Shown here piece by piece: positions 1 to 64,000 of a stretch of DNA of 64,000 nucleotides. A program made the translations under genes and the position numbers. How positions within the stretch are numbered: position 1 is the first letter of the stretch; each line of letters begins with the position of its first letter. Location of the stretch: positions 97,065 to 161,064 of the forward strand of contig CAZHUC010000004.1 of the NCBI GenBank assembly GCA_964535825.1. The letters are read 5' to 3'. The notes below the pieces were generated by a model that saw nothing but the letters and a program-made list of their open reading frames with translations, searched no databases and was not told where the DNA came from. The DNA comes from an uncultured Rickettsiales bacterium (GTDB lineage: Bacteria; Pseudomonadota; Alphaproteobacteria; Rickettsiales; SXRF01).

Positions 1-1661
1 GGCCGGTCATCAAGACCGAGATGACACGTTGTATCCACTGCACACGCTGCGTACGCTTTGCCACGCAGGTGGCAGGCGTGCCTGAGCTGGGGGCGTATGG
101 TCGCGGCGAGCATATGGAGATCGGCACATATGTTGAAAAAGCACTGACCTCTGAATTGTCCGGTAATCTTGCCGATATTTGTCCGGTGGGCGCGCTTACC
201 TCCAAGCCTTATGCGTTTGCAGCACGCCCGTGGGAGCTAAAGAAGACTGAAACCATCGACGTAATGGATGCGGTTGGATGTAATATCCGTGTGGATAGCC
301 GTGGCGCTTCAGTGCTGCGAGTGTTGCCACGCGTCAATGAAGACATCAATGAAGAATGGATCTCTGATAAAACCCGCCTTGCTTGTGATGGTCTGCGTTT
401 GCAGCGCCTTGATAAGCCATATGTTCGCGGCGGCGATGGCAAATTGCATGAAGCCACATGGCAAGAAGCGTTCGCTGTGATCGCAGAGCGTATGAAAGCA
501 TTAAAGTCAGAAGAAATGGCAGCACTTGCCGGAAATATGTCATGTGCTGAAAGCACTATGGCTCTGAAGGATGTGCTTGATGCGCTGGGCGTTGCGAACC
601 GTGATTGCCGTCAGGAAGGCGCAAAGATCGATGCGGCGAATCGCGCGCATTATGTATTCAATACAACGATAGCGGGTATCGAGCAGGCAGATGTGTGTTT
701 GCTGGTCGGTGTGAATCCACGCCGTGAAGCATCACTGGTGAATGCGCGTATCCGCAAGGCATGGCTGAATAATGGCCTCAAGGTCTACAGCCTCGGTAAT
801 GAAAATGAGTTGACCTATCCGTATGAATATCTGGGTAGTGACCCACGCATGCTCGCCGATATGGTATCAGGCAAGCACCCGATGGCAGACATTCTGGCTA
901 ATGCCAAGAAACCGATGATCATTCTGGGTTCTGCAGCCTTTGCACGCACCGATGGTGGCGAAGTATTGGCGGCAGCGCTTGCGTTGGTAGAACGTGCGAA
1001 AATGGTGCGCTCTGACTGGAATGGCTTTAATATCCTCAATCACGCGGCTGGCCGTGTGGCTGCGCTCGATCTTGGTTTTGTGCCTTCTGTCGGCGGTAAG
1101 GATATTGCACAGATATTCGAAGGTTGCAGCAGTGGGGCGATCAAGCTGGTGTATCTACTCGGTGCTGATGAATTTGATATGAGCCTGCTTGGCAAAGCAT
1201 TCGTAATTTATCAGGGGCATCATGGGGATGATGGCGCGCATCGTGCCGATGTCGTGCTTCCCGGCGCTGCCTACACAGAAAAAGATGCCACCTATGTGAA
1301 TCTGGAAGGTCGCGTGCAGCAGACCAAACAGGCCGTATTCCCACCGGGTCAGGCAAAGGAAGACTGGGCGATCCTGCGTGCGCTGGCGGATGTTTTGAAA
1401 ATCAGTCTGCCTTACAATAATCTGATGCAGTTGCGTGAGCGTATGATACAGGCAGCTCCGCATATGGCGCGGATAAATGAAATAGTGGCAGCGAAGTGGC
1501 CGACCAAAGCGGTACACTCAAGGCACTTCAATATCTCTGATCTGCCGTTCGATGAATTCTTCCCGAACTTTTATATGACCGACCCGATCTCGCGTGCGTC
1601 CAAGACCATGGCGGAATGCACAAAGGAGATCATGGGCGTACAACTTAAGAAGGCGGCATGA
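1..1661 (+). CDS. nuoG: NADH-quinone oxidoreductase subunit G (5'-truncated by window edge)
   Basis: [11 protein letters not shown] and [11 protein letters not shown] Fe-S motifs; frame open to window start; directly upstream of nuoH. Confidence 0.97.
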
Positions 1662-2683
1662 TGGAATTCTTTGAAACCGTATTACCGCTGCTTATCATCA
1701 TCGGAAAAATTTTGCTGGTGGTTGTGCCGCTTCTGGTGTGTGTGGCCATGCTTACACTCATGGAGCGTAAAGTGATCGCGGCCATGCAGCTGCGTAAAGG
1801 CCCGAATGTGGTGGGATTCTGGGGGCTTCTGCAGCCTTTTGCCGATGGCCTCAAACTGCTCTGCAAAGAAACCATCCTGCCATCGCAGGCTAATAAAGTA
1901 ATATTCCTGATCGCGCCGATGGTGACATTCGCGCTGGCGATGCTTGGCTGGGCGGTGATCCCTATCTCTGAAGATTTCGTGATCGCCAATATCAATGTGG
2001 GTATCCTGTATCTGTTCGCGGTGTCATCCCTTGGGGTATACGGCATCATCATGGCGGGTTGGGCGAGTAACTCCAAATATGCATTCCTGGGGGCGATACG
2101 TTCTTCGGCGCAGATGGTATCGTATGAGGTATCCATTGGATTTGTCATCATCACTGTGCTTTTGTTAGTTGGCTCACTAAATCTGCAGGATGTAGTGTCA
2201 GCGCAGGCAGGAGGCATGCATCACTGGTTCGCATTCAATGTATTCTCGGCGCAGTTCCCGCTGTTCCCGATGTTCATTCTGTTCTTCATTTCAGCGCTGG
2301 CGGAAACCAACCGCCACCCGTTCGATCTTCCGGAAGCGGAAGCCGAGTTGGTCGCTGGTTATAACGTCGAATATTCTTCCATGAGCTTTGCGCTCTTCTT
2401 CCTTGGTGAGTATGCCAACATGATCCTGATGAGCGGTATGACCACCATCCTGTTCCTTGGTGGCTGGCATGCGCCGTTCGATGTGGCGATATTCACATGG
2501 ATACCGGGTTTCATCTGGTTCATCCTGAAAGTGGTGTTCTGCCTGTTCGTGTTCATCTGGGCGCGCGCAACCCTGCCGCGTTACCGTTATGACCAGCTGA
2601 TGCGTCTGGGCTGGAAAGTGTTCCTGCCGCTGTCGCTCCTGTGGGTGGTGCTGACGGCCGCGTATGTTGTATATTTCAGGTAA
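1658..2683 (+). CDS. nuoH: NADH-quinone oxidoreductase subunit H
   Basis: [20 protein letters not shown] and [25 protein letters not shown] motifs; ATGA overlap with nuoG. Confidence 0.98.
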
Positions 2684-2687
2684 TGGC

Positions 2688-3308
2688 ATGATAGAGCAAA
2701 TATCTGCATGGCTGGTCTGGTTCGTACATCACTTTGGGTATGTTGGTATTTTTGTCATGACGTTTCTGGAAAGCACGTTTGTGCCGATCCCGAGCGAGGT
2801 CACGATGATTCCGGCAGGCTATCTGGTACAGCAGGGCGAAATGAATCTGTTCGGGGTGCTCGCTGCCAGTATCACCGGCACATTGGCCGGGTCGCTCACC
2901 ATGTATGTGTTCGCTGCATATGTTGGACGGAAATTCTTATACCGTTACGGCAGGTATTTTTTCTTCGGCCACGAGAAAATGGAAAAGCTCGATAAGTACT
3001 TCGCAAGCCACGGTGAGATTTCTATTTTCACCGGCAGGCTTATTCCCGGTGTGCGCCATGTGATCTCTTTTCCGGCTGGTCTTGCGCATATGAATTTGAA
3101 GAAGTTTACACTCTATACCGGCATCGGTGGTTCGATATGGATGTGTGTGTTGATAACGGTGGGTTATGTCATCGGTGGCAATAAAGAGTTAATTAAGGAA
3201 TATATGCCTTACATTACGGGCATTGTGGTAGTGAGTGTGTTTTTTATGATAGTTATGTATGTAGCGAAGCAACGTAAAATTGCAGCAAGGGAGGCCGACA
3301 ATGCTTGA
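2688..3308 (+). CDS. DedA family membrane protein
   Basis: [13 protein letters not shown] and [16 protein letters not shown] DedA motifs; start chosen at ATG 2688, just after the nuoH stop. Confidence 0.92.
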
Positions 3309-3783
3309 TAGGGCAGCGCGTGCGTTCCTGCTAACCGAGCTGGTGAAAGGCTTCTGGCTTACGCTTAAATACATGTTCAAGACACCGGTGACCATCAACT
3401 ATCCTTATGAAAAAGGACCGCTTTCGCCCCGTTTCCGTGGAGAGCATGCGCTCAGGCGTTATGCCAACGGTGAAGAGCGTTGTATCGCGTGCAAACTTTG
3501 TGAGGCCATTTGTCCGGCGCAGGCCATCACCATCGAGGCGGAAGAGCGTGATGACGGAAGTCGTCGTACCACCCGCTACGATATTGATATGACCAAATGC
3601 ATCTATTGCGGTTTCTGCCAAGAAGCCTGCCCGGTGGATGCCATCGTGGAAGGCCCGAATTTCGAATTCGCCGCGGAAACGCGCGAAGAGCTTTTCTACA
3701 ACAAGGAAAAATTGTTGGCTAACGGTGAGCGCTGGGAAACGGCTATTGCTGCTAACCTCGCTGCTGATGCGGAGTACAGGTAG
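3301..3783 (+). CDS. nuoI: NADH-quinone oxidoreductase subunit I
   Basis: Two ferredoxin motifs [12 protein letters not shown] and [12 protein letters not shown]; GGGAGG RBS before ATG 3301. Confidence 0.98.
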
Positions 3784-3786
3784 GTT

Positions 3787-4413
3787 ATGGAAGAGTTCAT
3801 AGCACTTATTCCCACGATCAGCTTTTACCTGTTCGCATTGATGACGGTGGTGTCTGGCCTGATGGTCATTACCTCCAAGAACTCTGTGCATTCCGTGTTC
3901 TTCCTTATCCTTGCCTTCTTTAATGCGGCGGCGCTTTTTGTGCTTATCGGCGCGGAGTATATCGCCATGACACTCGTCATAGTGTATGTCGGCGCAGTGG
4001 CGGTGTTGTTCCTGTTCGTGGTGATGATGCTGGATGTAAATTTTGCCGAACTTCGTCAGGGATTCCAGAAATACCTGCCGATAGGATTGCTCACGGCAGG
4101 TATTGTACTGTTTGAACTACTTGTTGTTATCTATGTGTCGCTGAATTCGCCGCAGAGTGTGGCCGCTGCCCGCAATCCTGTTTCCAGTGATGTCACTAAC
4201 ACACATGCTATCGGCAGTGTGATGTATACGGATTATTTCCTGCCGTTCCAGATGGCGGGTATCGTACTGCTTATCGCCATGATCGGCGCTATCACGCTTA
4301 CACTTCGCAAACGTCCGGGTGTGCGCCGCCAGAGCATTTCCCAGCAGGTGAATCGCAAGCGTGCTGATTCCATCGCTATTGTTAAGGTAAACCCGGGTGA
4401 GGGGATAAGCTAA
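3787..4413 (+). CDS. nuoJ: NADH-quinone oxidoreductase subunit J
   Basis: [17 protein letters not shown] motif; operon position. Confidence 0.96.
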
Positions 4414-4739
4414 TGGAACATGTTTTCTTCAATAATATAGGTGTGATGCATTATCTGGTGGTCTCCAGCCTGCTTTTCACCATTGGTATCTGCGGCATTT
4501 TCCTGAATCGCAAGAATATCATCACCATCCTGATGTCGATCGAGCTTATCCTGCTCGCGGTGAATATCAATTTTGTGGCGTTCTCGGTAAAGCTCGGGGA
4601 TCTGGGCGGGCAGGTATTTGCCATGTTCATCCTCACGGTAGCTGCCGCTGAAGCGGCTATTGGCCTTGCCATACTGGTAATTTACTTCCGTAACCGCGGT
4701 TCGATTGCGGTGGAAGATGTGAATCTGATGAAGGGCTGA
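4413..4739 (+). CDS. nuoK: NADH-quinone oxidoreductase subunit K
   Basis: [15 protein letters not shown] and [13 protein letters not shown] motifs. Confidence 0.97.
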
Positions 4740-4740
4740 T

Positions 4741-6714
4741 ATGAGTTCTACGGTTTTGATTGAGTGTATCGTTTTCCTGCCCTTACTGGCGTCGCTACTC
4801 GTTGGTCTTTTTGTTCGTAGTATCTCTGCAAAACTCGCCCAGCAGCTTACCTGCGGCGCGATGGTGCTTGCGGCGGTTTTCTCCGGTGTGGTGTTCTCTG
4901 AATTCGCTTCCATGGCGATACATGGTGTCAGCTGGAAAGATCTGGATGATGGCGCAGGGCTGGTGCACAAGGTGCAACTTGGCTCATGGATTGCCTCTGG
5001 TGATTTCACGGCGAACTGGGTGCTGCGCGTAGATGCGCTCACTGCTGTCATGCTCGTGGTCGTTACCTGGGTGTCATCTGTGGTGCATATCTATTCTGTG
5101 GGCTATATGAGCCATGACGAGCACCGCCAGCGCTTCATGGCATATCTCTCACTCTTCACCTTCTTCATGCTGATGCTGGTTACCTCCGATAACCTCGTGC
5201 AACTCTTCCTTGGCTGGGAAGGTGTGGGGCTTTGCTCTTACCTGCTCATTGGTTTCTGGTTCAAGAAGCCGGAAGCGAATGCTGCGGCCATCAAGGCATT
5301 CCTTGTGAACCGTGTGGGTGACTTCGGGTTTGCGCTGGGTATCTTTGCCACCTTTGTGCTCTTCGGTACGATCAGCTTCGATACCATCTTCGCAGCTGCA
5401 CCGACCTATGTGGATTCTACCCTCAATTTCCTGGGGTACGAATTCCCGGCACTCACCCTTATTTGTATCCTGCTCTTCATCGGTGCGATGGGTAAATCAG
5501 CCCAGCTTGGCCTGCACACATGGCTTCCGGATGCGATGGAAGGCCCAACGCCTGTATCCGCACTCATCCACGCCGCAACCATGGTGACGGCGGGTGTGTT
5601 CATGGTGGCGCGTCTTTCGCCAGTATTTGAACTGTCTGATACTGCCCTGATGGTCGTTACCATCGTCGGCGCGCTGACGGCGTTCTTTGCTGCAACGGTC
5701 GGCCTTGTACAGAATGATATCAAACGTGTGATCGCGTATTCTACATGTTCGCAGCTGGGCTATATGTTCTTTGCTTGCGGTGTGGGTGCGTATTCCGCAG
5801 CTATCTTCCATCTGATGACCCATGCATTCTTCAAAGCTCTTTTATTCCTAGGGGCGGGTTCTGTTATCCACGGCATGTCCGGCGAGCAGGATATGCGCCG
5901 TATGGGTGGTGTCTGGAAGCTCCTGCCATATACCTATGTATTGATGTGGATCGGCTCACTCGCGCTGGCGGGGATTCCATTCTTCGCGGGTTACTACTCC
6001 AAGGATATGATCCTTGAAACAGCGTTCGCTGCCGGTGGCATTGGTAAATATGCCTTCTGGCTTGGTGTCGCTGCGGCATTCATGACCGCCTTCTATTCAT
6101 GGCGCTTGTTGTTCATGACCTTCCACGGCAAGCCGCGTGCTTCCCATGATGTCATGCATCATGTGCACGAGTCTCCGGGTATCATGCTCTATCCGCTGTT
6201 GCTGCTTGCAGCTGGTGCACTCTTCTCTGGTGTGCTTGGATATTATGTGTTCGGTATGGTATCGGCGAATGGCGCGTTCTGGCAGGCAACGATTGGCAGC
6301 CATGAGATCATTGAACATGCCCATCATGTTCCGGGTTGGGTGCCTGTGCTGCCGCTGCTGGTTGCTCTGTCTGGTATTGCGCTCGCGTGGTATCTCTATA
6401 TCGTGAACACATCACTGCCGGAAAAACTGGCGGAGGCGTTCCCACGTCTGTACCGCTTCCTGCTCAATAAATGGTATTTCGACGAGCTGTATGATGCCGC
6501 CTTTGTGCGCCCGGCCAAACGTCTTGGTTACTATCTGTGGCGTTTCTTCGATGAAAAGATCATCGATGGCCTCGGGCCGAATGGTGCGGCGCTCGTCACC
6601 CATATCTTTGCTGGTCGCACCAGTCGTTTGCAGACCGGCTATGTCTATCATTATGCGTTCTCCATGCTGATCGGTTTTATGGTGATCATCAGCTGGGTGG
6701 TGTTCGGAGGATAA
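4741..6714 (+). CDS. nuoL: NADH-quinone oxidoreductase subunit L
   Basis: QLGLHTWLPDAMEGPTPVSALIHAATMV motif. Confidence 0.98.
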   Translation: MSSTVLIECIVFLPLLASLLVGLFVRSISAKLAQQLTCGAMVLAAVFSGVVFSEFASMAIHGVSWKDLDDGAGLVHKVQLGSWIASGDFTANWVLRVDALTAVMLVVVTWVSSVVHIYSVGYMSHDEHRQRFMAYLSLFTFFMLMLVTSDNLVQLFLGWEGVGLCSYLLIGFWFKKPEANAAAIKAFLVNRVGDFGFALGIFATFVLFGTISFDTIFAAAPTYVDSTLNFLGYEFPALTLICILLFIGAMGKSAQLGLHTWLPDAMEGPTPVSALIHAATMVTAGVFMVARLSPVFELSDTALMVVTIVGALTAFFAATVGLVQNDIKRVIAYSTCSQLGYMFFACGVGAYSAAIFHLMTHAFFKALLFLGAGSVIHGMSGEQDMRRMGGVWKLLPYTYVLMWIGSLALAGIPFFAGYYSKDMILETAFAAGGIGKYAFWLGVAAAFMTAFYSWRLLFMTFHGKPRASHDVMHHVHESPGIMLYPLLLLAAGALFSGVLGYYVFGMVSANGAFWQATIGSHEIIEHAHHVPGWVPVLPLLVALSGIALAWYLYIVNTSLPEKLAEAFPRLYRFLLNKWYFDELYDAAFVRPAKRLGYYLWRFFDEKIIDGLGPNGAALVTHIFAGRTSRLQTGYVYHYAFSMLIGFMVIISWVVFGG

Positions 6715-8172
6715 ATGCTGACCATTCTGATATTACTTCCGTTAATTGGCGCATTGATCACAATGTTCACCCGCAGTGCTAATGAAGCGCGTTGTGTGGC
6801 GCTTTTCACCACTATCATTACCTTCCTGGTATCTATTTACCTGTGGGTTGCCTTCAGGACGGATACGGCGGAGTTCCAGTTCGTTGAGCAATACCAATGG
6901 TTCGCAGGCCTGAACATTTCCTATTATATGGGTATCGACGGCATTTCCCTGTTCATGGTGCTGCTGACCACCTTCCTGATGCCGATTTGTATTCTGTGCA
7001 GCTGGGAATCCATTGAGCACCGTGTGCGCGCCTTCATGGCGAATTTCCTCATTCTGGAAGCGCTGGTAATCGGCGTGTTCTGCGCGCTTGATAGCATTCT
7101 GTTCTATCTCTTCTTTGAAGGCATGCTAATACCGATGTATCTCATCATCGGTATCTGGGGTGGCAAGCAGCGCATCTATGCCTCGTATAAATTCTTCCTG
7201 TATACGCTGGCTGGCTCGGTGCTGTTTCTGGTGGCCATTCTATATATGTATAACAGCTTCGGTACGACCTCGATCCCGGAACTTATGCAGAAAGCACCAG
7301 GTCTCGGGCTGGATGTGCAGAAATGGCTGTTCCTTGCCATGCTGGCCTCTTTTGCTGTGAAAGTGCCGATGTGGCCGGTTCATACATGGTTGCCGGATGC
7401 GCACGTGCAAGCACCAACCGCTGGCTCGGTGATTCTGGCGGGTATCCTGCTTAAGATGGGGGCGTATGGCTTCCTGCGATTCTCGCTGCCTATGCTGCCT
7501 GAGGCATCGCATCATTTTGCGCCGCTTATTTTTGGCCTATCGCTGGTGGCAGTCATCTATACCTCTCTGGTCGCCTTGATGCAGACCGATATGAAAAAGC
7601 TCATCGCCTATTCATCGGTGGCGCATATGGGTTTTGTGACCATCGGTATCTTTGCATTCAATATGCAGGGTATCGAAGGTGCTATCATTCAAATGATAAG
7701 CCATGGCCTTGTTTCTGGTGCGCTCTTCCTTTGCGTTGGTGTGGTCTATGACCGCATGCACACGCGTGAGATCGCAAGTTATGGCGGGGTAGTGAATGTC
7801 ATGCCTTGTTATGCGCTGGTATTCATGATCTTCACCATGGCCTCAGTTGGCCTGCCTTCTACCTCTGGCTTCGTGGGTGAGTTCCTGATTCTGACAGGTG
7901 CGTATAAGGCCAGCAGCACGGTTGCATTCCTTGCGACCACCGGTGTTGTGTTAGGCGCGGCTTATATGCTTTGGCTCTATCGTCGTGTGGTGTTCGGTGA
8001 GATCACAAATAAAGAAGTATCTGCCATGAAGGATATAGGTATGCGCGAGAAGCTCATCTTCATTCCGGTGATCGTGCTTGTCATGTGGCTTGGCATTTAT
8101 CCAAAACCATATTTCTCTGCAATGGATGCCTCTGTTGAGAACCTGATCAAACAAGTGAGTGTAAAACCATGA
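6715..8172 (+). CDS. nuoM: NADH-quinone oxidoreductase subunit M
   Basis: [20 protein letters not shown] motif. Confidence 0.98.
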
Positions 8173-9632
8173 GTGGCCTCGGTGATATTTCGATGAACAG
8201 TCTGTATAGCATCATTCCGGAGCTATTCCTCTGCGTTTCTACCATGGTACTGCTTATCCATGGTGTATATTGCCGTGCCAAGGCCGATGGCATCAGCCAG
8301 ACCCTTGCGCTTTCCGTGCTTGCGCTAACCTTCTACTTTGTTGTGAAAAGTTGTGATGTTCCGCACACAGCGATGAATGGTATGTTCATTGCCGATGCAT
8401 TCTCCTGTTTCAGTAAATGCCTGATCCTTGGGGCAGCCATGCTGGTGTTGCTGTTCTCTTCCGGCTGGCTGCGTGAAGAGGGTGGCAGGCCATTCGAGTT
8501 TATTATTCTGATGATGTTCGCCGCGCTTGGCATGATGTTCATGGTATCGGCTGCTGACTTCCTGACACTCTATGTTGGTCTCGAGATGGCAAGCCTTTCA
8601 CTGTATGTGCTGGCATCCTTCCAGCGTGACCATGCAAAATCCTCGGAAGCAGGCCTGAAATACTTTGTGCTCGGCGCGCTGGCATCGGGGATGCTGCTGT
8701 TCGGTATATCGCTGGTATATGGCTTTACCGGCACGACAGGATTTGAATCGCTTGCGGCACTCTTTGGAGCGGGCGGGGAAATATCCAAGGCGGTCATCGT
8801 TGGCCTCATCTTTATCATGGTAGGCTTTTGCTTCAAACTGTCGGCTGCGCCATTCCATATGTGGGCACCCGATGTGTATGAAGGCGCACCGACGCCGGTT
8901 ACGGCATTCTTTGCCACCGCACCTAAAGTGGCAGCCTTTGCACTCTTTACCCGTTTATTGATGCAACCATTCGGTGATCTGTTCAGCCAGTGGCAACAGG
9001 TGATCATTTTCGCGGCTATCGCTTCCATGCTGGTAGGGGCACTCGCTGCCATTATGCAGACCAATATCAAGCGCCTATTGGCCTATAGCTCCATCGGCCA
9101 TGTCGGGTTTATTTTTATGGCACTCGCAACAGGCAGCCCTGAAGGTGTGCAGGCGATGCTTATCTATCTGGCACTGTATATTTTTATGAGTGCAGGGGCA
9201 TTCGGTTGCGTGCTGGCCATGAAGCGTTCGGGTGAGCCGGTCGAGGACATCAAGTCATTGGCTGGGCTTTCCCAGAGCCAACCATTCATGGCTGCGATAT
9301 TTGCCATTTTCATGTTCTCCATGGCGGGGATACCGCCACTGGCCGGCTTCTTCGGTAAGATGTATGTGGTACTGGCTGCGGTCGATGCCGGGCTTATATG
9401 GCTGGCTGTACTTGGAGTAGCCACAAGTGTTATTGCCTGCTATTACTACCTGAAAGTGGTGAAAGTTATGTATTTTGACACGCCTGCAAAACCATTCGAT
9501 ACGTCTGCATCCTTTGTATTCAGGATAGCACTGATGGTGGCTGTGTTCGTAACAACATTATTCTTCTTACTGCCAACGCCGCTGGTAACGCACGCGAGGG
9601 CAGCAGCAGATTCACTATTTGTAGCCCCATGA
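8169..9632 (+). CDS. nuoN: NADH-quinone oxidoreductase subunit N
   Basis: EAGLKYF and [23 protein letters not shown] motifs. Confidence 0.97.
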
Positions 9633-10405
9633 CAAAAGCACCAAAGAACCTTCTCAATGATTATCACCTCCTGTCATTTGACACGTTGGACTCTACCAAC
9701 GAAGAAGCCAAACGTTTAGCCAAGGCAGGCGGCGGGCACGGCGCGGTCATCTGGGCTAAAAAGCAAACCGCGGGTAAGGGGCGCATGTCGCGCAACTGGG
9801 TGTCTTCCGAAGGAAATTTATTCGTATCTGTGCTGTTGCAGCCAGAAAAGCCGCTTTCAGAAGCAAGCCAGCTTTCTTTTGTGGCCGGTCTGGCGGTTGT
9901 GGAATCACTGGTGGACCTGTTGCCTAAAGATAAGAAGATCCATTGCAAGTGGCCAAATGACATTCTGGTAAGTGATAAAAAGCTGGGTGGCATTCTCCTT
10001 GAATCCTTCAGTGCGCCGGATACGGGTAACTGGGTGGTGGTTGGTGTTGGCGTTAATGTCGACAGTTTCCCGCCACGCACAGAATTCCCTGCCACCAGCC
10101 TGAAGGAAGTCGGTGTCGAGCTGGTATCAGCAAAGATCATTCTCTCACGTTTCATCCATCATTTCATTGAACGTTATAATGAATGGAATACCAAAGGCTT
10201 CGCGCCTGTTCGCAAGAACTGGGAACAATATGCTTGGGGTCTTGGAAAGACGCTTTGTGCCAGGCTGCCGGATGAAGAGATGGAAGGCATTGCGGAGGGT
10301 ATCGATCCGCAGGGCGCGCTTATCCTGAAGCTGAAGGATGGCCAGAAACGCCATATACTGGCTGCTGATGTATTTCCAGCAGCAAAAACGGCAGGTAAAA
10401 AATAA
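9629..10405 (+). CDS. birA: Biotin--[acetyl-CoA-carboxylase] ligase (no N-terminal HTH)
   Basis: QTAGKGR, KWPND and KLGGIL motifs; typical position after nuoN. Confidence 0.95.
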   Translation: MTKAPKNLLNDYHLLSFDTLDSTNEEAKRLAKAGGGHGAVIWAKKQTAGKGRMSRNWVSSEGNLFVSVLLQPEKPLSEASQLSFVAGLAVVESLVDLLPKDKKIHCKWPNDILVSDKKLGGILLESFSAPDTGNWVVVGVGVNVDSFPPRTEFPATSLKEVGVELVSAKIILSRFIHHFIERYNEWNTKGFAPVRKNWEQYAWGLGKTLCARLPDEEMEGIAEGIDPQGALILKLKDGQKRHILAADVFPAAKTAGKK

Positions 10406-11172
10406 TGCTTCTTACGATAGATGCGGGTAATACCAATGTGGTATTTGCGGTGTTCGACCGTGACACTATCGTGGGGCAATGGCGTATCTCAACGGATGCA
10501 CGCCGCACCGCCGATGAATATGGCGTATGGCTCACGCAGGTGATGGAGCATGAGAAGCTAGACCCTAAAAGAATTACCGGAGCGATACTGGCAAGCGTTG
10601 TACCGCAGGCGATATTCGATCTGCGTATGTTGGCAAAGCGTTACTTCAACACGGAGCTGATGATCGTGGGTGATCCGGCGCTTAAACCTGTTATGCCGGT
10701 GAATCTCGATAATCCGCGTGAAGTGGGCGCAGATCGTCTGGTGAATGCCTCTGCGGCATGGAATAAATATAAACAACCACTCATCGTACTCGATTTTGGT
10801 ACAGCCACCACCTTCGATGTGGTGAATGCCAAGGGGGAATATGTAGGCGGTGTCATCGCACCGGGTGTAAACTTGTCGCTGGATGCATTACAAAAAGCAG
10901 CCGCTAAATTACCCAATGTGGGCATCATGCGTCCCGCCAGGGTCGTGGGTACGAATACCGTTTCTGCCATGCAATCTGGCATTTATTATGGCTATGCCGG
11001 ACTGATCGACGGTATCATTGCCCGTATCAAAGAAGAGCAGGGCGGTAAGATAAAGGTGATAGCCACCGGTGGTCTTGCATCGCTATATACCAAAGCCTGC
11101 CCTGTGATAGAGCATATCGAGCCAGACCTCACGGTACTTGGCCTGAAAGATATCTTTGAATTGAACAAATAA
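10405..11172 (+). CDS. coaX: Type III pantothenate kinase
   Basis: DAGNTN, GADR and DFGTATT motifs. Confidence 0.96.
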   Translation: MLLTIDAGNTNVVFAVFDRDTIVGQWRISTDARRTADEYGVWLTQVMEHEKLDPKRITGAILASVVPQAIFDLRMLAKRYFNTELMIVGDPALKPVMPVNLDNPREVGADRLVNASAAWNKYKQPLIVLDFGTATTFDVVNAKGEYVGGVIAPGVNLSLDALQKAAAKLPNVGIMRPARVVGTNTVSAMQSGIYYGYAGLIDGIIARIKEEQGGKIKVIATGGLASLYTKACPVIEHIEPDLTVLGLKDIFELNK

Positions 11173-11183
11173 GTATAAGCCCA

Positions 11184-18830: not shown

Positions 18831-20087
18831 ATGCTTACAGCTTTTGAACGCATGGTTGCCTTCCGTTATCTTCGCGCCCGCCGCGAGGAGGGATTTATCT
18901 CGGTCATTGCCATGTTCTCGCTGGTGGGCATCGCGCTGGGGGTCATGACCCTCATTGTGGTGCTTTCAGTGATGAACGGCGTGCGCTCGGAAATGATACG
19001 CAGCATCATCGGGCTTGAGGGGCATGTCACGGTCTATGCCAATGGTGCGGCAGGCCTTGGTGAGTATGATGAGCTCAGCCACAAACTGGCAGGTATCGAT
19101 GGGGTGGTTAGTGCACTTCCCAAAGTGGAAGGCCAGATCATGGCCAGCAACAAGGGCAGGGCGATGGGAGCAATGGCCGTCGGCTTCCGTGCGGATGACC
19201 TCAAGTTCAAGCCGCTGCTTTCCACGCGCATGAAAGAAGGCAGCCTTGATGCCATGGGATCTGGCGATGGCGTGGTGATAGGCAGTCGTATGGCCGAACG
19301 GCTAGGCCTCAGGCTCGGTGACGAGATAACGCTTATCTCACCGGAAGGGCGCGCGACCGTTGCTGGCCTGATGCCGCGTGTAAAAGCATACCCTGTGGTG
19401 GGTATATTTTCCATTGGCATGTTCTCTTACGATAATGGCCTTATCGTCATGCCGTTTAAGGAAGCACAGATATATTTCAAACTGCGTGACAACGGTGCAG
19501 ATAACACCAGCAGTATCGAAGTCATGCTGAAAGACCCCGCTGCAGCAAAAAGCAAAGCGCGTGAGATAAGTCAGCAATTGCCTGGCCTGCGTGTGTATGA
19601 CTGGCAAACCTCGAACAGCCACATCCTGCAGGCGGTCATCGTGCAGCGGAACGTGATGTTCCTTATTCTCATGCTCATCATTGTGGTGGCGTCGTTCAAT
19701 ATCATTTCAAGCCTCATCATGCTGGTGCGTGAGAAGGGGCGTGATGTGGCGATATTGCGTACTATGGGCGCAAGCCGTACGTCGGTGATGAAGATATTCT
19801 TTGCCTGTGGTGCAAGCGTCGGTGTGATCGGTACATTCATTGGCATCGTCTTCGGACTGCTGATCGCCTTCAATACGGAAAATATCCAGCTCTGGCTGGA
19901 ATCTATGATGGGGCATAAGTTATTTGCTGATGAGCTCTATTTCCTCTCGCATCTGCCTTCGGAGGTGAATGGTTCTGAAGTGATACTTGTAAGTGTGATG
20001 TCGCTGCTGATTGCATTCCTGGCAACGCTCTATCCTGCGCGTCGTGCAGCCAGCCTGAATCCGGCGGAAGGGCTGCGCTATGAGTAA
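18831..20087 (+). CDS. lolC: Lipoprotein-releasing ABC transporter permease LolC/E
   Basis: RYLRARR..GFISVIAMFS and REIAIL-type RDVAILRTMGAS motifs; adjacent lolD. Confidence 0.93.
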   Translation: MLTAFERMVAFRYLRARREEGFISVIAMFSLVGIALGVMTLIVVLSVMNGVRSEMIRSIIGLEGHVTVYANGAAGLGEYDELSHKLAGIDGVVSALPKVEGQIMASNKGRAMGAMAVGFRADDLKFKPLLSTRMKEGSLDAMGSGDGVVIGSRMAERLGLRLGDEITLISPEGRATVAGLMPRVKAYPVVGIFSIGMFSYDNGLIVMPFKEAQIYFKLRDNGADNTSSIEVMLKDPAAAKSKAREISQQLPGLRVYDWQTSNSHILQAVIVQRNVMFLILMLIIVVASFNIISSLIMLVREKGRDVAILRTMGASRTSVMKIFFACGASVGVIGTFIGIVFGLLIAFNTENIQLWLESMMGHKLFADELYFLSHLPSEVNGSEVILVSVMSLLIAFLATLYPARRAASLNPAEGLRYE

Positions 20088-20751
20088 TGTGCTGCAGCTA
20101 AAAAATATCGAAAAGGTCTATGGTCAGGGCGAGCAGCAACTGCGTGTATTGTCTGGCTTGAACCACATGATAAGCAAGGGCGAGATCGTGGCGCTGGTTG
20201 GGCCATCCGGTTCCGGCAAGACAACGTTGCTGCAAATTGCGGGTATGCTCGATACACCGACCTCTGGCGAAGTATGGATCGATGGTGAGAATGTGGCATC
20301 GGCAAGTGATGCTAAACGTACCATGCTTCGCCGCGTGAAGGTTGGGTTCGTTTATCAGTTCCATCATCTCTTGCCGGAATTCTCCGCGCTGGAGAACATC
20401 ATGTTGCCGCAGATGATAGAGGGTACATCTCCTGCGAAAGCTGCACAAAAAGCAAACAAATTACTTGCCATGCTTGGGCTTGAGAATCGTGCTTCACATC
20501 GGCCTGCCAAGCTTTCTGGCGGTGAGCAGCAACGTGTGGCGATCGCGCGCGCACTAGCTAATGATCCTGTACTGCTTCTTGCCGATGAGCCGACCGGTAA
20601 CCTTGATGCGCATACGGCAGAGAGCGTATTCGTACTGCTGATGAAAGTAATGAAGGAGCACGGCCTTGCCGGCCTGGTCGCTACCCATAATATGGAGCTT
20701 GCCTCCCGCATGTCTCGTACGGTCCATCTGAAAGATGGAGTCATTGTATGA
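20080..20751 (+). CDS. lolD: Lipoprotein-releasing ABC transporter ATP-binding protein
   Basis: Walker A GPSGSGKT, signature LSGGEQQRVAIARAL. Confidence 0.93.
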   Translation: MSNVLQLKNIEKVYGQGEQQLRVLSGLNHMISKGEIVALVGPSGSGKTTLLQIAGMLDTPTSGEVWIDGENVASASDAKRTMLRRVKVGFVYQFHHLLPEFSALENIMLPQMIEGTSPAKAAQKANKLLAMLGLENRASHRPAKLSGGEQQRVAIARALANDPVLLLADEPTGNLDAHTAESVFVLLMKVMKEHGLAGLVATHNMELASRMSRTVHLKDGVIV

Positions 20752-23700
20752 CGCCGGGCTTCATACACCTGCGTGTGCATTCGTCTTTTTCGCTACTGGA
20801 AGGGGCAATAACCATAAAAGATCTGGTCAAGTGGTGCAAAAGGCAGGATATGCCTGCTGTTGCGGTCGCTGATCATGGCAATCTGTTTGGTTCGCTTGAA
20901 TTTGCAATGGCTGCTGCCAAGGAGGGTGTGCAGCCTATTATGGCCTGCGTGCTTATGCTTGAGCCTTATCTGAAACAAGATAGCCGACAGGTAAAGCCAC
21001 AAAAGCCAGACCAGCTACTAGCCTACGCACAGAATCAGAAAGGTTGGCAAAATCTGCTGACCCTTGTGAGCAAGTCGTATCTTGCACCTGCTGCTGGTGG
21101 TCATGCCCCGCTAATAAGTTATAAAGACCTGGAGGCTCATAACGAAGGCCTGATTATACTCTCTGGGGGTATATATGGTGGTATCGGAAAAGCGCTTGCT
21201 GCGGGCAACAGCAAGATAGCTGAAGAGCTTTGCAATAGATTGAATTCTAGTTTCTCTGGACGTTTTTATATTGAACTATCCCGACATGGGTTGCCCTTAG
21301 AGAACCAGATAGAAAAGCAGTGCATAGAGCTGGCCTATCAATACAATATACCGCTGGTTGCCACGAACGATGCCTACTTCATAGAAGAAGAGATGTATGA
21401 AGCGCACGAGGCATTCCTCTGTATCGCTGATGGTACATATGTCACGGAAGTGGATCGCCGCAGGCTTACACAGGAACACCGACTTAAGACAGCCGATGAA
21501 ATGCAGGAATTATTTGCAGATATTCCTGAAGCGCTACAGAACACGGTGAATATCGCAAAACGTTGCTCATTTATGGCAACCTCACGTGCACCGATGTTGC
21601 CAAAATTCGCTAAAGACGGGCTCAGTGAAGATGATGAATTGCGCAAGCAGGCTACAGAAGGTCTGCATCTGCGGTTGCGCAACCATGTATTCACTGAATC
21701 AATGAGTGAAGCAGAAAGAGAAGAGGTCGCAAAACCTTATTGGGAACGGCTTGAATTTGAGTTGCAGACCATCATAAAAATGAAATTTCCAGGATACTTC
21801 CTGATCGTATCGGACTTTATCAAATGGAGTAAGAATGAGAATATTCCCGTAGGGCCTGGTCGTGGTTCTGGTGCGGGTTCGTTGGTTGCATGGGTATTGA
21901 TGATCACAGATCTGAATCCGTTGCGTTATGGCCTGCTGTTCGAGCGTTTCCTAAACCCCCAGAGGGTATCCATGCCGGATTTCGATATCGACTTTTGTCA
22001 GGACAGGCGCGAAGAGGTTATTCGCTATGTGCAGCAGAAATACGGCGCAGACCATGTAGCGCAGATCATCACGTTCGGTAAATTGCAGGCGCGTGCCGTG
22101 CTGCGCGATGTGGGGCGTGTGCTGCAGATGCCATATGGCCAGGTTGATCGTATCTGTAAATTAGTGCCGAACAATCCAGCAAACCCTGTCACACTTGAAG
22201 ATGCCATCAAGATAGAGCCGATGCTAAAGGCAGCTATCAGGGAAGATGAATCGGTTGAGAAGCTGGTGGATATTAGTCTGAAACTGGAAGGACTGAATCG
22301 CCATGCCTCTACGCATGCTGCAGGTGTTGTGATCGCTGACCGGCCGCTGGATCAGTTAGTGCCAATGTACCGCGACCCTAAATCTGATATGCCGGTGGTG
22401 CAATACTCTATGAAATATGCAGAGAGTGCTGGCCTTGTAAAGTTCGACTTCCTTGGTCTGAAAACACTTACTGTGCTGTCGCGTACTGTAAAACTGCTTG
22501 AACAGCGGAATATCAAAGTTGATCTGTCGCGCTTGCCAGATGGCGACAAGCCAGCTTACGCGCTGCTTTCCAAAGGTGATACGGTTGGTGTGTTTCAGCT
22601 GGAAAGCGCAGGCATGCGCGATACCCTTAAGAAATTGCGCCCCGACTGTCTGGAAGACATTATCGCGCTTGTATCGCTGTATCGTCCGGGCCCGATGGAT
22701 AATATCCCTACCTATATTGCCCGCAAACATGGTGAAGAAAAACCCGAATACCTGCACCCGATGCTGGAACAGGTTCTTAAAGAGACCTTTGGGGTTATCA
22801 TCTATCAGGAACAGGTGATGCAGATCGCTCAGCTTCTGGCAGGCTACAGCCTCGGAGAAGCCGACCTTCTGCGTCGTGCGATGGGTAAGAAGATCCGTGA
22901 GGAGATGGAGGCGCAACGAAGCATCTTTGTTGAGAAATCTGTTGAGCGTGGCGTCAATAAGAAACAGGCGGCGAGCATCTTTGATCTTATCGCCAAATTC
23001 GCCGAGTATGGATTCAATAAATCGCACGCGGCGGCCTATGCTGTGATCGCTTACCAGACCGCAGTTCTCAAGGCGAATTACCCGGTTGAGTTCATCGCAG
23101 CTTCCATGACGTATGATATGCACAACACGGATAAGCTCGGTATATTCCGTGAAGATGCTGCAAATATGGGCGTACGCCTGCTGGCTGCCGATATCAATGC
23201 GTCTGAAGTATTATTCTCCGTAGAAAATGGCGCGATACGCTATGCGCTGGCGGCTATTCGTAACGTAGGTGCACAGGCAATGGAAGGTGTGGTCGCCGAG
23301 CGCAAGGAAAAAGGTGCATACAAGGATATCTTTGACTTTGTTTCGCGCATCCCTTCCGAAGCATTGAATAAAAGGGCGCTGGAATATCTTATCAAGGCGG
23401 GAGCATTCGATTCACTGCATAGCAACCGCCGCGAACTCTATGAGAATCTTGAATTGATCATGGCGTTTGGTGTGGCCTCACACCGGGACCGCGAAAGCCA
23501 GCAGGTCAGCCTGTTCGGAGGTGCGGCAGCAAGTGCCATTTCCAAGCCAATACTGCAATCGACAGAGGACTGGACAAGCCTGGAACGGCTGGAGCATGAA
23601 TTCTCAGCCATTGGATTCTATTTGTCAGCACATCCGCTGGAAGGTTACAGGCTGCAACTGGAGCAGCTGCGTGTGATGAGCTCTGCATCACTGGCAGACA

Positions 23701-24221
23701 AGCTGGATACTCAGTATAAGCCTGTGAGAATAGCGGGTATCGTCACGGGTAAGAAATTCAAAGTATCGGATAAGGGCAGGTTTGCCTTCCTGCAGCTTTC
23801 CGATATGGGCGGGGTGTATGAGGTATCACTCTTCAATGAGACCCTTATTAACCAGAATCGTGACCTGCTCGAGAATGGCAAGATACTGCTGATCAACGCC
23901 GATGGTAAGGCCGATGAGGGCGGGGTGCGCCTGATCGCAACGCAAATAGCCTTGCTCGATGAAGCATGGGCCAAACGTCCAAAAACAGCGCGCGGCGCTA
24001 CGGTTCTTAAGATCATCGTGGATCAGCCAACGGTACTGATGCCAATTCGTGAGTTGATAGGCGAGCCAAGACAGGTCGGCACAACCGTTACGCTCACTGC
24101 GCAGATCGAAAATCAGCTGGCCGAGATAAAATTACCTGAGAAGTATGAAGTATCGCCTACGGTCCTTGATAAAATACGCGTTCTTAAGGGGGTTGTTTCT
24201 GCTGAAGAAATCGCCGCCTGA
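20748..24221 (+). CDS. dnaE: DNA polymerase III subunit alpha
   Basis: PHP HLRVHS, PGRGSGAGS, MPDFDIDF catalytic motif, GFNKSH. Confidence 0.98.
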   Translation: MTPGFIHLRVHSSFSLLEGAITIKDLVKWCKRQDMPAVAVADHGNLFGSLEFAMAAAKEGVQPIMACVLMLEPYLKQDSRQVKPQKPDQLLAYAQNQKGWQNLLTLVSKSYLAPAAGGHAPLISYKDLEAHNEGLIILSGGIYGGIGKALAAGNSKIAEELCNRLNSSFSGRFYIELSRHGLPLENQIEKQCIELAYQYNIPLVATNDAYFIEEEMYEAHEAFLCIADGTYVTEVDRRRLTQEHRLKTADEMQELFADIPEALQNTVNIAKRCSFMATSRAPMLPKFAKDGLSEDDELRKQATEGLHLRLRNHVFTESMSEAEREEVAKPYWERLEFELQTIIKMKFPGYFLIVSDFIKWSKNENIPVGPGRGSGAGSLVAWVLMITDLNPLRYGLLFERFLNPQRVSMPDFDIDFCQDRREEVIRYVQQKYGADHVAQIITFGKLQARAVLRDVGRVLQMPYGQVDRICKLVPNNPANPVTLEDAIKIEPMLKAAIREDESVEKLVDISLKLEGLNRHASTHAAGVVIADRPLDQLVPMYRDPKSDMPVVQYSMKYAESAGLVKFDFLGLKTLTVLSRTVKLLEQRNIKVDLSRLPDGDKPAYALLSKGDTVGVFQLESAGMRDTLKKLRPDCLEDIIALVSLYRPGPMDNIPTYIARKHGEEKPEYLHPMLEQVLKETFGVIIYQEQVMQIAQLLAGYSLGEADLLRRAMGKKIREEMEAQRSIFVEKSVERGVNKKQAASIFDLIAKFAEYGFNKSHAAAYAVIAYQTAVLKANYPVEFIAASMTYDMHNTDKLGIFREDAANMGVRLLAADINASEVLFSVENGAIRYALAAIRNVGAQAMEGVVAERKEKGAYKDIFDFVSRIPSEALNKRALEYLIKAGAFDSLHSNRRELYENLELIMAFGVASHRDRESQQVSLFGGAAASAISKPILQSTEDWTSLERLEHEFSAIGFYLSAHPLEGYRLQLEQLRVMSSASLADKLDTQYKPVRIAGIVTGKKFKVSDKGRFAFLQLSDMGGVYEVSLFNETLINQNRDLLENGKILLINADGKADEGGVRLIATQIALLDEAWAKRPKTARGATVLKIIVDQPTVLMPIRELIGEPRQVGTTVTLTAQIENQLAEIKLPEKYEVSPTVLDKIRVLKGVVSAEEIAA

Positions 24222-24305
24222 GGTATAAGCGTTTTTAACTCTTTCTTTGTATTTAACTGTTAGTAATCTAAGCTGAAACCCTAATATAAGGAATATACTG
24301 CCACC

Positions 24306-25175
24306 ATGTTGCCAATCATTGGTTTAATACTCACATTCGTATTGGTGTTTGGCTCATATATTCACGCGGGCGGCAAGATCGAAATTATTCTGGTGGCACT
24401 ACCACACGAGCTACCGATGATCTTCGGTGCGGCTCTTGGCGCTTTTCTTGTGGGTAACAAAGGGGTGGTTGCCAAGAAAACACTGAAGGAAGTGATCAAG
24501 GTATTCAAAGGTTCAAAATGGAAAAAACAGGACTATAAAGATGTACTGTGCTTGTTATTCACCTTGTGCAAGCTCATGAAATCTAAGGGACTGATCGCGG
24601 TTGAATCACACATTGAGAAGCCAAATGAAAGCTCGATCTTTGCACAATACCCTAAAATACTTGGGGATCATTTTACCCTGGATCTTATTTGCGATACGCT
24701 GCGTACCCTTACCATGGGTATGGAAGATCCGCACCAGATCGAAGATACCATCGAGAAGCAGATAGAAAAACATCACCATGAAGCTGCCGGGCCTGGCCAT
24801 GCGTTGCAAGGTATGGCCGATGGTTTGCCAGCGATCGGTATCGTTGCGGCGGTTCTTGGTGTAATTAAGACCATGGCAAGTATCAATGAGCCGCCTGAGA
24901 TTCTCGGGAAAATGATCGGTGGTGCGTTGGTAGGAACATTCCTTGGGGTGTTTCTTGCTTATTGTATCGTAGGCCCTTTTGCATCTAAGAATCTGGCTAT
25001 GCATAGCGAAGAGCAGCAGTTCTACTTTACCATCCGCGATGTGCTGGTGGCGCATATGAAAGGCATGGCACCGCAGATCTCTATGGAAATGGGACGAGCC
25101 AATATCCCAAGCTACTACCAGCCGACCTTTGCCGAGATGGAAGAGGCGAGCAGCAATCTGAAAGCAGAAGCGTAA
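24306..25175 (+). CDS. motA: Flagellar motor stator protein MotA
   Basis: PAIGIVAAVLGVIKTM and GALVGTFLGVFLAY TM3/TM4 motifs; 289 aa. Confidence 0.93.
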   Translation: MLPIIGLILTFVLVFGSYIHAGGKIEIILVALPHELPMIFGAALGAFLVGNKGVVAKKTLKEVIKVFKGSKWKKQDYKDVLCLLFTLCKLMKSKGLIAVESHIEKPNESSIFAQYPKILGDHFTLDLICDTLRTLTMGMEDPHQIEDTIEKQIEKHHHEAAGPGHALQGMADGLPAIGIVAAVLGVIKTMASINEPPEILGKMIGGALVGTFLGVFLAYCIVGPFASKNLAMHSEEQQFYFTIRDVLVAHMKGMAPQISMEMGRANIPSYYQPTFAEMEEASSNLKAEA

Positions 25176-25282
25176 GCATCGCAGCTGGCCAAAAGGCTAC
25201 TGGTTATCATTGTTTTTAAGCAAACATCAGAATGCCGGAACATATCCGGATAAGGGTAGCGTTTGTATACTCGTCGGCTGGC

Positions 25283-25465
25283 CTAGAAATTGTGGCTGCT
25301 GAATATGGTGCGAGTATACGGGGTGGCATGCAGAACACCCGAAGTATTATATGCCTCTACCACGGCATTATATTCTGTGCCGGTAGCAGGGGTGCATGCT
25401 TGCAGTGATACCAAAGCAACAACCATCAGCAGAGCTCTGGCGGAAATGCGATTAGTAGCTGTCAT
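25283..25465 (-). CDS. Small putative lipoprotein (60 aa)
   Basis: From ATG 25465: basic N-region, hydrophobic core, lipobox LQA-C; the longer ORF-track start is not needed. Confidence 0.65.
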   Translation of the reverse strand: MTATNRISARALLMVVALVSLQACTPATGTEYNAVVEAYNTSGVLHATPYTRTIFSSHNF

Positions 25466-25495
25466 AAATACACCTTGCATTTGTTGTGCTGTTAT

Positions 25496-25514
25496 TATAC
25501 CATACGGGGGTATA
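25496..25514. promoter_or_regulatory. CsoR/RcnR-type operator TATACCATACGGGGGTATA
   Basis: TATAC/GTATA inverted repeat around a G-tract; overlaps the minus-strand TATAAT at 25499-25494. Confidence 0.65.
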
Positions 25515-25675
25515 TTGAGTTTTTGTACAGTAGCAATAACAAGGCCTCTACTACACGCAGCTGAAGTGAACAAAAACTGTTATTTTGAACAATGAGCCAT
25601 GCAAAAAATGCATGCAGTTTGTGCTAGACAGCCCTACTATATATATGTAATGTTTAACTTCTGACCCACAAGCTA

Positions 25676-25694
25676 TATACGCTATGGGGGTATA
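25676..25694. promoter_or_regulatory. Second CsoR/RcnR-type operator TATACGCTATGGGGGTATA
   Basis: Same 19-bp architecture 180 bp from the first; abuts the pabB stop codon. Confidence 0.6.
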
Positions 25695-26975
25695 TCAAAG
25701 AGTTTGTAAGGCCTGCGGAGTAATTCCAAGGGCTTTTATTATGCCTCTGGCCTTGTCAAAGGTCTCTTGCATTTCGCTTTCTGGCGTTGAATCAGCCACA
25801 ATGCCGCCACCCACCTGAAATTCGAACCTGTCACCTTGTGTGATTATGGTCCGTATCACTACAGACAATTCACCGCCACCAGCGCCATCCAGAAATCCGA
25901 TCGCACCTGCATACAAGCCGCGCGCCATAACCTCAAGTTCGGTGCATAACTTCATTGCTTTGATCTTCGGTGCGCCGGTCATAGAACCCGGCGGAAAGCA
26001 ATGTTTGATAACATCGAGTGTACTGCATTCAGGTTTTTTCTTGCCATGGACCGTGCTTGCCATGTGATGCACATTGCTGTGCGAAGTGACGGCGAACATG
26101 TCGGAAACATGCACACTGCCTGCTACACAGCTGCGTGAAAGATCATTGCGCATCAGGTCTGTGATCATCAGGTTCTCGGCCTTGTCCTTTTCGCTATTTG
26201 CCAACATTTCATACGATCTCTTGTCGGCCTCCTTATCTGGTATGCGTGGAGATGTACCTTTTATAGGGCGGCTTTCTACCTTGTGATCTTCTGTGAAACG
26301 CAGGAATAGTTCAGGGCTTGATGAGCAAACGCCTATATTATGGATGCGTATATAGGCACTATATGGCGCAGGGCTCACTGCGCACAATGTTTTGAACAGG
26401 TCAAAGCTATGTACTGGTGATGCAAAATTTCCGAAGAATTTTCTGGTAAGATTCGCCTGATATAGATCACCCCTGTGAATGGCATCAATGATCGCTTTTA
26501 CTTTTTCAAGATATTCACCATTGCTCATGTTGGAGTGTAGGGCGTGCACAGCAGGGATTAAATGTTCTGACTGAGAATGTGTTGGAACTTCACCCGTATC
26601 GTCTGACCAGCCTTCCACGGCATGGTTCTCATGATTAAACCGCAATATCGTTCCAAAGCGCATCATGCATAGGTCTGGCAATGTCACGATGCTTGGAGCA
26701 GCGTCTGCTGGTAAATTCTCAAGCGTATTTTTTAAACCATAGCCGAAATAGCCGAACCACGCATTGGCATACCATGGCTGATCGGCAGAAAGTTTGGCAG
26801 ATATTGCATCAAAATGAGTGGCTGAGATAGTTTCCCTTAAATCATAGGCAAGATAGCTGAAACGGCCCGAATATATCGTTTTTGTACCAGAATAAAGCAA
26901 CACCATATGCTCACTGCGAATGCGTGCTGCGAGTTCAAGGGGGTCTATCCAACCTATGGATTGCATTGGTTTCAT
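25695..26975 (-). CDS. pabB: Aminodeoxychorismate synthase component I
   Basis: SPELF, RPIKGT, KDKAENLMITDLMRNDL and PPGSMTGAPK motifs; folate gene context. Confidence 0.9.
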   Translation of the reverse strand: MKPMQSIGWIDPLELAARIRSEHMVLLYSGTKTIYSGRFSYLAYDLRETISATHFDAISAKLSADQPWYANAWFGYFGYGLKNTLENLPADAAPSIVTLPDLCMMRFGTILRFNHENHAVEGWSDDTGEVPTHSQSEHLIPAVHALHSNMSNGEYLEKVKAIIDAIHRGDLYQANLTRKFFGNFASPVHSFDLFKTLCAVSPAPYSAYIRIHNIGVCSSSPELFLRFTEDHKVESRPIKGTSPRIPDKEADKRSYEMLANSEKDKAENLMITDLMRNDLSRSCVAGSVHVSDMFAVTSHSNVHHMASTVHGKKKPECSTLDVIKHCFPPGSMTGAPKIKAMKLCTELEVMARGLYAGAIGFLDGAGGGELSVVIRTIITQGDRFEFQVGGGIVADSTPESEMQETFDKARGIIKALGITPQALQTL

Positions 26976-26995
26976 GGGGAGGTATATTAGCCGGT

Positions 26996-27214
26996 ATGAA
27001 ACTAAGAATCCACATGCTCCGCGTCCGTCTGGTGTATCAGCGTGCCATGGCCAAGATAAGGCGCAGGAAATTTAAGCCTGTAGAGTCGCTTGATGCGGAG
27101 ATATTAAGGCAGGCTGTTGAAGAAGCAAGGAAACTGAAGATGTACTATGCGGTCGATGTACGACCGCTTGCACCCGGTGAGAAGCCGGATATCCCAAGGC
27201 AGGTGAGCGAGTAA
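26996..27214 (+). CDS. Small basic hypothetical protein (72 aa)
   Basis: GGAGG upstream of ATG 26996; exactly fills the gap between two minus-strand genes. Confidence 0.5.
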   Translation: MKLRIHMLRVRLVYQRAMAKIRRRKFKPVESLDAEILRQAVEEARKLKMYYAVDVRPLAPGEKPDIPRQVSE

Positions 27215-27216
27215 TT

Positions 27217-28881
27217 TTACTGCACGCTCCAACCCGCAGGAGGTACGCCGCCAGAGGGTTTCTCCAAAGGTTGCCTGATATACTCATTATACATGGCTAT
27301 GATATCGCCCATAGAGCGCCCACTGATAGTAAGGCCGCCAGCAGGGTCGCTGACGATAGCGTAGGTATAATATCCCTTTTTCTTATCTTCAGGGGTGCTT
27401 CCGGAAAGGTTATGAAAGAATCTCTTTGTGCCATCTATCAGGCCTGGTGTTACGGTAAATGGCGGCGGCTCAGCAGAAAAAGTCTGCATAACCCCTATAA
27501 CGCGGCCAGTATAAGTGAGTGTATCGTCTATCAGCTGCATACAGTTGGTGCACACCAGTGAGACATTTCCCTGAGGGAACGGGCTGCCTGCTACTTTGGC
27601 CGTGCCGCTGCCTGTGATGCCGTAAGGTGTGGTGGTAATGGCAAGCTCTGTCAGATTGTAGTCACCGTTCATCAGGTTACTGCTTCCTTCATAACTCGCA
27701 TTAAGTGCTATTACCTGATCACCAAAAGCCTGCAGGCTTGGGATGACAGGCTCAACCACAGCGAATGCTTCTTCAGGTGTACGCGGTTGAAGTGCCGCGC
27801 GTATATGCTGCAATTCCGGATCATTGCTGGTGATGGCATGGTGAATAAAGTTACGCACGGTATCTTTTAGGACCATATCATAAAGTTGAGTGTAGACAGA
27901 CTCAAAGCGCATATCTATGGAGGATTTACGCTGTTCAGTGGATTCCTGGTTCATCAGGTGGAAATACCCCTTGGAGGTATATATATCATTTGTGATATTG
28001 AATACGCCCAGATCAATATTAAAGTTTCTGGCGCTGTCAGATCCAAACTCCAGAGGGCCTTTATAGCTGAAATCCATATCAAGATTCTGTTTTCCATACA
28101 CCGAAAGCAAGGTTGGGAATGGATAATCCGGTGAAAGTGCCATCAGATAGGTATTAATTGCTTTTTCACCAGCCGCAGTGATCTCTGCATCCGTTGATTT
28201 GACGAACAGGCGGATGGTCTGTTCATTGCCTGATGGAACACTGGAGAAATATATCCGTGATGGGCCGCTATTTATCAGGACTTCCCCAGATTGCAGGTCA
28301 GATATGTTGTAGGCCGGCCAGTTACAATCGAACTCACGAACCTCTTTCAGAAACTCTCCGATATTCTCGCTGGCTATCTTATAATTCCAGAAATTGCTGA
28401 AAAGACTGCTGCGTGCGAGCGTCATAGAGCACAGACTTTCCGTCGCTGTGTTATTGCCGATATTCTGGGTCGCTGCACCGGCAAGAGAGGCGGATTTCTG
28501 CCATGTTCCTGATGCACCAAGCGTGTAATGGTCTGAAAGTGCATTCAAGGTGAAGGTGAGTGCACCGGTTAAGGCAATATCTTCGTGCCATTCAGGTAAT
28601 GGTTGTGCAGGCGAGATGTCTTGCTCCGGATGCAAATTTTTGAGTAGCTCATCAACGCGGCCAGAAAAGTGTGGATTCACTATACTCAGCGCAATATGTG
28701 TCGGGAATCCGGAAACTTCTATGCTATCGTAGGTAACGTAGGTCTGCTTTTCATTAAGTTTGGCAATGGACCGCTCAACGTGGCTTTTCAGCTCGCCAGA
28801 CTGCACAAACCAGCTGATACAAAAAACTGAACCAGATACAACCAACAGGGTTAATAGTCCTACCAGTATAACTTTACGCAT
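27217..28881 (-). CDS. Membrane-anchored periplasmic hypothetical protein (DUF2125/YdgA-like N-terminus)
   Basis: N-terminal TM anchor followed by YDSIEVSGFP and an apparently beta-rich 554-aa body; family assignment tentative. Confidence 0.6.
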   Translation of the reverse strand: MRKVILVGLLTLLVVSGSVFCISWFVQSGELKSHVERSIAKLNEKQTYVTYDSIEVSGFPTHIALSIVNPHFSGRVDELLKNLHPEQDISPAQPLPEWHEDIALTGALTFTLNALSDHYTLGASGTWQKSASLAGAATQNIGNNTATESLCSMTLARSSLFSNFWNYKIASENIGEFLKEVREFDCNWPAYNISDLQSGEVLINSGPSRIYFSSVPSGNEQTIRLFVKSTDAEITAAGEKAINTYLMALSPDYPFPTLLSVYGKQNLDMDFSYKGPLEFGSDSARNFNIDLGVFNITNDIYTSKGYFHLMNQESTEQRKSSIDMRFESVYTQLYDMVLKDTVRNFIHHAITSNDPELQHIRAALQPRTPEEAFAVVEPVIPSLQAFGDQVIALNASYEGSSNLMNGDYNLTELAITTTPYGITGSGTAKVAGSPFPQGNVSLVCTNCMQLIDDTLTYTGRVIGVMQTFSAEPPPFTVTPGLIDGTKRFFHNLSGSTPEDKKKGYYTYAIVSDPAGGLTISGRSMGDIIAMYNEYIRQPLEKPSGGVPPAGWSVQ

Positions 28882-28943
28882 GCAGATGCTCCATGAAGCT
28901 TATGGGATATTCATAGGGTGTATTGCACGCACACTCAAGGATT

Positions 28944-29792
28944 TTACCAAAGTTTGGCGTGGCTCGCTGTGTAGGATTCTATATCCTTGAGGATGATAGT
29001 ATTCAACTCTTCAGCTAGCGCTTTGCTTTCCCAGCTATAGCCTTTTGGTGATAGCGTTGAGACAGGCAGTGCCAGCCACGCACTATTCACGACGCATACA
29101 GCATCCGCGCCAGCCAGAACATCGCTGTCTGCGTGTATCTCATGAATGGTATCCGGGTATAGGGAAAGTATGACGGCGCGCATTGCCCCGTTCAATACGC
29201 CACAATCCAGAGCAGGCGTGTATAAGGTAGTATTCTTGCGCCAGAAAATGTTGGAAGAGCTGCCTTCCGCAATGATACCTTGTGTGTTGAGCTGCAATGC
29301 CTCAAAGCAGCCATTTTCCTGCGCTTCCATGCGGGCGAGGGTGGAGTTCATGCCTTGTGCGAGCTTTGAGGATACCGGCAGGCAGGTGGCTGGAATGCGG
29401 CGATAGGTCGAAAGATAAAGCGCGGCAGGCTCATTAGGCGTTGGTGTAAATGGCAGGGTTTCTATCAGGCAGGTTGGGGCTGATTCAGCAGGTAAATATC
29501 CGCTACCGGATGTTCCGCGGGTTATCTGAATACGCAGCAAGCCTTCCTTGCAGGCGTTCTTTATGAGTAACTCAGAACACTCTTTCTGCAGCGTACCAAT
29601 GTCTGCAGCAATATGGATGGCTTGCAAGCCTTCAGCGAGCCTTGCCATGTGCCATTCAAAGCGGTAAGCCACACCGGCATGCACGCGGATGGTCTCAAAG
29701 ACACCATCACCAAAGCGAAAGCCGCGGTCAGACACAGGGACAAGGGCTTCGCTGGCAGGAATGATTTTATGATTCAGGTAGCAATAGTGCAT
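28944..29792 (-). CDS. pabC: Aminodeoxychorismate lyase / class IV PLP aminotransferase
   Basis: DRGFRFGDGVFET and EGSSSNIF motifs; near pabB and folKP. Confidence 0.85.
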   Translation of the reverse strand: MHYCYLNHKIIPASEALVPVSDRGFRFGDGVFETIRVHAGVAYRFEWHMARLAEGLQAIHIAADIGTLQKECSELLIKNACKEGLLRIQITRGTSGSGYLPAESAPTCLIETLPFTPTPNEPAALYLSTYRRIPATCLPVSSKLAQGMNSTLARMEAQENGCFEALQLNTQGIIAEGSSSNIFWRKNTTLYTPALDCGVLNGAMRAVILSLYPDTIHEIHADSDVLAGADAVCVVNSAWLALPVSTLSPKGYSWESKALAEELNTIILKDIESYTASHAKLW

Positions 29793-29859
29793 GTTTTACG
29801 CTTGTTTTGCAGGTGATAAGGGCTAGATTACAGGCTTTGAAACTGGGTACAACGATTTT

Positions 29860-30387
29860 ATGCTTAAACTGATGCTTGGAATAGGCAGTAATGTGGGGGA
29901 TCGCGTCGCGAACCTGCAGATGGCCATTGATGGCATCAAGGAATTTGCAGAAGATCTTCGTATCTCAACTGTCTATGAGTCTGCCGCATTGTTGCCGGAA
30001 AATGCACCCGCTGAATGGGATATGGCATATTTGAATATGAACGTAATGGGTGAATGCTCTCTTCCACCGCATAACGTGCTTAAGCGCGTCAAGCAGTTGG
30101 AAAGCGATATAGGCAGGGTAAAGCGTGGGCATTGGTCGCCGCGGGAGATCGATATTGATATTCTGGCTTATGGCGAAAAACTGCACAGTTCAGATGATCT
30201 GCAGATACCGCACCTGCATTTACTGGATAGAGATTTTGCCCTGATGCCGTTTGCTGAGCTCTGGCCAGATTGGAAATGCCCCAGAGAGGGAAAATATTCA
30301 TGCTGGGCTGCCAAGGATATTATTGCCGATAAAGGATTTTGCCTGAATGAGTCACTCAAACAGCTGGAGATCATGCTCAGTGTCTAA
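29860..30387 (+). CDS. folK: 2-amino-4-hydroxy-6-hydroxymethyldihydropteridine diphosphokinase
   Basis: GIGSNVGDR and PREIDIDIL motifs. Confidence 0.96.
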   Translation: MLKLMLGIGSNVGDRVANLQMAIDGIKEFAEDLRISTVYESAALLPENAPAEWDMAYLNMNVMGECSLPPHNVLKRVKQLESDIGRVKRGHWSPREIDIDILAYGEKLHSSDDLQIPHLHLLDRDFALMPFAELWPDWKCPREGKYSCWAAKDIIADKGFCLNESLKQLEIMLSV

Positions 30388-31171
30388 GACAAAGTTAGTC
30401 GCGATCATCAATATCACACCGGATTCCTTCTCCGATGGAGGTGAGTGTTTTTCACCAGACAGCGCGATAGCTGCCATCAAACATGTCATTAGCTCTAGTG
30501 CAGATGTTATCGATATTGGTGCTGAATCTACGCGTCCGGGTGCAACACCCATTGCACATGCAGAAGAATGGCAACGCCTGAAGCCAGTGCTGGAATTTTT
30601 GAGCACATACCCTATGGGGGGTATTAAAATAAGTGTAGATACACGGCACGCAGAAACTGCAAAAAAGGCGCTGGCACTTGATGTGCACTGGATAAATGAT
30701 GTCTCTGGCATCAATGATGCAGCAATGATCGAGGCGGTTAAACACTCAGATTGTAAGTTGGTATTTATGCATTCGCTTAGCGTGCCAGCGGATAAGAACA
30801 TCGTATTACCTGAAAATATTGACCCCGTTCAGAGCATCATTGCATGGGCCAATAAGCGAATAGCTTCGCTGGAAGCCACAGGTATTGCGCGCAACCGGCT
30901 TATATTCGATCCGGGTATTGGGTTTGGCAAAACACCAAAGCAATCACAGGAGATTCTAAATAGAGTGGATGAATTTAGAGTGCTTGATATGCCGATATTC
31001 ATTGGTCATTCGCGCAAATCATTCCTGATGCATGCGCAAACGCTGGCAGAGAAAGATGCCGCAACGCTTGCTATCTCAAGAGAATTAGTGGCGAAGGGTG
31101 TCGATTATATCCGTGTACATAATATTGCTCTGCATCGGCAGATGCTATCGGAGATGGCACATGTCGCGTGA
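30380..31171 (+). CDS. folP: Dihydropteroate synthase
   Basis: NITPDSFSDGG, DPGIGFGK and GHSRKSF motifs; likely GTG start at 30380 overlapping folK. Confidence 0.95.
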   Translation: MSKTKLVAIINITPDSFSDGGECFSPDSAIAAIKHVISSSADVIDIGAESTRPGATPIAHAEEWQRLKPVLEFLSTYPMGGIKISVDTRHAETAKKALALDVHWINDVSGINDAAMIEAVKHSDCKLVFMHSLSVPADKNIVLPENIDPVQSIIAWANKRIASLEATGIARNRLIFDPGIGFGKTPKQSQEILNRVDEFRVLDMPIFIGHSRKSFLMHAQTLAEKDAATLAISRELVAKGVDYIRVHNIALHRQMLSEMAHVA

Positions 31172-32444
31172 TCCGATAGAGGTGTTTTTAAACAGGCTGC
31201 ATCACCCGATGTTGGCCTCCATCGATCTGAAACTGGACAGGATGCTCCGTCTGCTCGCCATGCTCGGAAATCCGCAGAAGCGTTTGCCGCCTGTCATTCA
31301 TGTGGCGGGTACAAACGGCAAAGGGTCGTTACTTGCTAATTTGCAGTCTATACTTCAGGTGGCTGGTTATAGGGTGCATAAATATACCTCGCCGCATCTG
31401 GTACGTTTCCGTGAGCGTATCGTGCTGAATGGTAAGGAAGTGGAGGATGTTTACATCATCAATATCGTAAAGCATGTGACCTCCGTATTACAGGCGCAGC
31501 CCGCCACCTTCTTTGAAGCGACCACTGCTGCTGCTTTCCTTGCCTATGCAGAGCATCCGGCGGATGTGCTGTTGCTGGAAACGGGCATGGGAGGAAGGCT
31601 TGATGCCACCAATGTTATCGATAAACCGCTGCTTACTGCAATCACACCGATATCCATGGATCACACGGAATATCTGGGCAATACCATTGAAGCTATCGCT
31701 GGTGAGAAGGCAGGTATTCTAAAGCGTGATGTGCCGTGCGTGGTGGGAAGGCAAGAGGAGGCGGCGCTTCAGGTGATCGAAGAAAAGGCAAAGGCACTGA
31801 ATGTTCCGCTATATCGCTTTGGTAGTGAATGGCAGCATGCCAATGGCGAATATGTTTCGGATAAAAGGCGTATGACATTCGCACCATCACTGGCGGGCAA
31901 TTTCCAGTTTGATAACACGGCTACAGCCATTGCCTGCCTTGATCTATTGCCGCAATTTAAAGTATCAGATGCACAGATCACAGAAGGTATCAATAAAGTG
32001 GATTGGCCGGCCAGATTGCAGCACATCACATCTGGGGCATTGCCAAAGTTAGTTGCTGGCCATCAGATGTGGCTGGATGGCGGGCACAACCCGCAAGGTG
32101 CGCAGATGCTTGGTGAGTGGATGGCAGCGCAAACACAGGATATCCATGTGGTGTGCGGCATGATGAAGGGCAAGGATGCCAGATCATATCTTGAGCGTAT
32201 CAAGCCTTATGTAAAAACTTTTTATGCCGTAGCCATTCCTGATGAAAGCGGCAGTCACACTGCTTCTTCGCTTGCAGTGGAAGCCAAAGCGCTTGGAATG
32301 GAAGCGTTTGAAGCGACCAGTGTAGAAAAAGCATTGCAAACTATTGCAGGAAGTGCAAAAAATCCTTCCATAATCTGTATTTGCGGTTCTTTGTATCTGG
32401 CGGGGCATGTGCTTCATATCAATGCCAGCGCGAAAGCTGCCTGA
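31161..32444 (+). CDS. folC: Bifunctional folylpolyglutamate synthase / dihydrofolate synthase
   Basis: HVAGTNGKGS and ETGMGGRLDATN motifs; ATG 31161. Confidence 0.96.
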   Translation: MSRDPIEVFLNRLHHPMLASIDLKLDRMLRLLAMLGNPQKRLPPVIHVAGTNGKGSLLANLQSILQVAGYRVHKYTSPHLVRFRERIVLNGKEVEDVYIINIVKHVTSVLQAQPATFFEATTAAAFLAYAEHPADVLLLETGMGGRLDATNVIDKPLLTAITPISMDHTEYLGNTIEAIAGEKAGILKRDVPCVVGRQEEAALQVIEEKAKALNVPLYRFGSEWQHANGEYVSDKRRMTFAPSLAGNFQFDNTATAIACLDLLPQFKVSDAQITEGINKVDWPARLQHITSGALPKLVAGHQMWLDGGHNPQGAQMLGEWMAAQTQDIHVVCGMMKGKDARSYLERIKPYVKTFYAVAIPDESGSHTASSLAVEAKALGMEAFEATSVEKALQTIAGSAKNPSIICICGSLYLAGHVLHINASAKAA

Positions 32445-32460
32445 AGAGTAGGAATTTATT

Positions 32461-33312
32461 ATGCCACAGAATCTGATCAATGACGCATGGGAGATGCGCA
32501 ATAAGCTGGATGCATCCACACAGGGCGATATACGCAATGCTGTAAATGATGTGATGGCACGTTTGGATGCTGGCCATTTGCGTGTGGCGGAGAAGCAGGG
32601 CGATGACTGGATCGTTCATCAGTGGATCAAGAAGGCGGTGCTGCTTTCTTTCCGCCTGAATCCCATGGAATTGCTGGCGCATGGTGCTTATGCAGCAAAG
32701 GATTTTGACAACGAAGAAAAGCACAGCTTCTGGTATGACAAAGTACCTTCAAAATTCATCGGCTGGGATGAGAAGCGCTTTCATGAATCTGGCTTCCGCG
32801 CCGTTCCCGGTGCTATTGTACGCCATTCTGCCTACATCGCTAAAGATGTGGTGCTGATGCCGAGCTTTGTGAATGTTGGCGCGTATGTGGGCGAGGGTAC
32901 AATGGTAGACACATGGGTGACCATCGGTTCATGCGCACAGATCGGCAAGCATTGTCATATCTCGGGTGGCGTTGGTATTGGTGGCGTGCTTGAGCCATTG
33001 CAGGCAAATCCTGTAGTGATCGAGGATAATTGCTTCATCGGTGCGCGTAGCGAAGTGGCTGAGGGTGTTATCATTGAAGAAGGATCGGTCATCTCCATGG
33101 GAGTATTCCTTGGTGCATCTACAAAGATCATAAACCGCGAAACAGGTGAGATCACTTATGGGCGCGTGCCTGCGTATTCTGTGGTCGTGCCGGGAACGCT
33201 GCCGGGCAAGACACCAGATTCACCATCGCTCTATTGCGCGGTCATCGTAAAACGTGTGGATGAAAAGACCCGCTCCAAGACAGGTATCAACGAACTACTG
33301 CGTGGGTTCTAG
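32461..33312 (+). CDS. dapD: 2,3,4,5-tetrahydropyridine-2,6-dicarboxylate N-succinyltransferase
   Basis: [20 protein letters not shown] and hexapeptide repeats. Confidence 0.97.
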
Positions 33313-34080
33313 TTAGTAATCTACTTTGAGTAGATAAAGACCATCAGGGGGAGCAGTAGGGCCTGATTTGGTACGATCGCAGGCTTCAAGCGCTGCTTTA
33401 ACATCTTCCGGCAACCACTTGCCTTTACCCGCCAAGGCGACTGTGCCTACCATGATGCGCACCTGATGATGCAGGAACGAGCGCGCACAGGTTTGCACAA
33501 TTATATCATCACCCTGTTTGGTGATATCCAGCTTCTCCAATGTTTTGATAGGTGACTTTGCCTGACAGGCTGTGTCGCGGAAGCTGTTGAAGTCATGTGT
33601 GCCGACAAGATAGCTCGCGGCCTGCTGCATCTTCGGAATATCCAGATATTCTGCCACATGCCATGCACGGCTGGTCTCCAGTCCCAGACGAGCGCGACGG
33701 TTGATGATGCGGTAAATATAATGCCTGCGGATGGCAGAAAAGCGTGCGCTGAAATCATCGGGCACTGCTTCCACATGGGTAACGGCAATGCGTTCAGACC
33801 GGATGGATGAGTCATTATCCGAGGCATGGAATAAATGAAAATTGATGCCCTGCATGATATTGAACTCATCATATTCCTTAGGCAGGTCTACGTGCGCGAT
33901 CTGGGCGATGGCATGTACGCCGGCATCCGTGCGGCCAGCGCCAACAATATCTGTAGTAATGCCAGCGAATTTTTTTACAGCCTCGATAAGTTTTTGCTGC
34001 ACGGTTGGCTGATCGGGCTGTCTCTGCCAGCCGGCATAGTGCGTGCCATCATATTCAATGGTTAGTTTGTAACGCGGCAT
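33313..34080 (-). CDS. truA: tRNA pseudouridine(38-40) synthase
   Basis: GAGRTDAGVHA catalytic motif. Confidence 0.97.
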   Translation of the reverse strand: MPRYKLTIEYDGTHYAGWQRQPDQPTVQQKLIEAVKKFAGITTDIVGAGRTDAGVHAIAQIAHVDLPKEYDEFNIMQGINFHLFHASDNDSSIRSERIAVTHVEAVPDDFSARFSAIRRHYIYRIINRRARLGLETSRAWHVAEYLDIPKMQQAASYLVGTHDFNSFRDTACQAKSPIKTLEKLDITKQGDDIIVQTCARSFLHHQVRIMVGTVALAGKGKWLPEDVKAALEACDRTKSGPTAPPDGLYLLKVDY

Positions 34081-35018
34081 TATTCCAGTATACTCCCGGT
34101 CGGTATGGGGAAGCCTTTGAGGAAATCGGTGGATGCCATGCGAGTCTTGCCCGGGCGTTGCAATTCTTCCAGTACGAGTGTGCTCTTGCCTCCGTCACAG
34201 GCGATCTCAAGAAAGCCACTCACCACTTCGCCAGACCGGTGTTCAGCTGCCTGCGCATTGCTGGCATGGGCGGTGAATACTTTAATTTTTTCATTGTTGA
34301 AAAGGAAACTGGCGGCTGGTGACGGCGATAGGCCACGAATGATATTCGCGATCTCGCTTGCTGGTTTGTTCCAATCGATAAAACATTCTTCTTTGGTTAT
34401 CTTTTTGGCGTAGGTTATGCCATGTGGGCTTTGTGGCTTTCGCGCCGTTGTGCCTTTCTGGATCTGGTTCAGGGTCTCGAGTATGAGCGCGCCTGCCTCT
34501 GCTGAGAGCAGATCATGCAAACTGCCTGCATTGAAGAATTCAGGCACGTCATAATTCTTCTGTAGCAGTACATCGCCAGTATCCAGCCCTTCATCCATCT
34601 GCATGATGCAGATGGCGGTGTTCTTGTCTCCGGCCATGATGGTACGCTGGATGGGTGCAGCACCGCGCCAGCGTGGCAGCGCGCTTGGATGGACATTGAT
34701 GCAGCCATACGGGTAAGCCTCAAGGATAGGTTTTGACAGCAACAATCCATACGCGACCACAACAGCGATATCTGCTTGATGTGCGGCAAACTCGGCTTGT
34801 GCTTCCGGCGTTTTTAATGAAACAGGTGTGAATATCGGCAGGTTATTCTCTAGAGCGAATTGATGTACCGGGGAGGGTGTATCTTTTTGTCCGCGGCCTG
34901 CCGGGCGCGGTGGTTGTGTGTAAATAGCAACGATCTCATGGTCTGATGCATGCAATGCCTTGAGTGTTGGCAATGCAAATGCAGGTGTGCCCATGAAAAC
35001 GATACGCATGGGAATCAA
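34080..35018 (-). CDS. fmt: Methionyl-tRNA formyltransferase
   Basis: FMGTPAF and NVHPSALPRWRGAAPIQR motifs. Confidence 0.97.
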   Translation of the reverse strand: MIPMRIVFMGTPAFALPTLKALHASDHEIVAIYTQPPRPAGRGQKDTPSPVHQFALENNLPIFTPVSLKTPEAQAEFAAHQADIAVVVAYGLLLSKPILEAYPYGCINVHPSALPRWRGAAPIQRTIMAGDKNTAICIMQMDEGLDTGDVLLQKNYDVPEFFNAGSLHDLLSAEAGALILETLNQIQKGTTARKPQSPHGITYAKKITKEECFIDWNKPASEIANIIRGLSPSPAASFLFNNEKIKVFTAHASNAQAAEHRSGEVVSGFLEIACDGGKSTLVLEELQRPGKTRMASTDFLKGFPIPTGSILE

Positions 35019-35578
35019 TGGTCGTGGTTACAGTGCGGGCCGTGCACATGATCGTGGTCGAAATAGCCAGCCTTTTTCATTTTGGTGAGCTTTTTGTTGA
35101 TCATATCGCGCTTGAGGCGGGAGATATGGTCAACGAATACGATACCGTTCAGATGGTCGATCTCATGCTGGATACAGGTAGCAAGCAGGCCATCAAAGGT
35201 TTCTTCCTGCTGGTTGCCTTTAAGGTCGAGGTAGCGCACGCGCACGCCAGCGGGGCGCACAACATCGGCGAACTGGTCAGGGAAAGAAAGGCAGCCTTCC
35301 TTATAGGTTTTTTCTTCCGGCGTATTTTCAACAATTTCGGGATTGATGAGCACATGTTGTTCGCCCGGGCCTTCTTCCTCGCGCCATGTGATATCGGCCA
35401 CCAGCACGCGTTTATGAATGCCCACCTGCACGGCAGCAAGGCCGATGCCACGCTCATGATACATGGTCTCCAGCATATCTGCTGCCAGTTTGCGGACGGT
35501 ATCATCCACTGCTTCAACGGGTTTTGAAACTATATGTAAGCGCTCATCCGGCGCGATGACCAAAGGTAATATTGCCAT
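35015..35578 (-). CDS. def: Peptide deformylase
   Basis: GIGLAAVQVG, EGCLS and QHEIDHLNG motifs. Confidence 0.98.
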   Translation of the reverse strand: MAILPLVIAPDERLHIVSKPVEAVDDTVRKLAADMLETMYHERGIGLAAVQVGIHKRVLVADITWREEEGPGEQHVLINPEIVENTPEEKTYKEGCLSFPDQFADVVRPAGVRVRYLDLKGNQQEETFDGLLATCIQHEIDHLNGIVFVDHISRLKRDMINKKLTKMKKAGYFDHDHVHGPHCNHDH

Positions 35579-35949
35579 TATCTCTCTAACTTTTTTGAGC
35601 TTTTATATTCAGCGTATCCTGAAGCTACTTCGTACATGGAAGCGATACATTCTGCAATCATTCTTGCATCTTCAATGTTATCGCCTTCTCCCATCGTAAT
35701 GCCTTCCTTGTCCAGTGCAAGGAAGACACCACGGCTTCCTTTCTGGAAGAATCCGCCAAAGCCACTTTTCAGGCCTGAATTGGTTTCGGCAAACATCTCA
35801 GGAGTTCTCTCAAGTCCAGCCATTGCCTCATCAAAACGGGCAACATGCCCAGCGTCTTTTAATTTTGCCCTGACTTCATCTATGTAGGCTTGATCAACTC
35901 CGCCAGCCTGTGGGGTATCTTCGCTATCAGGTTTGGTAATAGAAGTCAT
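35578..35949 (-). CDS. Hypothetical protein (123 aa) translationally coupled to def
   Basis: TAATG stop/start overlap with def; AAGGA RBS; no family recognised. Confidence 0.7.
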   Translation of the reverse strand: MTSITKPDSEDTPQAGGVDQAYIDEVRAKLKDAGHVARFDEAMAGLERTPEMFAETNSGLKSGFGGFFQKGSRGVFLALDKEGITMGEGDNIEDARMIAECIASMYEVASGYAEYKSSKKLER

Positions 35950-35961
35950 AGACGAGTTTCC

Positions 35962-35987
35962 TTATTTACTGTCTTATTAGTAAATAA
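35962..35987. promoter_or_regulatory. Perfect inverted repeat TTATTTACT-N8-AGTAAATAA
   Basis: 9-bp arms in the 41-nt gap between the gltX stop and the next start; operator or weak hairpin. Confidence 0.4.
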
Positions 35988-35990
35988 TTA

Positions 35991-37361
35991 TTAACATACA
36001 TCCTTTAGACGGCCAAGGCTTTCTTCCTTGCCGAGAATTTCCATTACCTCGAATACGCCAGGAGACACTAAACGCCCGGTGAGTGCAGCTCTTAGCGGTT
36101 GGGCGATGTCGCCTAATTTCTTGCCAATTTCAGCTGCATGCGCCTTGCAGAGCTCCATGGTGGCGGTGTGGCTGAAATCTGCCTGTGCTTCCAGCTTGGG
36201 CAGCAGGGCGCGCACCAGCTCACGGCCACTCTTATTATCCAGCATGTCTTTTGCCTTATCATCCAGCGTAAGCGGGCGGGTGCTGATATACACCGCGCTG
36301 CTTTCAGACAGTTCTACCAGTGTTTTTGCGCGGGCTTTCAAGCCTCCCATGCCTTTAAGCACACGTTCTTTAGCCAGTGCATTATCTTTCGCGTTGCAGA
36401 TGTTAAGCACTAAATCGGTAAGGCGCGCATCATCAGCCTCGCGCATATAATGACCATTCAGGTTTTCCAGCTTCGCAAAATCGAATCGGGAGGGCGATTT
36501 ACCGGCATTCTCCAGATTGAACCATTCGATAGCTTGCTGCGTAGAAATAATTTCATCATCACCATGCGACCAGCCGAGGCGTAGCAGGTAATTACGCATG
36601 GCCTCCGGCAGGTAGCCCATCTTTTCATATTCCTGCACGCCGAGTGCGCCGTGCCGCTTGGAAAGTTTTGCACCGTCTGGCCCGTGAATGAGTGGGATAT
36701 GCGCGAAGCTCGGTGCTTCCCAGCCCATCGCGTTATAGATCATCAGCTGGCGGAAGGTGTTGGTGAAGTGGTCATCGCCGCGTATCACCTGCGTAATGCC
36801 CATGTCATGATCATCGACCACCACGGCAAGCATATAGGTAGGTGTGCCATCAGAGCGCAGGAGGATGAGGTCATCCAGTTCGCTGTGCTGTACGGTAACA
36901 GAACCCTGCACCTTGTCATGCACGGTGGTTTCACCGGTGAGCGGTGCTTTCAGGCGTACTGAGGGTTTTGCTCCGGCAGGTGGTGTGCCGCCATCGCGCC
37001 ATGGGCTGCGGAATTTGGCATTCGGATTTTCTTTGCGGAATTTTTCCAGTTCTTCTGGTGTGGTGTAACAGTAGAACGCATTACCTTTAGCGACCATTTC
37101 CTTGGCCACTTCCGTATGCCGCGCGCTGCGCGCGAACTGGAACACCGGTTCGCCGTCCCAATCCAGCCCCAGCCATTTCATACCTTGCAGAATGGCATCG
37201 ATAGCGTCCTGCGTGGAGCGGGCGCGGTCGGTATCTTCAATGCGCAGATAGAACTTACCGCCATGGTGGCGGGCATATAGCCAGTTGAAAAGTGCCGTGC
37301 GCGCACCACCGATATGCAGGTAGCCAGTGGGTGATGGGGCAAAGCGTGTAACGACGGTCAT
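35991..37361 (-). CDS. gltX: Glutamate--tRNA ligase
   Basis: [13 protein letters not shown] (HIGH) and KLSKRHG (KMSKS) motifs. Confidence 0.97.
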
Positions 37362-37363
37362 AA

Positions 37364-37484
37364 CAGGGTTCGGGGGTTAGGGTTCAGGAGTCAGGGCAGG
37401 TATGCCAAATATGCTATGTTTTTGCCAGCTTTTTGTTAGAACTGGCTTATGCATTTTCCTGACCCCCGATCCCTGATCCCTGAC
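37364..37484. repeat. Degenerate heptamer repeats (CCCTGAY-like) forming an inverted pair around the gltX/comEC divergent promoter
   Basis: 37364-37381 matches the reverse complement of 37458-37475 at 16/18 nt. Confidence 0.6.
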
Positions 37485-39581
37485 AGCTTCCTGGCCGAGC
37501 GTGACCGTTTCCCGTTATGGATGCCGGTTTTGCTGGCCATAGGCATTGGCATCTATTTCGGGCTGGAGGCCGAGCCGCCACAAAGAATGCTGTATGGTCT
37601 TGCCGCCGGCATGGGCGGACTCCTCCTTATTTTGCGCCGCCGTTTCCTGCCGCGCTTGGTGCTTATGGCTCTGTTCCTCGTGTGCGTTGGAGCGATGGTG
37701 GCCAGCGTGCGCACGCAGATGGTGGCAGCCCCTTATCTGTATAATACCATTTACTTCAAGGAAGTAACGGGCCGCATCGATGATATCGAGCTGCGTGTGG
37801 ATGACCAGAAGATATACCTGAAGAACGTATCCATCGAAAGCATCAAGCCAGCAACGACACCGAAGCGCGTAAGCATTTCCTTGCGTAAGCCTGCGCCGGA
37901 ACTCAGGGTGGGTGACACGGTGAAGACAAAGGCCATGTTGTTCCCGCCGCCTGAGCCTGCCATGCCCGGCGCGTATGATTTTGCGCGGGCATTTTATTTT
38001 GAACAACTGGGGGCAGTGGGCTACACGCCGCATGCGGTGGAAGTGATCGAGCCGGTTGCAGTAAATAGCTGGTTGGAAAAACTCAATGTCATGCGGCTGG
38101 AGGTAGGGGCACGCATACGCGCCGCCATGAGTACTGAAAATGGTGCGGTGGCATCCGCCCTGATGGTGGGGGAAATGGCAGGTGTACCGGAAGAACTGCG
38201 TGATTCCATGCGTGATTCCGGCCTGTACCATGTGCTTTCTATTTCCGGATTGCATATGTCGCTTGCTGTGGGTGTGTTGTATGTAACGCTCCGTTTCCTG
38301 CTTTCCCTTTACATGCCACTGGCCATCCGTCTGCCGACCAAGAAGATTGCAGCGGCGTGTGGTTTGATCGGTGCGTTCTGCTATTTGTTGCTGGCGGGGT
38401 ATCCTGTGCCTGCTATCCGTTCGTTCATCATGGTGGCGTGTGTGATGGTGGCGGTGTTGGTGGACAGGCGTGGCATCAGCCTTTTTTCGCTGGCGTGGGC
38501 AGCGATGTTGATTTTATTGTTCCAGCCGGAAGCGCTGGTGGGTTCTAGCTTCCAGCTTTCTTTTGCTGCAACCATGGCGATCGTAGTGCTGTATGAACGT
38601 TACGGCAATCTGCTTTACCAACCCGAGATAAGCTGGCTTAGGAAACTACGCGTATATTTTATTGGCCTGATGCTCACATCGCTGGTGGCAACGCTCGCCA
38701 CCACGCCGTTGGTCATCTACCAGTTCAACCGTGTGACGCTCTGGGGCGTGGGAGCGAATATGCTGATGATGCCGCTGGCCTCGCTGTGGATCATGCCGAT
38801 GGCGGTGGTGTCATTGCTTGTCATGCCGTTGGGGCTGGAGCAATGGCCGCTTAAGGCACTGGAGCAGGGCATTGCCATGATGATCGATATTTCCCGCTGG
38901 TTTGCGGCTCTGCCTTATGCTGCCTTCAACACGCCGCCGCTGACACATTGGGGATTTCTGATGTTTGTATTTGGTGGTCTGTGGTTCTGTGTATGGGAGA
39001 GGCGGTGGCGGTTATTGGGGCTGCCGCTGATGGTGGCAAGTCTTGCGACCATCGCATTATATCAACCGTATGATCTGGTGGTAAATGATGATGGTAACCG
39101 TGCGATGCTTCGCCGGCCGGATGGGCAATTCATATTCCTGCGTGGCAAACCCGACAGTTTTGAAAGTGAGATATGGCTCAAGGCGAGTGGTGCGGATAAA
39201 GCACTGACACTGGCAGATGTGAAAGATGATCCTGATTACCAGTGTAATAAGGAGCGCTGTGTGGTGAAGGCTTATGGCCGCACCATCGTGATGTCACTGC
39301 GTAAAAATATTCCCGGCCTGTGCGATGGCGCACCCGACATGGTGATAACAGAAAGTTATTTGAAAGATGAATCATGCAGCCATGTGACATGGCGTATCGA
39401 TAAACGCTTCCTTCGGGCGAATGGTTCGGCAGCATTCAGGCTCGATGACGGGGTGCATGCATATGTGGCATCGAAGGGGCGGGGTGCGCGGCCATGGGGA
39501 GAAAAAGCATATTGGCCTCTTTACCAAATCAGTAATACGGTTATGATGCCTCCATTCAAACCCAAGAAGGATGAACCATGA
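37449..39581 (+). CDS. comEC: ComEC/Rec2 family competence protein
   Basis: HVLSISGLHM competence motif, SFQLSF; divergent from gltX as is typical in Alphaproteobacteria. Confidence 0.92.
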   Translation: MHFPDPRSLIPDSFLAERDRFPLWMPVLLAIGIGIYFGLEAEPPQRMLYGLAAGMGGLLLILRRRFLPRLVLMALFLVCVGAMVASVRTQMVAAPYLYNTIYFKEVTGRIDDIELRVDDQKIYLKNVSIESIKPATTPKRVSISLRKPAPELRVGDTVKTKAMLFPPPEPAMPGAYDFARAFYFEQLGAVGYTPHAVEVIEPVAVNSWLEKLNVMRLEVGARIRAAMSTENGAVASALMVGEMAGVPEELRDSMRDSGLYHVLSISGLHMSLAVGVLYVTLRFLLSLYMPLAIRLPTKKIAAACGLIGAFCYLLLAGYPVPAIRSFIMVACVMVAVLVDRRGISLFSLAWAAMLILLFQPEALVGSSFQLSFAATMAIVVLYERYGNLLYQPEISWLRKLRVYFIGLMLTSLVATLATTPLVIYQFNRVTLWGVGANMLMMPLASLWIMPMAVVSLLVMPLGLEQWPLKALEQGIAMMIDISRWFAALPYAAFNTPPLTHWGFLMFVFGGLWFCVWERRWRLLGLPLMVASLATIALYQPYDLVVNDDGNRAMLRRPDGQFIFLRGKPDSFESEIWLKASGADKALTLADVKDDPDYQCNKERCVVKAYGRTIVMSLRKNIPGLCDGAPDMVITESYLKDESCSHVTWRIDKRFLRANGSAAFRLDDGVHAYVASKGRGARPWGEKAYWPLYQISNTVMMPPFKPKKDEP

Positions 39582-40201
39582 ACACAGCCATGTCCGGTGT
39601 AATGCCCAAATTGCTTAAAGCCCGCCAGTATCACAGTCGTATCTTTGCTGCCCTAATGGTGGCCGTTCTACTGGTATCCGAGCCGCGCCTTGGCTGGAAT
39701 CTGTCTCGCAACGGGCTGATGTTCCTGGGGTATGCCCTCATCATCTTCGGCGCGTTCGGTCGTGTGTATTGCTCGGCATTCATTGGCGGCCGCAAGAATG
39801 ACACGGTCGTAAGAAGTGGCCCGTTCTCTGTGGTGCGTAATCCGCTCTATGTGTTCTCGTTCATTGCGCTTGCTGGCGTGGGCATGCAATCGGGGATGCT
39901 CAGCATCACTGTCATCTTGCTCGGTGCATTCTGTTTATATTATCCCAAGGTGGTGGCGAAGGAAGAAGCGTTCCTTGCTCATAAATTCGGTGAACAATAT
40001 GCGCAATATACGCGTGAAGTGCCGCGTTGGATTCCAAACCTTGACCTGTGGCGCGAACCGGAACAGGTAGAGTGCATGCCAAAATTCGTGCGCAAGACCA
40101 TGATGGATGCTTCCATTTTCTTTCTTGCCATGCCTTGCTTTGTGGTGATTTCCATTTTGCACCGTAATGGCATCCTACCTGTCTGGCTGGTGCTTCCGTG
40201 A
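39578..40201 (+). CDS. Isoprenylcysteine carboxylmethyltransferase (ICMT/PEMT-like) family membrane methyltransferase
   Basis: GPFSVVRNPLY, EEAFL and YTREVPRW motifs. Confidence 0.85.
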   Translation: MNTAMSGVMPKLLKARQYHSRIFAALMVAVLLVSEPRLGWNLSRNGLMFLGYALIIFGAFGRVYCSAFIGGRKNDTVVRSGPFSVVRNPLYVFSFIALAGVGMQSGMLSITVILLGAFCLYYPKVVAKEEAFLAHKFGEQYAQYTREVPRWIPNLDLWREPEQVECMPKFVRKTMMDASIFFLAMPCFVVISILHRNGILPVWLVLP

Positions 40202-42372
40202 GCCATCAGGCGTTGCAGGAACATTCTGATACCACACTGCTTGATGTACTCAATCCAGAGCAGCGCAAAGCAGTAGAGGCCACTGGGGGTGCGGTGCTGG
40301 TGCTAGCCGGTGCTGGCACGGGTAAGACACGCGTGCTCACCACACGCATCGCCCATATCCTGATGAGCAAGCTGGCGTACCCCGGCGAAATTCTGGCTGT
40401 GACCTTCACCAATAAGGCCGCGCGTGAGATGGTGGAGCGTGTGAACCATTTAACTGGCGCGTCGCAATCCATCTGGCTCGGTACATTCCACTCCATTGGT
40501 GTGCGCATTATACGCCGGCATGCAGAGAAGCTGGGGCTTAGTTCGAGCTTCACCATTTTAGATGAAGATGACCAGCTGCGCCTGCTCAAAGCCATTCTGG
40601 CCGAGCAGCATATTGATGAAAAATCCCTGCCGCCTAAACTCTTCAAGGCCGTTATCCAGAACTGGAAAGACCAGGCACTCACGGCAGATAAAATTACAAA
40701 CGGCAAAGATTTACAGGCTGCAGGCGGCAATGCTCTCAAAGTATACCAGATTTATCAGCATCGCCTGAAACAACTCAATGCTGTGGATTTTGGTGATTTG
40801 ATCCTGCATATGATCACGCTCTTCTCGCAGTATGAGGAAGTACTTTCTGAGTATGCGCGCCGGTTCAAGTATATTCTGGTGGATGAGTATCAGGATACGA
40901 ACGTGGCACAGTATCTGTGGCTGCGGTTGCTTGCTTCGTATCACAAAAATCTCTGCTGTGTAGGGGATGATGACCAGTCGATCTATAGCTGGCGCGGTGC
41001 GGAAGTGGGCAACATATTGCGCTTCGAGCGCGACTTCCCGGATGCCACCGTGGTGCGGCTTGAATGTAATTACCGTTCAACGCCCCATATATTAGGGGCG
41101 GCCAGCGCGCTCATTGCCAACAATCAGGGCAGGCTGGGTAAGACATTGTGGACGCCCGAGAAGGAAGGCGAAAAGATCCAGCTGCGTTCCGTATGGGATG
41201 AGGGGGAAGAAGCCCGCTTCATCGGCGAAGAGATCGAACAGCAGCAACGCAATAAAACGGCCCTGAACCAGATGGCGATACTGGTGCGCGCTGGCTTCCA
41301 GACGCGCGCGTTTGAAGAACGCTTCCTCACCATGGGTATCCCATATCGCGTGGTTGGTGGTCTTCGGTTCTATGAACGGGCGGAAATCCGGGATGCTGTG
41401 GCGTATCTGCGCGTGATCGCAAGTCCCGCAGATGATCTGGCGTTCGAGCGCATCATCAATGTACCCAAGCGGGGTATCGGGCAGGCGACGTTGCAGCAGC
41501 TGCATAACACCGCACGTACGATGAATGGTTCACTATATAATGCTACTGTGCATCTGTTGCAGTCGGGCGGTCTCAAAGGAAAACTGGCAAATGCACTGAA
41601 TAAATTCATCGCGCAGTGCGAAAGCTGGCGTAGCAAACTTTCTACCATGACATTATCGGAAGTGGTAGATTTGGTGTTGGAGGAAAGCGGTTACCGCGCC
41701 ATGTGGCAGCAGGAAAAAACACCAGATGCCGCGGGCAGGCTGGACAACTTGAAGGAATTGGTGCGTGCCATGGGGGAATTCGAAACCATCCATGCGTTCC
41801 TTGAGCACGTAAGTCTCGTCACGGAAGCGGCCAGTGCGGGCATGGATACCGATATGGTAAGCCTGATGACCATGCATGCCGCCAAAGGTTTGGAATTCGA
41901 TGTGGTGTTCCTGCCAGGTTGGGAGGAAGGATTATTCCCTAGCCAGCGTTCGGTAGATGAAAATGGCATGAAGGGGTTGGAGGAAGAGCGCAGGCTGGCC
42001 TATGTGGGCATCACCCGTGCGCGCAAGAAATTATATATCAGTCATGCGGCCAACCGCCGCATCTATAACCAGTGGCAAAATAGTATCCCATCGCGCTTCA
42101 TTGGCGAGATTCCTCAGGAATATGTTGAGAAGCTAAATGGTGGCGTGTATGCGAGCGTGCGCCCAACCGTACAAAGCTGGAAAAATGAAGTGGCGAACAT
42201 CCTACAAACGGCGACCTCTTCGAGTACGGCACAGTTTACCGTGGGCAGCCGGATATTCCACCAGAAATTCGGCTATGGCCGCGTGCTGGCTGCAAATGGC
42301 GACCATATCGAGATCGAATTCGAAAAGGCCGGCCGCAAGAAGGTATTGGCGGATTTCATAGAGTCCGTATAA
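40198..42372 (+). CDS. uvrD: UvrD/PcrA ATP-dependent DNA helicase
   Basis: AGAGTGKT, DEYQD, GDDDQSIYSWRGA and HAAKGLEF motifs. Confidence 0.95.
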   Translation: MSHQALQEHSDTTLLDVLNPEQRKAVEATGGAVLVLAGAGTGKTRVLTTRIAHILMSKLAYPGEILAVTFTNKAAREMVERVNHLTGASQSIWLGTFHSIGVRIIRRHAEKLGLSSSFTILDEDDQLRLLKAILAEQHIDEKSLPPKLFKAVIQNWKDQALTADKITNGKDLQAAGGNALKVYQIYQHRLKQLNAVDFGDLILHMITLFSQYEEVLSEYARRFKYILVDEYQDTNVAQYLWLRLLASYHKNLCCVGDDDQSIYSWRGAEVGNILRFERDFPDATVVRLECNYRSTPHILGAASALIANNQGRLGKTLWTPEKEGEKIQLRSVWDEGEEARFIGEEIEQQQRNKTALNQMAILVRAGFQTRAFEERFLTMGIPYRVVGGLRFYERAEIRDAVAYLRVIASPADDLAFERIINVPKRGIGQATLQQLHNTARTMNGSLYNATVHLLQSGGLKGKLANALNKFIAQCESWRSKLSTMTLSEVVDLVLEESGYRAMWQQEKTPDAAGRLDNLKELVRAMGEFETIHAFLEHVSLVTEAASAGMDTDMVSLMTMHAAKGLEFDVVFLPGWEEGLFPSQRSVDENGMKGLEEERRLAYVGITRARKKLYISHAANRRIYNQWQNSIPSRFIGEIPQEYVEKLNGGVYASVRPTVQSWKNEVANILQTATSSSTAQFTVGSRIFHQKFGYGRVLAANGDHIEIEFEKAGRKKVLADFIESV

Positions 42373-42421
42373 CACCACATTCCTGTTTACCCGACCGAAA
42401 ACCTCTACTATTCTGCGGCTC

Positions 42422-43516
42422 ATGAAGAAAAATCATATTATCATTGGTCTTGTTCTGATAGTTGCAGGTGCGGCGTATTATTTCTTCTCCGGTGGTGATA
42501 AAGATGGCGGCCCGAAGGCTCAGGCCGTTACCATCCGTGTTGATACCGCAAAAGCGCAGGATATTCCCATTAATATCAGTCAGGTAGGTACGGTGGTGGC
42601 TAACCAGACGGTGGCTGTGCGCTCACGTCTTGATTCTCAGTTGACTGAAGTGAAGTTCAAAGATGGTGATGCTGTGGCAGAAGGCGATGTGCTTTTTGTA
42701 CTGGATGACAAAGCACTAACCGCGCAGCTGCGTCAGGCGCAGGCAACGCTTGCGAACCTGAAAGCGCAGTATGAGCGATCAAAAGCGCTTATCCTGAAAA
42801 AATTTATCTCGCAGGCTGATCTTGATAAGGCACTGGCCGATTATGAAGCACAGAAAGCCGCGGCGGATGTGATCGCCACCCAGCTGGAATATACCCGCAT
42901 CAAAGCACCTATCAGTGGCCGCACCGGCACGATCAACGTGACCGTTGGTAACACAGTAAAAGCCAATGACACCGAGCCACTGGTCACCATCAACCAGCTC
43001 AAACCTATCCGTGTGCAGGTCTCACTACCTCAGCAATATCTTGATGCGGTACGTACTGCGATGGCACAGGGTGAAGTGACCGTCTCTGCACGTCGCGACA
43101 ATGCAGCGGAAGCAGGCGTATCACGCGGTAAACTGGAATATATCGACAACACAGTAGATCAATCTTCCGGCACATTCGCAGCGCGTGCACTTTTTGCGAA
43201 TGAGGACGAAGCCCTCTGGCCGGGCATGTTCGTAACGCTGGAGCTGACGCTAGGTGAGCAAAAGCAGGCCATCACGATTCCTGAGGTTGCCATTCAGCGC
43301 GGTCAGGAAGGTGATTTCGTGTTTGTTATCCAGGGCAACAAAGCAGAACGCAAGCCGGTGAAGATACTGCGCATACAATCTAACCTTGCTATTATTGATA
43401 AAGGTGTGCAGGCCGGTGAAACGGTGGCGATCGACGGGCTTATGTCGCTCAAAAGCGGCAGTGATGTAACGATCAATAACCCATCAGAAGCAAAAACTCC
43501 TGAAGCAACTCCATGA
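42422..43516 (+). CDS. RND efflux periplasmic adaptor (MdtA-like)
   Basis: N-terminal TM anchor, lipoyl halves (VKFKDGDAV, IKAPISGR), LWPGMFV. Confidence 0.92.
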   Translation: MKKNHIIIGLVLIVAGAAYYFFSGGDKDGGPKAQAVTIRVDTAKAQDIPINISQVGTVVANQTVAVRSRLDSQLTEVKFKDGDAVAEGDVLFVLDDKALTAQLRQAQATLANLKAQYERSKALILKKFISQADLDKALADYEAQKAAADVIATQLEYTRIKAPISGRTGTINVTVGNTVKANDTEPLVTINQLKPIRVQVSLPQQYLDAVRTAMAQGEVTVSARRDNAAEAGVSRGKLEYIDNTVDQSSGTFAARALFANEDEALWPGMFVTLELTLGEQKQAITIPEVAIQRGQEGDFVFVIQGNKAERKPVKILRIQSNLAIIDKGVQAGETVAIDGLMSLKSGSDVTINNPSEAKTPEATP

Positions 43517-46500
43517 ACATTTCTGAATTCTGCATCCGCCGGCCGGTATTCACCATCCTTCTTATGGCTGCGATCTTGGTGGGGGGATTTGCAGGATACA
43601 AAGCATTGCCGGTATCGGCGTTGCCGAATGTGGATTTCCCGACCATTGAGGTGACGGCTAATCTCGCCGGTGCAAGCCCCGAGACCATGGCCTCATCAGT
43701 TGCTACACCGCTGGAGCGGCAATTTTCGCTGATACCGGGTATCAGTTCGATGACGTCCACCAGTTTCCTCGGCAGTACACAGATAACCCTCCAGTTCGAC
43801 CTCGACCGCGACATTGACGGCGCGGCACTCGATGTGCAGACGGCTATTTCAGCCGCGCTGCGGCGTCTGCCGGAAGAGATGACCACGCCGCCTTCCTTCC
43901 GCAAGAACAACCCGTCTGACCAGCCGGTATTGTTCGTTGCTGTATCGTCACCTACACTTTCACTTTCGCAGATAACCGAATATGCCGACACGGTGATGGC
44001 GCAGCGCATCTCCACACTGCCCGGCGTGGCGCAGGTGCAGGTGTATGGCTCGCAGAAATATGCGGTGCGTATCAAGGTAGACCCGGAACGTCTGGCGGTG
44101 CAGGGCATCAGTATCGATGAGGTGCGTCAGGCAGTGAAGGATGCGGCTTCGAATGCACCGGTGGGTATCATCAGTGGTATGAAGCAACTTTATAACCTTG
44201 ATGTTTCCGGCCAGCCGCGTAATGGCGAGGCATTCGGTAATCTTATCATCGCATGGCGAGACGGCGCGCCGGTGCGCCTGAAAGAGATCGCCAACGTGAC
44301 GGATAGCGTAGAAGACAAACGCTCCATCAGCTACATGAACGGTGAGCAATCGGTGGTGCTGGCTATTCAAAGACAACCCGATGCCAACACCATAGATGTT
44401 GTAAAACGTGTGCGTGAACTTATCCCGCAATTCCGCAGCCAGATACCACCTTCGATTGAACTCACACCCATGTTCGACCGTTCGGTAGCCGTGCGCCACG
44501 CGGTGGATGATGTGCAGTTCACCCTGTTCCTCACCATTGGCCTTGTGATCGCCGTTATCTTCCTATTCCTGAAAAATGTGCGTGCCACCATGATTCCGGC
44601 GCTTGCCGTGCCATTATCTATCATTGCCACCTATGGTGTGATGGCGTTGCTTGGGTTTTCCATCAATAATATTTCACTGCTGGCGCTTACACTCTGCGTT
44701 GGCTTCGTGGTGGATGATGCCATTGTGATGCTTGAAAATATCATCCGGTATATCGAGAAGGGCATGTCGCCGTTTGAGGCGGCCATAAAAGGCGCGCGCG
44801 AGATAGGATTTACCATCATATCCATCACACTTTCTTTGGTGGCAGTTTTCATTCCGGTACTTTTCATGGGTGGTGTGATCGGCCGCGTGTTCAATGAATT
44901 CGCGGTGACCATCAGTGTCGCCATTTTAATTTCCGGGCTGGTTTCACTGACACTCACTCCCATGCTCTGCGCCAGAATGCTCAGGCAGCATGAGGAAGAA
45001 AGTGAGTTCTCAAAAAAGCTGGAGGCTGGTTTCCGCTGGCTGCTTTCCAAATATGATGGCTCGCTCACATGGGCGATAAAGCATAAATTTGCCATGCTGG
45101 TGCTTACGCTGGCGAGTGTGATCGCGAGCGTTGTCATGTTCACCATCGTGCCAAAAGGCTTTTTCCCGCTGGAGGATACGGGCTTCATATTCGGCCAGAC
45201 AGAAGCTGCGCAAGATATTTCCTTCGATGCCATGGTGGAAAAGCAAAAGCGTGTGGCAGAAGTGGTGCGTGCAGACCCTGCGGTAGATAATGTGTTCTAT
45301 GCGGTGGGTGGCGGACGCGGCGCGTTCAACACGGGACGTCTGTTCTTCAGCCTGAAGCCACGAACGGAGCGTGACAAGGCAGAAGATGTTATCAAAAGGC
45401 TACGGCAATCCACTTCGAAGATAGAAGGCGTGAATGTTTTCATGCAGCCGGTACAGAATATCCGCATCGGTGGCCGCCTGAGCAAGAGTCTGTACCAATA
45501 TACCCTCCAGAGCAGCAACCTGCAGGAGATGTATCTGTGGGCGGATAAGATGGTGGAAGCTATGGGCAAAGTGCCCGGCATTCTGGATGTGACCTCTGAC
45601 ATGCAGCTCAAAAGTTTACAGGTGCTGGTGCAGGTGGATCAGGAAAAAGCGGCAAGCCTTGGCCTGACCTATGACAGCATCCGCCAGTCATTATACAGCG
45701 CATACGGTACGGCGCAGGTGGCCACACTCTATAGCTCAACCAATGATTACGCGGTGATCGTGGAAGTGGCGGATTACTTCCAGCAATCGCCGGAAAATAT
45801 CGGCAGACTCTACATTCAGAGTAATACGGGTAAGGTTATTCCGCTTGAGGCGGTGGCAACCATATCCCGCGCGGTTGGCCCGCTTTCTGTGAACCATCAG
45901 GGGCAGATGGCGGCGGTGACCATTTCATTCAATCTTGATAAGGGGCTTGCGCTTGGTGATGCGGTGACGGCCATAAATAAAATAAAAACCGATCTCGGTG
46001 TGCCGGAAAGTATCAGCGGCAATTTCCAAGGGGCAGCACAGGTATTCCAGTCATCGGAAGAGGGGCAGGGTATGTTGCTGCTTATCTCTGTGCTGGTCAT
46101 CTATATCATCCTTGGCATGTTGTATGAGAGCTTCATTCATCCGATCACCATTCTGTCCGGTTTGCCATCGGCAGGTATTGGTGCAGTGTTGTGCCTCATG
46201 CTGTTCGAGATGGATCTGAGCGTTATCGCGCTGGTGGGGATCATCCTGCTCATTGGTATCGTAAAGAAGAATGCCATCATGATGGTGGATTTTGCGATTG
46301 CCGCACGGGCAGAGGGTAAGCCCGCCGATGAAGCCATTTACCAAGCCTGCCTGCTGCGTTTCCGGCCGATCATGATGACCACCATGGCCGCTATTTTCGG
46401 TACACTTCCTATCGCTATCGGCTTTGGTGCAGGTGCTGAACTTCGTCAGCCACTAGGTATCGCAGTAGTTGGTGGTCTTCTGATTTCACAGCTTCTCACG

Positions 46501-46581
46501 CTGTATATTACGCCAGTGATATATCTCTATCTGGAAAAACTGAGTGCGCGTTTTAGGCAGCCTCAGCCGCAAGCGCACTAA
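43513..46581 (+). CDS. RND efflux transporter permease (MdtB/C-like)
   Basis: IRRPV, LPNVDFPTI, GFVVDDAIV, GIVKKNAIMMVDF and RFRPIMMTT motifs. Confidence 0.95.
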   Translation: MNISEFCIRRPVFTILLMAAILVGGFAGYKALPVSALPNVDFPTIEVTANLAGASPETMASSVATPLERQFSLIPGISSMTSTSFLGSTQITLQFDLDRDIDGAALDVQTAISAALRRLPEEMTTPPSFRKNNPSDQPVLFVAVSSPTLSLSQITEYADTVMAQRISTLPGVAQVQVYGSQKYAVRIKVDPERLAVQGISIDEVRQAVKDAASNAPVGIISGMKQLYNLDVSGQPRNGEAFGNLIIAWRDGAPVRLKEIANVTDSVEDKRSISYMNGEQSVVLAIQRQPDANTIDVVKRVRELIPQFRSQIPPSIELTPMFDRSVAVRHAVDDVQFTLFLTIGLVIAVIFLFLKNVRATMIPALAVPLSIIATYGVMALLGFSINNISLLALTLCVGFVVDDAIVMLENIIRYIEKGMSPFEAAIKGAREIGFTIISITLSLVAVFIPVLFMGGVIGRVFNEFAVTISVAILISGLVSLTLTPMLCARMLRQHEEESEFSKKLEAGFRWLLSKYDGSLTWAIKHKFAMLVLTLASVIASVVMFTIVPKGFFPLEDTGFIFGQTEAAQDISFDAMVEKQKRVAEVVRADPAVDNVFYAVGGGRGAFNTGRLFFSLKPRTERDKAEDVIKRLRQSTSKIEGVNVFMQPVQNIRIGGRLSKSLYQYTLQSSNLQEMYLWADKMVEAMGKVPGILDVTSDMQLKSLQVLVQVDQEKAASLGLTYDSIRQSLYSAYGTAQVATLYSSTNDYAVIVEVADYFQQSPENIGRLYIQSNTGKVIPLEAVATISRAVGPLSVNHQGQMAAVTISFNLDKGLALGDAVTAINKIKTDLGVPESISGNFQGAAQVFQSSEEGQGMLLLISVLVIYIILGMLYESFIHPITILSGLPSAGIGAVLCLMLFEMDLSVIALVGIILLIGIVKKNAIMMVDFAIAARAEGKPADEAIYQACLLRFRPIMMTTMAAIFGTLPIAIGFGAGAELRQPLGIAVVGGLLISQLLTLYITPVIYLYLEKLSARFRQPQPQAH

Positions 46582-46763
46582 TGTTTAAGGTTTGATTCGT
46601 CCGGTATCTCATCATCCGGCAAGTCATCCATCTCCACGACGGGCACAGAATAACTACCAGTGAACCAGCGACCCAGATCGATATCCGCGCAACGCTTGCA
46701 ACAAAAAGGCGTGAAAGGTTTCTGTGATTCGTTCCCACAGATGGGGCAGCCCGCCTTAGCCAT
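46578..46763 (-). CDS. yacG: DNA gyrase inhibitor YacG
   Basis: CPICG...[15 protein letters not shown] zinc-finger motif. Confidence 0.9.
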
Positions 46764-47412
46764 GGCGCAGGGCTAAAATATTTTCAGCATATTTATCGGC
46801 ATTGCCGGTGAACACGGCAGAACCGGCGACCAGTACATTCGCACCCGCCTCGATAACTTTCTTTGCAGTGTCAGGATTGATGCCGCCATCAACCTCAAGG
46901 TCAATATCGCGGCCTGATTTAGAGATCATGTTGCGCACTTGACGGATCTTATCCAACTGGTTGTCGATGAAGCTTTGGCCACCGAAGCCAGGGTTTACCG
47001 TCATGATTAGAATGAGATCAACTTCATCCATTACATATTCCAGCACGGAGGCAGGAGTGGTCGGTACGATGGAAACACCACATCTCTTTCCGTAAGTTTT
47101 TATGTGGTGAAGCGTGCGGTTCAGGTGTGTGCAGGCCTCGGCATGTACGGTGATGATATCTGCACCGGCGCGGGCATACGACTCGATGGATGCATCCGGT
47201 TTTTCGATCATCAGATGCACATCAAAAGTGAGTTTACTCGTCGGGCGGATGGATTTTATGACCACAGGGCCAATGGTGAGGTTTGGCACAAAATGCCCAT
47301 CCATCACATCCACATGTACATAATCAGCGCCTGCTTCGGTGATGGCGCGTACCTCATCGCCCAGCTTGGCGAAGTCGGCGGATAATATGGATGGGGCGAT
47401 CTTTATGGTCAT
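46756..47412 (-). CDS. rpe: Ribulose-phosphate 3-epimerase
   Basis: [12 protein letters not shown] and [10 protein letters not shown] motifs. Confidence 0.97.
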
Positions 47413-47444
47413 AAAAGCGTTTCCTGATGCTTAATCCCTAAAGG

Positions 47445-48746
47445 TTAAACAGTTTTTGTCAACAGCGCAGCAAAAAAACCATCCATACCGCCGTTTTCTG
47501 GCTTATGGCTGGGCAGGGTGCGCAGTGTGCCGTATGGCGTAGTATAAGTCGCGAACAGACCAGATGTGACAGGCGTAAGTGATACGTCACTGCGCTCATT
47601 TAGCAATGTGTTTATCTGATATTCGCCTTCCTCTGGTTGCAGCGAGCACACGGCATAAACGAGCTTTCCGCCCTTAGGCAGTATATCCAGCGCATGGTTC
47701 AGCAGCTTTTTCTGGGTTGCGGCAAGGCGGTCAATATCGCGAGCTGTCTTATTGAGAGCTACATCCGGATGGCGGCGCAATGTGCCGGTGGCGGAGCAGG
47801 GGGCATCGAGCAAAATCGCATCCGGTTTGAAATCCGGTTTCCATGTGTAGGCATCAGCCACGACACATTCTGCTTCCATCTGCAGGCGCGCCAGATTGGA
47901 TTTCAGTACATTCATACGATTTTTTGAAATTTCCACCGCGGTCACTTTTGCACCCGCGGCAATGAGCTGCGCGGTTTTCCCGCCGGGGGCAGCACACAGA
48001 TCGATCACGCGTTTGCCTTTGATGTCACCTAGCAGTTGCGCGGGGATACTGGCGGCAACATCCTGCACCCACCAATGACCATCGGCGAAGCCTTCCATCT
48101 GTGTAATGGCTGATGCTTCTGCAATACGCACAGAACCTTCCGGCAGTACCACACCGCCAAGTTTTTCTGCCCATGAATCAGGGGATGATTTTACACTAAT
48201 GTCCAGTGGTGCTTCCGTGAGATGCGCTGCGGCAATTTTCTTGGCTGTATCCTCGCCATAGGCTTCTACCCAGTGCTTCCACAGCCATTCGGGTGTGTTG
48301 AGCTTTCCGGCTTTCTGCCGTTTGATGATGCCTTGTCCTTGTTCAGATACGCGCTTGAGCACAGCATTCACCAAGCCAGTGTAAGGATGCTGGCCATATT
48401 CTTTTGCGAGCTCAACCGAGGAATGCACCGCGGCATGCGCAGGTATCTCCATCCATAATAATTGTGCCGTACCCATACGCAGCACATGCATTGTGATGGG
48501 GGCTTTGTCATGCAGTGGCTGTTCCAGAAAATGGGTAAGCAAGTCATCGATCTGGCCAAGATGGCGGATGGTGGTGCGGGCCAGTCGCTGGGCAAACGCT
48601 TTATCTTGTGGGGGCAGGGTTGCAAAATCCGCATGTTCACCCCATGTATTCTCCAGAGGCAGCTTTTTTTCCAGACACAATGAAAGTGCCGCAAGGCAGC
48701 TTGAGCGGGCAGATGGTGGCGAATTTGCTATTTTGGTTGCGGTCAT
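47445..48746 (-). CDS. rsmB: RsmB/NOP family 16S rRNA m5C methyltransferase (NusB-like N-domain)
   Basis: DLCAAPGGKT, DAPCSATG and YAVCSL motifs. Confidence 0.9.
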   Translation of the reverse strand: MTATKIANSPPSARSSCLAALSLCLEKKLPLENTWGEHADFATLPPQDKAFAQRLARTTIRHLGQIDDLLTHFLEQPLHDKAPITMHVLRMGTAQLLWMEIPAHAAVHSSVELAKEYGQHPYTGLVNAVLKRVSEQGQGIIKRQKAGKLNTPEWLWKHWVEAYGEDTAKKIAAAHLTEAPLDISVKSSPDSWAEKLGGVVLPEGSVRIAEASAITQMEGFADGHWWVQDVAASIPAQLLGDIKGKRVIDLCAAPGGKTAQLIAAGAKVTAVEISKNRMNVLKSNLARLQMEAECVVADAYTWKPDFKPDAILLDAPCSATGTLRRHPDVALNKTARDIDRLAATQKKLLNHALDILPKGGKLVYAVCSLQPEEGEYQINTLLNERSDVSLTPVTSGLFATYTTPYGTLRTLPSHKPENGGMDGFFAALLTKTV

Positions 48747-48798
48747 TGTCTGCTAGATTGCGGTTTGAAAGCACCTGTATGGCACAAAGGAGATAAAA

Positions 48799-49521
48799 AT
48801 GAAAAAGATTTTGGCTCTTACTACCCTAATAACCTTGGTTTCAGCCGCTTCACACGCCCAAATGCCGCCTCCACCGCCGCATCCTATGCGGATGATATCG
48901 GTCACTGGCGAGGCGCATGAGAGCATTGTGCCGGATCAGGCCGTGCTGAATATCTCACTGGTAAGCCGCAATATCAGCCTTCAGGAAGCCAAGCAGCAAA
49001 ATGACAAGCTGGCAGACAAGATCGTGGCTATCACCAAAGAGCTCGAAATTCCTAAAAATGATGTGGCGACGTCTAATCTCTATGTATCGCCGGAATATAA
49101 CTATGAAAATGGCCGCCAGCAGCTGAAGGGATATGCGGTGAACCGTTCCCTGCGCATTACCATGAAGAAGCTGGGTATCCATGAGGTATTATTATCCAAG
49201 GTGGTGGAAGCAGGCGTCGATCAGGTCGGTGGTGTAGAATTCGGGCTGGCAGACCCTGAAAGCCATATGCTCAAGGTGCGTGCGAAGGCGTTCGAGAATG
49301 CCAAAGCCAAGGCAGAACTGCTTGCAAAGACAGCAGGCATGACGCTGGGTAAGCCGATCTCCATTTCCCTTGGTGGTGCACAGCCACCGGTAATGCCGAT
49401 GCCTATGATGGCCAAGGCTTCACGCGGTATGGACATGGCCGAGGAAATGTCGGTTGCGCCTAGCCTGCCGGGCATGAGCACGATCAGCGAAACCGTATCC
49501 GTAACCTTTGAGCTTGAATGA
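48799..49521 (+). CDS. SIMPL (DUF541, YggE/BP26-like) periplasmic protein
   Basis: Signal peptide; ISVTGE..PD and TxNLYVSPEY motifs; terminal VxVTFEL. Confidence 0.88.
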   Translation: MKKILALTTLITLVSAASHAQMPPPPPHPMRMISVTGEAHESIVPDQAVLNISLVSRNISLQEAKQQNDKLADKIVAITKELEIPKNDVATSNLYVSPEYNYENGRQQLKGYAVNRSLRITMKKLGIHEVLLSKVVEAGVDQVGGVEFGLADPESHMLKVRAKAFENAKAKAELLAKTAGMTLGKPISISLGGAQPPVMPMPMMAKASRGMDMAEEMSVAPSLPGMSTISETVSVTFELE

Positions 49522-50075
49522 TGACCCTTGCTATTGAACCATGGCAGCCCGGTAACGAAGAGCATCGTAAGGCATTCGCAGACATTAACAGCGAGTGGCT
49601 AAACGAATTCTTCCGTATTGAAGAAACCGACGCGGCCATGTTCCAAGACCCGCAGGGTTATATCATCGATAAGGGGGGCATTATTTTATTTGCTCGCGAA
49701 GGTGATGAGTTGCTTGGCACTGTGTGTCTGTTCCCGATCGGTGATGGTGTATTCGAGCTGGGCAAGATGGGCGTGCGGAAGAACACGCGCGGCAAAGGTA
49801 TCGGCCGGATACTGGCGGCAGAAGCCATTATCTGGGCGCGTCGTAAAGGCATTCCAAAACTCTATATCGCCAGCAACCGTAAGCTGGAGCAGGCGATTGG
49901 TCTATACAAATCCCTGGGGTTCATTGAGCTCACAGAAAATAATGATCCGCGCTACGCACGCTGCGATATTACGCTGGAGCTTGACCTGTCGCCCAAAGAG
50001 ATCGGTGGTCGTAAAGGCCCAGACCCTGTGCGTTACGGCGACTGGGAAAACGCCGGCAAGTGCGTGGATTTTTGA
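49518..50075 (+). CDS. GNAT N-acetyltransferase fused to C-terminal DUF1674/SDHAF4 peptide
   Basis: GNAT motif A RGKGIGRILA and LYKSLGF; tail KEIGGRKGPDPVRYGDWENAGKCVDF matches the SDHAF4 signature GGxxGxEPTRYGDWExxGRxxDF. Confidence 0.88.
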   Translation: MMTLAIEPWQPGNEEHRKAFADINSEWLNEFFRIEETDAAMFQDPQGYIIDKGGIILFAREGDELLGTVCLFPIGDGVFELGKMGVRKNTRGKGIGRILAAEAIIWARRKGIPKLYIASNRKLEQAIGLYKSLGFIELTENNDPRYARCDITLELDLSPKEIGGRKGPDPVRYGDWENAGKCVDF

Positions 50076-50077
50076 TT

Positions 50078-50641
50078 ATGGCAGATAAGAAACGCGACAT
50101 CTGGTTTGTGATTAATGCCTTTACCGTCGGTCTGGTGGTGCTGGCTGTGATGCATAGCCTTAAACCTTATTTTGAGCCACCAGATCCGATGAAACCTCAG
50201 ATCATGGATTATGCCGCTACACTCAGGGTAATGGAAGCTGATGCTGTTCCAGCCTTGCTGAAAAGCAAGAACGGCAAGCCGACCTTCATGGTGTTGTATG
50301 CTTCATGGTGCGGCTATTGTCGCGCGAAAATGCCGGAGATCATAAGTCTGATGCGTGAGGGCAAGCTGGCTCACGTCAATATGCTGTTCCTCTCGCGCGA
50401 TAAAAGTCCGATGGAACTTTCGACCTATCTGGTGCATTCCGGGTTTTATACGGATATTGACCCCATTATCGCCAAAAGCAATTTCCTGAATCCGCTGAAT
50501 GATGCGCTGGCTGTGCTGGGTAGTGAATATAGGGGATCGGTGCCATTCATGGAGCTTTATGATGCCGGGGGTAAGGCGGTGCGGCAAATACCACACAGCA
50601 GCTCAAAAAATGAGATACTGGAGGCTACAGAATCCCTTTAA
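50078..50641 (+). CDS. Membrane-anchored thioredoxin-like protein (TlpA-type)
   Basis: N-terminal TM segment and ASWCGYC CxxC motif. Confidence 0.85.
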   Translation: MADKKRDIWFVINAFTVGLVVLAVMHSLKPYFEPPDPMKPQIMDYAATLRVMEADAVPALLKSKNGKPTFMVLYASWCGYCRAKMPEIISLMREGKLAHVNMLFLSRDKSPMELSTYLVHSGFYTDIDPIIAKSNFLNPLNDALAVLGSEYRGSVPFMELYDAGGKAVRQIPHSSSKNEILEATESL

Positions 50642-50796
50642 TATGTGCCATTTAAGCATCTGATTATAAATAAATATACCACAGGGGCGTTTTGGGCGGA
50701 ATATTCCCAAGGAAATGATTGATTTAGTCCCCTCCATGCAGTAATGCATCTGTCGAAGTTTTTTCTTAATAAAACAACATTTTCAAGGAGTAACAC

Positions 50797-52872
50797 ATGT
50801 CTGTAATGACATTCATTATTCTCTGTGGGGTTGCCTCGTTGCTGTACGGTATATTTGCCGGACGGTCAATCATGGCTGCGCCTTCAGGGTCTGATCGTAT
50901 GAAAAATATTGCTGCCGCCATTCAAGAAGGCGCGCGTGCGTATCTCAATCGCCAGTATCGCACCATCGCTATGGTCGGTGTGGTGATTGGTATCTTTATC
51001 TCTATGCAGCTCGGCTGGTATGTGGGCGTTGGCTTCGCTATCGGCGCGGTTTGCTCTGGTATCGCGGGCTACATCGGTATGAACATCTCTGTTCGTGCTA
51101 ACGTGCGCACAGCGGAAGCAGCGCGTTCCGGCCTGCAGCCTGCCCTCACCATCGCGTTCAAATCTGGCGCGGTGACCGGTATGCTTGTAGTAGGTCTCGG
51201 CCTGCTCGGTATTGCGCTGTATTACATGATGCTCCAGGATATGGGGCTTGATACACGCAAGATCGTGGAAGCGCTTGTTGCCCTTTCTTTCGGTGCATCG
51301 CTGATCTCCATCTTCGCCCGTCTGGGTGGTGGTATCTTCACCAAAGGTGCGGACGTAGGTGCTGACCTTGTTGGTAAGGTTGAAGCGAACATCCCCGAGG
51401 ATGATCCACGCAACCCTGCCGTTATCGCCGACAACGTGGGCGACAACGTGGGTGACTGCGCGGGTATGGCAGCTGACCTTTTCGAAACCTATGTGGTAAC
51501 ACTCGTTGCCACCATGCTCCTTGCCGCTATCTACTTCACTGGCGAAGCGCAGGCGAACATGATGCTTTATCCTCTGGCTGTTGGTGGTGCGTGTATCCTC
51601 ACCTCCATCATCGGCACGTTCTTCGTGAAGCTTGGTAAAGGCCGCAATATTATGGCGGCACTTTACAAGGGCCTTCTCTGGAGCGCGGGTCTGGGTGCTG
51701 TTGCGATCTATTTCGTGACCGACCACCTGATCGGCATCAGCACGGAATACAACGTGGGTGAAATGGTATTTACCGGCCGCTATGTATTCTATTGTGCTTT
51801 GGTTGGTCTGGCTGTAACCGGTGCGCTGGTATGGCTCACTGAGTACTACACCTCCACCAAGTTCCGCCCTGTTCGCAGCGTGGCACAGGCTTCAACCACT
51901 GGTCACGGCACGAACGTGATTCAGGGGCTGGCTGTTTCCATGGAAGCAACGGCTCTGCCAGCACTCGTTATCTGCGCTGGTATCATTGTACCGTTCCTGC
52001 TCTGTGGTCTGTTCGGTATCGCTGTTGCGGCAACCACCATGCTGGCACTTGCCGGTATCGTTGTGGCGCTTGACGCATATGGCCCTGTGACCGACAACGC
52101 TGGCGGTATTGCTGAAATGTCTGAAATGCCAAAGGACGTCCGCGAGACCACAGACGCACTCGATGCAGTTGGCAACACGACCAAAGCAGTAACCAAAGGT
52201 TACGCGATCGGTTCTGCTGCGCTTGCATCACTGGTGTTGTTTGCGGCGTACACGGAAGACCTGAAGCACTATTTCCCAGACCTGAACGTACAGTTCCTGT
52301 TGTCTGATCCATATGTTGTGGTGGGTCTCCTGATCGGTGGTATGCTCCCGTACCTCTTTGGTGCGATGGGCATGCAGGCTGTGGGCCGTGCTGCTGGCTC
52401 TGTGGTGGTGGAAGTTCGCCGCCAATTTAAGGAGATTCCGGGCATCATGGCGGGCACTGCAAAGCCGGATTACGGCCGTGCAGTTGACATGCTCACCAAA
52501 GCTGCGATCAAGGAAATGATCATTCCTTCGCTGCTGCCGGTGGCATCACCTGTTGTGCTGTATTTCGTTATCAGTTCCTTCGCGGGTCAGGAGCAGGCAT
52601 TTGCTGCTCTGGGCGCGATGCTCCTTGGTATCATCGTAACCGGTCTGTTCGTGGCGATCTCCATGACAGCAGGTGGCGGTGCTTGGGATAACGCCAAGAA
52701 ATACATCGAAGAAGGCCATCATGGTGGTAAAGGTTCAGATGCTCATAAAGCAGCTGTGACCGGTGACACTGTGGGTGATCCATATAAGGACACCGCTGGT
52801 CCTGCCGTGAACCCGATGATCAAGATCGCCAACATTGTTGCGATCCTGCTCCTCGCGCTTCTGGCGCACTAA
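50797..52872 (+). CDS. hppA: Membrane-bound H+-translocating pyrophosphatase, K+-independent type
   Basis: [20 protein letters not shown] and [10 protein letters not shown] motifs; GNTTKA has Lys at the position that determines K+ independence. Confidence 0.96.
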
Positions 52873-52880
52873 TTGTAAAA

Positions 52881-52954
52881 TGTCATGGTCGGGCTTGACC
52901 CGACCATCCATCTGATAAACAGTATGGATCCTCGGCTCAAGGCCGAGGATGACA
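52881..52954. repeat. REP-like double-hairpin element (GTCAT...GATGAC family)
   Basis: GTCATGGTCGGGCTTGACCCGACCATCCA-14 nt-TGGATCCTCGGCTCAAGGCCGAGGATGAC with terminal inverted repeats. Confidence 0.8.
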
Positions 52955-52961
52955 AGATAAC

Positions 52962-52990
52962 GAAAAGGCCGCCTCCGGGCGGCCTTTTTT
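52962..52990 (+). terminator. Rho-independent terminator after hppA
   Basis: AAAAGGCCGCC-TCC-GGGCGGCCTTTTTT GC-rich hairpin followed by a U-tract. Confidence 0.85.
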
Positions 52991-53050
52991 ATTGACTGAC
53001 TTCTTAGAGAAATTAACATGTGCAAATAATTCAACATCAGGAGAACAAGA

Positions 53051-53458
53051 ATGGCTAAACATGCTCCCAGCAGAACAACCACAGCACTTGCTGCAGTATT
53101 AGCGACAGCATGCACGTCGCCGACCCATGATAATCTACACGGTTCACAAGAGCAGAATATACGGATCGGTGGGTTAGTGCTTAATCCTGTCAGCTTTGAA
53201 ATAAAGGTTTTAGCGGTTGCATACGAGATAGAAGCAGCACTGGAAAAAGGTGATAATTACAATGTACATACGGAAGAACTGAAGACTTTGGCAAAAGCGT
53301 ATCAACAATTTTCTCCAGAGGCCATCGAGAGCATTGATAAACGGATACATGGTTGGGCGCAGCAAACCACTAACAGACCGCATCTGGACAAGGCAATGGT
53401 CATTATCCAGGAGATATTCGATAAGGAAAAATTCAGGCAAGCATCGCCTGTACGCTAA
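53051..53458 (+). CDS. Hypothetical protein, possible lipoprotein (135 aa)
   Basis: AGGAG RBS; basic N-terminus, weak hydrophobic core, LATA-C lipobox-like site; flanked by duplicated terminators. Confidence 0.7.
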   Translation: MAKHAPSRTTTALAAVLATACTSPTHDNLHGSQEQNIRIGGLVLNPVSFEIKVLAVAYEIEAALEKGDNYNVHTEELKTLAKAYQQFSPEAIESIDKRIHGWAQQTTNRPHLDKAMVIIQEIFDKEKFRQASPVR

Positions 53459-53473
53459 GGCTTATTAAACAAT

Positions 53474-53503
53474 GAAAACGCCGCCTCCGGGCGGTTTTTT
53501 TTT
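53474..53503. terminator. Terminator hairpin, near-copy of 52962-52990, probably bidirectional
   Basis: AAAACGCCGCCTCCGGGCGGTTTTTTTTT between convergent genes. Confidence 0.8.
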
Positions 53504-53921
53504 ATATCAGGTGATAACCGTAAGCAACGACCAGACCGGCGACGATCAATGGCAGTGCAAGGCGCAGGGGTATCTTCACCATGCCAGCCAGCACCACGAA
53601 CAGGTTGAACAGTGGCATCCAACTTACCAGCAGTACGAACACACCGTATTTTACAAAGAATCCGCGCATCTTAAGTAACGTGCCGGATACGTTCTGGCCG
53701 GTGGCAGCGGCGCGCTTGGCGATGAATGTACCTACAACATAATTGAAGAATTGTCCGATCGTTGCACCTGCAACAGCACAGACGCATGCCAGCGGCATGG
53801 AGTAACCACCCATGCCTTCATTGGTAAAGCTTTTCATGGCAAAGAACGTCGGTTCTGTTCCGCCTGGAATGACACTTGCCACCCAGGCTGATTCCAGCAA
53901 GACGTTCAGATATTCATTCAT
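53502..53921 (-). CDS. YqaA-like DedA/VTT family membrane protein
   Basis: ASVIPGGTEP, GATIGQFFNYVVG and LLVSWMP motifs. Confidence 0.75.
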   Translation of the reverse strand: MNEYLNVLLESAWVASVIPGGTEPTFFAMKSFTNEGMGGYSMPLACVCAVAGATIGQFFNYVVGTFIAKRAAATGQNVSGTLLKMRGFFVKYGVFVLLVSWMPLFNLFVVLAGMVKIPLRLALPLIVAGLVVAYGYHLI

Positions 53922-53922
53922 G

Positions 53923-54900
53923 TCAGGATTTGCGTTCTACCACGAAGCGTGCCAGCGCGCGCAGGTGGTCGGCTTTTTTGTCGAACACATCAAGATGCGA
54001 GATGGCCTGCTTGCTGAGGATCTGCGCATGTTCGCGCGCGCGTTCTACACCCATGCTGGCAACCAGCGTTGCTTTGCCGGCGATCTTGTCTTTGCGCACG
54101 CCTTTACCCAGCTTGGTACGCGTGCCTTCAACGTCGAGCAGATCGTCGGTGATCTGGAATGCAAGGCCCATATCGTGCGCGTAAGCACGCAGCAGTTTGC
54201 GCATCATAGTGGGTGCTTTGCCAAGGATAGCACCGGCTTCACAGGACACAGCGAATAATTCGCCGGTCTTCATGCGTTGCAGGCGGATGATCTCATCCAG
54301 CGAGAGTTGTTTGTTTTCGGCTTCCATATCCATCATCTGGCCGCCCACCATGCCCCAGCAGCCGGCCGCCTGTGCCAGTGCCGCGATGAGTTCGCAGCGC
54401 ACAGAAGGGTCAGCGTGGGTACGCGGGTTTGCCAGTATCTGGAAGGCATAGGCCTGAAGTCCGTCACCTGCCAGAATGGCGGTGGCTTCGTCGAAGGCTT
54501 TGTGACAGGTTGGTTTGCCACGGCGCAGATCGTCGTTATCGAGCGCGGGCAGATCGTCATGGATCAATGAGTAGGTATGAATGAATTCAATGGCAGCTGC
54601 AGTATCCAGCGCAGATTCATAGGCCACGCCGAACAGGCGGCTGGCGCAGACAGTAAGGAATGGGCGCAGGCGCTTACCACCGGAAAGTGCGGCATAACGC
54701 ATGGCTTCCAGAACACGTTCTTCACCTTCGACACTATCTGGCTCAACGACCGGTACAGCCTTAGGGCTGAGGGGAATCACGGTCGTATTATATTGCTCTG
54801 CTGCCTTGAGTAGTTCGGCGATACGGTTTTGCAGGCTATCGGCAACGGAGCGCAGCGCCTCGTCTAGATCATCGGGGAATCTTGCGTGCATGGGGATCAT
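53923..54900 (-). CDS. ispA: Farnesyl diphosphate synthase / geranyltranstransferase
   Basis: GGKRLRP, DDLPALDNDDLRRG, KTGELF and FQITDD motifs; follows xseB. Confidence 0.95.
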   Translation of the reverse strand: MIPMHARFPDDLDEALRSVADSLQNRIAELLKAAEQYNTTVIPLSPKAVPVVEPDSVEGEERVLEAMRYAALSGGKRLRPFLTVCASRLFGVAYESALDTAAAIEFIHTYSLIHDDLPALDNDDLRRGKPTCHKAFDEATAILAGDGLQAYAFQILANPRTHADPSVRCELIAALAQAAGCWGMVGGQMMDMEAENKQLSLDEIIRLQRMKTGELFAVSCEAGAILGKAPTMMRKLLRAYAHDMGLAFQITDDLLDVEGTRTKLGKGVRKDKIAGKATLVASMGVERAREHAQILSKQAISHLDVFDKKADHLRALARFVVERKS

Positions 54901-55142
54901 TCTGGGTCAAAGGATTTTGTGGTTAATGAGCCATCCGGTGCTTTCAGGATGGATTCAACTTTAAGACGTGCGGCCTTGAGTTTTTCTTCGCAGTAAGCCT
55001 TAAGCTCAGTGCCGCGTACATAATCATTGATAGAGGCTTCAAGGTCGCCCGAACCGGATTCCAGTTTACGGACAATGGCTTCCAGATCCTTCAAGGCATC
55101 TTCAAAAGATTGTGTATCGGGTTTAGCAGCGGCTTTTGTCAT
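54897..55142 (-). CDS. xseB: Exodeoxyribonuclease VII small subunit
   Basis: SFEDALKDLEAIVRKLESG..DLEASI motif. Confidence 0.95.
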   Translation of the reverse strand: MTKAAAKPDTQSFEDALKDLEAIVRKLESGSGDLEASINDYVRGTELKAYCEEKLKAARLKVESILKAPDGSLTTKSFDPE

Positions 55143-55184
55143 AGGCTAACGATTGTATGCAAGATAGCGGTATGGGGCAAGTAA

Positions 55185-56582
55185 TTAGTGCTTGATTGCT
55201 TTGACCAGCTCTTCCGTCATTTTCTTGGCATCACCGAACAGCATCATGGTGTTATCCTGATAGAACAGCTCATTTTCGATACCTGCATAACCTGCAGCCA
55301 TACTGCGTTTGTTGAAAATTACTGTTTTGGCAAGCCCAACGTCAAGTATAGGCATACCGTAAATAGGGCTTTGCGGGTTGTTCTTTGCGGCCGGGTTGGT
55401 AACGTCGTTCGCGCCGATCACATACACCACATCGGTGGTGGCAAAGTCGTTATTGATCTCTTCCAGCTCATGTACGCTGTCATATGGCACGTTGGCTTCT
55501 GCAAGCAATACGTTCATATGGCCAGGCATGCGACCTGCCACAGGATGTATCGCATAGCGCACCTTCACGCCTTCAGATTCCAAGGCCTGCGCCATTTCAC
55601 GCACGGCATGCTGAGCCTGAGCCACCGCCATACCGTATCCGGGCACGATGATAACAGAGGAGGCGTTCTTCATGAGGAAGGCGGCATCTTCTGCGCTGCC
55701 TGCTTTTACCGGGCGGTCTTCGCCACCACTGCTACTGGCGCTACCGCTACCGCTGTCTGAACCGAATCCACCAAATATCACGTTGATGATAGAGCGGTTC
55801 ATGGCCTTGCACATGATGTAAGAAAGGATCGCACCGGATGCACCCACAAGCGCGCCGGTGATGATGAGCAGAATGTTGCCAAGCGTGAAGCCGATACCTG
55901 CAGCTGCCCAGCCTGAGTATGAGTTCAGCATGGAAACTACCACTGGCATATCCGCACCACCGATAGGGATGATAAGCAGGAAGCCAACAGCAAATGCCAT
56001 GGCTATCATCAATATGAAGAGTATTTTAGATTCGCTGAAGCAGAACACCATCAGCACTAATAAGATGGCTGCACCCAGTGCGGCATTGAGCATATGCTGG
56101 CCAGAAAAACGGATGGGTTTGCCGGACATGATGCCCTGCAACTTAGCGAATGCGATGACAGAGCCAGAGAAGGTGATAGCACCGATAACAGCGCCAAGGC
56201 CCATTTCCATCAGGCTGCCAAAACGAATGTTTCCCGTGCTGCCAATGCCATATGATCCCGGCGACCAGAGTGCCGATGCAGCGATGAGTACAGCAGCCAT
56301 ACCCACGAGTGAGTGGAAAGCTGCCACGAGCTGTGGCATGGCGGTCATCTGGATCTTGCGGGCGACACCCGCACCGATCAATCCACCAATGACGATTCCA
56401 AAGATGATAAGCGCATAATTCTTGACCACCGGCATGGAGAAGGTGGTGGCAATGGCGATTGCCATACCGATCATGCCGTAGAGATTGCCGCGCCGTGCTG
56501 TTTCAGGTGATGAAAGGCCTTTGAGTGCCAGAATGAACAGCACCGAGGCAGACAGGTAAAGCAATATGGTAATATCGTTCAT
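55185..56582 (-). CDS. pntB: NAD(P) transhydrogenase subunit beta
   Basis: [28 protein letters not shown] and [18 protein letters not shown] motifs; true start at 56582 (MNDITILL). Confidence 0.97.
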
Positions 56583-56586
56583 GGCA

Positions 56587-56985
56587 TTACTTCTTTTCTT
56601 TTTTCTGGAACATGGCCAGCATGCGCTGGGTGACGATAAAGCCGCCAAAGATATTGATGGATGCGATAACGACCGCGATGAATCCAAATAAATGTGCTGC
56701 GCCGCCGCCTTCCGGGCCCATGGCGATGATCGCACCTACGATGATGATACCGGAAATGGCGTTCGTCACACTCATCAGCGGCGTATGCAGGGCAGGGGTC
56801 ACTTTCCACACCACATAATATCCCACAAAGCAGGCCAGTACGAACACGGTGAGGCCGAAGATGAACGGGTCAATGCCAGAGGTCTGCTGGATCTGCAGGT
56901 GCAGGGCATTAATGTCTTCCGCGAGCTCCGCTGCCTCTTGCGCCAGTCTTTCTGCTTTCTGGTTTACCATTGCGCTATCAAACAT
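56587..56985 (-). CDS. pntAB: NAD(P) transhydrogenase subunit alpha part 2 (membrane)
   Basis: [18 protein letters not shown] and [14 protein letters not shown] motifs. Confidence 0.95.
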
Positions 56986-56999
56986 AACAGATACCTATC

Positions 57000-58112
57000 T
57001 TAAGAAAATTGTTTATGCACCACCACACCGTCTTTGCACAGCATTGTTCCAGTAATTAACTCATCATCCCATTTTACATTCAAGCCTTCTTTACTGAGCA
57101 TCAATGTGGAGATGAAATTATACAGGTTGCGCGCATAAAGCTGGCTGGCATCGGCTGCCACGCGGCTTGGCATATTGCTATAGCCGATCAGCACAACGCC
57201 GTAACGTTCTATCACCTTATCCAGTTCTGCGAGTGGGCAGTTACCACCTGCGGCAACCGCAAGGTCAACGATGACCGATCCTTGCTTCATGCCCTTCACC
57301 ATATCCTCGGTGATAAGGACTGGCGCTGGCTTCCCAGGGATCAGCGCGGTGGTGATGACGATATCATGCTTGATGATGGTATCGTGGATCAGCTGGGCTT
57401 GTTTGCGCTTGTAATCCTCGCTCATTTCCTTGGCATAACCGCCGGATGCTTCACCGCTTTCTTCCGCGGGTACTTCCACGAATTTCGCGCCAAGGCTTTC
57501 TACCTGTTCTTTAACTGCAGGTCGAACGTCGAACGCGGAAACAACTGCTCCCAGTCGTTTTGCAGTAGCGATGGCCTGAAGGCCGGCAACGCCAGCACCA
57601 AGAACCAGTGCTTTTGCAGGGGCGACCGTACCTGCCGCCGTCATCATCATCGGCACGGCTTTGCCAAGCATGGAAACAGCATCGATCACGGCACGATAAC
57701 CGGCAAGATTACTTTGCGATGAAAGCACGTCCATGGATTGTGCACGGCTGATGCGTGGCAGGAGTTCCAGGCTAAAGGCAGATATTTTTTTACTATTATA
57801 CATATCAAAGGCTTCACGGCCGCCATATGGCTCTAACATGCCGATAAGCAACGCACCTTCTTTGCATTCTGATACTATATCCTTTGCCGGTGGGCGGACG
57901 GTAAGCACAATATCCGCACCATGTGTCGGATCTGCTTCAAAGGTTGCACCAGCTGCCTGATAAGCGTCTTCAGTGAAGGATGAGCCCACGCCAGCGCCAG
58001 CCGTCACGGATACACTCGCGCCAAGGGCGACATATTTTTTTACGCAGTCCGGTGTTGCGGCAACTCTAAGTTCACCAGAAATATTTTCTTTGAGTACAGC
58101 AATTTTAACCAT
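57000..58112 (-). CDS. pntAA: NAD(P) transhydrogenase subunit alpha part 1 (NAD-binding)
   Basis: RISRAQSMDVLSSQSNLAGY, GAGVAGLQA and TALIPGKPAP motifs. Confidence 0.96.
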   Translation of the reverse strand: MVKIAVLKENISGELRVAATPDCVKKYVALGASVSVTAGAGVGSSFTEDAYQAAGATFEADPTHGADIVLTVRPPAKDIVSECKEGALLIGMLEPYGGREAFDMYNSKKISAFSLELLPRISRAQSMDVLSSQSNLAGYRAVIDAVSMLGKAVPMMMTAAGTVAPAKALVLGAGVAGLQAIATAKRLGAVVSAFDVRPAVKEQVESLGAKFVEVPAEESGEASGGYAKEMSEDYKRKQAQLIHDTIIKHDIVITTALIPGKPAPVLITEDMVKGMKQGSVIVDLAVAAGGNCPLAELDKVIERYGVVLIGYSNMPSRVAADASQLYARNLYNFISTLMLSKEGLNVKWDDELITGTMLCKDGVVVHKQFS

Positions 58113-58204
58113 GCTTCCCCTGTAGGAAATCGTGTGATTGAAGAGTCAGGTGTAACGGATTTTTACCCGAGGTGCAAAGAAGAAAATGCTAAAATTAGTG
58201 CAAG

Positions 58205-58753
58205 TTATCCGAGGCCGAGCGACATGTCCTGACCAGTGCCAACGGCAGGCGGCGAGAAACTGCCAAGTTCAGCACGGGAGATCGGAATGAAATCATAATC
58301 CGGGAAATTGGATGGATTCACCATGCCGCCCATATTTGCGGTGTTATAATCGGAAAAACCACCACCGCCAAAATCACCGCCACCACTGCCTGAGCCGCTG
58401 GCATCACCGCCAGCACCGCTGGTGTGATCGGTGATCTCACGGTTCTTGATGAAAATACTGTGTAATAGTTTTGCAATGAAGCCGCCTTGGGCATCGGGCA
58501 TGAGGCTAGGCATGATCATTTTGCCGGCAAGCCCCTCAGAGTCACCGCCCATGGCTTTCTGCAAGCCAACTTCGCCCACGTTATTAAGGTTGAGAGGAAC
58601 GCCAGTCAGCTTTGCAACTGTGTAGGTCTGTTTGCCGGAGTTATCAAATACGGCATCCATGGTGCTTTTTTCATTCGTGCCATCGCTTGCGGCATCTTGT
58701 TTGCCACGGCCGAAGCCCATATTATTGAGTTGTTGGAATATATTGTCTGACAT
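58205..58753 (-). CDS. Hypothetical Gly/Ser/Asn-rich protein with ISRAELG...MSLGLG tail (182 aa)
   Basis: Own promoter with -10 TATAAT 6 nt before the ATG; no signal peptide or TM segment; tail like 18456-18740. Confidence 0.75.
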   Translation of the reverse strand: MSDNIFQQLNNMGFGRGKQDAASDGTNEKSTMDAVFDNSGKQTYTVAKLTGVPLNLNNVGEVGLQKAMGGDSEGLAGKMIMPSLMPDAQGGFIAKLLHSIFIKNREITDHTSGAGGDASGSGSGGGDFGGGGFSDYNTANMGGMVNPSNFPDYDFIPISRAELGSFSPPAVGTGQDMSLGLG

Positions 58754-58759
58754 GCGGTT

Positions 58760-58804
58760 ATTATAGCGCTTAAACGTCTAAAGTTAAATGATATTATTGT
58801 GACA
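58760..58804 (-). promoter_or_regulatory. Direct-repeat box TGTCACAATAATATCAT plus 22-nt spacer plus -10 TATAAT (leaderless promoter)
   Basis: Box 58804-58788, -10 58765-58760, ATG 58753. Confidence 0.7.
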
Positions 58805-58820
58805 ATATTGGCTATATTCT

Positions 58821-58900
58821 CGTCATACCGGCGAAGGCCGGTATCCATTGCTTTCTTTACCAGATCCCCGGAACTCTCTACCACTCGTCCGGGGATGACG
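58821..58900. repeat. REP-like double-hairpin element (CGTCAT...ATGACG)
   Basis: CGTCATACCGGCGAAGGCCGGTATCCA ... GATCCCCGG...CCGGGGATGACG; same scaffold as 52881-52954. Confidence 0.75.
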
Positions 58901-58933
58901 GGAATCTAAGCGGCAAGCTGCTAAGATTTGCCG

Positions 58934-59326
58934 TCAATTTGGGCGTTTTAGCTGATCCGGGCTATCCAGTGAGAATGCCGGGATCACAACATTAAAACTC
59001 TCTCCGTCCATCGTGGTCATTTCATAATGACCTTTCATGATGCCAGAAGGGGTATGCAGCGCTGCGCCGCTGGTATACTGGTAAACATCACCGGGCTGGA
59101 GTACGGGCTGTTCACCCACCACACCTTCTCCATGTACTTCCTGTACTGAACCGGCAGCATCGGTGATGTGCCAGTAGCGGTTGATAAGCTGTACGGTCTC
59201 TTGCCCCATATTCTCCAACTGGATGGTGTATGCCCATACATACTGATGATCCAGTGGTTCTGACTGATCCCTTAGGAATGCAGGTGTGACCATGACCTTG
59301 ATAAGACGTGTGGTCTGCACATACAT
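58934..59326 (-). CDS. apaG: ApaG (Co2+/Mg2+ efflux-associated, DUF525)
   Basis: RYWHITD..G..QEVHGEGVVGEQP motif. Confidence 0.95.
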   Translation of the reverse strand: MYVQTTRLIKVMVTPAFLRDQSEPLDHQYVWAYTIQLENMGQETVQLINRYWHITDAAGSVQEVHGEGVVGEQPVLQPGDVYQYTSGAALHTPSGIMKGHYEMTTMDGESFNVVIPAFSLDSPDQLKRPN

Positions 59327-59330
59327 GGTC

Positions 59331-59933
59331 TTAACGAACCTGATTATTGCTGCTGGATTTTAGCAGGCTGAAGAATTCCTGCCTTGTGCGTGCATCACTG
59401 CGGAAGAGGCCGATCAGGTGGCTGGTCTGCATCACACTACCGGTTTTTTGTACGCCACGCATGGTCATGCACATATGCTGGGCTTCCACCACCACCGCAA
59501 CACCGCGAGGTTTAAGCAGATCGTTCAATGTATTAGCGATCTGGGCAGTGAATTTTTCCTGTATCTGTAACCGCTTGGCATAAATATCGACCAGGCGTGC
59601 AAGTTTGCTTAGGCCCAGCACCTTATCATTGGGGATATAGGCAATGTGCACACGGCCAGTGAACGGCACCATATGATGTTCGCAGTGGGAGCTGAAGTCG
59701 ATGTCCCTCAGTACGATCATCTCGTCGTAGCCTTCTACTTCCTTGAAGGTGCGTTGCAGCACATCTGCCGGATTCTGTTCGTATCCGCTAAAAAATTCGT
59801 CGAATGATTTGGTAACGCGTTTGGGGGTATCGACAAGTCCTTCACGCGTAGGGTCATCACCGGCCCAGCGTATCAATACGCGTACGGCTTCTTCGGCTTC
59901 TTCACGGGTAGGCTTGGAAATTTTTTTTGTCAT
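59331..59933 (-). CDS. folE: GTP cyclohydrolase I
   Basis: [17 protein letters not shown] and HMCMTMRG motifs. Confidence 0.97.
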
Positions 59934-60000
59934 AAAACGCTGGTAATTTGTATTGGCTGCACACTATATAAGTAAGGAGAGCCCCGTTGCAACCCTATAA

Positions 60001-61065
60001 GTGTGGAAAGTAATGCTTAAGCAATCTGTTCCTTTCGTTGATTTGCGCGGCAAAACGCCGGTCGACCTGTTGCGCAGCTATCCCGACAAAGCAAGGCAGC
60101 TCATTTACGCCGCCCGCCAGACCTACGGGGCATTATCCTATATACCAAGCCTTTTGGCGCTGCCTGCGGCGGACATTTTCTCCCGCCGGTTGCTTAAACG
60201 CAACCAGAACCCGTACCTGCATGAGATCGAGACCATGGCAGGGGTGGTGGGTAGCGCAGGCATGTATTCCCTGAATATCTGCTTTGAGTGGGGCTGTACG
60301 ACCGGTGTATACCGCAACAGTGACAGCGTCTCCATGTTGCGCACACTGGACTGGCCATTCCCCAAGCTGGGCGAGCATGTGATGGTCGTGTGCCAGCAGG
60401 GTAACGCGGGAGTATTCTATAATATCACATGGCCCGGGCTATCCGGCATGTTCACGGGGCTAGCACCCGGACGTTTCTCAGCGGCTATCAATCAAGCGCC
60501 AATGCGTAAGCATGGCCTGACATTTGCCGGTGACTGGGTAAAGAATCGCATGGTTGCCGGGCAGGGGGCTGGCATTCCGCCGGCGCATCTTCTGCGTATC
60601 GTATTCGAGACCGCTTCAACTTATGAAGAAGCAAAATCAATGCTTATAAAAACGCCGATCGCTGTCCCTGCCATCTTTACACTGGCTGGCCTCAACCTTG
60701 GTGAAGGATGCGTCATCGAAAGGCTGGAAACAGCGGCAGAGGTGCGCGAGATCATGGCAGGGGTGAATGTATGCACTTCCAATCATTTCAACACTGCCTT
60801 CGCTGAGTTCGGTAAAGGCTGGTGGCCTCGTGAGATAGATAGTGCGGGCCGTTACAGGCAATCCTCTGCGTTCGCGGGGCATGATCTTGAACAGCCGGGA
60901 TTTGACTGGTTGCAAGCGCCGATCATCAACGCCAATACTCGACTTGCAGTGGTGATGGATGCGGCTACGGGACGCCTGATGGTGCAGGGCTATGAAGGGT
61001 CTGTCGCGGTGACCAATGTGTTCAATTTACCAGCAGCTAATCATGAATACCAACAAGCCATCTAA
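60001..61065 (+). CDS. Ntn-hydrolase of the acid ceramidase/NAAA/peptidase C45-like group
   Basis: Internal G-CTT (Cys99, codon 60295) followed by RTLDW, then FSAAINQ and TSNH; start GTG 60001 or ATG 60013. Confidence 0.7.
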   Translation: MWKVMLKQSVPFVDLRGKTPVDLLRSYPDKARQLIYAARQTYGALSYIPSLLALPAADIFSRRLLKRNQNPYLHEIETMAGVVGSAGMYSLNICFEWGCTTGVYRNSDSVSMLRTLDWPFPKLGEHVMVVCQQGNAGVFYNITWPGLSGMFTGLAPGRFSAAINQAPMRKHGLTFAGDWVKNRMVAGQGAGIPPAHLLRIVFETASTYEEAKSMLIKTPIAVPAIFTLAGLNLGEGCVIERLETAAEVREIMAGVNVCTSNHFNTAFAEFGKGWWPREIDSAGRYRQSSAFAGHDLEQPGFDWLQAPIINANTRLAVVMDAATGRLMVQGYEGSVAVTNVFNLPAANHEYQQAI

Positions 61066-61402
61066 CGAATTCCAGCGTCTGATAAAGGCATTCGGCTATT
61101 CCGTGCAGGGACTGAAAGCTGGCATGTTGCAACCTGCGTTCCGCGTGGAGATGCTTGGTTTACTGGTGCTTTTACCCTGTGCGTTCATTTTTGCGCAAAG
61201 CGGTGTTGAGAGAGCGTTACTTATTGGCAGCCTGCTACTCATACCTGTCGTGGAATTGCTGAATTCTGCGATTGAAGCGGCAATCGACCGTATCTCGCTG
61301 GAGCGTCATGAGTTGTCTGGCCGCGCTAAAGATATGGGCAGTGCTGCTGTGTTGCTGGCGCTGGTAAATGCTGCACTCATCTGGTTTGCAGTGTTGTGGT
61401 AG
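61043..61402 (+). CDS. dgkA: Diacylglycerol kinase (DgkA family)
   Basis: AFGYSVQGL, ELLNSAIEAAID and AKDMGSAAV motifs. Confidence 0.93.
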   Translation: MNTNKPSNEFQRLIKAFGYSVQGLKAGMLQPAFRVEMLGLLVLLPCAFIFAQSGVERALLIGSLLLIPVVELLNSAIEAAIDRISLERHELSGRAKDMGSAAVLLALVNAALIWFAVLW

Positions 61403-61405
61403 CAC

Positions 61406-62719
61406 ATGGAATTTGATGCACTTGATATTGATATAAAGCACCTGAAATATGGCCTTTTCGCCAAAAGACGTTTCCTGCCGATCTTCCTTGCGACATTCCT
61501 TGGTGCATTCAACGATAATTTGTTGCGCTCTGGCCTTGTGGTGCTTATCGCCTATTCTGCCAGCAAAGGCCTTGCCTTGCCTGTGCGCCCGGAAATTCTG
61601 GTAACGATATGCTCCGCATTGCTTGTGTTTCCCATCTTTCTATTTTCATCGATCGCCGGGCCACTGGCGGATAAGTTCGAGAAATCACGGCTGGTGCTCA
61701 TCACCAAGATCGCCGAGATGCTTATCATGTTCTGCGTGTTTTACGGTTTTGCCACGCAGAACATCTACCTGCTGATGGTGATGCTGTTCTTCAGCGGCAT
61801 GCACACCACCTTCTACAGCCCCATAAAATTCAGTATCCTGCCTGACCATCTGGCGAACCGCGAGCTGTTGGCAGCGAATGGGTTTATGGCTGCCGGTAGT
61901 TATCTGGCTATTCTTGGCGGGTTAATCGCGGGTGGATTGCTGGTGGAGATGGAAGGCAATATCATCGGTGGTGTGGCGATACTGATCGCAGGGGTGGGGC
62001 TTCTGGCCAGCCTGTTCATTCCAAAGTCGAGCATAGCAAACCCTAATGTAGAGCTGCATTTCAATATTTGGCAGGGCTCTCGCGCTATCATCCGTAATGC
62101 GACCTACGATATGAACAATTTCCGTGCGATCTTAGGGTTGTCGTGGTTCTTGCTGGTCGGTTCTGTGTATATGTCGCAATTTGCCAATTATGCGCAAGGC
62201 GTGGTGCGCGCAAATAACGAAGTATATATTTTGTTCCTTATGGTGTTCTCGGTCGGCATCGCGTTTGGCTCAATGGTGTGTGACACCTTGCTCAAAGGTG
62301 AGATCACCACAAAGCTCACGCCCTTCATGGCATTGGGCACTGCTATTTTTACATTCCTGATGGTGTTGGCCACGCCGCAGCCAACACATAACGAACTGAT
62401 GGGTTTGTGGGAATTTATCGATGCGCCATCGCACTGGCCGATGCTCGCCTGCATGCTTATGGTAGCTGTGTGCGGAGGCATATATATCGTTCCGTTATAT
62501 GCGTTCCTGCAGTCGCAGGCGCATGAAAAATTCCGTTCGCGCATTATGGCGGCAAGTAATATGTGTGATTCTGTATTTATGACGATTGCAGCTGTTGCAT
62601 CTGCCATACTTTTGATGTTAGGGTTTGGCATTCTCGATTTGTTCTTGGTATTGGCAACGCTTAACCTTGTGGTGGTCTGGTATGCATGGAAATTCACGCG
62701 GCAATCTTCGTCAGTTTAA
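61406..62719 (+). CDS. MFS transporter, LplT / Aas N-terminal lysophospholipid flippase-like
   Basis: FLPIFLATFLGAFNDN, GPLADKFEKS, FYSPIKFSILP and YIVPLYAFLQ motifs typical of the MFS part of fused alphaproteobacterial Aas. Confidence 0.85.
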   Translation: MEFDALDIDIKHLKYGLFAKRRFLPIFLATFLGAFNDNLLRSGLVVLIAYSASKGLALPVRPEILVTICSALLVFPIFLFSSIAGPLADKFEKSRLVLITKIAEMLIMFCVFYGFATQNIYLLMVMLFFSGMHTTFYSPIKFSILPDHLANRELLAANGFMAAGSYLAILGGLIAGGLLVEMEGNIIGGVAILIAGVGLLASLFIPKSSIANPNVELHFNIWQGSRAIIRNATYDMNNFRAILGLSWFLLVGSVYMSQFANYAQGVVRANNEVYILFLMVFSVGIAFGSMVCDTLLKGEITTKLTPFMALGTAIFTFLMVLATPQPTHNELMGLWEFIDAPSHWPMLACMLMVAVCGGIYIVPLYAFLQSQAHEKFRSRIMAASNMCDSVFMTIAAVASAILLMLGFGILDLFLVLATLNLVVVWYAWKFTRQSSSV

Positions 62720-64000
62720 TGCAGCCGACTATTCTAAACCCTTACTTTCTGCCCTGATAAAGGCGCAGAGCAGTTTTGGCAGGAAGACCTGCATCGCCAC
62801 TGATAGTATGGGGGGAGCACTTACTTACAAGGATTTGTTCGTTCGTTCTTCCGTGCTCAGACGTAAATTGTCGGGTCTGATCGGCAATGCTCAGTATGTG
62901 GGTGTGTTGTTGCCTAACTCGCTCGCTGTGGTGGTTGCTTTTCTATCATTGCACATGTTGAAGCGCGTGCCATGCATGTTGAACTTTTCTTCTGGTGAAG
63001 CCAGTATTTCACATGCCTGCAAAATTGCGGGGATGCAGACCATCATCACATCGCGCCTATTCATCGAAAAAGCAAAACTCGACCAGCTTATCAAGGCGCT
63101 ACAGAAGCATTACACCATCGTTTATCTCGAAGATATTCGTAAGCAGATCACATGGAAAGATAAAGTCTCCGGCTTGCTGGATGGGTTCTTTCCTTCTGTT
63201 GGGTTGCGCTCTGTACTTGGTTCTGTAAGCCCGGATGAGGCCGCGGTGGTGTTGTATACTTCGGGTTCCGAGGGTGTGCCTAAAGGCGTTGCGCTTTCTC
63301 ATGCCAATTTACTTAGCAACATCGCGCAGGCGCGCGCACGGCTCGACCTATCGCCACCACACATCATCTTTAATGCATTGCCTGTGTTTCATTCCTTCGG
63401 CCTCACGGTGGGAACGATCATGCCGCTGGTCTGCGGCCTGAGAACGCATTTATATCCAAGTCCGGTGCAATACAAGCAGATCCCGGAAGAAGTATTCACA
63501 TCAGAAGCGACGATCATGCTGGGTACAGATACATTCTTCCAGGGCTATGCACGCTATGCGGAGAAGCATCACTTCAGTCGTATACGACTCGCAGTTGCAG
63601 GTGCTGAGAAACTCAAGGAATCAACACGCAAGGCGTGGATAGAGCAATTTGGTGTTGATATTCTTCAGGGATATGGCGTGACGGAAGCAAGCCCTGTTAT
63701 ATCAGTGAACACACATGATGAACACAAGCCCGGCACGGTGGGCAAGCTCTTCCCAGCAATGGAATATAAACTTGAGCCGGTAGATGGGTTGGAGAAAGGC
63801 GCGCGTTTGTTGGTCAAAGGCCCGAATGTCATGCTGGGTTATCTTAAGGCGGATCAGGCAGGTGTCATTCAGCCGCAAGGTGCGTGGTATGATACAGGAG
63901 ATATCGTGGATGTAAGTGCCGATGGTTATATCTCTATTCTTGGACGTGCGAAACGCTTTGCAAAAATTGCCGGTGAAATGGTCTCGCTGACCGTAGTGGA
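62682..64000 (+). CDS. Aas-like acyl-ACP synthetase (AMP-binding domain only; 3'-truncated; absent from the ORF track because it has no stop)
   Basis: My translation of the frame from ATG 62682: VGVLLPN, LNFSSG, VLYTSGSEGVPKGVALSHAN (63255), GYGVTEASP, WYDTGDI, GRAKRFAKIAGEMVSL. Confidence 0.9.
   Translation, partial: MHGNSRGNLRQFNAADYSKPLLSALIKAQSSFGRKTCIATDSMGGALTYKDLFVRSSVLRRKLSGLIGNAQYVGVLLPNSLAVVVAFLSLHMLKRVPCMLNFSSGEASISHACKIAGMQTIITSRLFIEKAKLDQLIKALQKHYTIVYLEDIRKQITWKDKVSGLLDGFFPSVGLRSVLGSVSPDEAAVVLYTSGSEGVPKGVALSHANLLSNIAQARARLDLSPPHIIFNALPVFHSFGLTVGTIMPLVCGLRTHLYPSPVQYKQIPEEVFTSEATIMLGTDTFFQGYARYAEKHHFSRIRLAVAGAEKLKESTRKAWIEQFGVDILQGYGVTEASPVISVNTHDEHKPGTVGKLFPAMEYKLEPVDGLEKGARLLVKGPNVMLGYLKADQAGVIQPQGAWYDTGDIVDVSADGYISILGRAKRFAKIAGEMVSLTVV

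Follow-up and report, generated by a model that had tools for sequence, protein, structure and literature searches.

The analysed window, i.e., the whole stretch of 64,000 nucleotides, corresponds to positions C4:97065-161064 of a 1.92-Mb genome of an uncultured Rickettsiales bacterium, which consists of 12 contigs and has a GC content of about 50%. Genes were called with our own codon-usage-scored heuristic, which gave 1,813 genes with 91% of the DNA coding; some of the predicted start codons are off. The locus under study includes the gene of a 182-aa protein on the minus strand. In relatives this gene is usually located directly after apaG.

The 182-aa gene is preceded by a 17-nt box that consists of TGTCAC (58804-58799), AATAA (58798-58794), and TATCAT (58793-58788, a weaker variant of the half-site). 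The box is followed by 22 nt (58787-58766), TATAAT (58765-58760), six nucleotides aaccgc, and the ATG at 58753. An earlier reading of the same DNA from its letters alone (below, the sequence-only reading) had described exactly this geometry, and we read it directly as well. The window has no second copy of the exact 17-mer. The box scores 21.2 bits on a matrix derived from the genome's own copies. The features of the locus and the other boxes of the window are listed in Table 1.

Table 1. Features of the 182-aa gene locus and related boxes in the window
Feature	Position	Strand	Basis or remark
182-aa protein gene, family-restricted, product predicted to be mostly disordered	58205..58753	-	ORF
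ATG start codon, inferred transcription start (leaderless mRNA), 6 nt after the -10	58751..58753	-	sequence
-10 element TATAAT, 22 nt after the box	58760..58765	-	sequence and sigma-70 scan
-35-like TTAACT, abuts the box, 16 nt before the -10	58782..58787	-	sigma-70 consensus scan, 10/12 positions
Pho-box-type direct repeat, half-sites 11 bp apart	58788..58804	-	about -51 to -35 from the inferred start
G+C-rich hairpin ATACCGGCGAAGGCCGGTAT, between apaG and the box	58825..58844	-	stem-loop scan; listed on the + strand, complement on the - strand
Box TGTCATAAAATGTTCAC, before the 239-aa cassette gene	14541..14557	-	19.4 bits; 22 nt, then TAAACT
Box TGTCACAAAACTTTCAC, before the first gene of the glycine-zipper cassette	15698..15714	-	25.0 bits; 22 nt, then TAAGAT

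The first five letters (TTAAC) of the -35-like hexamer are conserved in two related genomes (G001 and G002). No Shine-Dalgarno sequence fits into the aaccgc stretch between the -10 element and the ATG at 58753. The gap between the -10 element and the ATG is 6 nt in four species of the genus (it is kept in G001, G002, and G003) and 8 nt in G004. The genomes G016, G011, and G008 have leaders of 17-26 nt with Shine-Dalgarno-like GGGG or GAGG. The short gap, the conservation of the N-terminus from the ATG onwards, and five other promoters of the regulon described below with the same gap of 6-8 nt between the -10 element and the start codon suggest that within its genus the 182-aa gene is likely to be transcribed as a leaderless mRNA.

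The hairpin lies 3' of the apaG stop codon at 58934 (minus strand) and has no U tail; it is likely to mark the end of the apaG transcription unit. Inverted repeats of the GTCATCCCGG type were observed in the apaG-proximal intergenic part (window positions 58845-58933, minus strand). They occupy the same place in several genera (upstream regions L002, L006, and L007) and look REP-like or terminator-like. On the other side of the 182-aa gene, no terminator or stable hairpin was found in the 92-nt gap before pntAA (window positions 57000-58204, minus strand). Therefore the promoter with the box may also provide read-through into the transhydrogenase genes pntAA-pntAB-pntB.

The search for homologues of the 182-aa protein gave 16 sequences with 38-100% identity. 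The protein was detected in 13 of the 25 family genomes and nowhere outside the family. No Pfam domain matched it. The sequence-only reading had stated that the product has no signal peptide; inspection by eye likewise revealed neither a signal peptide nor a membrane segment. Conserved among the homologues are the N-terminal MSD..NIF, a DGTNEK motif, and the helix GGFLAKLLHSIFIKNREITDHT (approximately residues 90-111), which is followed by a Gly-rich stretch. An AlphaFold2 model built with the 16 homologues has a mean pLDDT of 49.6 and a pTM of 0.14 and includes a single longer helix, residues 90-111. According to the model, the protein is predicted to be largely disordered.

The tail of a 94-aa orphan encoded at window positions 18456-18740 (minus strand), ...ISRADLG...GQGAGMSLG, resembles the tail of the 182-aa protein, ...ISRAELG...GTGQDMSLGLG. 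The idea of a common C-terminal tail was rejected because the BLASTP E-value is 0.12, which is not significant. A six-frame scan with regular expressions for the tail retrieved only the 182-aa protein, one of the patterns being unable to match the 94-aa tail. The 94-aa orphan has the -10 element TAGAAT 6 nt before its ATG, TTGGCA 17 nt upstream of that, and no box.

The representation of the box was studied in the whole genome. A loose regular expression gave about a dozen intergenic copies that look like classical Pho boxes, e.g., TGTCATATAACTGTCAT and TGTCAATAAACTGTCAT, and the matrix was built from these copies. At a threshold of 14 bits, 60 of the 77 sites are intergenic, compared with 9.4% of intergenic DNA in the genome (binomial p = 1.8e-46). 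The profile of the 60 intergenic sites is TGTCAY-AAAAc-TKTCAY, a direct repeat with an 11-bp period. The flanks outside these 17 bp carry almost no information; thus the box has the appearance of a binding site and not of a copied cassette. The boxes are oriented with respect to genes: of the 76 intergenic sites with 13 bits or more, 59 are followed within 300 nt by a gene in the same orientation, and 36 sites have a co-oriented target only, compared with 8 that have an anti-oriented target only (p = 2.5e-5).

The same matrix scan of the window returned three strong intergenic boxes and no others. All of them are co-oriented with the gene that follows, and none precedes a housekeeping gene. 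In this respect the scan agrees with the sequence-only reading, which had noticed the three copies before orphan genes. A match TTGCACAATTATATCAT at 33493-33509 is the nearest to the 17-mer by letters; it lies inside truA and was discarded as a chance match. The claim that the box marks a dispersed regulon is supported too, as the box is common to unlinked genes and most of its strong sites are intergenic.

The box is not restricted to this genome. All 41 sampled family genomes contain 6-37 copies of it with no more than one mismatch, and the control with the reversed pattern gave 0-2 copies. Under the same condition a genome of family f13 of the same order (G088) has 62 copies, which is three times the count in the genome studied here; G088 may thus be the most suitable genome for delineating the regulon.

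In E. coli the Pho box replaces the -35 element and is located about 10 bp upstream of the -10 element. The box at 58788-58804 does not follow this rule: its gap is 22 nt, and the -35-like TTAACT lies in between. The distances between the box and the pattern TAnnnT in the 76 sites have three peaks, namely 10 nt (10 sites), 21-23 nt (27 sites), and 33 nt (8 sites), and at most other spacings the background is about 0-5 of the 76 sites. A spacing of exactly 22 nt is found at 15 of the 76 sites. With a threshold of 12 bits, we obtained 12 promoters with a 10-nt gap, 32 with 21-23 nt, and 18 with about 33 nt. Hence the 22-nt geometry, which the sequence-only reading had regarded as shared by three promoters, does recur and is the commonest class among the box promoters. 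The spacings of 10, 22, and 33 nt correspond to a periodicity of one helical turn, as expected for an activator that acts from one face of the DNA.

The orthologous promoters of the 182-aa gene in G001, G003, and G016 have kept the box (18.5-20.2 bits), exactly 22 nt, and a TAnnnT -10 element. In particular, G016, which belongs to a different genus, has the perfect repeat TGTCAT-AGAAA-TGTCAT. The box in the orthologous promoter of G008 is weak (8.7 bits), and in G002, G004, and G011 the same promoter survey found the box lost. The loss of the box from orthologous promoters, which the sequence-only reading had named as evidence against its proposal, is therefore seen in a part of the relatives: G000, G001, G003, and G016 have kept it, one genome has a weak box, and three have lost it. 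Since two genera retain the site and three genomes lack it, the site is ancestral and under selection, with turnover. Taken with its genome-wide behaviour, the box is very probably an activator site, and the 182-aa gene very probably belongs to the regulon that it defines.

Of 1,808 genes, 90 are preceded by a box in the same orientation that scores 12 bits or more and lies no further than 200 nt upstream; the targets at 12-14 bits include housekeeping genes, which are possibly false positives. The regulon includes approximately 60-90 promoters, not three. The distance between the box and the start codon peaks at 50-60 nt. As the sequence-only reading had suggested from its three copies, the targets are mostly orphans: 26 of the 32 top-scoring distinct targets have no Pfam domain, compared with 2 of 10 random genes without the box (Fisher p = 8e-4). 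Many of the targets are glycine-rich membrane-hairpin proteins similar to those of the cassette in the window. Among the targets that are annotated or could be recognised there are no phosphatase, phosphonate, or Pst functions.

The top targets include the TrbC/VirB2 pilin and the VirB4 ATPase, both with the canonical 10-nt geometry. Their genes head one contiguous cluster that comprises virB2, virB4, virB6, virB8, virB9, virB10, virB11, and virD4 together with two pseudopilin-like genes. The box also precedes the genes of an SLT lytic transglycosylase (VirB1-like), of an ankyrin-repeat protein, and of a second TrbL/VirB6 paralogue. The virB2 box TGTCAAAAAAYTGTCAC, together with the 10 nt and the -10 element after it, is kept in three congeners, and the box with its 10-nt spacing is also found in another genus, where VirB2 is only 37% identical; judging from this comparison, the virB2 box is old.

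The two pseudopilin-like genes (C3:158959-160542, minus strand) have N-terminal methylation motifs and are located between virB11 and virD4. [quoted passage not shown] Another observation concerns ctrA (C10:42895-43614, minus strand), which has a weak box TGTAAAGAAATTGTAAT (13.9 bits) 108 nt upstream; this could be a chance match or hint at a connection with cell-cycle control. A basic secretion signal at the C-terminus was considered as a common feature of the targets and dropped, as no difference from other proteins was found in net charge over the C-terminal 20 or 30 residues (p = 0.62 and 0.33, respectively).

We then consider which protein binds the box. The genome encodes five Trans_reg_C proteins: PhoB, CtrA, a CopR/ChvI-like regulator, an OmpR-like regulator, and one atypical protein. 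The single PhoB (C8:22863-23591) matches TIGR02154 with 333 bits against a cut-off of 296 bits. The best matches of its DNA-binding domain are the E. coli PhoB structures 1QQI, 1GXP, and 3T72. Its recognition helix RTVDVHVRRLRK differs from the E. coli helix RTVDVHIRRLRK (1GXP, 3T72) in a single substitution of V for I (RTVDVHvRRLRK), and in the other four OmpR-type regulators several recognition-helix positions are different. We also scanned 71 genomes of the order and regarded those with 10 or more copies of the box as box-rich; the counts are bimodal. Box-rich genomes make up 19 of the 46 PhoB-positive genomes and none of the 25 PhoB-negative ones (Fisher p = 5e-5, not corrected for phylogeny).

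The genes of the phosphate system are present in the genome: phoB, a gene of a PhoR-like kinase (310 bits) adjoining pstC and pstA, pstS, and phoU. No box was found upstream of phoB, phoR, pstC, pstS, or phoU, where the best score is below 3 bits. Nor does any of 30 PstS-like genes across the order (loci L018-L047) have a strong box, the best score being 9.8 bits. Because the phosphate-uptake and regulatory genes lack the box, this is not a classical Pho regulon. The result for the pst genes neither supports nor excludes PhoB; the identification of PhoB consequently derives from the motif, the recognition helix, and the co-occurrence. Since phoB itself has no upstream box, the usual autoregulation of PhoB seems to be absent.

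Two details of these genes were observed in addition. The only PstS-like gene of the genome (C3:111251-112285, minus strand) has no separate promoter region; it overlaps an RND-efflux outer-membrane gene at the end of the latter. A 17-bit box is located at C8:23631-23647 (plus strand), 40 nt after the phoB stop codon and before a 171-aa orphan.

The box could instead be bound by another OmpR-family regulator, so that the regulon would have no relation to PhoB or phosphate. The candidates are the CopR/ChvI-like protein at C8:60302 and the OmpR-like protein at C8:27026, each with an adjacent kinase. That five Trans_reg_C proteins are available, that the OmpR family in general uses tandem repeats with an 11-bp period, and that no pst or pho gene has the box in this genome or at the 30 PstS-like loci of the order would be natural if such a regulator were responsible. 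However, the E. coli PhoB recognition helix is found only in PhoB, the box sequence is that of the E. coli Pho box, the remaining regulators differ from this helix at several positions, and all box-rich genomes are PhoB-positive. We consider this alternative improbable. PhoB is probably the regulator of the box. As to the signal, the presence of a PhoR-like kinase, PstC/A, PstS, and PhoU makes phosphate limitation about an even bet.

The size of the regulon bears directly on the proposal of the sequence-only reading, in which the 182-aa protein and the glycine-zipper cassette (12842-15641) are parts of one small dedicated inducible system, the protein acting for example as soluble cargo or effector. 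The two loci do have the box and the 22-nt spacing in common, and the cassette protein accompanies the 182-aa protein in all genomes that have the latter. But the box precedes about 90 genes, T4SS genes included, and with approximately 60-90 promoters in the regulon a common box says only that two genes belong to the same large regulon. Moreover, the loci are 43 kb apart, each with its own conserved neighbourhood, and the cassette is present in eight family genomes without a detectable 182-aa homologue. Phylogenetic co-occurrence, which had been suggested as a check, turned out to be nested: the 353-aa cassette protein is found in 21 of 25 family genomes, and the 13 genomes with the 182-aa protein are all among these 21. 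This nesting is nonetheless uninformative, since both genes are family-restricted and one of them is short and fast-evolving. No credible Pfam match was obtained for the four cassette proteins, with two sub-threshold matches on the 353-aa protein. No observation links the two loci specifically; the dedicated system is not supported and appears very improbable. A third reading, which takes the box for a sigma-54-type -24/-12 variant (TGGCAC-N5-TTGCA versus TGTCAC-N5-TTTCA) or for a passively spread promoter cassette instead of an activator site, is hardly credible and was rejected: the spacing and the flanking letters are superficially like the consensus and rpoN is present, but T occupies the invariant GG and GC positions in 56/60 and 58/60 sites, the canonical TGGCAC-N5-TTGC is present separately at eight other sites, -10 hexamers of the sigma-70 type follow the box in phase, and the uninformative flanks contradict copying of a cassette.

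The reading that we prefer is that of a PhoB-type activator site in a large regulon of T4SS genes and orphans, with a leaderless 182-aa gene as one of its members; we assign it a probability of about 0.6. Under this reading the 17-bp box would be bound by a response regulator of the OmpR/PhoB family, most likely the single PhoB, as a dimer lying head-to-tail on two half-sites of the TGTCA type that are one DNA turn apart. Placed just upstream of the weak -35 element TTAACT, the dimer would recruit sigma-70 RNA polymerase to the TATAAT located 22 nt downstream. The activator would be placed immediately upstream of sigma region 4, presumably at a distance one turn greater than in the complex of E. 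coli PhoB with sigma4. With 22 nt to the -10 element instead of the canonical 10, the contacts of PhoB with sigma region 4 could not be exactly those of 3T72. The first transcribed nucleotide would be the A of the ATG or one adjacent to it, which would give a leaderless mRNA for a small, presumably disordered protein. The regulon would use three helically phased promoter geometries, with the -10 element 10, 22, or 33 nt after the box, and would cover VirB/D4 type IV secretion genes and mostly lineage-specific orphans in place of phosphate-transport genes. That the 182-aa protein is itself a secreted substrate we regard as unlikely.

The E. coli PHO box consists of two 7-nt CTGTCAT units with a 4-nt spacer, i.e., of two 11-nt direct repeats (PMC4415409). 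The box described here resembles it in the direct repeats with an 11-bp period, in the (C)TGTCAY core, and in the A-rich 4-nt spacer. The PhoB orthologue and its recognition helix are likewise those of the PhoB regulon of Proteobacteria (E. coli pstS, phoA), and a subset of the promoters, including those of virB2 and virB4, has the canonical 10-nt gap of E. coli Pho promoters. Two differences concern the position and the targets. Most sites, 58788-58804 included, are situated one DNA turn further upstream (22 nt) than the E. coli Pho box. Unlike in the Pho regulon, phoB, phoR-pstCA, pstS, and phoU have no box, and the approximately 60-90 promoters in the 1.9-Mb genome belong mainly to orphans and T4SS genes.

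PmrA is an OmpR-family regulator of Legionella and Coxiella whose site, a tandem repeat of the TTAAT type, marks Icm/Dot effector genes at a fixed distance from the -10 element. The PmrA site has served as a feature for finding effectors, and translocation of the targets has been shown experimentally. The logic of the regulon described here appears to be most similar to that of the PmrA regulon (for background see PMC6989116, PMC2701608), as judged by analogy. In both cases one tandem-repeat site with fixed spacing precedes secretion-linked genes and many genes of unrecognisable proteins. The sequence of the site and the regulator are different, the regulator here being probably PhoB, and translocation is only a prediction for our targets. 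The machines are also different: PmrA is associated with the type IVB Dot/Icm system of intracellular gammaproteobacteria, and the system here is VirB/D4.

Metagenome-assembled genomes of basal, apparently free-living Rickettsiales (Mitibacteraceae, Athabascaceae) have been described as having a T4SS without recognisable effectors; these papers (PMC9352585, PMC11077975) make no mention of PhoB, Pho boxes, or promoters. The present genome is similar to them in having uncultured relatives labelled as Rickettsiales, a size of about 2 Mb, a GC content above that of classical Rickettsiales, a P-type T4SS, and the lack of recognisable effectors. It differs in that its T4SS genes form one contiguous virB2-to-virD4 cluster. 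In the literature we found no paper that links Pho boxes to T4SS or to orphan regulons in these lineages.

The box is conserved across the whole family and is present in at least ten sister families. A broader scenario, for which we have limited confidence, is that in this family and several of the sister families, which are Rickettsiales-affiliated and apparently free-living, PhoB has been rewired from phosphate transport to a programme of approximately 60-90 promoters. The programme would combine the VirB/D4 machine with glycine-zipper membrane hairpins, the ankyrin protein, and the disordered 182-aa protein. Phosphate starvation would then trigger contact-dependent secretion, and the box would label the unrecognised substrates of the T4SS. 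This would be a PhoB regulon uncoupled from phosphate uptake. With respect to annotation, about 90 hypothetical genes per genome would become one co-regulated set. As the box heads secretion genes together with about 80 orphans, it would give a testable list of candidate T4SS substrates.

Follow-up and report, generated by a model that had tools for sequence, protein, structure and literature searches.

Organization of the locus

The window analysed in this study is the whole stretch of 64,000 nucleotides, near the end of which four co-directional genes are situated (Table 1). They encode a predicted Cys Ntn-hydrolase proenzyme, the diacylglycerol kinase DgkA, an LplT-like transporter and an Aas protein. 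The 23-nt overlap, 3-nt gap and 38-nt overlap described in the initial annotation were found to be exact from the ORF listing and from reads of the sequence. Its assignments of DgkA, an LplT-like protein and an acyl-ACP synthetase were likewise borne out by Pfam and NCBIfam models; the absence of the acyltransferase half of Aas (Aas-T) had been overlooked.

Table 1. Features of the four-gene locus (window positions)
Feature	Position	Strand	Size	Comment
folE/operon intergenic region	59934..60012	+	79 nt	divergent
Operon	60013-64256	+		four genes
Ntn-hydrolase gene	60013-61065	+	350 aa	alternative start, GTG at 60001
Hydrolase/dgkA junction	61043-61065		23 nt	overlap
dgkA	61043-61402	+	119 aa	
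dgkA/lplT junction	61403-61405		3 nt	gap
lplT-like MFS gene	61406-62719	+	437 aa	
lplT/aas junction	62682-62719		38 nt	overlap
aas (Aas-S only)	62682-64256	+	524 aa	window-equivalent positions (L002:4682-6256); passes the window end at 64000

The ATG start of the hydrolase gene is backed by homologues of 350 aa. The neighbouring genes limit the unit to four: on the 3′ side of aas lies a convergent gene for an ankyrin-repeat protein and, ahead of the hydrolase gene, the divergent folE. A pattern scan revealed no terminator-like hairpin at the three gene junctions. Weak 5-pair hairpin matches were observed at four places within coding sequence, close to chance expectation (6 found versus 4.1 in shuffles), and one match lies 24 nt past the final stop codon. 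The overlaps and the lack of terminator-like hairpins at the junctions suggest that the four genes may be co-transcribed.

The divergent intergenic region probably holds the promoter and 5′ leader. Alignment of this region from the four species of the genus revealed a conserved block, ACTATATAAGT, in which position 10 is A or G, approximately 11 nt upstream of an 8-bp palindrome, GTTGCAAC. The string ACTATATA.GT is invariant in all four species, and the palindrome is identical in three of them, G003 having CTTACAAC instead. The block and palindrome could conceivably act as promoter or operator.

The LplT-like transporter and the reduced Aas

The third gene product matches PF07690, contains several hydrophobic, transmembrane-like segments and scores 386 bits against the MFS portion (positions 5-423) of NF005291, a model of the LplT-Aas fusion. 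Against the equivalog model for the E. coli-type LplT (NF008397) it scores 86.3 bits, below the cut-off of 297. Taken together, these scores indicate an LplT-like protein of the alphaproteobacterial type, and the gene is thus predicted to encode an LplT-like MFS lysophospholipid flippase. Characterised LplT proteins act on lyso-glycerophospholipids and cardiolipin.

The fourth gene product matches PF00501 only (E value 3.5e-57); no match to PF01553 was found in its 524 residues. It scores 607 bits against positions 624-1048 of NF005291, leaving positions 424-623 unmatched, and covers 204-629 of the E. coli-type Aas model NF005959. Relatives in the same family retain a complete, two-domain Aas of 705-730 aa. 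When aligned with such proteins of 705-728 aa, the entire domain bearing the HX4D and FPEGR motifs is absent from all four species of the genus, in each of which the protein begins at 'MHGNS'. The adenylation motifs (TSGSEGxPKG, GYGVTE, YDTGD and the C-terminal GSGK) are intact. The gene is accordingly assigned as an aas of which only the acyl-ACP synthetase half (Aas-S) remains, the acyltransferase half having been lost. It is this missing domain that sets the locus apart most clearly.

In E. coli, acylation of the lysolipid and docking to LplT are functions of Aas-T (residues 1-203), and acyl-ACP is the product of Aas-S (204-719; PMC11416262). The present locus resembles E. coli lplT (ygeD)-aas, which serves the 2-acyl-GPE cycle, in that a gene for an MFS flippase lies directly upstream of aas and overlaps it, and in that the Aas-S domain is conserved. 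It differs in the absence of the acyltransferase domain, in the two extra genes ahead of lplT and in the transporter's score relative to the E. coli-type equivalog. The reduced enzyme also resembles AasS of Vibrio harveyi and AasC of Chlamydia trachomatis, which are adenylate-forming enzymes of approximately 520-540 aa without a fused acyltransferase. For those proteins any acyltransferase function is provided in trans, as by the separate LpaT of C. trachomatis. Unlike them, the enzyme in the window is demonstrably derived from Aas by truncation: in the tree it branches from among full-length Aas sequences, and it scores only 197 bits against the chlamydial-type model NF004971, far below the cut-off of 847.

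The Ntn-hydrolase

The product of the first gene is identified, from profile matches and its modelled fold, as a soluble Cys Ntn-hydrolase proenzyme resembling mammalian acid ceramidase (ASAH1) and NAAA (MEROPS C89, CBAH superfamily). It matches PF02275 (25.3 bits) and, at a borderline score, PF03417 (AAT; 24.5 bits versus a cut-off of 23.2); the NCBIfam model C45_proenzyme (NF040521) gave 64.8 bits, below its cut-off of 85, and no match to the Pfam family for the NAAA alpha segment was found. When the family profile was run against PDB sequences, acid ceramidase and NAAA were the sole matches (E values 1.7e-16 and 2e-13), which makes them the only apparent sequence relatives with solved structures. 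The ceramidase-like identity proposed initially is thus upheld, at an identity to either enzyme of approximately 20%.

In the profile alignment Cys95 falls on residue 1 of the NAAA beta-subunit chains, the nucleophile being aligned to NAAA Cys126, and autocleavage is predicted at Gly94|Cys95. As in ASAH1 and NAAA, the proenzyme opens with a helical segment about 94 residues long. Cys95 does not vary among 21 homologues and always follows Gly or Ala; the other invariant residues include R110, D113, N160, N257, H258, R273, D276 and R280. ASAH1 and NAAA share with the hydrolase an Arg and an Asp that are invariant and lie 15 and 18 positions after the Cys, and from this spacing we take R110 and D113 to be the equivalents of R142 and D145 of NAAA.

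The AlphaFold2 model (pLDDT 86.7) has helices at residues 16-89 followed by a sandwich, consistent with an alpha-beta-beta-alpha Ntn fold with an N-terminal helical pro-segment. The best Foldseek match was 6dxw (E value 6e-19, TM 0.69/0.73), followed by 5u81 and then 2x1c; the top matches are thus precursors of NAAA and acid ceramidase, with E values of about 1e-18 and TM scores of 0.66-0.73 for 6dxw and 5u81, and the fold is matched over its full length. The protein differs from ASAH1 and NAAA in being bacterial, in lying in an operon with lplT-aas and in having no signal peptide or lysosomal features. Its N-terminus is not hydrophobic (9 charged residues among the first 30) and no hydrophobic 19-residue stretch was found (maximum 19-residue Kyte-Doolittle score 1.55). 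Since it has no signal peptide, the hydrolase is predicted to be cytoplasmic. Its substrate cannot be assigned from sequence.

DgkA

The second gene product, which has hydrophobic segments, matches PF01219 over its full length (model positions 1-102 of 102; 102 bits versus a cut-off of 22.3; E value 1.7e-29). DgkA proteins of this family are small three-helix membrane proteins that phosphorylate diacylglycerol, ceramide and monoacylglycerol. The gene is present in single copy in the genome. In sister genera dgkA is found within the operon, elsewhere in the genome or not at all, and it is missing from five complete genomes. It is therefore an optional member of the operon and cannot be an obligatory step of a pathway.

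Conservation and evolution of the gene cluster

It is apparent that the arrangement is conserved. The order of the four genes is identical in all four species of the genus even though synonymous sites are saturated (dS > 1.5), which argues that it reflects more than chance, and at least 14 genera of the family have Ntn-(dgkA)-lplT-aas flanked by folE and htpG. The clustering in relatives on which the initial proposal had been staked is thus observed. Purifying selection on all four genes is strong: dN/dS is at most about 0.14 for most pairs of genus species, with values of about 0.03-0.14 for the hydrolase gene, 0.05-0.09 for lplT and 0.06-0.14 for aas.

Of the 41 genomes of the order, 36 have Aas, and the hydrolase is confined to one family (f1). 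The lplT-aas pair is the ancestral, order-wide core; within the order the hydrolase gene has been placed upstream of it only in family f1, with dgkA between them in some genera. Outside the family, linkage of the hydrolase gene to lplT/aas was found in several distant alphaproteobacterial metagenome-assembled genomes, in other gene orders. These include an LplT-AasT-AasS fusion gene and, after it, the hydrolase gene (L064, L067), hydrolase, lplT and full aas (L096, L099), a divergent arrangement (L070) and a hydrolase gene with an LplT paralogue (L073). The linked genes occupy three separate parts of the hydrolase tree. Most of the wider family is not adjacent to lplT/aas; all 29 members of the Rhizomicrobium clade are unlinked to lipid genes, as are the distant members looked up, so that the hydrolase could function independently of LplT and Aas.

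Within the family, at least three losses of Aas-T have probably occurred, both in the presence and in the absence of the hydrolase. Two genomes (G015 and G005) have lost Aas-T and have no hydrolase, and the hydrolase therefore does not explain the loss; most hydrolase-positive genera retain the domain. In a further genome (G007) the hydrolase gene is followed directly by aasS, with neither lplT nor Aas-T.

A proposed role in membrane-lipid recycling

We consider it moderately probable that the operon serves to recycle membrane lipids and derives from the ancestral lplT-aas lysophospholipid cycle, to which two genes have been added and from which one domain has been lost. LplT would flip single-chain (lyso or lyso-like) lipids to the cytoplasmic leaflet. 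The cytoplasmic hydrolase, self-cleaved at the predicted site, would remove a long-chain acyl group, amide-linked as the fold suggests, from the flipped lipid or from one of the inner leaflet. Aas-S would re-activate the freed fatty acid to acyl-ACP, which, not being channelled to a fused Aas-T, would pass to PlsX/PlsY/PlsC or to a free-standing Aas-T-like acyltransferase. DgkA would act in parallel, converting diacylglycerol to phosphatidic acid.

Possible acceptors of the acyl-ACP are encoded in the genome, namely PlsX and three free-standing PF01553 genes. One free-standing acyltransferase, retained by most of the family, gives 168 bits when compared with the T segment of a fused LplT-Aas model, and the gene for a free-standing Aas-T-like acyltransferase lies at G000:C1:259962-260708. 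The uncertain step is the substrate of the hydrolase. Endogenous candidates would be N-acyl-(lyso)PE and lyso-ornithine lipid, the latter because the genome has olsB-olsA (C1:208564-210220). The same two genes were found in relatives that lack the hydrolase as well as in those that have it, and the phyletic pattern therefore favours no candidate substrate.

Several observations were counted against the recycling scheme. The Cys Ntn fold can act as an acyltransferase, as in isopenicillin-N acyltransferase, the third-best structural match; dgkA is not an obligate partner; and the hydrolase family is mostly found away from lipid genes.

Alternative explanations

The hydrolase might instead be a lysophospholipase or phospholipase-B-like esterase that takes the last O-acyl chain off LplT-flipped lysophospholipids, with Aas-S recycling the fatty acid; lipids would then be deacylated and rebuilt by a route in which Aas-T is dispensable. 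This is suggested by the context, in which LplT would supply lysophospholipid and Aas-S consume free fatty acid, and by the adjacency of the hydrolase gene to aasS alone in G007. Cys Ntn enzymes are reportedly also esterases, as in the phospholipase-B-like (PLBD) proteins of eukaryotes, but that activity is itself disputed. Moreover, the nearest relatives of the hydrolase are amidases, Aas-T was also lost without the hydrolase in G015 and G005, and most hydrolase-positive genera have kept it. We regard this explanation as unlikely.

Less probable still is that the enzyme is an acyltransferase, passing the acyl group of Aas-made acyl-ACP via Cys95 to an amine to give N-acyl-PE or an N-acyl amino acid. 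The PF03417 and C45_proenzyme matches and the neighbouring acyl-thioester-forming enzyme would fit this activity. The protein also resembles isopenicillin-N acyltransferase of Penicillium chrysogenum (MEROPS C45; 2x1c) in its precursor of approximately 350 aa, internal Gly-Cys site near residue 100, cytosolic-type architecture and full-length structural match (TM 0.69). However, the profile at E ≤ 1 retrieves acid ceramidase and NAAA from PDB sequences and not isopenicillin-N acyltransferase, the C45 score is below the cut-off and the operon contains no gene that would supply an acceptor.

It is equally doubtful that there is no functional coupling, the hydrolase gene and dgkA having landed beside lplT-aas in a compact genome and been kept by inertia. 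In its favour, the genomes are small and densely packed with genes, dgkA shifts position among genera and the hydrolase family mostly lies apart from lipid genes. Nevertheless, the linkage has been kept over at least 14 genera with start/stop overlaps and reappears, with the genes ordered differently, in distant lineages (L064, L067, L070, L096, L099); roughly estimated, a gene would lie next to one particular 3.4-kb locus by chance in about 0.5% of genomes, versus roughly 10% observed outside the family.

The initial annotation had proposed that exogenous ceramide or N-acylethanolamine, from a host, prey or the environment, is taken up by LplT and split by the hydrolase, the fatty acid being recycled by Aas and the backbone phosphorylated by DgkA, as a route outside the standard LplT-Aas cycle. 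Its label of a lipid-salvage operon is supported; the specific route is not, and is in part illogical. Acid ceramidase and NAAA are indeed the nearest characterised relatives of the hydrolase, E. coli DgkA phosphorylates ceramide in vitro, which is the basis of the classical ceramide assay, and the small genome with ankyrin-repeat genes suggests an organism that may live inside eukaryotic cells containing such lipids. An amidase, however, would yield sphingosine from ceramide and ethanolamine from N-acylethanolamine. To our knowledge neither is a substrate of DgkA, so the order of steps fails and phosphorylation of the backbone does not follow. Some sister genera that retain hydrolase-lplT-aas have dgkA elsewhere or not at all; there is no indication that LplT, given its known substrates, imports ceramide or N-acylethanolamine; the identity to the two amidases is low; and members of the hydrolase family occur widely among free-living Alphaproteobacteria of soil and water, e.g. 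Rhizomicrobium, which argues against a speciality for host lipids. We therefore give this route little credence.

The core of the locus is an ordinary lplT-aas pair, and the unit elaborates the standard cycle rather than standing outside it. In this lineage an acid-ceramidase-related hydrolase and a diacylglycerol kinase have been added to the well-known lplT-aas operon of membrane-lipid repair, and Aas has lost its acyltransferase half.

Organization of the operon

Direct reading of the gene junctions gave a 23-nt overlap, a 3-nt gap and a 38-nt overlap, matching the initial annotation of four co-directional genes. The identities it had assigned to them also hold, on the basis of Pfam, NCBIfam, profile and structure matches. 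Because folE is situated upstream in the divergent orientation and an ankyrin-repeat gene, followed by htpG, is situated downstream in the convergent orientation, the unit consists of exactly four genes. In a pattern scan, none of the three gene junctions showed a terminator-like hairpin. Four weak hairpin matches were observed within coding sequence, approximately the number expected by chance, and one hairpin was found 24 nt past the last stop codon. As predicted by the ORF finder, the ankyrin-repeat gene and htpG are divergent and overlap at their 5′ ends by approximately 72 nt; the true start of one or the other is probably further downstream.

Features of the operon and of related loci. 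Positions are those of the window unless a contig (C) or locus (L) is indicated; G000 is the source genome and L002 the window locus extended past the window end.
Feature	Position	Strand	Remarks
Conserved block	59962-59992		folE/operon intergenic region
Mini-ORF	59987-60013		8 codons
Gene 1, Ntn-hydrolase	60013-61065	+	350 aa, as in homologues; GTG at 60001 is an alternative start (ORF listing)
Gene 2, dgkA	61043-61402	+	119 aa (ORF listing)
Gene 3, lplT-like	61406-62719	+	437 aa (ORF listing)
Gene 4, aasS	62682 to past window end; stop at window-equivalent 64256 (L002:4682-6256)	+	524 aa (ORF listing)
Ankyrin-repeat gene/htpG overlap	L002:7495-7566 (window-equivalent 65495-65566)		
olsB-olsA pair	G000:C1:208564-210220		Ornithine-lipid synthesis; olsA directly downstream of olsB
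T-like acyltransferase	G000:C1:259962-260708 (L128:5963-6709)		248 aa; best NCBIfam match is the T segment (positions 384-603) of the fused LplT-Aas model NF006386, 168 bits
Hydrolase homologue, genus g7	G009:C9:21312-22324 (L032:8013-9025)		Two pieces, in-frame TAA
XRE-type gene, genus g12	L029:5337-5696 (G014); also L057, L060		Helix-turn-helix (PF01381), between lplT and aas

The 79-nt intergenic region between folE and the operon contains a conserved block. Within it, the -10-like sequence ACTATATA(A/G)GT is invariant across the four species of the genus, and GTTGCAAC, an 8-bp perfect palindrome, is identical in three of the four; together these sequences may represent a promoter plus operator. 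A leader mini-ORF (TTG CAA CCC TAT AAG TGT GGA AAG TAA) was also observed. A strong Shine-Dalgarno sequence (AAGGAG) precedes its TTG by 7 nt, and its stop codon overlaps the hydrolase ATG (TAATG). As both its frame and its Shine-Dalgarno sequence are unconserved in the other three species, it is probably a chance occurrence.

The hydrolase is related to acid ceramidase and NAAA

The product of gene 1 gave weak matches to the Pfam families CBAH (25.3 bits) and AAT (24.5 bits), and a match of 64.8 bits, below the cut-off of 85, to the NCBIfam model C45_proenzyme. When a profile built on 21 homologues (A1) was run against all PDB sequences, only acid ceramidase (E value 1.7e-16) and NAAA (2e-13) were matched, and position 95 was aligned with the nucleophile Cys (residue 1) of the NAAA β-subunit chains. 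The AlphaFold2 model (pLDDT 86.7) consists of an N-terminal helical segment followed by an Ntn sandwich. Its best Foldseek match was the NAAA precursor 6dxw (E value 6e-19, TM 0.69/0.73), followed by the acid ceramidase precursors 5u81 and 5u84 and isopenicillin-N acyltransferase (2x1c, TM 0.69), with bile-salt hydrolases and penicillin V acylase far below. Residues C95 (preceded by Gly or Ala), R110, D113, N160, N257, H258, R273, D276 and R280 are invariant in the homologues. The Cys-to-Arg and Cys-to-Asp spacings, +15 and +18, are similar to those of NAAA and acid ceramidase, +16 and +19. NAAA and acid ceramidase are lysosomal; the bacterial hydrolase, in which a sequence test detected no hydrophobic N-terminus or transmembrane stretch, should act instead within the cytoplasm or on the membrane's inner face.

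The family is large (2,315 matches at 90% clustering, 1,221 clusters at 50% identity), and almost all of its members are annotated as hypothetical. Their sources are nearly all metagenome-assembled Alphaproteobacteria ('Rickettsiales'-labelled bins and Rhizomicrobium), together with a few Coxiellaceae and Gammaproteobacteria. A literature search of a limited collection found no paper on bacterial acid-ceramidase-like enzymes, nor on such enzymes with LplT/Aas. In metagenome proteins of 660-837 aa (P0219, P0220, P0225, P0240 and P0245) the hydrolase domain forms the C-terminal part. No Pfam family was matched by their N-terminal 350-550 residues, so these fusions were discarded as a 'Rosetta stone' clue to its role. 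The homologue in genus g7 is probably a pseudogene; the same genome encodes elsewhere a fused LplT-Aas of 1,143 aa.

The synthetase lacks its acyltransferase domain

LplT-Aas is the textbook system for the repair of envelope lysophospholipids. Gene 3 encodes an MFS protein. Against NF005291, a 1140-residue model of the fused LplT-acyltransferase-synthetase, it scored 386 bits over the MFS portion (positions 5-423), and only 86 bits (cut-off 297) against the E. coli-type LplT model. The gene 4 product aligns to positions 624-1048 of NF005291 and, in the E. coli-type Aas model, to positions 204-629; NF005291 positions 424-623, the PlsC-type acyltransferase domain, have no counterpart anywhere in the window. 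It contains PF00501 only, while the 705-aa orthologue from genus g6 contains PF01553 and PF00501. In an alignment of ten Aas orthologues, relatives possess approximately 190 N-terminal residues bearing the motifs NHxSxLDP (HX4D) and FPEGR. The protein in all four species of the window's genus begins at 'MHGNS', just ahead of the linker, and the adenylation motifs of the window's Aas are intact. In E. coli Aas, residues 1-203 (Aas-T) carry out acylation and are needed for contact with LplT, and residues 204-719 (Aas-S) are responsible for acyl-ACP synthesis (PMC11416262). Set against this map, the domain match identifies gene 4 as encoding Aas-S alone. The loss of the acyltransferase domain was overlooked in the initial annotation.

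Within the genus, dN/dS was approximately 0.03-0.14 for most pairs in all four genes, comparable to folE and htpG, with synonymous sites saturated (dS from 1.2 to above 5, several being too saturated to estimate); one DgkA pair gave 0.35. These low ratios argue that the shortened aas and the retained lplT are working genes.

Evolution of the locus within the order

Loci were compared by searching fetched neighbourhoods with tblastn, using six to eight proteins of the local region, together with whole-genome searches. In 36 of the 41 genomes of the order, Aas is a protein of 710-750 aa or is fused to LplT (~1,140-1,158 aa). The hydrolase is confined within the order to f1, the family of the window's organism (20 of 25 genomes, as opposed to 0 of 16 in the other families). 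Clustering in relatives, a check named in the initial annotation, was borne out by this comparison across the genomes of the family. From the arrangements observed, the ancestral f1 locus is read as folE / lplT-aas / ankyrin gene, htpG.

Arrangements of the locus in family f1. T+S denotes full Aas; G numbers are genomes of the order.
Arrangement	Genomes
hydrolase-lplT-aas(T+S)	G008, G012, G016, G020, G021, G022, G024
hydrolase-dgkA-lplT-aas(T+S)	G004, G010, G014, G019; G023, with the contig end inside lplT and aas not seen at the locus
hydrolase-dgkA-lplT-aasS	G000-G003 (window's genus)
hydrolase-aasS, no lplT or dgkA	G007
lplT-aasS, no hydrolase	G005, G015
lplT-aas(T+S); hydrolase elsewhere, beside a second LplT-like MFS	G013

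In a tree of Aas-S, the window's genus is monophyletic (100/99), and the remaining lineages without Aas-T group neither with it nor with one another. Aas-T was thus probably lost at least three times, a count that is provisional given the weakly resolved backbone. It might be supposed that the hydrolase makes Aas-T dispensable; as a rule this fails, since G005 and G015 have neither. In genus g12, lplT and aas are separated by an XRE-type gene and approximately 1.1 kb of additional DNA.

Gene 2 matches Pfam DAGK_prokar from end to end (102 bits). dgkA is a single-copy gene that belongs to the operon in some genera and maps to another part of the genome in G007, G009, G013, G016 and G024; five complete genomes (G008, G012, G015, G021 and G022) lack it.

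Linkage of the hydrolase to lplT/aas beyond the family

Outside f1, lplT/aas was found within a few kb in 6 of the 52 next-best hydrolase loci, in varied arrangements: the hydrolase gene placed after a fused LplT-AasT-AasS gene (L064, L067); hydrolase, lplT and full aas in that order (L096, L099); a divergent arrangement (L070); and a hydrolase with an LplT paralogue (L073). When 81 hydrolase sequences were placed in a tree, genes with this linkage occupied three separate regions, and the well-supported branches require the linkage state to have changed at least five times. A rough calculation puts the expected frequency of chance adjacency to a single 3.4-kb locus at ~0.5% of genomes, compared with ~10% observed. 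Pointing the other way, the neighbours are unrelated genes throughout the Rhizomicrobium clade (29 of 29 members) and in those remote members looked up by contig. Clustering of flanking ORFs in the 52 distant loci, which was noisy, the genomes being high-GC, revealed only housekeeping genes (hisB, trmB-like) as conserved neighbours besides the lplT/aas cases. Taken together, the genomic context argues that the functional association of the hydrolase with lplT-aas is real, yet not universal.

Other lipid genes and a proposed pathway

Three free-standing PF01553 acyltransferases are encoded in the genome: a PlsC-like protein, OlsA and the T-like protein. The gene for the last adjoins rpsP rather than lipid genes. 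Most genomes of the family, and other families too, keep it irrespective of the state of Aas-T; it is missing from G005, G013, G015 and G036. That it is the relocated Aas-T domain was rejected, as it also occurs in relatives that retain Aas-T; it is nevertheless a candidate partner, or acceptor enzyme, in trans. A gene for PlsX was found, and free acyl-ACP could therefore enter de novo phospholipid synthesis.

The ols pair scored 283 bits (NF052555) and 200 bits (NF052553), both below the equivalog cut-offs yet clearly the best matches. Given these genes, the cell probably makes lyso-ornithine lipid, an amide-linked single-chain intermediate and one endogenous candidate substrate for the NAAA-like amidase. 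As each of the 11 genomes of the order that were tested has OlsB-like genes, the hydrolase shows no phyletic correlation with ornithine-lipid genes.

In the proposed pathway, LplT, from what is known of its family, would carry single-chain lipids to the inner leaflet, where the self-processed hydrolase would, by homology, remove a long-chain acyl group, most probably amide-linked. Aas-S, as predicted from its domain identity, would convert the fatty acid to acyl-ACP. Because Aas-T is absent, the acyl-ACP would presumably be used by PlsX/Y/C or by the free-standing T-like acyltransferase. In E. coli, the acyltransferase domain, via direct contact with LplT, has been argued to be essential for LplT-coupled remodelling (PMC11416262). 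DgkA would recycle diacylglycerol in parallel. The initial annotation had it phosphorylate the released backbone; such a step is disfavoured because the presence of dgkA is optional, and the amidase products are not known substrates of DgkA.

A more specific and, in our view, rather unlikely proposal is that the cytoplasmic acid-ceramidase/NAAA homologue, coupled to LplT and a free acyl-ACP synthetase, constitutes an undescribed route of N-acyl-lipid repair or salvage. Its substrate for de-N-acylation would be N-acyl-(lyso)PE or lyso-ornithine lipid or, the bacterium being possibly intracellular, ceramide or N-acylethanolamine from the host, and the fatty acid would return via acyl-ACP without Aas-T. 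Nothing points to the import of ceramide or N-acylethanolamine that had been suggested initially, and a speciality in host lipids is countered by the wide occurrence of the hydrolase family in free-living soil and water bacteria.

The label of lipid-salvage operon stands, and genomic context and homology indicate that the locus is a real variant of the known LplT-Aas system. Three features, as read from sequence, set it apart: the apparent recruitment into the operon of an uncharacterised bacterial acid-ceramidase/NAAA-like enzyme, the repeated loss of Aas-T while lplT and Aas-S were retained, and a mobile dgkA. In the genus as a whole, and probably in two or three more lineages at minimum, purifying selection acts strongly on lplT and the synthetase half after deletion of Aas-T, and the LplT-Aas cycle in these bacteria must be differently wired. 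For the family of bacterial acid-ceramidase/NAAA relatives, the locus also provides the first lead from genomic context, suggesting a role at the inner membrane in the turnover of long-chain acyl lipids. Should an N-acylated membrane lipid prove to be the substrate, the enzyme would represent a new activity in lipid repair. The locus is thus a good lead in bacterial lipid biochemistry, and one that is cheap to test.
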